Positions 1-64,000 of a stretch of DNA of 64,000 bases are shown in pieces (the first letter of the stretch is position 1; each line of letters begins with the position of its first letter). The notes below the pieces were generated by a model. That model did not search any database. It was not told the origin of the DNA and saw only the letters and a list, made by a program, of their open reading frames with translations. This stretch comes from Ylistrum balloti (lineage: Eukaryota). Location: positions 124,001 to 188,000 of the forward strand of contig NW_026781926.1 in NCBI RefSeq assembly GCF_031769215.1, read 5' to 3'. The translations under genes were made by a program, and so were the position numbers.

Positions 1-741
1 GAAATTAACTGTACAAATTAACAGGAGAAGAAAGTCTCTACAAATGAAATTTTATTTTTTGATGAGATTGGTCTTGTGAGTGAAATGAATATACAATACT
101 GAGTCTTTTGTCCAATCAAATCTCGATAAATGAAATGATCACTATACATGATAATTGACCTAGTACCTAGTACTGACTTATTTTTTATGAAATGTGAGAA
201 AATACTGGATTTACATTATTAAATGTACAACAATGATAATGTACATATATATACAAATGATATTCAACAAGCTATAACTGGTATTAACAAGATCCAATCT
301 CCTGCTCCAAACCAGTTCATAAATTATCTCGACATTGCTGAACCAATAAAAGTTCTGCGAACTTCAACAGCTCATGATTTAGTTTCATGTGAAGCACTGG
401 ATAGAGCAGACATGATATAGGAGGTGTTGCTGGTGAAGCAGATGAGATACCAATCTACAGATAGTTTTGTATGTGGCCAGTCTATTGTGTAGAAGGGCTC
501 CACTTCCTATTGTATTTGGTTGTGTAGAAGCTGTTCACAGAATGCTGGTATACAACACTTATACATCTACTGTAGTGATTTCCGTGATCACATGACAACT
601 TCATATAACAAATCCAGGTTACACAACACTCCTCATGTCACGAGATTCATCATAGCACCTGTTGTCCTCACACATCTGTGATTGGTGAAGCCTTGCTAAG
701 GGATGCTGAGACTAGAGTTCTAGTACTAGCTATTCCACTTC

Positions 742-3700
742 TCATAAGTACAAACTGGCAGCAAATACAATATCCCTCTTTATACTCCTTATAGCTGTTA
801 ATAGAACACAACCAAGAATTATTTTCGAAATATCCACTTCAAGAAAATTATATTTTGATGACAAATTTTGAAATGGACAAAAGAAAATTTACAGATATGT
901 GATCTCCTGCAACATTCACCTTTGTATTAGGTTTGTTGTGAGAGAGAAACTTTTGACTGTATTTTCTAACTAACCAAAGAGTTGACATTTGTAAGCTAAC
1001 ACTGATCAGTAAGATAGCACATCAAGTTCTAGGTAACGAAACCTCTGTCATTGAAACAGATGATTTTCTTGGTCAAACTGATAAAGAATATAAACATAAT
1101 GGCTGCATTTCTACAGTGCTTACATTCTGCAAATTTGTTCTCCAGTTCTGTGTTTCCGATGGCTTTGGCAGCTTGGCACATCTGTCTGAGTGTTTCCTCC
1201 AGTCGCCTCATACATCGGATTATACTGCCTACAAGTTATATCAATCATATACAGAAAAGTTTATTATAATGATATGGTAGGCTTGAGGTTATCTGCTTAC
1301 ATTGCTAGGTTAAAGTCTATTTAGTTTTGTAGCTGAAGTTTACCTAGTTATCCGGGCTGATTTAAGTGTCTAGTTGTATTGGTAGGTTCAAAACAATCTT
1401 GTTGAGAGTCTTTATGAAGCTGGCTTCAGCTTTTTTCTTAATGTCATTGTTTTCAAATGGTTATTTTTTTTTTTTAATTAGATCCAGGATCCAGTCAATT
1501 TTTCAGTACAATCCACTACTTGTCCAGTAATTATGTATTATAGTGAGGATATATACAAACAACAGAAATAAGAAAAGGCACCTAAGTACAAGACAATATT
1601 GGTATGTTAGCCTGTTTGGTTTATTACAGGATAAAGACACTGAGGTGGCCAGCTATTTTCCTTGTCCTGTAACAAGCCCACACCCTCACTCTGCATCAGA
1701 AGTAGTGTTTGTACCCTAGGCTCATTGCAGGATCAATATCATCAAAATTTATCCATATATGTTTTTTTGACTTCCTCCCTTTCCCTTTCCTGTACAAAGT
1801 ATATGCATAGCTGGAAACATCGAACACATCATTCATAAAACGATCGAAACATTAAACACCATCTTCATAAAAGGTTGTCCATATCTCACCTTCAAAAATG
1901 TCTGACATTTTACAGATCTCTGCAAAGGTTGCTCCATTGCACCAAGCATTGACAATATCCATCATATGTGGTTTGAATGAATCTGCATACTGTTCTTCAT
2001 CAATATCAATCTTTGCTTCCCGACTGACCCGCGCAATCCTCCGTGCTGTGTCCTGATCAAATTACACCAAATATTACATTACACTTATTCTTCTGATATT
2101 ATTTGATGCTTAAAGAATAATTTAAAGACAAATATCTCAAACCTTGGCAATATTTTCCTACAGAAAATTTGAAGTTTAGAACATCCATGAAATGGACCTG
2201 GGTTTGAACCGGAACTTAAAGCCATGGGCTAAATTCCAAAGTACATTTTCAATGAAAAATAAAAAATAAGCACACATCTATCATGGGTACTGTTCATTAA
2301 CTTCAGTGCAAGGGTATGAAATCACTCATAACAGGATATTTCCGTGATCTGGACAGGTCATCACAAGCTATTTATAACATGAATTGTATCATCTACATAA
2401 CCTGGACAAGCCTTGATGCAGAGAGGACCTAACAAAGCTATTTCTGGCTATATCACAATACCAGCATGTTCCATGGAATGCTCTGACCAAACCATTTCTA
2501 ACCTGACTTGTGTTACCTGCATGATTCGGAGAGGTCCTGATAAAGCCTCAGTCAGTTTAGGCATCTCACTGGATTTTTCTTGAAACACAAAACAGCTCAT
2601 GAGTGCACATGTCTGCTGGGTTGTCAGATCGTTGAACACGCCGTTAAAAAGAAGTTCTGTCAGCAGCAACTCATCCCCACTGAAACAGTTATATATACAT
2701 ATACAAACAGGATCCAATATAAAATACCACACATAAATAATCAACCTGTAACCATGGAAACTCTTTATTTCAAAATCTAGGAATTCAAAACTTTAAGTCA
2801 AATTTAAACCATATGACTATATATAGCAAAACTTCAACCATGAAATCTATAACTTAAGGTGGTGTGTGGTGTGTTTTTTACCTGCTGATCTCACAAGCCA
2901 CCCTTCCTTTAAGTTCTATGACATCGGAGGCAGTACAGTAACCAAGGCGCCGCAAGACCCGCTTGCGGCACTTCAATTCATCCATCTGTAGAAGTGACTT
3001 CTTTTTCTTAAGCTCTAACTTAATGGCTTTTACTTCATTACCCACCTGTAATTTTGAAAATAACTTTTGTTATACAAGTTTATGTTGAAGTTCAAGAGTT
3101 AGGTCTCTATAGAACTTACTATAAATAAAGTATGAAAATCAGAAACACTCATGATATTTCAGAGAACATAGAATACAATGATAGCCCTATTCTACAGTTC
3201 CCTGGTTATGGCTGATCATCCAAAACTTAATCTGGGAACATGATATTCATTAGTATCATATTATACTACTACAAACTTTGAGTTTTAATATCCTCAGTGC
3301 GTTAACTCTTCTTAACCCTCCTCTTTTACAACTAGCAGTACTACATTCTACACATTACAACCTACCTTAGCTTTCTTCTCATACTCCTTGTAGTACTCCA
3401 AAAGGTTAGGATCTTTGTGAAGTGGATGTGAGTACATCCTATGCTCAAATGCTTCAATTTTCTGGAAAAGAAATGTGTTCATAAATTGTTTGAAATATAA
3501 TCATATAACATTTGGATTTTCTTTTTTTTTCATCATAAAGCAAACAATAAAAATCATCTATAACGAAAATATTTACATCTCAGAAACCATAAGGATCCTT
3601 ACATCACCAAGGGAGGTAATTCTGTGACTAACCTTGACTATTTCTTTGAGACCTTTCTCCTTGATTCCCATATCCTCTACAGGGTCAAGTAGAGGTATTC

Positions 3701-6700
3701 CATCTGGGAACCGCCTCTCCACTTCCTGGAGAGACTTGGATACACTCTGTCTGTTGTCAGTTGGACGAAGGTCCTGTGGGATGTACAGTCTTACAGCACT
3801 GACTGACTGGATCAGACTGGTGAGGACCGGTACAACCTGGATAAAGGAAACTAGCCCTCATAAAACTACATAAAACACTCTATATCACAAAAAGCCTTAT
3901 GTTTGATTTGTTTATTCAAAAATATATAGTTACTGGGATATCCATTTTAACTGGAAAACCAAGCATCAGACCAATCTTCACCAATCTCATACCACTCAAA
4001 ATACTGACAGTCGTAGGGGAATGTGTGAAGGAGATATGGCAAAAACAGAGTGAAACAGACAGTTGTATTGTATGGTTAAAAGTTGTTGGTAGTTGTACAG
4101 GTATAAGACTGAAAAAGTACATCCACAAAACATTTGTTCCTACCTGCATTTCACCACGCACGCCTTGCGGACAGGCTTGTATGGAGGTTATGTTACGTGC
4201 TCGTGCACTCTCCTTTGTCAGGTTCAGTAAGACCTCTGCTACATAGACTGGATCGGATGCCTCAACTGACTAAATACATAATGCAACATCATATATATCT
4301 CAATAGAATCACTTGCAAATTGATAAAATATGTCCCAGTTGTCTCCAGATTAACACAGAGAATACAATAATTTACCTGCATTGACCTTTTTTCAGTAAAG
4401 ACTAATACTAGAAAACAAAATACATTAAGTCCTGATACCATGTAAGCATAGTTTTAGTCTTAAAATCCCAATTTGTTTCAATTGTCTATTGTATCCTCTT
4501 CTCTAGAAAAAAGCTGAGCTGTCAGAGGCATTTAATAGCATGACAGTGAAGTATAGAATTTAGCAATCAAGGGTAATTATGTAACATGCCACAAGCCTGT
4601 ATCATACAGGTTTAAGAAATTCTGTTTTACAATGACATTCTTAGAAGGTTCTGTTTGTAAATTATTCATATTCATGGAAAGTAAGTGAAATCAATGAAAT
4701 TTCTTTCCATCTGAGACAGATTTATTTAATTTACTGAGAAAATATTCAACATAACTTAAGTAAGACATCACAATTCCAATATATTTCAAAATTTGTATGT
4801 TACTTGATAAATACAATATCTGTTTTTTTACACTTTACACTTAATTTTGTTGTTTTACAAAGATAGACTTACCTTCTTCTGATTTGACTTCTTCTGTAGG
4901 TTGACAAGTACTCCCCAGCCAAAGTCATCTTCTCCATTTTTTACCTAGAAAACAGAAGTAAACTGAAGCACACAGGAGATTTTCTACTTCATACACAGTG
5001 TACATGACACTACTTTCCTTCATGACATTTAATAGCAGAAATGCAAAAAATGTCTGTTTATCTTTGTTATATCTTATTTTGGCCCTGCTTGGTTGTAAGA
5101 AGGACAGTTGGTAGTGAGAAGAGAGTTACCTTGACAACACTGCCTGGTTGTAGGAAGGACAGTGGGTAGTGGGTACAGTGTTACCTTGACAATACTGCCT
5201 GATTGTAGGAAGGACACTACGTAGTGGGTACAGTGTTACCTTGACAATACTGCCTGATTGTAGGAAGGACACTACGTAGTGGGTACAGTGTTATCTTGAC
5301 AACACTGCCTGGTTGTAGGAAGGACAGATGGTAGTGAGAAGAGAGTTACCTTGACAACACTGCCTGGTTGTAGGAAAGATGGGTATGTAACAGAGGTCAT
5401 AATTAATTTCAATGCTTCCGCTAGGAATCAAACCCATGACCCCTGGCTTACTAGTCTGACACTCAACCAATCGAGCTATAGAGAAGTTCTCTCTGGCCGA
5501 GTGGTATATTGCGGCTAGTACATACTCTCCCTCCAGGAAATAACTCATCCTCGAGTTTCCAGGGGTTACAGCGATGCAGGTGGGGCATGGCTAAGTACTA
5601 TTGCCCAGTCCCTACATGGGCGCCAATGTAACAGAGGTCATTATTTATTTCAATGCCTCCTCTAGGAATCGAACCCGGGACCACTGGCTTACTAGTCTGA
5701 TGCTCAACCTATCGAGCTAAAGAGAAGTTCTCTCCAGCCAAGTGGTATATTGCAGCTAGTATTTTACCAGTGTTACAGGTAGAGAGTTACCTTGACGATC
5801 GTACCTGTCTGTAAGAAGGACCAAAGCTGGTGGGAAAAGAGTTACCTTGGCAACCTTGCCCGATTGTAAAATGAACATTAGGCAGTGCGTATCAATTGAC
5901 ATTAATGACCCTGCCTGGTTGTAAAATGAGCATTAGATAGCAGGTATAGATTTACCTTGATGACCCTGCCTGGTTGTAAAAAGGGCAGCAGATACTGTGG
6001 CTTCTGTATGTACTGTAGAAGCTCCTTTCCAAGATTGTCTAATTGTTGTCGTATTTTATAGTAAGGTCCAACCTGTTCTTCATTTGGAACATGAACATTA
6101 GCATATTCATCCTCCACCTTCTTCAATTCTGAAAAAGTTAACCATTTCATCTCAATGAATTTTTTTTGTTTTATTTTCCTCTGATGAAACTTGTATGTTT
6201 GATAACAAAAACAATGCTGCCAACCTGTTCTCTGTAAAATACTGAGTCAATGCCTGAAAGTAGCCAACAAGTACTTCCTTCAGCTTACACATTAGTTTGA
6301 GCCATTTCGTTTGAGAAGATTTCTGAATCTGAACAAAAATTGAAATGTTTGGATCTCTTTTGATTTTGAATTTTAAATTTCATTAAAAAACCATTAGTTT
6401 TCCTCCAAATTAATAAGACATGAGGTAGAGCTGTATACAGAATACTTGATTTTAGCCTTCTTTTTTTGGTCAGTTCCTTTTTACTTACGCTCACACAATT
6501 CAGGAATAGCAGCATAGTTCTGAAACTGGTAGAAGGAGCGCTCCAACATGTACTCCGGATTAATTTCTTCCACTCGTAAAAGGTTTAGCACCATGTTGTA
6601 GGTCAAATGAAAAGCAGAGTTCAGAGAGTCAGCCTCACCCTGTATAAGAATAAGTAATAGATAATATGTTATTTTCGTTACATTTTTTTTTACAAAATAA

Positions 6701-9700
6701 TTCATTTTGATTCAATTGAATATGTAGTTTTCATCAAAATCTGTCCTATTTTCATCAGTTATCAGTTACCTTGACAACAGTCTTGCCAACTTGAGGGCTC
6801 ATCTTTTCATCCACCATCAAAATTACAATTCCACGGTCGTCAAGACCTCTTCGTCCTGCTCGACCACTCATCTGTATGTACTCTCCTGATGTTAGCTAAA
6901 ACAGCAGGTTAATTATAAAATTTCATTTTAATATAAAACTTTAAAATCAAGTACCAAACTTCCTCAATCCACAATTAAAAACTCAGTATCATATTAGTAC
7001 TATCCTCCTTATCCTTCAATTCACCAGCCTAACATCCTACTACTACACCACAGAACCCCTATATTCACCTGCCCAACATCCTACTACTACAACACTGTGC
7101 CACTATATTAACCAGCCTAACATCCTACTACTACACCACAGTACCCCTATATTTCCCACCTAACATCCTACTGCTACACCTCTGTGTCCCTAATTCACCA
7201 GCCTAACATCCTGCTACTACACCACAGTACCCCTATATTTCCCACCTAACATCCTACTACTACACCTCTGTGTCCCTATATTCACCTGCTAACATCCTAC
7301 TACTACACCGTGTCCCTATATTCACCAGCCTAACATCCTACTACTACACCACTGTGTCCCTATATTCACCAGCCTAACATCCTACTACTACACCACTGTG
7401 CCCCTATATTCACCAGCCTAACATCCTAATACTACACCACTGTGCCCCTATATTCACCAGTCTAACATCCTACTACTACACTACAGTACCCCTATATTCA
7501 CCAGCCTAACATCCTACTACTACAACACCGTGCCTCTAAATACTGTACAGCTGGTTATTTTGGTGTGAATGATATTTTTTCCAATTCCATAGGATATTAA
7601 CATTATCACAAAACTTTGAACCATGAAATAATAAGACACAAGTACATTATATTTGTTATCAAATATCATTAATATGATGAAAAATCACAGACATTTCAAA
7701 CTATCAAAGAATAATTAAAATAATAATGGTCCAGAACATTACTTATACAGGTTATATGTTACACGATATAGAATTTTGCATTAAAAGCAGAAATTACTAT
7801 CATTATTATTTATCATAACTGGGGTGTCGATAAATAATATTCACAAAAAGTAATTATACTCTTTTATCCAGATTGCACAATTCCTATTCGTTAAAATTTT
7901 ATTCTCCTTTTCATGCTATTCAGTATTTAATACTTTCTCACAGTATCCAGGAAGTAAATATTTTATATTACAATGCAGTACACAAAGATCTGTAGCCTGA
8001 AGTACATAGAATCAATAACTGCCAACACCTTATGACCATGATACATACCCATCGAAAATCTTTCCCGTCAAATTTCCTAGCACTAGTGAACAATACTGTC
8101 CTGGCAGGCATGTTAAGTCCCATAGCAAAAGTCTCTGTAGCAAACAGTGCCTGAAACAAGAACAAGTCAACTTATCATATTAATTATATCTTTATTTACA
8201 TCTAAGATGTTACAAAATACAATAATGACATCACATTGATGATCTCTATCCATGTTAGTATGACTGATGTTTAACGTATATAAAATCAATAGGCCTTTCT
8301 AGATCCTGTTATGAATTGAAACAGAAACTTAAATGGACTTTTATGACTGTACGCACAATTGTCTGAGATAATTTAGACAGATTTTTTTTGTTTCATTACT
8401 TAGCATACATTACTACTTGATCAGATGTCAAGTGATTAATCCCATTTCAATTTAAAAAATTGTAAAACAACTTCCTTAACTACTCATTTTCATGAGTTTT
8501 GTCTCACAAAACCTTTGAGTCTGTTATTTTTCACAAAACAGACTATGCTGTTACACCATCTTCTATATTTATTGGCCCTATCTGATAGGTGACAATTTTT
8601 CTTCATGAATTTGCACACAGAAGAAAGTTGGTTTATCACACTGTAAACAGATTTCATTGACTTAACAATCAACAAGATTGAGCAAAACACATATAAAGCC
8701 TATACATATAAGCTCTCTCAATCGGCAGGTCAAATACTTCAAAAGTGTCAATTTTGTCAGGGACAGGGAGGGATAGGATGGTGTGAGACGGGGCAAGAAG
8801 GATGGGACTGGAGAGACGGGACACGACAGATATACAGATAACCAGCACCAAACATCCCGGTGATAGAAAGATTATAAAACAAGAAAAATCCTTCAAATGT
8901 GTTGAGGTGAATTATATTATGAATGAAATGAAGGACAGATATTATGACAAAACCCAAAGTTACCTTAATGAGTCCTTCAGAGAACAGGATCTCTATAGTT
9001 TCCTTAAGAAGGGGCAGTAGACCAGAATGATGGATACCAACTCCTTTCCTCAAGAGTGGCAGGACATGTTCCACCTACAAGTCACAGTTTAGAGAGAACA
9101 ATTATTCATCAAACACATATTGAAAGATTCAGCAACGATTCAACTTTTAATCTTACATATCTTACAGATTTATACTTCATCAACTTCATCATCTGATGTT
9201 GCTAGAAACTTTTCCTAATTGCCAATTATACTCTTAAAATGAATTCTATTCAAATAACATTCATATTTTACAGTTTTTAATTAATCATCTTCAAAATTCT
9301 GATGTTACTAGAATTTGTTGACCTACTCTACAATTAAAATGAAGTCTGATAGAAGAGTTCTAATTTATAAATTAACATGGCTTAGTTCTAATTTATCATA
9401 ACATAAATGTACTGTTAATGTTCTTATTCTACCACATTATCACTTTTTGGCAAATAAGCATAATTGTGAATTCCCACAACCATGATGTTTGCTATTTAAA
9501 TGCAACAAGTGCTATCATTTTTTAGTGCAATAATTAAATGAAATTATCACTAAGATATGTACACTTATAAGAAAAAAAAATTTACCTGTGGAAGTTTTTT
9601 GTCTTCATCAGATAAGTTATCTATTGCATTGTTGAAAACCTCTTCTACTAAGGACTTTTCTTCCTCTGAAATACAAATATTCAACAGTTAAGATACATGA

Positions 9701-12700
9701 AAACATTACTAACAATTCAATAATTAGAACGTATGTGAGAATGTAAATATGGCTGCCAAACCTTTTTCTAGAGGACAGCAATATCAAACAATGTATTTTA
9801 CTATCATTTAGATAGCTATTTTGATAAAGTTCGCTTTTCTGCAGATGGAATTAAACTCACGAAAAATAGAAATTTTGCGAATAAAATTATTAAAAGAATT
9901 CATATTATTTTATAATTTCCATAATTTTTCATCTTTTCTGTTTAAAGTTTTTGGTAAAACCGCAAAAATTTGCCCTATCAATAAAAACATTACATCAGTG
10001 TACTCTCACAATATGCTGAAAATAAGGAACCAACAATTATTACAAAAGTTTACAAAAGAATCATGTATCACCCGTGTATTGTGTGCCAGAAACATATGTA
10101 TATATGTAGATTGTAATTAGTTGGCATTACCAAAATAATTTATCAATTTGGTTACACTTTAATCATATGTACATCTGATGTAAATTGTAGCGGAAAATTA
10201 GATATAATACAAACTAACCAACAAATTACTTAAAAACCAGAACTAAAGAAAGCTATGAAAATACTCAATCATGCAAAAAAATCAAAGTAATTGATTTAAA
10301 ATCTCATTCTTTTACCTTTATTTTGTTCATATCTTAGAAAACATATGTTATTGTAAAATGCCCTACTTTATTTTCCTTGTATCTAAGAAAACATATATAA
10401 GAAGTGGTAACTAGAGGGGTTTACCTGAGTTAAAGTCTAGCTTGGCCATCTGCATGGCATAAGCCTCACAATCCTTTTTACTAAAACTAAACACTATCAC
10501 AGGGGCAAAGCTTCGCTCCATAATCATCTTCACAATCTTGAAGCAGTTTGTTTCATTTCCTGAAAATAAAGACTAGATAGTTATATCCTACTGAGAATGC
10601 AATCTTCACAACTTTGTTGGTATTGCTTGATGAATTTGCATCATATGTCAAATGTGACCTCTGACCCTTTAACCTTGACCATTGACTACCTTGATGTTTA
10701 AGTTTTAGAAATTCATGTAATGACATTTTGTACAAATATAAACCAAATCTCAAAATACGGCACTCATTCTGGACAGGAAGGCACAGGACATGATGAACAA
10801 GACATGGATAACACTATAAGCCCTACCCCTGTAAAAGTAAACATGAACACCACCATTTCCATCTGACAACACCCATCTTTTACCTTTTGCTCCACCTCGT
10901 CTTCCCCACTTATCACCCTTAGACGCATCACCTGCATCCCGTAAAACAGACATGGCTGTGTTGAAGTTCTCTTCTCGAAATTCACCCTAAAAATGAATCA
11001 TTCATGAAATATTTGTGACAAGCATACATGTGACCTATGACCTTTTCTAAGACAACATTCATTATACAGCCATTAATTAACTCATTCAGACAGATTTCCT
11101 TTCTCATTTATCTGTGTATCGATTACTAACAACTTATTCTGTTATCTTCAATACTTTCTGTTTACCATCATTTTTAAGAATCAAACCAACAGTGATTCAT
11201 AACATCAGCAATAATAGGTAAGGTAAGAGAAATAGGCAATGTAAGATATAAGTTATCGAGGCACAAATCCTCAGAAATTAATTTTCCTTGATCCAAACTT
11301 GGAGCTGACTCACATCCTTTGCATACTTACATTTTCATCCACAACAAGGTGAATGCCATCCCCACCAGATGGAAATATGTAGTGTTGTAGAGGGGTTGGT
11401 CTGTAATCTGTGTACACAACATGACAAGGCTGAAACAAAACAAATGATAGACTTAGAATCAGCATGATTCAATTTTTCTTTACTGAACTTTAAATGTTAT
11501 GCTTTGGCTGCATTTAGCTTTAAATATATTTAAAAAAAGTTACTGGAAAGTTGTTTTTTAAAACTATGAAATATGAAGAACACATTAACATCATTGTTAA
11601 ATACTTATATCATTTATAATTATGAAATATAAATCTTAACTGGAGTTACATCTCCTGTTTTACTTTTATTGTACATGTATTTGTTTCATTGTTGCTTTAC
11701 ATCCTATCAACAGCCAGAGTCATTTAATGACAGGTCAGGTTTGGGCAGTGGAGGAAAGAAGAAGTTCCCAGAGAAGAGCCAGCTACCTGCAGCCAATACC
11801 TGGCACATGCCCTATGTAGACCTCGAACCCAGAGGTAGAGGGTGAGTGATAATGACTGTAAGATGCTCTACTTAGCCACTGCAGCCCTCCTTTTGTTATA
11901 ACTAATGATATTCGAATCTTTCACAACATTTATCAAGTCTTAGTGTCTAGTAACATGTTTCTAGGTCTACACATTGTTGTTTCATTAATTTAGGGTGTGT
12001 TAGTGTAATTAATGTGAATATTCTGGACAGATCTTCGCCACATTATTCTAGGAACCGCCATTAACTAAACATTTCTACATTCAAGCACATTAAACTTTAT
12101 CCATGTGGCATTAATCCTCTACCACAGTAGGTTACTTTGAACACAATTCAATTTCTGCAGGTTATAGGTCAACAATATTTGTTTCAAAGAAGCCATATGA
12201 CAGTTAATAGGCCCTGGTATGTGAAATTCAATTATATTGTCATATACAGTGAGGTTAGGATGTCAGCGTATATAGAATGGCTCCCATTACCAGCTCAGTT
12301 GCATACTTCACAGGTATTTCCCATCTTGTCAGATCAAAGCTGTAATACATTTGTGGCTACAGGTCAGAATGATCTCAATTACCTGTTTATGTAAATGGCA
12401 GATCCATTCAGCAAACTGGCGTGCATTGGGGATGGTGGCCGATAAGAACACATAATGGACATTATCAGGAAGCAGGATGATTGTCTCCTCCCAGACCACG
12501 CCCCTTTCTGGTAAAGCATAAAGGAATTAAAATTCTAATGCACAGCAACATATTAAATGTCAGGTACTACGAGCAGAATGGCAAGACTAGCGTCAGACAC
12601 TGAATGATTTCATGTGAAATTACTGCCTTCTATCATTTTATGTTGATGTTTCAGAATTTAAATCAACAGTTAAAATATGCACTGAATTTCAATAGAATTT

Positions 12701-15700
12701 GTAGTGAAAACTGGGTGAAATTATGTTCTTTACATTAATGTTACCATACTTCTTAATACCTCACATTACTGCCACTGAAATCATACTTATTCATACTTAA
12801 ATTAAGATTATGATCAAACCATCACTTGGATTTATGAGGTGTTTCATAGAAAAACTTACCTTTATCACGCATATAATGAATTTCATCAAATATGACCCAT
12901 CCCACCTCTCTCATGATTTCTGAACCTCTGTACAACATACTCCTCAGGATCTGTAAGTCAACCAGACACGAATCAGTACCAGTACAGAGAATTGACAAAT
13001 ATCTTAATTAAAGCATTTATTGTAAGTAAATTAATGACATACAACCAACAGACCCATGAGCAATGTTCCCTTCTCATAACATTTAATGATGATGACAAAT
13101 TTAATGATATTGACAATAATATTAAAAGCTGAACACTTATTTACACCTGCAAGCTACAGGCCAAATATCCATATTACCACAGTTCTCTGTGATAAAGAGA
13201 CACTTGATTATTTGTTAATTACAAGAGCTTTACCTCTGTTGTCATGACGAGACAGCTTGCAGTTGGGTTGATTGTGACATCACCAGTCATAAGCCCTACA
13301 TCCTGAAACTCTTCAAACAGCTCACGGTATTTCTGGTTACTGAGAGCCTTGATAGGTGTAGTGTAGATCACACGCTGTTTGTCTCGTAGTGACATGGCTA
13401 TAGCATACCTAAAACCATCATAAAATGTTATGTTTTGTTTGGTTTTTTTTTAATTTTTTATTGCTACGAAGAGAGTGTGTCATGTTTAAGTTTCTTTCAA
13501 AAAACTCATATTAAAAATTTTTTTTTTACTTTTTACATCAGAACTCCAATTCAGAATTCCAAAATTGGGAGAATTAAAATATTAACCAAACTTATAACTG
13601 GACTCCACTCTATACAATTATTTCATATAAGTAGACTAAAGTGTCAATGAATTACTCACACAGCAACAACAGTCTTGCCAGCAGATGTGTGGGCTGATAC
13701 CAAGACTGACTGGTTGTTTTCTAGACATAGCAAAGCCTCTTTTTGAAAAGGATCCAAGATGAATGGGTATTCCTTAGCAGGTTTTTCTGATGCTGCCTTC
13801 AGGGGAACAAACTCTGCTTCAGGTGGTATAGCAACCTATAATATTATCCAAATATCTCGCAATCAGATGTACATACAAAGATATTGTCACAAAAACCCAA
13901 GAATGTTCGCATTCTTGTGATACTGTGATATGTACATCTTGTAAACACTGTATATTTCATCAACATTTGACAAAAGACCTTGTTTTTTTTCATTATTTTC
14001 TTAAGAAGAATATAATATATACAAAAGAAAAATAACACATTATTGATATATCATGCTACAATATGGTAAGATTTCCATCCTCTATCATATACAATGTATT
14101 ACTTCAGTTACATGTTTGAATTAATAGATTTTACAATAACTTATAGATATAAAACAGTAAGTAAATTCAGTACACTGTTAAGCCTCTAGTGAGAAGCTGT
14201 TTACATGTAACTTCAGTACACACTGTTTACCCGCTAGTGAGAAGCTGTTGACATGTAAGTAACTTCAGTACACTGTTAAGCCTCTAGTGAGAAGCTGTTG
14301 ACATGTAAGTAACTTCAGTACACACTTATGGAAATAAAATGGTCAGCTAGTATTTCTAACCAACATGTCTAAACTCACTTCATGTTGACAGGCTTCCACA
14401 GTCTCTACTCGATGGATCTGAATCCTGGGCATGACATCCGTCGGTCTACAAACAATAGTAAATAAGATTATTAATACAGCTGTGTCCTGATGTTGGGTAA
14501 TATGAATTTTCTATCAAAAGTTGGTGGTGAATGTATCTTTAACATTTACATGAAACACACAAAATGGTATTTTGAGTTAAATCAGTGCTTGAAATACAAT
14601 TTTCATAAATTTTCATATTGAATTACAAACCCATTCAGTCTAGTTGTATTCTACACACAAAACAACAAAAGAATAAATGTAAAATTGAATGTTTTTGACA
14701 TCAGTATATTCAGAATCATGTGATATTTACCCCAAGTCTTGTGGTGTTGCCTTGACTTTTTTCGTCTGATTACTTTCATTGTCATTGTCCTCAGCAGGTC
14801 TTTTGCCCACAATGCTTTTTAAGAGGTCATCAGTTCTGCAAAGTAATAACAGACAATTTTCATTTAATGTTTCTATATTAATCTCTGAGGAAATAAGTTT
14901 TGTAAGATCTGTTGATATTAAGTAATGCGGTTGATTTCTCTGTAGTTTACAAACATTTACATACTGATGGAAACGGTCTGTAAACTTTTGCAATAAAATC
15001 TGGCACTGACTTTCCCAACTTCTGAAATGTTATGAATGATTAGTTTAATATTTAATTAAGAAGACCAGTATCTGTCCATTTTCATAACATTGGGAACCAC
15101 GAGTTTTAAATCCGAGCTGCTATGTTGACAGGACGTCAGGCTGTGAATAGCACATAAGTAAGTCAGAAACTGATCATTCTATCAATTGCATTGCAGTTGA
15201 ATTGCGTGCATGTCATGTGAAGGTGTTTTTGAAGCTAATTTACAGGCATGACTGTAAGACTAACTGAAAATCTGACAATTTTTTACAATGTTCAATGAGT
15301 CTTTTATGGCACGACACATACAGGTCACCCGCCTATTCTTGCCAATGCACATGTTTAGCGGGTAGATTGTGATATTTCTGCTCACAGATTTTTCAAGAAA
15401 GAATATCATTTAGAATATGTGAAGCTATGTGTAATTGAAACAAGGCTGTAACTATATTCTCCCCTCAAATTTTCATGAAGCATAAAACAAGTCTCTCATC
15501 AATAACAAGAACATATACTTGGTGAGAAAAAGCCAGTGACTAGTGGTGAATCATGTATACATGGTATTATATTTATGTACCAGTTTAAGAATTATATAGC
15601 TATTGTTTCAGACCATTCCCAGTGAGATATCTCAAATGATTCATTGACAACTCCAAGTAACCTGAAGCTGGGTTGTACAGCTAATCTGAGGGAGTTGTTT

Positions 15701-16627
15701 ACTTTGAATACAACGGTGCAGTTCTCAAGTGATGGAGGTGCCTGAGGTAGTTCTTTTAAAAGACTGAAATATTACACATTAGGGAAATGGTAAGGTCCAT
15801 CAAAGCGGAAACATATCTCTTATGGTATTAAAAAGTCTTGAACCAAAGTGAAATCTAGTTTTGGCACCAACATAAAAGTCTTCACATTTACCTAAAATCA
15901 GGGACGTAGACAACTTCTGTTATATACATCCCTGCTAAAATTTAACTAGTTTATCACTGATTTGATTGTAATTAAGTGTTTTCTGTATTTAGGTGAATCA
16001 AACTGGTCTTTATTCCTTCTAGTATTATAACGCCAACAAGAATCCCGAAGTCACAACATGTGCACAAGCATACAAAAAGACTGTCAGAAAAATGCCAATG
16101 TCAATCACTAATTAGAACCCAGAATTTAGAATTTACCTTTTTTTTATATCATTATAACTATTGACAGGTGGTGACAATACAAGTGAATCAAGTATATACA
16201 CTACTTTCACTTGTAATTCTTTGAACCGGTATTTTTTTCTTTTTCTTTTTTTTTTCTTTCACGTGAGCATAAATGGCATTCAGATTTGAATATATGAACT
16301 CTCTAAATAGCAGTACTTTTCACAACTCACATTTTTTATTTCTGGATGGTAATTTTGTTTTTACAGTTCAGATCCAAGACAATAAATATAAATTTCAACT
16401 GACGCTGTAATTCAATCAGTACACAAATAGTATCTCTTATTTCTCTTTGAAATTTCACGTTGAATAAAACAGAAACCAGTGTGATGATATCATCATTACC
16501 GTTGGGCATCGGTCTTAGCAGAACCTGTAGTGCTTTTGTCAGGTTCAGTACTACCAGTTTCAGATGAAGCTGTCTCTGTTTTGTCTTCAAATACGTTGAA
16601 AAGATCATCACCAAAGGCGTCTGCCAT
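742..16627 (-). CDS. MTREX: Exosome RNA helicase MTR4 (SKIV2L2), Ski2-like DExH helicase, 25 exons, 1030 aa
   Basis: Exons (minus): 16627-16500, 14835-14731, 14445-14379, 13835-13660, 13408-13234, 12950-12860, 12507-12383, 11429-11331, 10986-10884, 10559-10425, 9665-9586, 9074-8964, 8150-8049, 6895-6770, 6639-6489, 6128-5956, 4944-4873, 4269-4144, 3836-3633, 3461-3366, 3045-2882, 2679-2517, 2052-1890, 1228-1124, 794-742. All introns GT-AG, phases consistent, total 3093 nt. Start [10 protein letters not shown]; motifs [37 protein letters not shown]; end [13 protein letters not shown]. Candidate AATAAA at 56-51. Confidence 0.97.
1600..1745. mobile_element. Decayed copy of the same MITE family (MTREX intron 23)
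   Basis: CCTTGTCCTGTAACAAGCCCAC is the near-exact reverse complement of 47935-47956. CATTGCAGGATCAATA resembles the 47880-48046 right end. Confidence 0.45.
5071..5990 (-). repeat. 55-bp-period tandem array derived from the MTREX exon-16 3' end plus donor site, interrupted by the TRIM
   Basis: Unit starts (plus strand TTACCTTGA...) at about 5071, 5126, 5181, 5236, 5291, 5346, [TRIM], 5787, 5842, 5897 and the real junction at 5952. Units 5181 and 5236 are identical. Confidence 0.9.
5386..5777 (-). mobile_element. TRIM-like non-autonomous LTR retroelement with tRNA-derived LTRs (Helenus/TRIMp3-like)
   Basis: Direct repeats at 5627-5777 (TGTAAC...GTTACA) and 5386-5522, with 16 mismatches over 135 ungapped bp. 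GGTA TSD at 5382-5385 and 5778-5781. PBS TGGCGCCCATGTAGGGAC (5625-5608) lies 1 nt inside the 5' LTR. PPT-like GGAGGGAGAG at 5534-5525. Pol III A-box-like at 5719-5708 and B box GGTTCGATTCC at 5675-5665. Confidence 0.85.
7019..7535. repeat. 44-bp minisatellite, about 12 copies (MTREX intron 13)
   Basis: Unit TATTCACCAGCCTAACATCCTACTACTACACCACTGTGTCCCTA with variants. Confidence 0.92.
11679..11887 (-). mobile_element. tRNA-derived SINE in MTREX intron 7
   Basis: Minus strand reads GGGCTGCAGTGGCTAAGT (A-box-like) ... GGGTTCGAGGTC (B-box-like) ... TGACTCTGGCTGTTGATAGGATGTAAAGC followed by an A-rich CAA tail, a typical mollusc SINE layout. Confidence 0.7.
14160..14325. repeat. About 50-bp tandem repeat, about 3.3 copies (MTREX intron 3)
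   Basis: Unit GTAACTTCAGTACACTGTTAAGCCTCTAGTGAGAAGCTGTTGACATGTAA. Confidence 0.88.
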
Positions 16628-17006
16628 GATGTTGACCCATGTGTTTGTAGTTCAGCAGTGAAGATGGATTTTTTTAAAATACATACATTTTCATATGATA
16701 ATACAAAAATATCTACCATAGAAAGAAGTTTGTTTTCTTTTTCTTGATAATATTATGAGGATCAATAAGGACACTTAAATTTTAATGTAGACCTAATTGC
16801 TATTTAAATAATATATTTCAAATTGATACTCCCGTAAGTTATTTTTGTTATTGTACAGATTTTATAAGATAGCAAATCCTTTCGGTCAAAACATAATTAA
16901 TTTCATCGTTTAGTGTTATAGTGATTTCTTTATATTTTGATAACAAAAGTTTAGTTTGATAATGAATAATGAAATTATGTACGCAACATCACGAACGAAG
17001 ACAACA
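16628..17006. promoter_or_regulatory. Bidirectional promoter region MTREX/TXNDC12
   Basis: 379 bp between divergent start codons. Local CpG enrichment at about 16970-17580. YY1-like AATGGCGG overlaps the TXNDC12 ATG. Confidence 0.7.
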
Positions 17007-20000
17007 ATGGCGGACAAGATGAATTTGCTTGCGTGTTTCCTGTTTACTTGTCACATTTACTTGGTGTTTTCCAACGAACTTGCCAGAGGTAATTTATAAG
17101 TCATTGTTAGTGATATCTTTGTCTTACGTATTTCTTTTTTTAATGGTAGATTACTTAGTTTGCTAAGCATCGCTTGCACACATGATCCTTCACCTAAGCT
17201 TAGGACCTGCTGCATTGGTTTGTGCGGACAAGCCGATTCGTCGGCACTTTAACATGTAACATTTCATATATAAATCGGGACGGCCCTGCAATTATTAGAA
17301 TTTAAGACAAGGATTGAATGGTTAAGTCGAGGCTCGTCAGAAGACAACATATGATAACTAGGTCCATTCTAATTTCTTAATCGAACAACTCTCATCCAAC
17401 GTGTCATAATCGATAAACGAAAACGGCGCCGGGCTGCTTTCATATAAAGGGTCAAACCGATTCTTTCAATTTCAAATATAATTACACAGATATATCTGCA
17501 GAACACCCAAACTAGAGTATATATAGAACACCTGAAACTACCTAAATTCTTCAGAACACCCAAACTAGAATGTCGGAGTACTGAACATGAATACTAGAGC
17601 ATCTACAGAACAATCAAACTCAAATTGGAGTATTTACAGAACACCTAAACTGAACACTTGAGTATCTACTTAACTTACAAACGAGTGTGCAGAACACACA
17701 AACTAGAGTGTCTACAGAACATCAAAATTAGAGTATCTATAGAACACCTATACTGAACTTCAGAACACTTAAAACTTGAGCGTCTACAGAACATTCAAAA
17801 AAGAGAATCTGAATATACCAGTGACATTGCCTTGGTGAAAGGTGAGCAAGTTATTTAAAGAAAATCAGAGATTGATACCTCTATTGGGAAAAAAAAACAC
17901 GAAAATAAACTTGTTACATGTGTTAAATACAAACTTCTTTGGTAAAGATGAAAAAAAACAAAAGTTGCATTCCTGCTCTCAGAAGACTGCCAAGGGACCA
18001 GCTGTTTTAAGTTTAACTTTACCTGCTATATATAAGTTGAGGTGAAATTCCACCTAGATTAAAGTTTGAAGATGATAATGATTAAATATGTAAAATTAAA
18101 ACAAGACACTAAACTACTCCTCAATATGCAACAATGTAATAGTTGCACATATTTTAGTATATTCTTGTCATTCACTTTTTTCAATCAGTCTTTTGTAAAG
18201 TTTTATTATCTAATAATCTGCACTCTAAGTTTTGGTTAGTCTATTTGAAACAAAGATTGTGAATAAATTTATACCAACTGATATCTTTGCAGCACCTTTT
18301 GCCAATCATATAATATAAAACAGATGGCCTGTTCTTTGCCAATAATCTTGTATGTGACAATATATGTACATAAGTACTTGGTGTGGTTGGTAACATCTGT
18401 GATTTAAAAGCAGTAGATGCAAAATTGTTTTAGCAAAACTTGGTCAGATAATGCTGAAGACAGGGAAAAAAATCACTTAAGTTATCAAGTCTAAATCAGT
18501 TACAAGGATCTATGGAGACTGGTCTGTTCTGACTAGGCTGTCATTGATAGCACAATGATATGTGATGGTGTTATATGATACTAAGACATCTGATATGTTT
18601 TGCAAATATTGGTACTGGTAGTTTTTAAGCCCACCATCATCAGATGATTGGCTAATCAAATTGCCCGTAATCTCTAGAGAAACACTGAATGGATTGTGCT
18701 CTGATTTCATTTCATTTTGGACTGATCAGAAAAATGAAATGGCAGACAGTTGGATTTTGACTGTGAAAATTGTTAAACACTATTTCTTGAAAAGATAACC
18801 TTTTGTCCTTAGTTTTGCCCTTTTGATTTTTGGACTGATAAGCAAAACTGCATGAAAGGTGGCCATCTTGGATTTTGACAAACAAAGTTTTGTACACTAC
18901 TCTATTTCGTAAGAAGTATTGGATGGAGCGTTCTTAAATTTGATATGTAGGTTTCTTTTCTGCAATAAAAATTATGACTGAAAATCATATTTTCCTCTTT
19001 CATTCTAGTTTATAGTCTTCATTTTATAAAGAAAATTATGCCTAAATAAATAACCTTTTCTGTTCTGTTTTCCCAGTTTACAGTTTAATCAGACATAGAC
19101 AGGATGAGATTAGAAAACAAACCTAGACATGTTATGTATTGATATACATGTGTCAATGTTTTTGCTGGTCAATACAATGCATACTTACCTGTTAATGACA
19201 GCCCAATAATGGTTTGTAATCATAAGGAAAAGAATGTGATACAAAATGTCTTTAACTTTTGCTATATGGATATAACAAGGTTTAGGGGAATTTTTGTAAG
19301 GATTTTTGGGTACCTGACTTGATGTACAGAAATGACATCACCTCCACTCTTTGATATTCTTCTGTTTTCTGTTGGATGTCTGTCTGAATTTATATTGTTT
19401 GTATTTTGTAGGATGGGGAAATGACATAGCATGGGTGAAACTAGATGATGGTCTGATTCAAGCGAAGAAAGAGTAAGTTTTCCCTAAATACATATTTATC
19501 AGGTATACGGATGTAAATATACTACAGTGGTGTTTATTCCTGGATCATTATCAACATATACATGGTATTAGATAAAGTCTAAAAGGTCTCTAACATTAAA
19601 TTTATTTTCAGGACAGATGAGTAATATTAATTGATCTATTTACTACTATACTTGTTTGGTGGGTTTATTGCCCTTGAACAACCAGGGTCATTTTGAGGCA
19701 GGGTCTCCTTGTATTAGCTGGTGTCTACCTCACTAATAACATACAAGAGGCCCATTGCATGCCAACCAGAGCAATTAGGATAAAGTGTCCTGCCCATGAA
19801 CACAAACATACCAGCACAGACTGTTGTGTTTCTCACCTTCTTGAAACTTATAAACCAGTTATATTGACACATGTAGTAAACGGTATGTACATACATATCT
19901 GCTATATATATATGCTTTAAAAAAACTCAATAAGTTGCTTTAACAGTGCAAAGCAATAGTGCTTTAATATATACATATGCTGTTGAGTTTTTTTAAGGCA

Positions 20001-22550
20001 CTGAATCTGTTGAAGATTATCAGTACCAATTTCTAAATCAAATGCTTCATACTACAGTGTACTGTAAACTCCGTCTATATCTATTCATGAATCAGTGTTA
20101 TATTTTAATGTTTTGTGTGTATCAGGTCTTTTTGTTGTTTGTACTCTTGACCATTTTGTATAACTGTAATTCTGTTGTTTTTTGTTTCAGAAATAAACCT
20201 GTAATGCTGATTATACATAAATCCTGGTGCGGCGCATGCAAATGTAATTTGGCTTTATTACTACAATACTATTATAGTTGAGCCTCTGTAATCAAGCTAT
20301 CTCTAGATGTTGATCATGCTAGGGTTCTAAGGACAGACCAAACCTTTCTTTATACACAACATTCTCACTCACATTAAAATCCACTTGAGGATTAATCTCA
20401 CTTTTGTTTAAGAGACCATTGATAGTGTCACTTAAAAGGACTAGACAGCAGAGTCCAGACAAAATATTGAGAGATTCATTGCATTCAAAGTGAATGTTAA
20501 ATATAACATTTATCATATAACCTTAGTTTATTAGCATTAAAGTAATCACGTGATATATTTTGATTTAAACAGTTCTGAATCTCCATCCTGACATTAATGT
20601 TTTATTTACCATTGTAGCATTAAAACCTAAATTTGAAGCATCACAAGCTATAAAAGAAGTCAGTCAGGAGTTTGTTATGGTTAATGCTGAGGTGAGTGGT
20701 TTTATAATGTACAAAGACATAGAAAGTGGATCATCTGTTTCATTCACGACAAATTATTTTGGTTTGTATTGATGTTTGGTGTGATCATATAAATCAATCT
20801 GAATTTAAAGTACATTAGAACCAAAAATGATCATATTTGTCTTACCAGAGGTATATACTTTTGAAGATGTACACTGTATGTTTGCTTTTTTTTTCTTCCA
20901 AATAAAAAATATAAATCCTTTAACAATAGGATGATGAAGAGCCAGGAGATTCTAAATTTACACCTGACGGGGGATACATTCCACGTATTTTCTTTTTAGG
21001 TACGTATATATTACCCAGTAATCAATTTCTTGTACACAGGACATGGGCATCTTCTGCATTACCGATTGCTTTTTTTTCTGTCTTGTCTGATCTGTCTGGT
21101 ACCTTTATGCAATATTGGTGCCAAAGGATGCCACAATTAAAATGACATCATATTCAGTTGTCTTCCATGTGTATAACTGCAAACTGCAAAGGGAAGTTAT
21201 TTAATGGAATAGAAGAATTTGAAAATTATATTACTAGGTAGTAGTGAAACTTACATGCAATTTTCATTCAATAATGAACAAGAGAAAGAATCTGTATGGG
21301 TCCAAGATCAATTCATCTCAGTCAAAGCCTGACATTCTGTAACAACTTATTCATGGCTCTGCCTCAAATGAGATTTTGTGACAGACTGTCAGCCCAGGAA
21401 TGAGATAAATTGCTCTCAAACACGGTTACACAATTTTTTTAGTCTACATCCAAGTGAAATTGATAAGTATGACTTAAAAGCAAATACAGGAGAAATCAAA
21501 GCACACCAAGTTTAAGGCTAAATTTGTTTATAACATTTAATAATCTATTGGTAAATAATTAGGTACCCTGGAATAAAATATCCAAACATTGTCATACACC
21601 AGCGAAATATTGAAAGTGAAAAAATTTGTAGCAATAAACAGCTTGGTTAAATGTTGACTTATTATGTTTCAGATTCTGATGGAAATGTATTAAACGACCA
21701 TTACAATAAGGACGGTAACAGTCAATACAAGTATTATTACTATAGTCCTGACCATAGTAAGTAGTCTGTTGGCTTATTAAAACCTTAATTTGGTAATGTT
21801 TCATGTGTTCCCTTGTGTAATAATATCCAAGCAGTGTTGTTAGCTGTGTAAATCAATATCAGACTTCATGTTAATTGAAAACTCGACTTCTCATTCAGTA
21901 ATTGTGCTAAATTATACTGGTTTCTTGTTCTTGTTGTACACTTAAACATTGCTTCTAGTTGGTCATTTATACTGGTTTCTAGTTATGCTCAATATTGTTC
22001 CATGATAAAGTTGAATGCTTCTGTTGAAAACTGGTCACTGATGTTAGGTTCAAGTTCTGTTGAATACTTGTCCTTCACTGGTTTCTGGTTGTGCTGAACC
22101 CATATGTTTGGTCTGGTTTTCTGCACTGAAGACTGATCCTAAATAATGATGTCTGGTAAAAATAATCAAGCACACTGTTAATTTAGGTCAGAGTTGCTTC
22201 CCCTGGAAGCAATCATTAAGTTAAGGACAGTTTCAACATAGAATAAAAAGAGAAGTATATGAAAAAATTGAAAGTATATGCAAATTCATCACAAAAATGA
22301 AAAAAATAATCTTCAGTTTGGAACACAGTCATTTCATATTAGTGACAATAGAAGATGTATCAATAGAATTTTCTAACTTGATTGTACTTGTCAAGTAAAG
22401 TTCTGGGTCGATGTTGGTGTTCATCACAATTTTCAACTTTTTTAAGATATGTTAAATAGTGTATTTATTTCTTTTGCAGTTGTTAAAAGCATGAAAGGCG
22501 TATTGGAAACATTAAAAAGTGGTAATACAGCAACCAATGAAGAATTATGA
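17007..22550 (+). CDS. TXNDC12: Thioredoxin domain-containing protein 12 (ERp18/ERp19, AGR family ER oxidoreductase), 7 exons, 164 aa
   Basis: Exons 17007-17088, 19412-19472, 20191-20243, 20618-20691, 20930-20999, 21673-21756, 22480-22550 (495 nt). Hydrophobic signal peptide MADKMNLLACFLFTCHIYLVFS; IIHKSWCGACK active site; PDGGYIPRIFFLD; C-terminal ER-retention-like NEEL*. AATAAA at 23304-23309. Confidence 0.96.
17490..17800. repeat. Degenerate tandem repeat (TXNDC12 intron 1)
   Basis: Recurrent AAACTAGAGTRTCTACAGAACA motif. Confidence 0.7.
18700..18990. mobile_element. Probable fragment of a dispersed mollusc DNA-transposon/Helentron-associated repeat
   Basis: Contains GGTGGCCATCTTGGATTTTGAC and AAATTTGATATGTAGGT, motifs recalled from abundant bivalve repeats. 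Not verified by search. Confidence 0.35.
19650..19830 (-). mobile_element. CORE-type SINE, 3' part (TXNDC12 intron 2)
   Basis: GCAATTAGGATAAAGTGTCCTGCCCATGAACACAAACATACCAGCACAGA is CORE-like and nearly identical to 53761-53810. Confidence 0.6.
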
Positions 22551-25500
22551 CGGGATAAAGAGTAGACGTATGATATCCTAGATGAATGAAAGATATTGAA
22601 GAAACTGTATATGAATTAGCTTTATGTGGAAAAATCTTTTTCTTAACAGCTTTATGGATTTTTTTTTATATTCTTATGTTTTAGATTGTGATCATTTGAA
22701 TTTCGATTTGTTTCTTTCTGAAAGTATGAGTGGAAACTCTCTGACAATTTCAATATTTTATAACTTAAAATTTGGAAACATACAAGTAGAAGCAGGTCCT
22801 TCTTAGCATTCACGACCATTTACCTGACATTCCTTTTTTTCAAAATTTTCACAATTGCTAGTATTTATTATGTAGTGCTGATAAGATGTTAGATTTTGCA
22901 AGGGAAATAAGGTCTAGAATGTGTTTATTAAACTGTTATGGCTTTTATTATTGGTACTTTAGAATGTTTTGGATTTTGGATGTTTTTTACAACACAGATC
23001 ATATTTTTACCAGTATTATTACAGGTATTCATAAATTGTCTGAAAAACGTTTTGTTGTTTTGATGTCTGATATTCCTTGTACTCTTTAGTGGTTAATACT
23101 AAACCAGTCCTTGTGTTCTAGGATCAGGTAAAGCACTAATTGAGTTAATTATTTAATTGAACAACGAATTTGCATGGTGTGTCTCCTGTGTTATTTCTGA
23201 AGAAGATTAAATTGTCAAGTGTCTTCTGTTTGATTATCTCCCCTTTTCATGAAGTGACTGAATGAATAATTGGAAAGAGTAGTTTATGTGTATCATTTGC
23301 TTTAATAAAATATAAAAAATAACATGATCTCAGTGTCTTAGTTTGTACATAGCATCACACATTTTCCCTGTAGCCAAGTACTCATTTAAACAACAGAATA
23401 CAAACGGCACAATTAAAATTCTAAGATTTTATTCAAGGTTGTAGGAAATGGGGTGTCCTATGCCCATACGTGATGTAATTTGAGCCTTCAGTACTGCACT
23501 TAAGACTGATGTTGATGAAGCTATTGATTAGTTACAGACTAAAGATATGTAGGGATCAGACATTCTTTAATAGATATTAATTGGATGGACTCTTGAAATG
23601 GGGGACTTAGTTCCCTGCTGAGTTTAAATTACTGCTGAGAGAATAAAACTGATATCCATTGAGCAACCCCTCCGATTACTGAAAGTTTCAGAATGGAAGT
23701 TGCAGTGGTGAAAGGGAGCTTGATTTAAGTTAGCCAAAGGCAACAAAGGGTTTTACCTCTGTGTGACCATTGTTTCTGAATGTTGATCTGAATAGTCAGG
23801 ACCCTACCTCTGATGTTCAAATAGTTCAGTATTTCTATTTGTATTCTAAGGGCAGAACTGGCTATTGAAAATGGACAAAAGACAAACTTTTTACTTGAAA
23901 AAATGTCTGCTATCAGCTTCTTTAGATGGTGGTTATACACGGTTTCTAGGCATAAGAAAGGGAATATTTTACCGGTACTTGATGTTGAGAAAACTGTAGC
24001 ACTTTGATGTCACTGTTGAGAAAGACTAGCACACCCACTATTCATTCTAGAGTTGACCAAGGTACGACATAGGGTTTTGTACTGTCCTTGTACATGCATT
24101 TGTTAGTCACTTTCCTTGTGCAGAGGGGATGTGTGGAATGTCAAATGGATTGCATTTGATTTCGGTGTAGTACCTTCTGTACTTAATGGCCATTTACACC
24201 ATATTTGATATATAATGCAGATTGTTTGTGTGGTGGGTTTGACAGGTGTAATGTCATATGATTTGTTACCGAAAACAAAATTAGTTTCTTGCACGAACAT
24301 GGTGTATATAGCAATCATACCATTGCTTCAGATGAGTTGAAATTTGAACTTGAACTGATTTTGATGAAGTTTGGTATATAGGACATTGAAATAAACTGTA
24401 TGGGCTGTGTTGTCATAGCAACCAAACTGAGGCATCTGATCAGTTGAAATGCCAGGCTGTTTCTTACTAGAATATTTTTTCACCTAAGAGGAGACATTCT
24501 TGCGATCACTGACAAACACATTTTATCACGGACATGGTGTTCAGGTTACCATACTTCGTTTTCGGGATGATGTCATATAAAGTAATAACACTGTGACTGT
24601 TAGGGTCATTGGGTCTCTTTTTAAGAGTCCCTCTGGTCAGAAATGAATAATACACAAACACGTGGTTACTATAATAGTTTTATTTGGACGGAACTCTGAT
24701 ATACATGTCACAAGATACAGTTATGAACACTCAGTAAGTACTAGGATGATACATTAAGCATACATTACACTTGGGATTTGTGTACATTGTGTCTATCACT
24801 GGTGACAGCCAGTGTTATACCTGTGGAGTAGTATTGGTTTGTTGTAAAGCTGCCTTATTTTAAGGGAGATAATAATTGTGATATCTGAATTAGACAATCT
24901 GGACAACGTCAAGAATCTTTATAACTAATCAAATTCTGTGTACACTGTCTCCAGCTGTGTTTTCACAAATCATGATAACACCCTACATTGTAAGACAACA
25001 CACCCTACTGAGAACATCCGCGGAGACAGACAAATAGAATGAAATGATACACGAAATTTGGACAAAAACAAAGAAACCGTAGTTTACAATGTGCAACATT
25101 TCAAGAATTAGTTATTGATCGATAAGGTTGATGGGACGATAGGAATGAAGACGTTACGACATCCCTTCATAGAGTCGTAAGTTTGTAACATTGAAAATGT
25201 AACCCTTCTCGATACCGGAACAGAATCGGTGATTGGATTATATCATATTGGCAGTGTTAACTTTTATGGTTAATGTCTGTTGACAGATTACTGGTATTTA
25301 TCTCTGATTCGTGTGTAGGCCATCCTCAACAGAATTTCAAGTCAACTTCTTCTGAATTATACCTGTTCTATTGTAAGATATCTGTGTCCAATACTGGTGA
25401 TTTGGAAATCCCGCTGGTTGCATCATTCCAGGCACCAAAACTCACTAAAGTACGAATAAATAACGATGCCCTTTTTAAACGGTCTTGGTTTAGGACGAAA

Positions 25501-25642
25501 GTTCGTGTACTTGACCTTTGACTCCGTGTGGATCATGTACTTGACTTTTGACCCGGTGTACATCCATCATTGAACGCTTTACTGTTCTATTTGGTACTTG
25601 GCACCATATATTTGACCACAACAAGATACGTTAACAAAAACT

Positions 25643-26251
25643 CTATTCAAAATATGTTGCATAAACAGTGGCAACAGCATATATCTCACCCTTGGAGTAA
25701 CTTGCTTGCGCGTAACTGTCTGTGCTGGCGTCCCAGAGACATCGACTGGCTACGCGCATGCCCTGTGCCGAGTTTTCTCCAATAATGACGTTACATATCA
25801 GTTTGTAGCGAACATAACCTAACTCCTTGACGCGATTTTTGATAACGTCCGTGAGGTTCTGAGCGAGATTGGAACACATTTTAGGGTCGTATTTCTCACC
25901 GTCAAGGTAAGATTCCAAGACATTATACATAATGGTATTCACTCTTGATGGATCGAACTTTTCTTTGGGAAGAGGTTCGAGTCTGTATGTGTTCTGTAAT
26001 TTGATGGGTATCCCGATGTGTTTGGGTCCTACAGATCCGGAGATACTGGTTCGTGAGACTTGGGACGGTCGCCGACCTGGAAAGCCGTACTGGACGCTGA
26101 GTCTGTGATCAGGCCGGGATAGCCGACGTAGATTTGGTCCCGTCACATTCAGTCCTGTGCTGTCCGAACCGTCTTTATGGATGACGGACAGACGCCTGCG
26201 TGCGTTCGTCTCGTGATGCTGTTCCAGCGCTTCGACTGTTAGCTTGGACAT
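25643..26251 (-). CDS. Tctex1 domain-containing dynein light chain (TCTEX1D1/DYNLT5-like), single coding exon, 202 aa
   Basis: Longest ORF in the track. C-terminal Tctex-1 domain with ENTY-like LQNTYRLEP, RYKLIC and ASRCLWDASTDSYA. Basic Ser-rich N-terminus. Candidate AATAAA at 24684-24679. Exact paralog assignment is uncertain. Confidence 0.92.
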   Translation of the reverse strand: MSKLTVEALEQHHETNARRRLSVIHKDGSDSTGLNVTGPNLRRLSRPDHRLSVQYGFPGRRPSQVSRTSISGSVGPKHIGIPIKLQNTYRLEPLPKEKFDPSRVNTIMYNVLESYLDGEKYDPKMCSNLAQNLTDVIKNRVKELGYVRYKLICNVIIGENSAQGMRVASRCLWDASTDSYAQASYSKGEIYAVATVYATYFE

Positions 26252-28189
26252 TGCTGTATTTGTTTGTTAAAAATCTGATTCCCGTCTGTATCATATATTT
26301 GTTATCTGTAACGAGAAAAGTTATTAAGCTTCAAATTACTTTCAGATGCGCATTGTTGCAAACCTGTAAAACACAGGTACATAGTACAAAATTCCATCCC
26401 GCTAGCTTAATTTCTGTGATCAATACTAACCACAATAAATGAAGTAAAATCGTTTAAGGATAGATGTAAACAACCTTCGGACTTTATTTTTTAAATCCTG
26501 ACAATTATTATCCAGTCCTTGTCTTTTTTTATACAAAAAACAAAAAAGGCTGTATTGGTCAAGAAAAGAGGGTTTTTGTCTCCTAATTGTAGACAATTCC
26601 CATTTATCATAGGCATTCTATCAACAGTACTATTATAATTCGGTCAAAGTTTAAATTAAAAAGCACTAAAACAATGTAATACCACATAGACAGCTGTAAC
26701 CTTGTGTCTATCACATACGTCCCTGTCAACTCCGGCTGTCGTATTAACGACAGAATACAATGTAATGTTAATAATAGATATTGATCAACTATATTTGTGT
26801 TCATCTGTCAAAACAATAGTTTAAAGCATTGTTTGTTAAGCTATATTTAGACTGTTATCCGATTAGTCACGGCTCAGATTTCCGACGGTGATTCCAGACT
26901 TTAGATGGTCCATCATCGCATTGGCATGGATGGAATGTTGACAACATAAACACGAATTGTGTCAATCTAAACTGTTTGTAGGTGTTGTTGTTTTGGTAAA
27001 ACATCTTTAGAAGAATACCACAGCTCAATGATTACTAACAGAATTTGTAAATAGCGACTAAGGTAGGTGCTTCGAAGAGTTTTCGCATTGCAATATATTG
27101 CGATATTCAAAGAGATGTTGGGATACATTGCGATATAGTGTACTTCAGTTTTGAATTAAAGTATTTGTAAGACAAAAATGCATATAAATGAGCTCTAGCT
27201 TAATCTAATGTCATGGTGTATTAAACACTACATCATTTTGAAATCATATAACGCCACACATATAAGTACAAATTACTTAAGTTGAATTTTGTTTTCAATA
27301 AAATGTTACTGTAAAATTCCAGAGTTTTCGTTTGTCTTTATGAAAAAGTGGTAAAAAGTTGCTGCTATGTACTGCGACATTGAAAATCATGATGCAATAT
27401 ATTTTCACTAAACAAATGCTGCAATCCATTGACTCTTTCTAGTAGCGTCAAAGTTATACATATATATATATACTGGACATTGTAACACAATTAACGATGG
27501 AAAACAATTTTTGACTCGTGTCTTGTCCACATTTTAATAGTTTACCGTCTCGGCTCAACTAAATACGGTAAAATTAACCAAGAAGTTTCGAGTAGCACGT
27601 TCATCGTGTTTGTGTGTTCAACAGGTCATAAGATTTCGGAACTAGTACATGATGCACGACCGAACGTTTTCAATTAGCGTTCTAGATAATAAACATGATA
27701 ATTTTATACCCAAAACTTTGTATGCTAAGTTACACTTAAGTATGAAAGGTTTACTAAAGGAGAGACCAGATCTGCTGCCTGCAAACACAGGTACATGCAG
27801 GTGCCCGATCATGACTTGTAATTCACGTACATACCGCACTACAGATAAATGACTATGGTCATCAGTGACAATCAAATGCCACTAATACTAAGGTAGTACA
27901 ACGATGAATCACAATAAAGTTTCGGAATATGTGGACATAACATATTCCCTTTCTGGGCTACTGGGGTTCCTTGTGTGGAGTATTAAGGACAGGAGGGCAT
28001 TCATTGGTGATAAATATATAGGAGAGTTTCTGTGTATTGTGTCATTTCATTCAATTTCGCAAGGTTCACTTTCAATATCGTATCTCTCATATATCACTGA
28101 TGACAGATATATTGGTCGGAGATTCCGTCCGCGTCCCAATATTCGGTACTCGGTAGCAACAGAGGCCTATAATATTCTAGTATAGCCGT

Positions 28190-28690
28190 ATCAATCCGGA
28201 CTCTTCACTGCCAATAGTCTAGTACATCCAGAGCCAACAGTCCGGTACATCCGGATAAAAAAAGACTTGTCCGCTGTCGATAATCCGGTCTACCCGTATT
28301 CAGAATTATTCTGCCGTTCGAACGACTTTATCATATCGGCCATGGGGCGACTTCAGACCGAAAAATCGATAGACCGAGAGAATAATTCGGATTTGTACAC
28401 CCAAATCGTCTGGTGCATCCGGATTAATATTTTTTTCTCTGTTATTAATAGGGTACAATAGGATTAACAGAAACTGTCCCTTGCATTAGTCTGGTACACC
28501 CGTATTAATAGTGACATCAGTCTGATCAATAGGGGTTTTCCGGATGTCTGTAGTTCGGTACATCCGGATTAAAGGGACCTTTTCTTGTCGATATTCTTAG
28601 TTAAACCAAGATCAGGAGGGACCTCTTCTATATAGAGCGCTTTGTCGTACTAATAATCTGGCACACATACAGATCAACGGGACTCTTTGC
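28190..28690. repeat. Degenerate CpG-rich repeat cluster
   Basis: About five copies of TCYGGTACAYCCGKAT(T/A)AA at irregular spacing. Confidence 0.5.
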
Positions 28691-29205
28691 AAATGGTCGA
28701 GTTTCGAATCACTTTCTTTAGATATGAAATATGTCCGACCAGGATTTGTTTGACTAACACCTATCTCACATGCACATTAAGTTTCCCAGCCACTATAGGA
28801 ACTATTTCAATTAAATGGCTTGTCGGAATACTGTTGAAGGCAGAACCAAAGAAATATTGAAAGAGTGCTAGTATCAATTAAGTTATTTGACAAGTATGGA
28901 ACGAGTTGAGTATCTACTGAAGTATGATACAGTTCAAACAAGTATTCACTGTTAACCAAAACGACACACAGTATTATGATATACAGACAGTCAGACGAAT
29001 CCGCGGAGTATTTTCTCTGTCAGGAATCATGTTTTAATGTTTTATATGGATAAACCCAGTAACTTTGATCATCCTACACCTGAGTAATCTCGTGTCTGCG
29101 TGACCCCCAGCCATCTCTGTCTGTGATTGCGCCGGTTAAATCAATATTTAATAAACAAAAATCTATACTCATCAGATATTCAACAAGTTAGAAAAAGATA
29201 CTCAC

Positions 29206-29334
29206 GTTTTTAATTCCTTTCTTGGTTCAATATTATCTCTGAGTGATAAACTTTGATTGTTGTTGTTTATAATTATCACGAATCGGTTTTTTTCCTTTTC
29301 ACATCCCGACCATAAACGGGCGTTTCTTGGCGAC
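29206..29334 (-). promoter_or_regulatory. Candidate non-coding first exon and RFX X-box for the Tctex1-domain gene
   Basis: Donor AAC|GTGAGT at 29205; X-box-like GTCGCCAAGAAAC at 29334-29322; Fox-like TGTTTAT nearby. Matching acceptor CTTTTCTCGTTACAG| at 26306, 54 nt upstream of the ATG. Confidence 0.4.
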
Positions 29335-30854
29335 TCGCTCATCAATACACGTGAATAGCTATCTTCCAATAAACACTACTATCTTATAGACGTTCTTAAA
29401 GGCACACGTTACTGAAATCGGTCTTAAACAATGAATGGTCTACGGTAATTCAGATGACAGGAGTGTCTTCTTAAGTCTGACTGTATTGGTCAGTGTTTGT
29501 TGACGATTCACAAGGGTATTTAAAGATAAGACAGTATAAATATGTAGCATATCGAGAACATCTTCATTGTGTGTAGTTTTAATCTACACAACAATCGGTA
29601 TGACAGGTCCCTGAGGGGTCAGAGAATTGTTTCCCAATAACACTCGTAAACCTAACTACTCGTTTGTAAACAAGTCTGTACTTTACAGTCGTTTTTATTG
29701 TGACAGATCAACAGATTCTTTATAGCACGACATACTTCGTGTTTCACAAACCATTTAGAGAATTTGCTTGTCTATTCCATTAATATACGTAATATTTGAT
29801 AACCTTAAATACATGTCGTGTCGTATCGTGTTCAACATAAATCAATTCAGATTTTAGAATAAAAATAACATTTTAAAGCAGTTTCAATTATAGAATCCGG
29901 GTTCCACTTATCTTAACATCGATATATCAGTACATGTATCGTCATATTGATAAATTTGTCTTCAAGCCACACCGAAATAAAGACCTTGAAGTTCAAAGTC
30001 GTTTTTTCTTTGAGCCCATCGACTCATCCTAGCAGACAAACCATGATTTGTACATTGCATTCAATACAACCACAAATACCCAGATCACTTGTGGCATAAA
30101 TTATTGCATTCATTTATATATTTGAAGATAAAAGTAGATTCATAACACCATGAACGCATGTTGTAGGGGTTCAATTGACCCTTCGCTACTCTCTTCTTCT
30201 TCGGAATAAAAAAACATATTGAAAGAAGCAAGCGTTCAGATGATGTTAGATGTTCTACAAATGCGTCAACTCCCGAATTTGGAAAAAAAACCGAAAAATC
30301 CCGATACTCCTATTTTTCAAAGATTAGAAAATAATGCCTTTGTGTTACGGGTAAAAATTCGGTAAAGAAAATTTTGCTTTCACCTTGGTCAATCAGAGAG
30401 GTGGGGTCGTGTGGATGTCGGAGGGGCCCACGAAACACTCATTAAAGGCTGTCTTCAGGTCGTTTTGAGAACTATCGGTGGACTGTTACCTTTGTTATAT
30501 AATACCTTATATACGTTGTAATGCCCTTGGTACTAGATAGGACATATTGAAGCACGTGTATATCATTGTTTGCACATATAGTGTTTATTTTACTCCTACC
30601 TTCTCTTTGTAAGCGAATAACTTCAAATAAAATGTCAACACTGATGACTAGAGCATTTCTATGCAGTTTCAATAAATTACAACGAAACGATAACTTCGGG
30701 TTAGATTTAAAGTCACCTTCGGATTTTGTATTACTCGTTCGTACTGGAGTATTGTATGTAAATTGACAGTGACCTTTACTGGCCCATCTTCGCGTCAAAA
30801 CATCACGTCATCGTAACCATAACCTCGTGAGTCAGACAAATTGGTAATGACTCC

Positions 30855-31390
30855 GACGAGATAGGAATGGTAGGTATGAGCCAGACGAGTTAGGAATGGT
30901 AGGTTTGAGTCAGACGAGTTAGGAATGGTAGGTATGAACCAAACGAGGTATGGGTCAGAGGAGTTAGGAATGGTAGGTAAGAGCTAGACGAGGTATGGGT
31001 CAGAGGAGTTAAGAATGGTAGGTATGAGCCAGACGAGGTATGGGTCAGAGGAGTTAAGAATGGTAGGTATGAGCCAGACGAGGTTTGGGTCTTACGAGTT
31101 AGGAATGGTAGGTATGAACCAGAGGAGGTTTGGGTCTTACGAGTTAGGAATGGTAGGTATGAACCAGAGGAGGTATGGGTCAGACTAGTTAGCAATTGTA
31201 GGTATGAACCAGACGAGGTATGGGTCAGACGAGTTAGCAATTGTAGGTATGAACCAGACGAGGTATGGGTCAGACGAGTTAGGAATGGTAGGTATGAACC
31301 AGACGAGGTATGGGTCAGACGAGCTAGGAATGGTAGGTATGAACAAGACGAGGTTTGGTTCAGACAAGTTAGTAATGGTAGGTATGAGCC
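30855..31390. repeat. 45-bp minisatellite, about 11 copies
   Basis: Unit GAGTTAGGAATGGTAGGTATGAACCAGACGAGGTATGGGTCAGAC. It explains the 15-aa periodic ORFs at 30890-31401. Confidence 0.92.
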
Positions 31391-34300
31391 ACAGCCGTTA
31401 GTGATGAAACTTTTATAGTGCTTAAAGAGCCATCCTCGTTGATGTTACATTTGTAGGTTTAGGCGAGTTTTCTGGGTATTTGCCACCCGTAACAGATGTT
31501 GTTTTTATCTATCCAGTTTGTTATAATATCTATATTAAATCAGTATGTTTACAAGGGACAACGGCACATTTTAACAGTCTGATACACTGCCACCGGAAGG
31601 TGTGTCCCGTCTTGAAAAATTACTTATTCACACGAGACTTAAATTTGCACTTGAATTAGCAAATTAGACTCTTAATATTTGAATATGGTAAACACACACA
31701 ATAACTTTTTACTGGTTGAATCTTGATTATGTATGCCTAGTGATCCAGACCGGGATACCGATACTGTGTACATTTTTCAACAATACCCTGGTATCGGCAC
31801 CCGGAGTTAGGATCACGTGTCTGTCGCCCAGACCATTCATAACGTTATCGTAAACTTTAAACACTAGACATTAAAACATTTACATTTTATTACCTGTATT
31901 AAGTGAACAATAAACTTCATAAGGTAACCACTGGATATTTAAATATAACAGTCTATAAATACCTATTATTCTAAATCTAACACATTAACAAAAATCTTCT
32001 CGATCATTTTCGTTGAGGTTCCGTCGATGACTTCTAAGCGAACGAATTTATAAATCGGCACGTTCCAGAACAAATATAACTTCAGGACTTTACTTTCATT
32101 AAACGAAATACATGCGAACAAATCGCAAAAACCTCTTACTTGTGAGGAACGCCATTCACGAAACCACTCAAAAACCTGTAAAGCACTCCGCGACTTTTAT
32201 ACTTCTAAATGTCAGCGTGGAACCAAATGAGTCAAACATAACACCATATTGGTTGTAAGGTCAGAGTGACGAGATGAGCAAGACTGACGACACTGATTGG
32301 GCGTGGACGACATAGGGAATTGGACAGGAAATTAACCTGCGACAATGTGTTATCCTTTCATTACTGGTTGTCCATTGGACTGACCTTATCAACGATACGG
32401 TGTGACGGAGCCAACATGGAATCCTACAGCATGTCACGGGAAGAGGTGGTGATGAAGAGAAGGAGGAGAAAGGGGAAGTATACAAAAAGGAGTCTACTAA
32501 CACTCGGAACACAAATTGAGATATGTATTTCTAATGGCGGCGTCATCAACATTTCTCGTTCAGTTTTGCCTTTGCATCCGTTGCCAAATACAGGTCCAAT
32601 TCTACACAAACTTTATTTCCAGTTAGATTAAATAGTGCACATACAAACCTACCATCATATGTTAAATATTGCCTAGATTATATCTTCCAAAAATTAGGAA
32701 AGTTAAGTTTAGCTGAACACCTCAACTTCTGAGCAGAAAAACAATGGATTTTTTCTCATTTACTTCAAAATTAGTTTAGTCATATCGACATTCATATAAG
32801 TTTCTCCATCTTACTCTAATAAGTGTATTATGAAAAACAGTTATATGAATACTAAAGATGACAGACAAAGTGATATAGAAGACGTTCTAATAACGCATTA
32901 TTTTCTATTTTGGTAAACGAAATGACGATTGAATAATGTTGTGTAGCAATGAATATCAGTACGTGTTTTAAAGATGCATGTAAACCGATGCCTGCTGGGA
33001 ATACCACTCGTACTCCCAGGACACTTTTAACACAGATGTTTCAATTAATAATTTTTCGCAAAGGAATTATGTTAATCAGCTAACGTGTGAATGAGATCAA
33101 TTGATCGAATGAGATTACGTTCCTTAATCATAATGGCACTCTTCAAAACACGGAGGGAGAAAAGGTGCGACGACGTTACAGCTAACGTAAGTAGATTTGT
33201 CACACCAACGGGCTGTGATCTGTACAGGCGCTAATCGATATACAATCAGTATCCATCATGCTTAGTGCTAAATGTAAGCATGAATGCTCCGCATGGTACA
33301 GCTTATATTCAGTATAATGATATAGGAACTCTTCTTTGTGGAGGAACAAACAGTCTGGTTAATGAGTCGTGGGAGCATTCGATTTGGATTTTGGATTGAA
33401 GAATGATCACGATTAAGCCGATAGTTATAGAAATCCGCATGCTTTTATGTATCATAGAAATAATACCTTCTTTAGATCACTGGGATGTGGTATTTCTAAT
33501 TTAATGGGACTCAGTAGATTGAAACCTACAATCTCGTGTCGCTAGGTAAATAAGGATTTGAGTACGATTGGAAGACCACGGTAAACTTTCCTCTTGTTTT
33601 TATTGAGTATATAATAGATACATTCAACATTCGTTAAAAATAAAGTACATGTTATGCAACACAAATTGCAGAAGTTTTTTTAATGAATAACTTGTAAACT
33701 GGGGAATTCGGCAATATAAAACGATATTGCTAGAACTAACAACTAGACTAGACTTTTTATAACCCTACAACCCTACTGGGTACATATTAAAGACTGTTAT
33801 GTTAATGTTAATAAGTATCGTGATATTAACTGCTGTCCCGTTAATTGTTATAGCCATCAGACAGTGTCAAGGGATTCAAATTTAGAAGCTTTTTTTTGTA
33901 ATCAGAAGTTAAACACATGACTTTTTTTTAAAATATGCTTGATATACTCTTTGATATTTCATGTCGTATGATGTTATTTTCTGGTATTGTATCGTGTTAT
34001 GGCTGTTTCGGGTCCCTGTGGGGTACTAACACACTTATACACAACTATGATATAACAGGCGGTTGTTTACACAATGTCGACGTGTGAATAATGATCCCCA
34101 ACATACAACATTGTCCTTTCACTGGTGGTATAACGTATCAGCAGAGCACACTAATCAGGCCACGTTTATAAATCAATGGCACTGACGATGGAAAATAGGC
34201 ATACAATATCACCTAATTTAATCCCCAGAAACAATTAACAAACCGTAGACCGATCGCTCAAGCACATTTAGACTCTGCCAATTCATAGAAACGATTTTTT

Positions 34301-34412
34301 TTTAACAAATAAAGATTACGCCAGAATCCGTCCAAATATTGATACAGACTTGAACATACAAATATCTTGTATATTAAACATACAAATACCATGTTTATTA
34401 AAATGTATACAT

Positions 34413-34850
34413 TCTCCTGTTAGAGAAATCTCTATAAAATTATCACAACCCAAAAGGTCAGCACTTCCTGGACATACCGATCCCTGTAACAGAAATCTCT
34501 ATAAAATTTATCACAACCCAGAAGGTCAACACTTCCTGGACATACCGATCCCTGTAACAGAAATCTCTATAAAATTTATCACAACCCAAAAGGTCAGCAC
34601 TTCCTGGACATACCGATCCCTGTAACAGAAATCCCTATAAAATTATCACAACCCAAAAAGGTCAGCACTTCCTGGACATACCGATCCCTGTTAAAGAAAT
34701 CCCACCTAAATTTGTCACAACCCAAAAAGTCAATACTTCCTCGTATCCCTACTACATTTGTATATTTGCAACAACCCCAAAAAGTCGGCACTTCGTGGAC
34801 ATACCGATCCCTGTTAAAGAAATCTTTACTGAATCTGTCACAACCTTAAA
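34413..34850. repeat. About 68-bp minisatellite, about 6 copies
   Basis: Unit CCTGTAACAGAAATCTCTATAAAATTTATCACAACCCAAAAGGTCAGCACTTCCTGGACATACCGATC. Confidence 0.92.
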
Positions 34851-35861
34851 TGTCGTCAGCGTTTAACACAGTGACATGCGAATCTTTACCTGGACCCTAA
34901 ATTTCGTGAAAAAGCAAACCAGCGCTCTGTAATATTGAAATATACTACTATCATGGAGATGTTGCAACATGAAAATCATTTAATACATTAGATCAGGTGC
35001 GAACGTCCGTGTGGATTTGATATAGATTAATATGTTTGTCATTTACATACAAATACGTTGATATCACACCCGATTGATTATTACCACTGAAAAAAGGCAC
35101 CAGAAACTTACCTATTCGGTATTCATGTGTCCTTTGGAAAGGAATGTGTTATCCTTTATAGAAATTTAGTATTAGTATACAGGTCCGTAGTGAAGTACGG
35201 CTGAGCAATAAAATCAATCATTGGTGATATTGATATCGACCGGCTGAGTAGGTGAACCGTGACGTACTGCTTTACCACCTACAGAGGATGAAAGTTGATT
35301 CCCTGCACTTTCTGGAGGAGATCTGAATTCTAGTCTGTCGATTAACCAGTCTGCCGATTTTCCCTTGGGATCTTACCTGTATATAAGACCTAAGAGACAT
35401 ACTGACACTCATCTGCTGAGGTGACAAAAGGTCAAGTAAACGCATAAAGACCTACTGATCTCTCTTCTTCTTCATAAAGTTAGATCTCGGAACTAATACT
35501 TTGGTTCCTTTGACTTTCTGCGGGAGATCTCCGACCTATTTACAGTATAACATAAGGTCCTTTGTATATAATAATGGTATATCACTGGATCTTTATAGCG
35601 TCTTTATTACGCTTTCATTTAAATTTCTTTGACTAATCATGCTGACAGTAACCGGTGACTACCAGACTGAAACACGGACTAAGGTATAAACATACTAAAA
35701 AATCAATAAAAACTAATGGTCTTTGAAATTGAGTCCATACTGGAATAAAAATACTGAGAATGTTCGCCACCGTCAACAACGGTCTAGAAACCAAGGAAAC
35801 ACAGGTCTCGGTCAAAATGTTCTAAGCGGCTTGCTGCCATCTGTGTGTAATTGTTGTTGTC

Positions 35862-35955
35862 ATTTATAGCAATACCTTCGCTAGGATTCGAACTCGATGT
35901 CCCTGGCTTATTAGTGTGACGCTCAATCGATCCTGCTAAAAGAAACGTTCCCCAG
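35862..35955 (-). mobile_element. Diverged fragment of the same tRNA-derived LTR family
   Basis: CGCTAGGATTCGAACTCGATGTCCCTGGCTTATTAGTGTGACGCTCAATCGATCCTGCTAAAAGAAACGTTC aligns by eye to LTR 5411-5490. Confidence 0.65.
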
Positions 35956-36869
35956 TGTTTTATCAGGGTAATATGTATGTAGTAATCAGTCTTATGACAA
36001 TTACCTCTAACGAAACCAATGACAGGTTGCTGGTTACACTTTGCCATACACAAAGCAATGACTACTTAAGAGTAAGTTTTAGCCACTTGTACGGGGATTT
36101 AAAGTCTGTGTGCTGTGTATCACAGGGACACTGCAGTCCGTATGTTTGTGTTGGGACGTACATAATGCACGTCCCTGGTGTACCACAGGAACCTGGCACA
36201 AGTCCATGTGTTTGTGCGAAGTCCCTGTGTTATGTACTAATGATTTCATTAAGATATTATTTCAACGACATAGAACTTTGTTTACGTCACTTTTTATAGC
36301 TCTGTGAGATATTTTCTCTCCTAATGTTGATAGATACTACAGGGACTGGGTTCTACATCCCACACGAGGCTGTCACCTGGAGACGAAAGAGTGACATGTC
36401 CAAACTACATACATACAAAGCCTGGAAGATTTAAAACCCGTACTATGACATAAGTACTTAAGGAATACAAGTCGGAGGTCATCACTAACACCGCCACCAT
36501 AACAATGATTTGTGGGACATTGAAATGACTAGTTACGTATGATTGTTCTTGTTGTTTTTGCACTCATACTTCGTAGGCTGTACATAAAACAACCCTGTAC
36601 CTGTCATTTTGATTTTTTTGAAGTGTCCGTCGATTCCAGGCCTACTTCTTGACGTTTAAGTAATAACTTTGTCGGAGAATGTAAGGAATTTCAGCTACTG
36701 AAGTTGTATACTTTACTAACACAGGGTATCGTAGACGTTACCATATGCCGTTTTCAGTGAGAAAGTATCTGTAATATAAAGTAGCATAAGACTATTGCTA
36801 GAATAATAATGATAATGATAGTAATGAAAACATGCCCTCCACGAAAAGTTGAAAGTACATATCACTTTC

Positions 36870-36945
36870 CTTTAGTTAAGCGGTAATGTCCAGCTAAGAC
36901 CAAAGGGTCATTAGTTCGAGTCTCAGTGGGGGCAGGATATTTTTA
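36870..36945 (+). mobile_element. tRNA-like SINE head fragment
   Basis: TAGTTAAGCGGTAA (A-box-like) ... AGTTCGAGTCTC (B-box-like). No intact cloverleaf. Confidence 0.4.
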
Positions 36946-39551
36946 ATTACTCCTTCATATCACACTTTGTCCCCCATCTATTCAATCGCAAAAGGGTTGA
37001 AATGGTTTTATAAAAATGTAAGACGTACAAAATTTATATGCGGAGATGAAGAGTGTCTAACTTTGTGAAACTTCGGATGTTCCTCGGTTTATCGATCGGG
37101 GAAGAGGTGTAACAAGGCTTATCTATTCATATTGCGGATGCTCCCATGGTGAGGGTCACCCGTTTGTTGACCCTAGTGTTCTTACGGATGTAGCGACACC
37201 TAGCAGTGTACCGGAGCTTTCAGGGTCAGTATGGTGAACAAACACAGACACACCTGCTGAACTCTGTGTGTATTGTTTGAATCTTTTATTTCACCGTGTC
37301 ATCGTCGGGGGGAATACTTCAAATGTTTACCACTGTTGTAACAGTAACCATTTGTGTCCACACTGATTGTAAAACAGCTATTTACACGTTATAATAGATA
37401 TTTTAAACGCAATCTTCTCTGTAATGTGCAGTTCAATTGAACCTACGCAATCGGTATCAGGTACATTATGAAATTATCTCACGAGTAAGATTTTAAAGTA
37501 CACCAATTAAAGGGATTAACTATTACCTGTGATATGTCGACCAAATACAACGATCACCTATTTATTCTCACCTATATTATCTGCTGACGTGCTAACAGTA
37601 GACGCAATAGCATCGTATCAAGAATTAGGTTATATATGGCAGGACACTATGTTGTGTATCCGATAGTAAGCCCATGTCTGGCGACATCAACACATATATT
37701 GCCATTTCAGTAAACATGAACAAAAAAGTTACGTGTTGCCATTCAATAAGCCGATATATCTATTTCGGACTAGACATTGTTCCCTCAGCAGTATCCATAG
37801 TTAGGTATTGGTTGTAATAATGATATATGGTCGTATCTCATCTGTGCCCGGTGGCAACGAGTAGAGAATAGCATTAACCGTGTGTAGGTAATTGTGTTTC
37901 TGTCTTAATAAGTAATGGTGTTATCATCATACCTGTAAACTTACGCCAATGAAGAAACCGTATATCTCAAAAGTGAGTTTTATATATTTAATTTCTGCAA
38001 TTACGAAACTGAAGTGTCGTATTTCGCGTACTATTGCATAATCCCTTGGTTATGTTAAATGTCTTAGTTTTATAACTTCGCTCTGAGGCGATTAACGTTG
38101 TTTAAAATTCGTCTTCGCCAATAAACTTTTTTTTTTACTTTTTGAAAGGTCATAAAAACAAACGGCACGACGGGTTGTCGTTTGAGAATGTAATTAAAGT
38201 TCTGATGACGTCACAGAATCCGCATGTAATCAAACACCTGAATACACAGGGAATTCTTTCCATTTGTATCAGGATGGCGACAAACACTTAGCTGTTTGTG
38301 AACAGAGTTACTTTACAATTAATAACTATATTAATATATAAAGCAATTTCCTGTCTGGAAACACTGTGCCATTCTTCGGAGTAACATTCTCAATTTAAAG
38401 AAAAAAAGTAATAGAAAATGAAAAAAATTGAATATATGCACGTTTAACAGTTGAAAATTTTAAAATAAATGTGGACATTGGTACTGATTAAAGGTTATTG
38501 TAAGCAGTAATGCTACTGGTGTTATGTCGCTGTGAGCAGATTAATTGCTTCAGGAGTCCATTTTAGGACGTGTTGTTGTATCTAAAAAAGAACATTTCGG
38601 ACTACTTTTCTGGTGCCGTACACCAATGGACGTATTCTGTAAGACCCCTTGTCGGTTTAATGGTGAGAGTATTAGCATAATTATATAACTTCAAAAAAAC
38701 CTTTCAAGGCAAATTTGATAAGATTTTAAAATTACCAGGTCTCCATCAAAACCATTGATTGCTTGACTGAATGTATATGACACCAAATGTCATCATGAGG
38801 ATTACAGCCATTTTTTCATGCCTAAGTTTCTGGGTAGATCGGATTGACAGTAAGAATATGCACTGTCTCTTTCGTATAAAAGCAATACTTATCCCATTCA
38901 ACAGCAAACATACATAGACGTACTGCAGTGTAGGATCGATTAGTGTCAAAAATCAACAAACTACTGGAAGCTTGTACAAAATACACTCAACAGAACAGAA
39001 CATTTTTATAAAGGTTTAGGTACAGTTGAAACACATTTTAAATTTAACTGCATCATGCCTCTGTTTAGCCCTTTCAGGACTCGTCAGAAATGCATAGGGT
39101 CTAAATTTTGAAATGTGTAAGGCGATTGAGGAAAGTCTGTTACAAAGTCTAGACGGGGAGGAGCACTAGCCCCGGTACTAAATAACTTTTCATATATACC
39201 TGATAAGTTCAGGACGTCAAGTGCAGGTGTATCTGCCCTAATATGTTATGGCTCCATAATTGTACATTTTGTACATTTATATAGGTTGTACATTCTGAAC
39301 TGGTATAGATACTATATTTTGTAAACTGAATACATATGGGAAAAGTTACATTTCTATACTTTTAATATCTACAATTACGAAATAGAATAAGGTATCGTTT
39401 TTTGCGAGTTAATCACTTGATCATGTTTAATGCCTTAGTTCTATAACAACACACTGAAACATTTAACTGTGTTTAGAATTTGTCTCTACGAACGTCAGGG
39501 CCATGGGTTACTGACACTGCAAATACGGACAAATAAGAAGCGTATATAGAT

Positions 39552-39586
<35 letters not shown>

Positions 39587-39646
39587 GGTGTTTGTTTGTT
39601 GTGAGGGTGTGTGTGTGTTCGTTAGGGGGCGTGGGTTGGTATGTAT

Positions 39647-39677
<31 letters not shown>
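39552..39677. repeat. Compound microsatellite C11-(TC)11 ... (GT)6 ... (TA)14
   Basis: Read directly at 39552-39585, 39607-39618 and 39650-39677. Confidence 0.93.
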
Positions 39678-39680
<3 letters not shown>

Positions 39681-41819
39681 TGCAGATGAATTTTTAAACC
39701 GATACACGAATGATATAATGCTCGTGGCAATTATGAATAGTGGTGAGAGGAAGTGTGTGTCATGTTTTCTTGTCTATGTTTGTATTTATGTGAAAATTTC
39801 CAAAAATAAACAAATACAAAAAAAAGAAGCGTATAAAGTAAACATTATTTCGTGGTTTTTAACCATATATCCCACTTCAGTGATGTAAACAACCCTTCTT
39901 GGTGCCACCATTTGTAATCATATTACTAATATCAATAACCGGTGTTATCAAGAGATAATAAACACTGCAAACGGTAATCAGCCATTTTGGCGTCACCATT
40001 GATGGGGTTCAAACTCTTGATATTGGTAGAAATTCTCAAGTCCCCCTACCTGGTAGAGTATTAAGTATATATATCTGATATTTTCAACACTCATATACTG
40101 AACGTGAAAGGGATGGCACTAAATCCCTGTAATTGCTGTCAACAGTAATTTTGTACAGCATTTAGTAATTGTTTCGTGACGTCACCAGTTGAAGGTGCTC
40201 CATCACCAGAGCAGCGTAAGCATGGTTACGGGTTGATATGTTTTCTCAATATATTTGTATATTATGTAACACAGCTGAAACAATTGTTATATACAATATA
40301 CTCATCTCATTTCCCTATAACTTGCACTTACTGGATTAAATTTCAGAAGTTTTATACACACCTGTGCCACACCCGCTGCGAAGATCCCCGGTATCTTGTC
40401 CAGGTATGTCTTCCTAGCTACTAGTGGAAAAGGATACACCAGCGGAGATAAGCCCGGTAGCCCGGCACAAGTATTTCTGGTCGAGTGTTATCGCGCCCCA
40501 CTATACAGTATAGTAATACCAACCTGTCAACGCTAGATCCCAATGTTTATACTAGAATGGGCAACTCGAATATGATTAAATATATGTACATATAAATCGA
40601 GAGAGAATTTAAAGACATTAATGGATATACGTTTTAAACTCAGATGTAGCCACCGAGTCGAGATCACCAGTAAAAGTGACAGAATCCATTCGTTTTCTCC
40701 GGGATCAATTTTTATCCACCTTCACGGCCGAGTAGAACCACGCACCATGAAATAGTGAAATAAAGCACCAGCTTATAAGACAGATTATTGCAATGATAGA
40801 TTTGATAAAGATATAGATTAACTGTTTAAATCATAGGGTTTATCTACATTTAGATAAAAGCCATGAGAGATATTTGGTCTTCCCGACAGACAATAAATAC
40901 ATGTTTTCTGAACGTCGGACTGGTATTATCTTGGTTCATGGTTCGTGACGTGTTCGTCATCATGCTTATTCTACTGGCGCATCTTGATACTTCTTCAGTT
41001 GGACTTAATGGTTGCGCACTGGGATTGTTAAAATATATGTTGTATTTACACAAAACGGGATATCTTGGGTGGATCTAAAATAGTTAAGGGAAGGTGCCTC
41101 AACTGTATTGTTTGGTAAATAAACGTCGAGATGGTGTTACATCTTATCCAACTGGTGACATACAAACACTATTTCTATATGTGTTTTTTGTTTTTGTTTT
41201 GTTTTTTTTGTGATAGATCTCGTTATATATTCACGGATGTCAAGACAAATGTTATCAAAATACCCAAAATGAGTGTAGAGAGAGATGTTTTTTCTTCATA
41301 AATCTCGCAGTGATATATCAAAATATTCCACAATCTCCAAAGCAATCCTTCTGTTCAAAGATAGCACTATCGATAATGAATGATTCGACATAAAGATATG
41401 ATCGTCGCACTGTCTTCTTAATGGCATTTATAGTCGTTATAAATCACACAGTAGGTAAACATTGATAAAGAGATGATGTTATAGTGGTTCCTTCACTTCA
41501 CTCCAGTTTTACAGACATGGGTGCCGAGAATATCACACTCGGATCGGGTGTATCTGTCATAGCAAGTTTACTATCTCTGTCTAGACTCGAAATACGGTTT
41601 AAAATATCTAATGAGGCAGGACGAGAATTGTTTAGTCAGGAAATCCTTGACAAGTCACGGACCCAATGCAAAATTAACTTTCACAGAAAACGCATTTGAA
41701 GTTACAAGATTTCTTCGACAAGTGAATATAAAGAAGAAATTTTAATTACACTGAAGGGTGCCCAGAAATAAATGAAATAATGCAACTATAAATGATTTAT
41801 TACATCAGTCATAACAAAA

Positions 41820-44397
41820 TCAATGGACAACGGTAAAATAACTTGAGAAGAGTTCTTCCCCTTGTTCAATCTTCCTCAACGACACAAGAACGACAACTCT
41901 TGTCAACCTGTAGAAAACAAAAAACCTGTTACTTTTTAGAAATGATAAACCAAACCAAACTAAACTATTGATTAATAGAGCGAAAATCATCCTTAATAAA
42001 AGCTAAATCTGTATTACAACTACAATGATTGACAGTGATTGTTAGAGGGCAAAAAAAAATCTTTTTACAATGCACGAATCTACTGTAATCTTCAGAAATA
42101 ATTTTTAAATGTATAAGTGCTATCTATTGTCACATTATGCATTTTTTTTTAAATTTCTCTCCACAAAAGCTATAGAACCTCACCTGTGGTGCCCCAGACT
42201 ATCCTGTATTGATGAGGTATAGTTGATGTTGGGGATATATTTCCTCAGGTGGAAGGGAAACTCCATAGGGATGTCAAACTCCTGATAGGCTACATTAGCA
42301 GGGAACTCTGAAATGTAGGAGTTTTTATCATCAATTCACCATAAATTTAAATCATTCATCAGTGTTCCTGCTATGATTTGTAGAGGGCTGGACACTGACC
42401 CCAAAAAAAGCATATGTTAAAGCATGAAATTGATATTAAATGGCATTTCTGAATGGCATGCTACAGTCGAACAAAACATATGTACAACAATACATGTCAC
42501 TGGTGTCCATATGACATGTAATCAACAAATTGTAAATAATATTTTTTACCTAAAACAAAATTTTTGAACAGCTGATAATCATTCACCTAGTATGAGACGA
42601 CTTGAGTTAACAATTTTAGAAATAGAAATGTATGCAGTAAGAAAATTGCTTTCTCCTTGCACATATACCTACGTTTTGATTGGTTGTTTACATATTGTCC
42701 AACAGCCAATGGATTGACAGGATTTTGTGTGACCCAGGTCAGGTCACAAGTTAAGTAGGGTCCATGTCTGTCTCTCTGACCACACGACCTTAAATGTATG
42801 AATTATAGTCATGATATTAAATGTGCAAAATCATTACTTAAAATGACCAGACAGAATCACTCAACACTTTGATACTGTCAACAATTTACAACGATGTGAA
42901 CTTTAATGGCCATAGATGATCTTATTGCTAATACTTTTAAATCAAACTTAGACTCTTCCCAATAAATGCATACATATAAATGGCCAATGACATTTTCATC
43001 TTTTTACATAGTATCACATAATTGATTAATACATAAGCAAGTTTGTTCATTACTGTATTTCTCCCGCAATAAGCCAAGAAGTCCATACATATTCCAGGTC
43101 AGGGGTATGCTTACTACAGGATCATGAAATAGTATTTGTTATATATTCTACAGATGAGCAATTTATATTGGTGGGCTTATTGCCAGACATGGGCTTATTG
43201 TGGGATACTTATGGTATATGCTGTTACTGGGTAAAATGATGTTTGCAAAGAAAATCTTCTCAATAAGTATATTCTTAAGCTATGCATTGTACACAATGAA
43301 CAGATTTCTATATTCTTACAGTAAAGTTATACACTACGACTGAATTTTTTGACATTTGCTTTTATATACTGACTTATAAATGTATTTAGAAATGTTCTTA
43401 TCATTTCCATCGATGAGGACTCTATCAATACAGCGAAATATGAATGGGTTAGCCAGGCTCTGTAATAAGATTGGTTCCCCAGCTCTATATAATGTTCCTG
43501 GGTACATGGACACCACTGTTCCTTCGGGCACTTGACCTTTGGTCACTAACACACCTGTTCCACCCCCAGGTATTATGCTTGGTTTTCTTTCTATAACAAA
43601 ACCAACACAATTCTCCATCACTCTCAGGTTATTTTTGTGATGTATATACTGTTCCTCTTTGGTGAGTTGATGTGACTTCCATAACTCTGAGGTCTTAACA
43701 GATGAAGATCTCTCATTTTCAATATTTTCAAAAAAGTTCACCAGGAATTTCTCTACTTCTACATCAGGTAGTATTTGATCGTTTTCATTGGGAGCGACTG
43801 ATCTCATCCTCCTGTAAAAAAAAGACAGATAAATATTACCAACTAAGACCCTTTCTAAACAAACTGTATACAGACATTATACAAAAATAATTTTGAAGAA
43901 GGTCTCTTGGTTCTAGAGAAGTTGCCCAAATAAATTAAGACATTTTACCATCGATGCTTAGAATAGTAATTCAATATCATTTATTTGAACCTTAAACTGC
44001 TACAAACACAATATCATGACCATGTGCCTATTCATTATTGCTAATAATCGCCTCTAATTGTCTTGAAAGTGGGTCAAGGACATTTATTTAAACAAACTCG
44101 ATATACATTCATCACGGTAAAAGCCTTCAGAGTCTCTAGATTATTGAAGATAAGTAGTGAAAATGGACAGCTGTACATGTCGGACGGACGTTGTGCTGCA
44201 GCATTTGGCCTAGCTCACCTGCGCTCCTAGCAGACGAGCACGCCGATTATTCCGAGACTTACCAGCCAACTAAATGCATTGTCGTCTCCTGTGCGTATGC
44301 CAGAGTTACCTTACCTGTCTTTTAGATTAAGTGCAATCCATGGTACCAAACGGTATCTGTATTGTTTCCATTTATTTCGCAGAGTTTTCAAGATCAT
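41820..44397 (-). CDS. SETD9: SET domain-containing protein 9, 5 exons, 282 aa
   Basis: Exons 44397-44315, 43811-43374, 42788-42673, 42307-42184, 41907-41820 (849 nt). Motifs WKQYRYRLVPWIALNL, GTGVLVTKGQVPEGTVVSMYPG, FIFRCIDRVLIDGND, NPLAVGQYVNN, ANVAYQEFD, GEELFSSYFTVVH*. AATAAA at 41801-41796. Confidence 0.95.
43051..43216. mobile_element. Tc1/pogo-type MITE (SETD9 intron 2)
   Basis: Approximately 25-bp imperfect TIRs TACTGTATTTCTCCCGCAATAAGCC / GGCTTATTGTGGGATACTTATGGTA with TA ends. Confidence 0.65.
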
Positions 44398-44584
44398 TGC
44401 TTTCCTATTTTATCATGTTTGGTGTTTATAAATCGTGGGCGCATCCATCTTGGTATCCCGCAGAGAAGCCGTTTGCTCATTGGCTGAATTTGGGGATTCC
44501 TACATCCGGTTGGACTGGGATTGCCTCAGAGTGCACACGACTATTATGAGGATTATTTGAAAATAATAATTTTTATTGTTTAAG
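44398..44584. promoter_or_regulatory. Compact bidirectional promoter SETD9/EIF2B2
   Basis: Only 187 bp between divergent ATGs. YY1-like CCATCTT at 44445-44451, inverted CCAAT (ATTGG) at 44479-44483, ETS-like ACATCCGG at 44502-44509. CpG-rich. Confidence 0.72.
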
Positions 44585-47500
44585 ATGCCAAGCGAAAGTG
44601 ACAAGAAGGACGAACTAAGAGAAGAAATAGAGAGTTTCACTGGTGAACTCAAACAAGGGTAAATGGCAGTATACACACCGAAGTCACATACGTTGCAGTT
44701 GTACCAAGTGCCAGTGGCAATATAACTGTTAAATATGGATTTTTTTATATAGGCCTAGAGAAGACTGGTCTAGTATATTATTTGGCATTGTAACTGAAGG
44801 AATGTGCTATTGAAAGATCAATATTCTGCACGAAGATTAGACATATTTATTTTGATATCTATCAGTTCATTGATTGCATCATGTAGTGTAGATTACCACA
44901 AGTTATGCACTATAAAAGAAACGCCACTGCAATATTTCATCAAAGTATGAACTGTAGAGCTCTCTTGTTGGGATACTCAGCATGGAAGTTTTTTTCCCTG
45001 TTACAAAACCACACAACGTTGCACTTATATTTGATATATGATATCTGACACTTGGAATGATATTCGTCAAATTTGTTCTTTAAGAAGTTGATAAACTTGT
45101 GATTTAATTCAATTACAGTCTGACTTTCCTATTTGAATAGTGAAAAATAGTGTTAAAATTACTATAATGTCTAGAGAAAGGCATTTTACTGACTCACATT
45201 ATAACAAATGTGTATATAGAGTATATATTATTATGTCTAAAAATTGCTGATAATAATTGTGTAAATCCTTGATATTTTATCTCTATAGAACAAGCCAAAG
45301 CTCCTATTATGTTGCCCTGAAGACTGTTTGCTTGTTGAGGAAGATCATAGCTCAACGGAAATGGCAAACTGCAAAGTAAGTTGTATCCTTAACTTTTTTA
45401 AACTGTGGTAATTAATATATTCTTACACAGTTGCATCCTCAATACTCCAGGGAGTATGATCAATTTTGCTCTCTGCACCCCTGGAACACTTTCTGGTCAA
45501 AATTGAAGGTACGAGCAAAGTAATTTGATTGGTCTAGAGTGGACAGAGTCATATTAGTGACCTTAATCTCTTTTGATATATCCTTTCTAATAATAAGTGT
45601 GTCTGAAATTATTTGTGTCCTAGCACTTGATTAGAATACACTATAAGTTTTATCTGATATAGTAAGAAGAACTGTGTATAACCACACCTACATAAGAACT
45701 GTGTATAACCACACCTACATAAGAACTGTGTATGACCACACCTACATAAGAACTGTGTATAACCACACCTACATAAGAACTGTGTATGACCACACCTACA
45801 TAAGAACTGTGTATGACCACACCTACATAAGAACTGTGTATGACCACACCTACATAAGAACTGTGTATGACCACACCTACATAAGAACTGTGTATAACCA
45901 CACCTACATAAGAACTGTGTATGACCACACCTACATAAGAACTGTGTATAACCACACCTACATAAGAACTGTGTATAACCACACGTACATAAGAACTTGG
46001 TTTCTAAGACATAAAATTTCAAATGTACACAGACATTATCCAGACTGAAATTTAGACATCTTTATTGGTTGCCTAGCAACTGATCATTTTTATACTATTA
46101 TTACTGATTACTCTCTTAGATGATTTGGTAAGATATGGATTATTGTACCAATTTTATACAATGATGTATATTTGTCTGATGAAGAGGATCATAGATTATC
46201 CTGTGTCACTGATAGATTTAATTTGGTCAATGATTTCATGCAGTGTTTTGTTTATATAAAGTTATATAAAGATGGTATGTTATGATTTTGTGATGCTAGT
46301 GTAAACATTTTGTACCATAATGACTTGATTTATCTACCTCTAATTTAGGGATGTGATGGAGGTTCTGAAGGAAGATGGCAGGAAGATAATGATGTCACAG
46401 CCATCAGAGACAGCCGTGGGTAATATGGTGCGGCGTGTGCTTAAACTTGTAAGAGAGGAATATGCCAGGTTTGTCTGCTCAGTTTATTTTTTAACATCTT
46501 TTTGGCAAAAAGAAACAAAAATCACCGAATAAACACTTGACCATAATATGATATCGTTTCTCCTCCTTAAATGATCAAAAATGCACTATCTCATTGATAT
46601 TTCTTACTACACTTAATTCATGTGTAATTGTTGTTTATTTATAGCAGGTTTGCTTAAGTAATGTAAATAGTAAATACAATTCACTTCCTGTTACGATATG
46701 AGTATGCATGTTTGTATTTGTAGTGCATGTGCAGGCAAGTCCGAGGAGGGAGACCCACAGGAATCTTTACATGTAAGTGTTCTACTATAGAATGGAACTG
46801 TTCTACAATATGGTGGGTGACTGTAAGTGTTTTTATCTTTCATACAGTGAGGTGGTGAAAAGTGTTCTACAACATAGTGTGGGATTGTGAAAAATATTTT
46901 TCCATAGGGTGGAATAATGGGAAGTGTTCTTGTTTAGGGTTGGGTAGGGGAAGTTTTCTACCCAAGGATGGGATAGAGGAAGTATTCTTCCATAGAGTGG
47001 AATAGGGGAAGTGGTCTACCATAGGATGGGACAGCGAAAGTTTTCTACTATGATGTGGAACAGGAAGTTGTCTTCTCCCATAGAGTGGGATGTTGGGAAG
47101 TGTTTAATTATAGGATGGAATGGTGGAAAGTGGTCTTCCCTAGAGCTGTGTCGTGGAAAGTATTTAACCATAGGGTAGGGAATTAAAGTCTTCTTCCATA
47201 GCAAATAGGGTGAGCTAGGGTATTGGGAAGGTCTTCCTGCAAAAGATCAGATGGGGGGAAAGACTTTTTCATAAGGGGAGATGGTTTTCCTACCATATGA
47301 TGGGTGGTTTTCCTTCTTCCTTCCTATGATAGAATGGTTCACTTTCTTTTGGTGGAAGTTGCATTGCCACAAAGAAACACTGTATAACCTATATGTCAGT
47401 GGTATTCTTCATCCTACATAGCTACATGTATATGTTTGTGCTAAAACATTCAGCATTGCTTATACATAACCAAAGGATTGATTTTCTTGTTTTTGTCAAA

Positions 47501-50500
47501 GGTATAGTTTTTTTGCAATTCTGAGATTTATCAGAACAAAGTGACAAGTTTGAAAGAAAACACTCCTGTTATGTGTGTCTAAATATGACTCTCAATGCTG
47601 GAGATATTTGATGATAGGAAATTTTATGATTCCATAATAAATTTACTATGTATTTGTGTACATGTCTCATTCCAGAAACTCTTATTAGCTGAGGGTGAGA
47701 TAGATGACTACAGTCGAGTGGTACCAACTCTTAAGGTAATCATTTGAGAGTTTTCCTAAGGAACAGTATGCTTATATGATGATAAATAATCCCATTTTCA
47801 TTAACAAATAATTCTTCTAGTGATACATATACAAGAACAGGAAAGATGCAATGAAACTATATGCTATATATCAATAATTTACTGTATTTATCCTGATATA
47901 AACCCAGCTCTTATACCTCTGACTCAAAGTAGGGATGGGCTTATTACAGGACAAGGATATACCATGTATTGTTTCTATCCTAGCCACAATGGATTATTGT
48001 GGGCTTATTATGAGGCATGGGGTCATTGCAGTATGAATACCGGGTATATACAAGAAATGTGTATGTATATAAATGGCAATGCTGTATTACAAGATTTTTC
48101 TGCTGTATTTGTTATATAATGTATAAATTGTAGGAGTAAGTAAATGAATTACCTAAACCCTTTCTGGAAATGATAAAAAAGTTTGACATTGATCAATAAT
48201 TACTTTTCTTCCTGTCAGGTGTCTGTGATTGAGGCTCTCAATGAACTTAAGGTGGAGTTAGAAAACAGGTTAGTGGTTAACATGTTACAATGTATTTTCA
48301 TCATTTGTTCTGGCATCATGGGAGTTCTGCTGTAAACAGAAAATTTACACTTCTATTGAATATACTTGTCAAGCTTAAATTTTTTGACTGAAGCCTCCTG
48401 TTATTTCAGTAATTTTCTGTCATTAGAACAAGAGTTTGGTAGTTAGCAACATTTGTTTGAGAATAATGTTGCAAAAATATACTTATTTAATGTGTTTTAT
48501 TCTTAAATTGAGGCGGTTATAGAACCAACAAAATTGGCAGGTATTTGTATCAATCTTTTGTGGAAGACTATCAAAATTAATTACAAGATCGGGAACAATG
48601 GCACTATACAGATAAACTAATCCAGAGAGAATTGGAAACATGTTTTCTTTACCCAAACCAAACACAATACTAGTCATCCCACCATTTCAGAATTTACTTA
48701 GGTTAGATGCGTATGGACGTAGTTTAATTGACTGTTCCACTTTAACAGTTCAGGGACTGTAATTGTGATGCTGATCTTGATATGTTTGTTAACTTCAGTG
48801 CTGACAATATTGCTGGACAAGCATTAGAACATATACACTCTAATGAAGTAATAATGACTGCTGGCAAGTCCAAAACTGTGGAAGCTTTCCTCAAGGTACG
48901 TAATATGTGATAGGTGTGTTGTTGGAGCTGTCAAGCATTCAGTGCCTTCAAAGTTGAATATGTCTCTTTACCTTGGAAATATTACAAACCAACTTTCTTT
49001 TGCAGCTGCTAACTTTTGGTATTTCTACATCACATCAGATTCAGGGCAACTGACTTTTGGAAAACAGACTATAATATACTTTTCTATAATTGTTGTTGAT
49101 ACCATCCTGTCTATTTGCTATGGTAAATTTTGACAAATTGTTCAAATTAATAAAAAAACTGATCACACAAAAATGGAAACAGTTCATTGTGATTGTGTAG
49201 TCTTATGCTATGAATTATTGTGGTTACAGAGCTGTGTACATACATATCGTAATTCTTAGCAATAAGAGCACCATTGGCATTGTAAAGTCATTGTTTTATT
49301 ATCATCTTTGTTGTCATGTCAGAACAGTAACATGTCTCACAATACTTATTGGACCTTGATTGATTGTGGCTAAAATCATTTTCACCGTGAAATGTCACAA
49401 CTAGGACATTTTCTCCCCCTCTCCCCTACCCTTAAATGTGTTATAAGGTCTGATGTCTCCCACAAGAAAGGCTTGGGGAGCAAAATTAAGGTATCCTTTT
49501 TACCTGAGATATTTTAAATCTTATGTGATACTTTCACAATCGTTTTCATATCATAAGATTTTTGAAATTTCATAATTTTGTTTAGGTCACCAGAGGTTTG
49601 TGAAAATAAAAAAAAGAAATAATTGATTTTGTTAGAAGATGGAAAAGGAATTCCTGCTAAAGTAGTCTCTCCGGTATGTTTATATACATCTTCATTTTCA
49701 CAGAAAGCAGCAAAGAAGAGAAAATTTCAGGTGATAGTAGCAGAGTGTGCACCATTTTATCAGGTAAATATTTAGCTGACATTCATTCAAGTTATTGGAG
49801 AAATTTCCTGGCTTTAGTTAGATAAAAGTGATTGGATCAGGTCAAAGTACAGTTGAACTTGTTATTTCGAAGTCGGCTGGACCATGGGGAAATTTCAAGT
49901 TATCTAAGTATTCTATCTTAAGTAAGTTCAAATGTTTAGTGTGCAGTTTGGCGTGGACTGATGAAATAATTCAAATTATACAGGGTCTTCAAGTTAAAGA
50001 ATTCAAGTTAAAGAGGTTCAACTCTATATATCATTATCGGAAACCCACAAGACTCTGCTCTGTCATTTGAGTCACCAGAGTTTCATGATGAGTATATGTA
50101 TTAGAATTACCTATTTGTAGAATAAAGAGTTTATTTTTCAAAATTGAATAGGAGATTTGGTTTGATACAGGGTCAGGAACTGGCAGTAAGTCTGGCAAAG
50201 GCAGGAATTGAGACGACAGTAATAAATGATTCAGCAGTGTTTGCCATTATGTCCAGAGTAAACAAAGTCATCATTGGCACACACACTGTCATGGCAAATG
50301 GAGGGTAAGTAGGATCACTTAGGTTAAGGTCAGAACAAGGGTCAGAGAAGAGCCTGGTATTAAAGAACAGGGTTGTAGGTAGTATCTGGGGTTTGGGTGC
50401 AGACAAGGGTTTAGTTAGGAGCAGAAATTTGAGATCAGAACAGGGATTTCTGTGGGAACAATGGAAAGGCTTGAGCAAGGTCAAGGCAGATTAAGGGTTT

Positions 50501-53236
50501 AGTAGTTATGAGTGGGGTTAGGTAGGATCATAGGTTTAGGCAGAAATGAGAGTTTAGGTAGGATACAGGTTTGCAGTAGACACAAGGGTTTTGGTAGGTA
50601 GAGTTAGGATTTGAGTAGGCAAAAGAGAAGGGAAAGGGGATTAGGTAAGCATAAGCATGAATAGAGGGTCTGGAATAAGGGCTTAGGTATACAATCTTAT
50701 GTTTATGTGTATATTTTTGTTAACTATTGGTAGATATAGTTTACATGACCCATTTAAGACAAAACAGATATTGAAGACATAGAGATATTGAAATGGTATT
50801 CGTAAACAAAGGATTAGCTCCCTTCATCAATTACAATTACCTTTATATTGTAGAGAAAATCAAATGAAATCATTTCATGAAAATATTTGATGATGTATGC
50901 ATATTCTTGTTATAAATTTGCAGTTTGAAAGCCATCAATGGTAGCCATGCTTTGGCCCTAGCAGCAAAACATTATTCTGTACCGGTAAGTTTTATTTATG
51001 GTAGCTTTTAATGATGGGGAAACTGATGGTTAACTCTTTTTGGTAATGTTACAGTGGAGGGATGATTTATCAGTACATGATAAAAACTTTTTCTGGGAAA
51101 CAGGTGTTACAATATACATGTACTCTTGTAACAATAAAACTGCTGACCATTGTTGAGGACTGAATTATGTACGAGGAATTATCACTGGATTGAGATGACA
51201 GAACTACACCATATATTACTGAATTACTACTAGGTATAACAGAATTACCACTCTATATTACTGAATTTCCACTCCATAATACAGATTTACCACTGGATAT
51301 GGTAGAATTGACAATAGATATCACAGAATTACCACTATATATTTCTAAATTACTGCTCAATATGGCAGTGTTACCATTAGATATGGCATTGTTACCACTA
51401 GAGGTTACTAAATTAACCACTAGATATGCAGAATCACCACTATATATTACAAAATTACAGCTTAATATGACAGAACTACCACTAGATAAGCAGATTAACC
51501 ACTATTTAATATTGACATACCACTATATTTGACAGAATTACCACAAGATATGACAGAATTACAGCTGTATTTACTGAATTTATTGACTGTTGAATAGATG
51601 TTGCAACATTAATTAGATTTAAAAGGTTGGTTAGTGGGGTGGCAGTGGTAACACACTTGCTTTTCACTGAGGCAGCTGTGGTTGGATTACATGAACAGAT
51701 GTAAAAAGGGTATTTGGTCGCCTGCCTGATCTCATGGGTTTTCCTCGGGTACTCCTCCTGCAGTAAGACTTTTCATGCTTCCTTCTGGGCCAACAAGCAT
51801 AAGTCAATGTTTGAAAAACTTGTTGCACAGTGGTTGAAATATAGATAAGGTTCAATCTCATAATAATTGAAACACAGGAATGATATTTACTGTGAATCTT
51901 TATCTTTACAGTTGATAGTGTGTGCAGCCATGTTTAAGTTATCACCACAGTACCTCTGTTCCTACGATCAGGTAAGGGAGACAACTTCACACTGTCATTA
52001 GCATAATGTATATTGTAAACCCAAAACTGTCTTTATCTATGTCCTATCACAGTTGTACGTGTAGTCCAACATCAACGCTACTTCAGTAAATGTGATAGGT
52101 ATTAGCTCGTGATGCAAGCTAGTGAATCAAGTTATTTAGCTCACTGATTATGTTGACATCAAGATCCCACCCCTAAACTTTGGTTAAGCATTTGGAAGTA
52201 ATTTTTAATGCAGTTTAAATCTGGATTGATTTTTTTGGGGGTGGGGGATATTATCACTTACTTTTTTAACATCAAATTTCTCTGAAATTTTTGGCCAAAA
52301 GAATTATCAAAAAAGCATTTCTCAGTGGCTGCTGCCATTTAGCTCAGCGATCATTGATTATACTTATTTGTTGTACTGTACAGTAATGTTGTTGATGCAG
52401 ATGTCACTGTCTGGGTCTGTAATATTTCTTAATATAAAAGTAAGCAACGTTAAACAAATAAATTCACAATGTTCCAGATCAACCTATGAATTCAATTTCA
52501 AATTTTTAACATTTTGTCCTGGAGTTTTTCACTTGCAGTTCACCATCATATATTAATGTTTTCATACTGAAAGGATATATAAAAGTTAGTTCAAAATGAT
52601 AAATAATAATATTTAGCAATAATACAATAATTTTGTATGTAAATTTGGAAAACTTCTTGATATGCAATTGACAATATGATCGTATTAAGAGTTTTCTGTT
52701 GTTCTTTGGGTACACATCATTTGCAGATTTACAGTAGTATTTCTTTTAGGTTGTAGAACGGCTAGGCTGACAGGTAAAAATTCTATTTACCATGATATAA
52801 CCATCAGACAAGAAGTGATATTTCTAATGCTGTGTTTCTTCTCACAGGATGCCTTTAACAAATTTGTGAGTCCCCATGATGCCATGAACTTCTCTGAGGG
52901 CGAGATTTTATCTAAGGTCCAGATAGCCAACCCAGTATTTGACTATGTACCACCAGAACTAGTTACACTCTTTGTCTCCAATATGTAAGTTGGACATCAT
53001 CCTAATTATAATGTTTGGACTAGCAAGTTTACATTAATGAGATTGATATAATTTTGAAGTACCATCATAAATTTCTCAAGTGATATGATTTAAGCATATT
53101 TAAAAAATATTAATTCTGAATGAAATTTTGTGTTATTAAAATGTAACTTTTTATCTTTTCCAGTGGCGGAAATGCACCATCTTATGTGTACAGACTTTTA
53201 AGTGAACTTTACCATCCAGAGGACCATGAACTTTGA
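44585..53236 (+). CDS. EIF2B2: Translation initiation factor eIF-2B subunit beta, 13 exons, 353 aa
   Basis: Exons 44585-44658, 45289-45375, 46349-46468, 46724-46772, 47676-47735, 48219-48268, 48799-48895, 49704-49763, 50171-50304, 50924-50984, 51912-51971, 52848-52984, 53164-53236 (1062 nt). Motifs [93 protein letters not shown] at 53253-53258. Confidence 0.97.
45667..45997. repeat. 27-bp VNTR, 12 near-perfect copies (EIF2B2 intron 2)
   Basis: Unit AAGAACTGTGTATRACCACACCTACAT. It explains ORFs 45609-46048. Confidence 0.96.
46790..47330. repeat. Degenerate G-rich tandem repeat (EIF2B2 intron 4)
   Basis: Recurrent GGAAGTGTTCTACCATAGGGTGG-like units. Confidence 0.7.
47880..48046. mobile_element. 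Tc1/pogo-type MITE (EIF2B2 intron 5)
   Basis: TACTGTATTTATCCTG left end; internal GGGCTTATTA repeats; decayed right end CATTGCAGTATGAATACCGGGTA. Confidence 0.5.
50310..50690. repeat. Degenerate G-rich tandem repeat (EIF2B2 intron 9)
   Basis: Recurrent AAGGGTTTAGGTAGG-like units. Confidence 0.6.
51175..51580. repeat. Degenerate 21-bp tandem repeat (EIF2B2 intron 10)
   Basis: Unit resembling GAATTACCACTAGATATGACA. It explains heptad ORF 51299-51532. Confidence 0.8.
51634..51880 (+). mobile_element. tRNA-derived SINE with Deu/Nin-like central motif (EIF2B2 intron 10)
   Basis: GTGGCAGTGGTAACAC head; GGGTTTTCCTCGGGTACTCC central motif; GGGCCAACAAGC...AACTTGTTGCACAGTGGTTGAAATA tail. Confidence 0.6.
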
Positions 53237-53674
53237 TCTTGTGTTGTGCAAAAATAAAAAAGTGACATTATCGTATCATTCTACAGCAGAAATCATGAAT
53301 CCTTGTGGCATGTTCTGTGAACACAATTTAAAATTTGAGTATGTGACGTGTTAATTTTTTTTTTAACTTGTGTCAGGTAGATGTAAAATTGTTCAAAGCT
53401 GTAACCATTGTTACTCCCTGTCACAACCATCAAAAAGCATTTAGGTGAATGGCTGTGTGTGTTTACAGTCTGCATATGTTTGACCAAAGGTAAAGCCTGG
53501 CAATATCTAGAAAGAGTTACTTCCCTTCAGTCAGCAATGAAAAATTTGTTCACTCTTAACCAAGTACAAAGCCTGGTGATACCTAGAAGGAGTTACTTCC
53601 CTTAAAGGTCATCAAAATGTAAGAGTGTGAAGGGCTGTGTACTTTTAAGCAGAGTTGGCTTGGTTTATCATGCT

Positions 53675-53936
53675 GTAAACAGCCAGTTTATTTTGAGACA
53701 GAGTAATTAGTCGCTACTTCACTGGAAAAAGTACTGGAAACCTGTCTACTGCTATCTACAGCAATTAGGGTAAAGTGTCTTGCCCAAGGACACAATCATA
53801 CCAGCACAGATGATGCATCTCTTAATTTCCTGACAAACACAAACCGCCACAGGTTGTGAGCTTTCCACCATGCACCTTGAATATTCCCCTTATGTCTTGT
53901 AGGCCAATGCTTTACCAACTTAGCTATCTTGGTCCC
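53675..53936 (-). mobile_element. CORE-type tRNA-derived SINE
   Basis: Minus-strand head GGGACCAAGATAGCTAAGTTGGTAAAGCA (A box). CORE-like AAAGTGTCTTGCCCAAGGACACAA at about 53770-53795. Same family as 19650-19830. Confidence 0.65.
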
Positions 53937-54674
53937 TTTATCGCACGCAAAGCCTGACCATGTTGGCTGCACTTCTTTCTGTTGCAGGGTATCAGTAACA
54001 CAATTTGCAGTCCTGCTTGGTCCATCCTGTTTTCTGTATTGATATAACAATTTGATAAAGAATTGGTTGTGAGACAACTGTAAATGAGAATTGTTTCTAA
54101 ATGATTTCATTAAGCAGTTTCACCTGCTGCTTCTTCCCAGAAATCATCATGTGATGTCTTGTGCAAGATGATCAAGTCTTTGTTTCATGCATGAGTGTAC
54201 CCAGTGACACTCTGTCTAGTAAACAAGTTAAACTGTTCCTTGTTGACCACCTGCTGATGTCTCGTTCCATGAATATCATTTCATATGTTATATAATTATC
54301 TGCCATATCTATAGATGTATTTACCTTGTCACTGAAGTCCTCTGCAAGAGGTAGAAATAGTTTCAAGGGATATGGAAATTTGATCCAAAAGTATTGATCA
54401 CCAACAGTTTTTACACACAATGTAAAAGTAACCTTTGGATGTCATTGCATTTGTTGGAAGTGATCTGATATTGTTTATTTGATCAGTTGAAGGCTGATTT
54501 CAGAAAATCTAAATTTAGTTTTCATATCAACACAATGAAAAAAACACCTTTGCCAGTAAGGCAAAAATGAAAGATACATTTGAAAATACATGTATAGCTG
54601 AATTTTAAAAGGCTGGAAAGATAAAAAATGACAAGAAAGTATATTTTCAAGATTTTATTCTCAAAATAATTGCT

Positions 54675-54803
54675 NNNNNNNNNNNNNNNNNNNNNNNNNN
54701 NNNNNNNNNNNNNNNNNNNNNNNNNNNNNNNNNNNNNNNNNNNNNNNNNNNNNNNNNNNNNNNNNNNNNNNNNNNNNNNNNNNNNNNNNNNNNNNNNNNN
54801 NNN
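54675..54803. other. Assembly gap (129 N)
   Basis: Run of N. Confidence 0.99.
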
Positions 54804-55649
54804 TTGTGTTAGCACTAACACACCAATAATGAGATGACTCTAGCTAAGTTACACTCGTATACATACAGAATCACACATTTACAGGCAGATAGAAGGGTTA
54901 GTTCTGCTTAACCATCAAAACTGGTAACTGAACACAGTTTTTGTTGAATCAAGATTAAATCAGCCATAACAGAACCTCATTAGACTGAACATTTAAGTTT
55001 CTAAAAGTAATTTATTTGACGGATGAAAGACTTATTTTCCCTTTATTTCAAAATACCATATTTTTCAAAATTTTTAAAAGTAAAGTTCAGAATTCTGAGG
55101 AAATGCTGAAATTTTGTGCTTCGTAGTTACAAGTTGCCATTTAGTATGGTGAAAAATGTTTGAAAATATTCTTTGAAATGTTACAGTAAATTGGAATGTC
55201 TACATAAGTTTACATACATGAAAGGGTTTAGTAAGACTTTGGAAGACTGATTTGAAACTACTTCAATTGAGATTTCATTTATACAAATTAAAATTTGACC
55301 ATTATGGATAAATGTTAAAGCTATTTTGAACACAGAGTAAGAATGCAAATGTACTTAAATTGATTGACCGATCCCTAGATTTTTGCAGGGACATTTCTTA
55401 AACCTATAAATGTAGTATCGAGCTTGTAGCAGACTTCCTCAATTACAAGACTTATCATCCTGAGGAGGCCATGCTCAAGATGGGACTTTATACTTGGACA
55501 CCATGTACTTTGTTTGTTTGTTTCTTCTTTGGTCATTCTTGGGAGGACAATGTTTGGCATACTGAAAATTTGTGGATATTTAAAGAGTTATAGTTCTTTG
55601 TATCCCCTTGAATCTTGGGGACAGGTTCTTTCCATGAAAAATGGTACAT

Positions 55650-55735
55650 TATACAGGTAGATACTAGCTGTGACCACTTGGCTAGAGCTGAATTTCTCTC
55701 TAGCTGAGCAGTGGAGCAGTGTATTACGACTAGTA
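55650..55735 (+). mobile_element. Diverged solo-LTR fragment of the same family
   Basis: ATACTAGCTG..ACCACTTGGCT..TTTCTCTCTAGCT..GACTAGTA matches the reverse complement of LTR 5627-5777. Confidence 0.6.
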
Positions 55736-58700
55736 TTTGCCCAAGTTGCACAGTTCATTTATTTTTATTTCGACCTTTGTCTTGAGATGGGATACTTTGG
55801 GTTTTATTCCAGTGGAAGAGTCAAGCAATTCAAGCACATGTATAAGAAAGGCATGCTTTCTCAGAGGAATATTTCAAATAACAACAAACTTCACAACCAA
55901 CAGATCTAGAGTAAGCTGCATGCATTCACTTATACTTAGTAATATGGGGTATACATTGTATATCTATAGAAAAAAATATTGCTTGTATTTATTGTGTATA
56001 ATTAACAAATTGTGGGAATAACAAAATAATATTCATGATAATGAAAAATGCAAAAAATGAATTAAAAATTTCTTGAAGTATCAATAAACCAAAATAATAC
56101 AACTTGGGAAATTAAGAAGTTTAAGTAGACGGTGTTGTATGAAAATGAATTTTTAAAATGGTGAATTTAAAAAACAAAATATTAATGGTTGAAGAAAATG
56201 AATTTGGGGAAATAACCCAGAAAGCAGCACCAGTATCAACTTGCAGCATTCACATTTGAAGCAGGCTGTTTTTGTTAATAAGATTTATAATGTAAACATG
56301 CCTAATAAGATAATGAATGATATGACCCTAATGTTAAACTACTACTTCATCTCTCAACAGAAAGCAAAAACGATAACCCTGCATACAAAGTATGAGAAAA
56401 TAAGCAATGTTATACAATGTATATGTATAAAAACTCATTAATCAATATGATACAGATCTGAATCCCCGCCAGTCAGTAATCACATCCAATCAGAACTGTC
56501 GCTGATTCATCACACAATCATATGACAACATTACTAAAAGAGACAGTTTTCAATCCAGAACATGATTACTGTAAGCATACTTATTTTAGTGCAATCAACT
56601 TTCAGCGTATCATCAATTCATAAAATCTAAGTGCAATAAGAATTTATACATTTGCAATAAATGCTATAGAAATGCTAAAATATGTATGTTTACAGTAAAA
56701 TTAAAGCTGGAGCTACACCCTGAACTCAGCAGTTACATGGTAATGTACAAAGACAAACTTTAGTATCTCATGTTTTCAGATCTTTAGGGAAAATAAAAGA
56801 TATCAGAGAGACATTTTATACAATCTGCAAACTAATATCTGAATATATATGTTAATGCAATATAAAATTCAACGAGATAATAATCTAGCTGATATGGGTT
56901 ACGTGTTCACTCTCACACTTATATGGACGGCAGTCTTCTCATCACACATCTAAGAATTTAACAAAATAACAAAAAATAACTCTATATTACAAATATATAT
57001 ACATCTAGTAAGTCACTAACCTTTGCCCTGGAGCGACTGTTGTTATGACAACAGCTCCCTATTGTGTTAAACCCTCTAAAATTTCAAACAATCGTCCCAT
57101 AAAAATTAAAACACCTCTATCAGTTCTTCTTATCATGAAGAAATGAATTTCTAACAAATACAAGTGTACCACTTTGTGTATTTTCATGGTAATCATAAAT
57201 AAATTTTATAAATATATACACTAAAATTGCCAAATTTGTATAAATAAATATAAATATATACAGGATTTCAGTTGTTGTCTATTTGTTTCATTATATTTTT
57301 TCTACGGATATTTGTTTATATATGTACAATAATTCTGTAAGTACTTTACTACAATTCCAACCTATTTTTGTATATAGTGCTATGGATTTCTACTTTGTCT
57401 CGTACACCTATTTAAATTATTCTGAAATACAGAACGGAAGGGCTGTCTACATCACTACCGAATCTGACTTACACCTAAAAAATCATCATGTATCATCACT
57501 ATCATTTATCATGCTCACAAACTTCAATGGGAAATATAAGTGTGAATAGTTAACAGGAATGTTCATACACACATGGAATGTTTATCTATAAACATGCACA
57601 AAAGTTCACATGTACTAGATAAGTAATATAACAAAATTAGTCTGGAATTTCTTCAGAAAAAAGTATAAAGATTGCATGAAACAAAACTGCTGAAGTCCAA
57701 ATAAGTGTTAATGTGTAGCCGGGTAGCATATTGCTAACCATCCCGTAGGTACCTATAAATTGGCCGAGCACTACCTCACTGCCAATATTGGAAATGGTAT
57801 AAAACAGCCAAACCCGGAAACACACAAGGTCAAAGTCATTGACTGGAGTAATCACAGACAGGGGCAACACTGCATTAAGAACTTTATAATCAATTGATTT
57901 CAAAAGAAAAAAAAATCAAAATATATGCCAAACAAAACATAGTTGTGGCAATCACAATAATAGAGTCAGTCACATGAAGGTCATAAAATAGCTTAGTTAT
58001 CTTGACAGCGTGAACCAGTTGCTTTGCATATAAAGTTAGCATAGATCCTATTTTTCTGGAAATAAGCTTGTGCCTGGTAATAAGTGGACCATGCAGTAAA
58101 CTCACCCTAGATGTAATCGGAATCAAAGTTTTATGTTGCTCCTCCCCTCTCCCCCCAACCCACCAAGACTTAAAATAAATATGATATGCTATATACCATA
58201 AGCATAAGGCAGCTCTTGTTTGGCTTTGCTGTTGGTTAATATGTGCAATCAAAATACAGTGGGACTATCAACAATTACATTTTACTATGCAACCTTCAAC
58301 TATAACATACATCAATATCAATAGAATGAACTTTTGATTTCAAAGAGCATTTCATCTTTTGAAGAAAAATAAGTATTTGTTCTCTATGGAATGAAAAATC
58401 TTAACAAAAATAAACAAAAATTGATGAGTTAAATTTAAAATTTTGATGGAATGTTTTAAATGAGATGAAAGCATCGTAATACTACTAGGATATATACATA
58501 ATTAATTGGACGTATATTGCAGTGTTTATACTCAAAACAAAACAGTAGGGCGAGATACACATTGACTGATATTGACTGGGTACCAGGCCCAGAGGACTGG
58601 ACAGGATGGACGGTCAACAAAAGTGTAAAGCTTTCTGTCTCCATTGCTGAAGACCTACGTCAGTCAAGGGAGGTAAATGTTAAAGAAATAGGACAAGAAA

Positions 58701-59093
58701 GGTTATGAGACATGATGTACGAGTATTATAACAGATCTATGTTAAATAGCAGTAATATAACTACTACTTTAAATAAACAAGAGGGAAACATTAAAAATGG
58801 AAGGAAAAAAAACCACAATTGATCGACTTTTCATTTTGATCAGAATGCTGATGACATGTGGATACAATAATAAAAGATGTATTCACTTGGCAATCTTGTG
58901 GCAGTATGGAGTTTGAATTAACAAAGAAATATAGTTACAAGGAATCTCATAATCTTTTGAAATGTAGAACACAACAACAGTCAGATAGCCCTGTCTATTG
59001 AGATGTTCCACATTTTACATATTGTGAGATACTGTAACAGTCAGTTATGGCTTAGGTTAGTTATGTAACTGTCCCATTAAAGGGGTTGATAAT

Positions 59094-60860
<1,767 letters not shown>

Positions 60861-62287
60861 TCAATCAACTCTGCCATTATAGATACTAGATTCCTTAGGT
60901 TTGTGTCGTTTAATTATATTATCTAAGGGTGCTAAGATATTGGACACGAAAACGAAACACTCACTTAAACTATATTGTAGAAAAATATAGAGGTCATTTC
61001 CAAGATTTTACAAGGAAATTTCGAAGATAGAAATGTCTCTCTAACGGGGCTAGCCTCTCCACAAACTAACTCTTTTTATATGAATAAGAACAATGATGGA
61101 CTAGCATCATACGCGAGTTTCCCTTTAAATATGATAGTGGGAATTTAGTACAAGACTTTAAATTCTTTGAATGGTAGTCTATACGTGGTTCTATTTAACA
61201 TCGATTACATACTGTGGTTGAAGTTTAAAAGTCTTATCACTTGCTAATTGTTTATTTTATGGTTCATCGAATCAGCTGCATGTTTACCAGAAAGTTATAT
61301 ACTTCCGCATTAGTTGTATATAAATTTAGACAAAATCAGAGTGCACATTTTATCAAAAATATTCCGAATGTGTCACAAGTGAATCACGCGGGAAACCATA
61401 GCATGACATTGACTTGCGGTTAAGTCAGGCGAGTCCTTTTGGACCTTTTGTGTTTCGTAATCTCTGAAACTCTATAACGGCTAAAGAGGAATTTAGAGGT
61501 CGAATGACGACATTACGGCAAAAATGTGGTGCTCACTTCCCGGGAATATCACGTTCGAATCAGACAATGCACCTGTACAAAGGGGTACGGAATCGGTTGA
61601 TGACTAATTTGCTTTGTGTTGTTGACATATCGGCTTACAAATACTGGTCCGTTATTTATTTGTTACTGGCCTGAAAATGTCTTGTCCGTTGCTCCCAGAG
61701 CCAGTCATTGTGTGAATACTATACCGGTAACTTGTTCTGCTTCAATTCAGCCCAAGCCTTTTGAATTGTAATAGATACGATTCTACAGACACTCCAATTG
61801 ACTGATTTCTATTTTCCTTTACTAGTCTACTTCGCTCTCGGCATGAGAATTGTATGTACACAATCTAGTGGTTGATCAATCGGCATCTTGTAAGTCCTAC
61901 GTGTACTAGGTCTTTACATACCTTATGAGTACGTACCTATACGCAATGTTTAGTATTTACTTAAATACGATACAGTGTGCGTGTTTGTCTTCATTTAGAC
62001 ACAATGCGCCTAGTGTTGCTCAAACATGACGATCCCTCCCCACAGACGTAAGCACTAAAAGATCTAGAGAGGTTTTGAGACTTTAGAATCACCCCGTACC
62101 CGTAAATAAATAAATTTTAAAAATGTATTTCTGAATACACGAGGTCCTTTATAATTTTCGAAGGAAGACATTTCGTAAAGATAGTAAGGACATCTAGGAC
62201 ACTACGTGTGATTCTTACTCTTCAAAAGTTTGCAAAAACACGAAGTTACAAGAAAGTTTGATATTCTGTTCATCTCGTTCGTGTACA

Positions 62288-62343
62288 ATTTTTTTTTTTT
62301 TTTTTATTTTGTTTTTTTATTATCATTTTTTTTTTTTTTTTTT
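62288..62343. repeat. Interrupted poly(T) tract
   Basis: Two long T runs separated by short interruptions. Possibly a decayed poly(A) tail of a minus-strand retroposed sequence. Confidence 0.75.
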
Positions 62344-64000
62344 ACAATTTCTTATATTCAAAGTTACTCCAGGAAACCATAGAGATTGATATCGTATGAA
62401 AGATACTATATACAGAAATATAAGCGGTGGGTAGGGTAGGTATTATTTAACAAAATCATCAAACGGAGGAACTATTGTGACCGCAGACTAAATGAATCAT
62501 TGTCGGAATTACAAGGTACACGACTGTACACTCGGCTGAGTGAGCACGTTCCCCATTAATCGACCGACAAGTCTTGTACACGACTGATACATTTTTTGGA
62601 ATAAATAAGAAGATCCGGATTTAGACTTAACTTTTTTAATGAGTGATTTTAACAGCCAAACATTAAGGTATCGACGGCTGAGTATAGACTAATGGTCTGT
62701 TCAATCACCGTGACACCTTACATATATATGTATTCAAAGCACAGATTAATGAGACGATAATTTTTCATTTTAAATATTTGCAAGTGATGACTTGACTAGT
62801 CACTAAATTAATCAGTTCGGGAAATTTAACATAAATGTATTTCGACAACGAAGGAAAAAAAATATTAATCTGTCTACCTTTAAAGTTCTGGCAATATCAA
62901 ATTACACGTACGTCCTCTTCAACACAAAAATTCTCTACTTTTAAACTTCAAGCGTGTATTTTCAACTCTAATAAACGATTGTTTTGTTTGGGGTTTTTTT
63001 TTAACTTTTGTTTAAAATGATGATTTTTACTCCGTGTTTTTGTTTTCAAATAAACAGCAAGCTGCCATGTATTCGTGTCGAATCTGCTCTATTTTTGGGT
63101 ACATTTAAATGTCTCTATACAACGGGACATTGTGGCCATAAGGCTAGATCTAACGGTAAATATATTGTACAGGCAACAAATCACACACAAGCTATGGAAG
63201 CTATATAGGTCGGCGGGTGTACAAAACCTTGCCACAGGTAAATACCGTTTGTACAGGTAGGGAATGTGAGATTTACAGGTAACCAGCTCGTGTAACGGGT
63301 TCCGCGTGGACTTGTGTGTAAACAATCAACACGGAGCGCTAGTAACCAGGCACGCCTGGACAAGAACCTTCTCCCCCTTTGTTAGTGCCAGGCATTTAAA
63401 GTTGATGCTCTATTTGTTTACAATAATCAATAGATTGTCCCTATGGTAACGTTAGTAACATTTAAATCTATGATGGTCGCTAAAAGGCCCCGTGAACACG
63501 TGGTGGGTGTTGGGGCCTTAGCGTGCGGTGGCGGGCAAATAAAGTATGGGAATGTACAAAATATAGCAATGGCTACGATTATTTACAAGTTCGCCTGTGT
63601 TCAGTTTTGTCTTGATCTTTCCAATATCGTGACATAATTTAGATAAATGCTTACAAATAAACATATCCTGTTGCAAATATTTAAATCTGAATAGATTGCG
63701 GAAGATTTTTTTTTCAATTACATGTCAACAATTCTCTTGTAAGTAAGACCCAATAATTACATTATTAAAACGTATTAAACGACAGTGAATTCATGTTGAA
63801 CAAAGTTGTTTAGAATACATCGAGATTAAATGGTAATTGTGGGATTAAATACCGTTTAGACAGGACATATCTACACTACTACATGACATGTACTTTGTAA
63901 CGGTATGACACCAGGGGACCTTTAACTGAAAAATCAATTCATTTATTGATCTCACAATAGAAATTGTTTCCCTTTCCTGGTGTGGACTTTAAATTTTAAA

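Follow-up and report, generated by a model that had tools for sequence, protein, structure and literature searches.

Positions 5386-5777 of the window, a stretch of 64,000 nucleotides from the scallop Ylistrum balloti, very probably hold an old insertion, now decayed, of a 406-bp LTR retrotransposon that is non-autonomous and belongs to the Helenus/TRIMp3 kind. The element has the order LTR, primer-binding site (PBS), internal part, purine tract and LTR; its family carries a 4-bp insertion duplication, the PBS is perfectly matched by a host tRNA, and each LTR holds a tRNA-derived module. The name Helenus was given to TRIMs with tRNA-derived LTR sequence by Kojima 2024 (PMC10886601), where a class TRIMp3 was proposed for Helenus together with Cassandra and Ajax; 51 Helenus families were described there from pteriomorph bivalves, with 4-bp duplications throughout. 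An earlier note, made from the letters of the window, had named Helenus as a group with tRNA-like LTRs and 4-bp target-site duplications in animals, which that paper confirms.

Structure and boundaries of the window element

The unit lies on the minus strand at exactly the coordinates noted earlier and measures 392 bp in total. Its two direct repeats, 5385-5520 and 5626-5761, are 88% identical over 136 nt, and GGTA (plus-strand reading) stands on both sides, at 5778..5781 upstream of the minus-strand element and at 5382..5385 downstream. The 5' LTR (5627..5777, minus strand, 151 bp) runs from TGTAAC to GTTACA, and other copies align over its bases 1-151. Within it are found a tRNA-derived module with the loop CTAGTAA (5654..5726, minus strand), an A-box region (5719..5708, minus), the B box GGTTCGATTCC (5675..5665, minus) and, near the LTR end, AATAAA (5644..5649, minus), a possible Pol II poly(A) signal that is present in other copies too. 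A spacer T (5626, minus) separates the LTR from the 18-nt PBS TGGCGCCCATGTAGGGAC (5608..5625, minus). The internal part (5523..5626, minus) is 104 bp long, with length and ends identical in 20 other copies, and finishes in the polypurine tract GGAGGGAGAGTA (5523..5534, minus), which reads GGAGGGGGAGTA in most other copies; just upstream of the tract lies a hairpin, AACTCG-AGGA-TGAGTT (5542..5557, minus), with one G-U pair in the window copy. The 3' LTR (5386..5522, minus, 137 bp) lacks 14 nt after its first TGTA and holds a decayed B box, GGTTTGATTCC (5434..5424, minus). The CTAGTAA loop occurs in both LTRs, and the element contains short ORFs only. The earlier description of the repeats, the TG...CA-bounded 5' LTR, the flanking GGTA, a PBS one nucleotide after the LTR, the purine tract, the promoter-like motifs and the lack of coding capacity was thus borne out.

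That description had left the 3' LTR boundary ambiguous between 137 bp, with a 14-nt deletion, and 185 bp; a second LTR-start-like TGTAACCCCTGG lies at 5570..5559 (minus strand). In other copies the 3' LTR measures 150-152 bp and aligns from base 1 of the 5' LTR, and the internal part contains the second TGTAACCCCTGG in every copy, as well as in published relatives; the motif TGTTACCCCTGG likewise lies in the internal part of published scallop Helenus families. The 185-bp option was discarded because the second TGTAACCCCTGG is internal region in all copies and published families, and the 3' LTR of the window copy is the 137-bp one with the 14-nt deletion. Whole-region RNA folds of the internal part were not better than those of shuffled sequences (z 0.97 and -0.51); the local hairpin alone recurred.

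The window element is embedded in a 55-bp minisatellite, which occupies 5085-5376 and 5838-5981. Since GGTA repeats within the minisatellite, the duplication around the window copy is weak proof of insertion when taken by itself, and the point is carried by the other copies. Minus-strand ORFs on both sides of the minisatellite match the Pfam family MTR4-like_stalk; the element is therefore intronic, within an MTR4-like helicase gene whose orientation it shares.

Copies of the family across the genome

A search of the 648.5-Mb genome gave 2390 first-look candidates, 40 of which were scored; copies were then cut out with their flanks. Dozens of near full-length matches were recovered among the 40 scored, at 86-89% identity and with the same terminal bases. 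The two-LTR copies (n=21) were 405-407 bp long; each LTR took up 150-152 bp and the internal part ~104 bp. A perfect 4-bp duplication bounded 20 of these 21 copies, the single exception being a one-base mismatch, and the duplicated sequences were unrelated from copy to copy (for example TGTA, ATGG, CAGG, AACA and CGTA). Three arrays of the form LTR-internal-LTR-internal-LTR were also obtained, 662-668 bp long with a 255-bp period, and these were bounded by the duplications TAAT, TTGG and TATA; with the window copy, perfect 4-bp duplications amount to 24 of 25 elements. The two-LTR units were discrete, stood on many different contigs and had unique flanks; an A-rich tail was absent from all copies examined. 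When a 34-nt junction comprising LTR end, PBS and leader was searched for at up to 3 mismatches, 133 genome sites were found as against 0 for the reversed control, and the arrangement is therefore not due to chance.

LTR-to-LTR identity was 93-100% in the other copies, with two at 100%, and 88% in the window copy. The A box of the 5' LTR and the B box of the 3' LTR are broken in the window copy; together with the 14 nt lost from its 3' LTR, this makes it very likely that the copy is dead. The window copy is an old, decayed member of a family that also holds copies with identical LTRs. Recent activity of the family is suggested by the identical LTRs of some copies, by its perfect primer match to the host tRNA and by the terminal signals that it has in common with two intact Gypsy candidates.

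Primer tRNA

A genome search with the T-arm plus the PBS complement returned 11 exact matches, located in tRNA gene clusters, and the PBS-matching genes were typed by ARAGORN as tRNA-Lys(ttt). The 3' end of the host tRNA-Lys(TTT) gene, ...GTCCCTACATGGGCG, followed by CCA is complementary to the PBS at 18/18 positions; the earlier note had therefore named the right tRNA, tRNA-Lys(UUU), while its figure of 14/18 was too low. In a figure of PMC10886601 the corresponding PBS group is assigned to Aplysia tRNA-Lys-CTT, with a gap, whereas the Ylistrum PBS fits host Lys-TTT over 18/18 positions gaplessly.

The tRNA-derived module and the polymerase that may use it

Over its full length the Rfam tRNA model aligned to 5726..5654, with 21.5 bits, under its gathering score of 29; ARAGORN, applied to the window and to eight further copies, called no tRNA, so that the LTR module is a relic and not a gene. 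Modules were identical to host tRNA-Lys(TTT), the best among four host tRNAs compared, at 49-53 of 73 positions, 7-10 sd above shuffles; the module of the window 5' LTR stood at 53/73 (~10 sd). The loop CTAGTAA, earlier likened to that of tRNA-Thr(AGT), equals the loop of host tRNA-Thr(AGT). On these comparisons the LTR module is clearly tRNA-derived and not a working tRNA.

The relic is the probable source of internal A and B boxes, from which RNA polymerase III would make the template RNA. The A pattern TRGCY-N4-YGG is kept in 51/58 LTRs and the B pattern GGTTCGANNCC in 43/58. Runs of at least four T on the sense strand were absent from 29 of 30 copies, so that Pol III could read through the element; this absence is weakly informative, as ~1 run is expected by chance per 406 bases by a rough estimate.

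An unlikely though live alternative is that the same TRIM carries its tRNA relic passively, and that RNA polymerase II makes its template RNA, starting at a promoter in the LTR and polyadenylating at AATAAA, or reading through from a host gene, like ordinary TRIMs. The alternative is kept alive by the AATAAA found ~20 nt before the LTR end in the window copy and many others, which suits Pol II equally well, and by a very young copy (L009, the youngest examined, with identical LTRs) in which GAGTTCGATTCC replaces the canonical B box; there is also no Pol III terminator in the LTR, and the window copy is intronic in the sense orientation. Against Pol II, the A- and B-box motifs are retained in most LTRs and across scallop species, the element is short and T-run-free in the manner of Pol III templates, and Cassandra, the 5S analogue, is cited in PMC10886601 as reportedly transcribed from its own Pol III promoter. 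We infer from the motifs that Pol III probably uses the LTR module.

In the cycle that we propose for the Helenus-like element, RNA would begin within the 5' LTR, read through to the 3' LTR and be packaged with Gag-Pol that an autonomous Ty3/Gypsy element supplies. tRNA-Lys(UUU) would prime reverse transcription and the purine tract the second strand, and insertion by the Gypsy integrase would then give rise to the 4-bp duplication. The likely helpers are two Gypsy families of the same genome that have the same primer.

Readings without LTR retrotransposition

The two repeats could also be conceived as a dimer of tandem tRNA-derived SINEs mobilised by a LINE; both repeats do include tRNA-like sequence provided with A and B boxes, and three-repeat arrays occur. 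This reading is very improbable. The copies carry neither an A-rich nor a simple-repeat tail, their termini are always TG...CA, a constant 104 bp separates the repeats, and a perfect 18-nt tRNA-Lys PBS and a purine tract are positioned exactly at the LTR junctions. SINE2 elements are single units with an A-rich or LINE-type tail and variable duplications; the copies studied here are paired, tailless and bounded by a constant 4 bp. The earlier note had named in advance, as the outcome that would overturn its reading, copies elsewhere behaving as tandem SINEs; the constant 4-bp duplications (24/25), paired LTRs and PBS of the other copies instead cause the tandem-SINE reading to fail and identify an LTR-type element. 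Still more improbable, to the point of being negligible, is a local tandem duplication or satellite of ~255 bp unrelated to retrotransposition, which would suit the 255-bp-period arrays at some loci, but not the discrete two-LTR copies dispersed on many contigs with unique flanks and target duplications, nor the 4-bp duplications (TAAT, TTGG, TATA) that bound the arrays themselves. The layout of LTRs, PBS and purine tract and the constant 4-bp duplications dispose of the tandem SINE, satellite and MITE readings alike.

Classification and published relatives

The structural features by which Helenus/TRIMp3 elements are recognised were each found in the LTR retrotransposon described here. Paired short direct LTRs (151 and 137 bp) flank noncoding sequence in a unit of 392 bp, or 406 bp in intact copies; the LTRs contain tRNA-like sequence with box A (TRGCY...YGG) and box B (GGTTC), one box being broken in each window LTR; a tRNA-complementary PBS (18/18) lies one base downstream of the 5' LTR; a polypurine tract stands just before the 3' LTR; and the 4-bp duplication of animal members was seen in 24/25 elements. 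Likeness to published families was apparent from 13-15-mers of the element that occur in Helenus-1_PeMa, Helenus-1_MiYe, Helenus-3_MiYe and Helenus-2_ArIr (PMC10886601 DataS1); it was judged from matching text in DataS1 and from comparison by eye.

These families, the closest published relatives, come from Pecten maximus (Helenus-1_PeMa), Mizuhopecten yessoensis (Helenus-1_MiYe and -3_MiYe) and Argopecten irradians (Helenus-2_ArIr), and have the same architecture and 4-bp duplication. The LTR start tgtaaccctggtaaa is common to the element, Helenus-3_MiYe and Helenus-1_PeMa, and the anticodon-loop region gactagtaagcca to the element, Helenus-1_MiYe, Helenus-3_MiYe and Helenus-1_PeMa. The PBS ttggcgccca(t/c)gtaggga is shared with scallop Helenus, with text matches in Helenus-1_PeMa and Helenus-2_ArIr. 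The element and Helenus-1_PeMa are nearly identical at the 3' end of the internal part, ...ctgttacccctggaaactcgaggacgagtt.tttcctggagggggagta, the likeness extending by eye over nearly all of the last 48 bases, and the LTR tail, also by eye, resembles that of Helenus-1_MiYe. The middle of the internal part together with the LTR tail is unlike that of each published scallop Helenus family. In LTR, internal and total length the element measures 151/104/406, compared with 159/105/423 for PeMa-1, 151/115/417 for MiYe-1, 159/107/425 for MiYe-3 and 160/105/425 for ArIr-2. No family of dimensions 151/104/406 is present in Table S1 of PMC10886601; given the shared sequence as well, the element is a sister of the published scallop families and none of those listed. 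Judged by the Table S1 dimensions and the comparison by eye, it is a new family within the published Helenus/TRIMp3 kind. The earlier suggestion of a possibly undescribed family accordingly stands at the level of the family and falls for the group, which is published with close scallop relatives.

Cassandra (plant) and Ajax (nemertean) are likewise miniature LTR elements with a small-RNA gene relic in their LTRs and an internal Pol III promoter, but theirs is a 5S relic with 5-bp duplications, whereas the Ylistrum element has a tRNA relic and 4 bp; an Rfam scan of 4800-6400 (E up to 10) gave no 5S rRNA match, and a tRNA match instead. The LTR of Cassandra further includes a Pol III terminator, and transcripts of Cassandra are documented, while the Ylistrum element is without a terminator. 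The tRNA-derived SINE2 elements are similar in their A/B-box tRNA head, shortness, high copy number and lack of coding capacity, yet have no LTRs, PBS or purine tract and show a LINE-recognised tail and variable duplications, the opposite of the Ylistrum element throughout. Ordinary TRIMs (TRIMp2) are also short elements of the order LTR-PBS-PPT-LTR moved in trans; they differ in having no small-RNA relic. LTR-11_DR of zebrafish resembles the element in forming tandem arrays that share LTRs, and differs in its tRNA-His primer and 43-bp internal part.

Candidate Gypsy helpers and a composite locus

In PMC10886601, Gypsy helpers of Helenus were proposed from PBS similarity alone, and a literature search returned no subsequent study of a Helenus helper or of Helenus transcription. 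The search for helpers started from exact PBS sites not followed by the Helenus leader, of which there are 41 in the genome, and several were fetched. Two intact Gypsy families were obtained. In the first (C569, C1371), intact ORFs encode a PNMA-like Gag of 381 aa and a product of 1461 aa with protease, RT, RNase H and integrase; its LTR ends in ...CCTGTTACA, followed by T and the PBS, so that 28/28 bases from the LTR end through the spacer to the PBS agree with Helenus, and it has the purine tract GGGAGGAGTA and the LTR start TGTAGC. The second (L052-L054), also intact, has 893-bp LTRs at 99.3% identity and the same PBS; 13 bases at its purine tract and LTR start, AGGGGGAGTATGT, equal those of Helenus, and an ATAT/ATAT duplication is present. 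A hairpin with an AGGA loop lies a few bases before the purine tract in Helenus and in both Gypsy families, with differing stems (AACTCG/CGAGTT, GAAATGATG/CATCATTTT and TGACG/CGTCA); a hairpin near the purine tract is not mentioned in PMC10886601. Two other candidates with LTR-element or PBS features were set aside: a degenerate element beside one Helenus copy (C240; LTRs ~321 bp, integrase remnant) was unconvincing, a search with its leader leading to two neighbouring copies only, and a 5.5-kb tandem unit (C854/C35), although it shares the PBS, is without a long ORF.

One composite locus, C40, is a diverged copy of the first Gypsy family in which a Helenus internal part and LTR lie between the 5' LTR and its own PBS, the order being Gypsy LTR, PBS, Helenus internal part, Helenus LTR, PBS, Gypsy internal part and Gypsy LTR. 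An insertion of 1 kb interrupts the Helenus LTR; the two outer LTRs share 97.5% identity, and the locus is flanked by TATA/TATA inside a TA repeat. At C240, a chimera was seen in which 139 nt from the leader of the neighbouring degenerate LTR element come directly after a Helenus LTR and PBS. A genome search with the junction pattern for further chimeras of Gypsy LTR and Helenus internal part gave ordinary Helenus copies only.

Short shared stretches and a single composite locus point to the two Gypsy families as probable helpers. The C40 locus, the 28-base identity and the shared hairpin may together record template switching between co-packaged Helenus and Gypsy RNAs, a reading that we put forward tentatively, leaning slightly against it. 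The C40 order could be obtained by two template switches at the shared PBS; recombination between DNA copies could also produce it. If template switching did take place, it would be the first direct pointer to an autonomous helper of animal Helenus, and the helper would recognise only short terminal signals and those near the PBS and purine tract.

Significance

Miniature LTR elements bearing small-RNA sequence were named only in 2024. The window copy alone, being dead, adds nothing, and the interest lies in its family; what is new is the pair of intact Ty3/Gypsy families with the same primer and the one Gypsy/Helenus composite locus. Elements of this kind inflate tRNA gene predictions and have to be masked when bivalve genomes are annotated. 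The Ylistrum balloti genome, given RNA and insertion-polymorphism data, would be a good place to settle both whether Pol III drives the family and which autonomous element moves it.

Genomic setting of the insertion and related tRNA sequences

The Helenus insertion sits within a minisatellite with a 55-bp unit, which occupies positions 5085-5376 and 5838-5981 of the window; read on the minus strand, its units are copies of the end of an MTR4-like exon together with a GTAA donor-like site (FLQPG..VKV|GTAAC), and the exon itself lies at about 5990-6150, on the same strand. Elsewhere in the window, a 78-nt stretch (35862-35938) shares 75.6% identity with the tRNA-like module of the Helenus LTR; it is probably a fragment of an old LTR or else a further repeat of tRNA origin. 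In the same genome (G000), tRNA genes for Lys-ttt, Gln-ctg, Gln-ttg and Arg-tct lie in clusters a few kb apart on contigs C336, C448 and C1175 (stretches L032-L040), and stretch L031 holds a truncated Lys-ttt remnant.

Features shared with other LTR elements

Helenus and two Gypsy families each have an AGGA-loop hairpin that precedes the purine tract by 8-12 nt, and its stem sequences differ between them; the hairpin regions, all on the minus strand, are L009:1654-1757 (in the young Helenus copy), L054:1255-1311 (in the second Gypsy family) and L055:8845-8906. By eye, a similar purine-loop hairpin is present at the same place in the internal parts of several other published bivalve Helenus elements (PMC10886601). 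The primer-binding site (PBS) complementary to tRNA-Lys(UUU) also occurs (GGTGTGACATT-TGGCGCC...) in a tandemly repeated 5.5-kb unit at C854 (L041 and L048) and C35 (L044), whose longest ORF, of 221-232 aa, had no Pfam match; this unit may represent a large derivative of an LTR element that is non-autonomous.

Composite loci and Helenus lineages

A composite element at C40 (L058, G000:C40:88000-97999, about 2001-10000, and L059) is ordered Gypsy LTR, PBS, Helenus internal part, Helenus LTR, PBS, Gypsy internal part and Gypsy LTR; its outer LTRs are 97.5% identical, TATA/TATA stands at its flanks, and a 1-kb insertion (L058 3066-4084) interrupts its Helenus LTR. In a chimera at C240 (L042 4272-4561 and 6018 onward), a Helenus LTR and PBS are joined to 139 nt of leader sequence from a degenerate LTR element. 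That element, which has LTRs of about 321 bp and an integrase remnant, begins 1.5 kb downstream of the chimera, and its leader has just two copies genome-wide, both at C240.

Older Helenus subfamilies, about 80% identical, were found at L043 5692-5954 (G000:C113), L049, L050 and L056. Since these carry the same PBS with different leaders (GGGACTCGAGA..., GGGACTCTGGAA...), the genome contains several related Helenus lineages.
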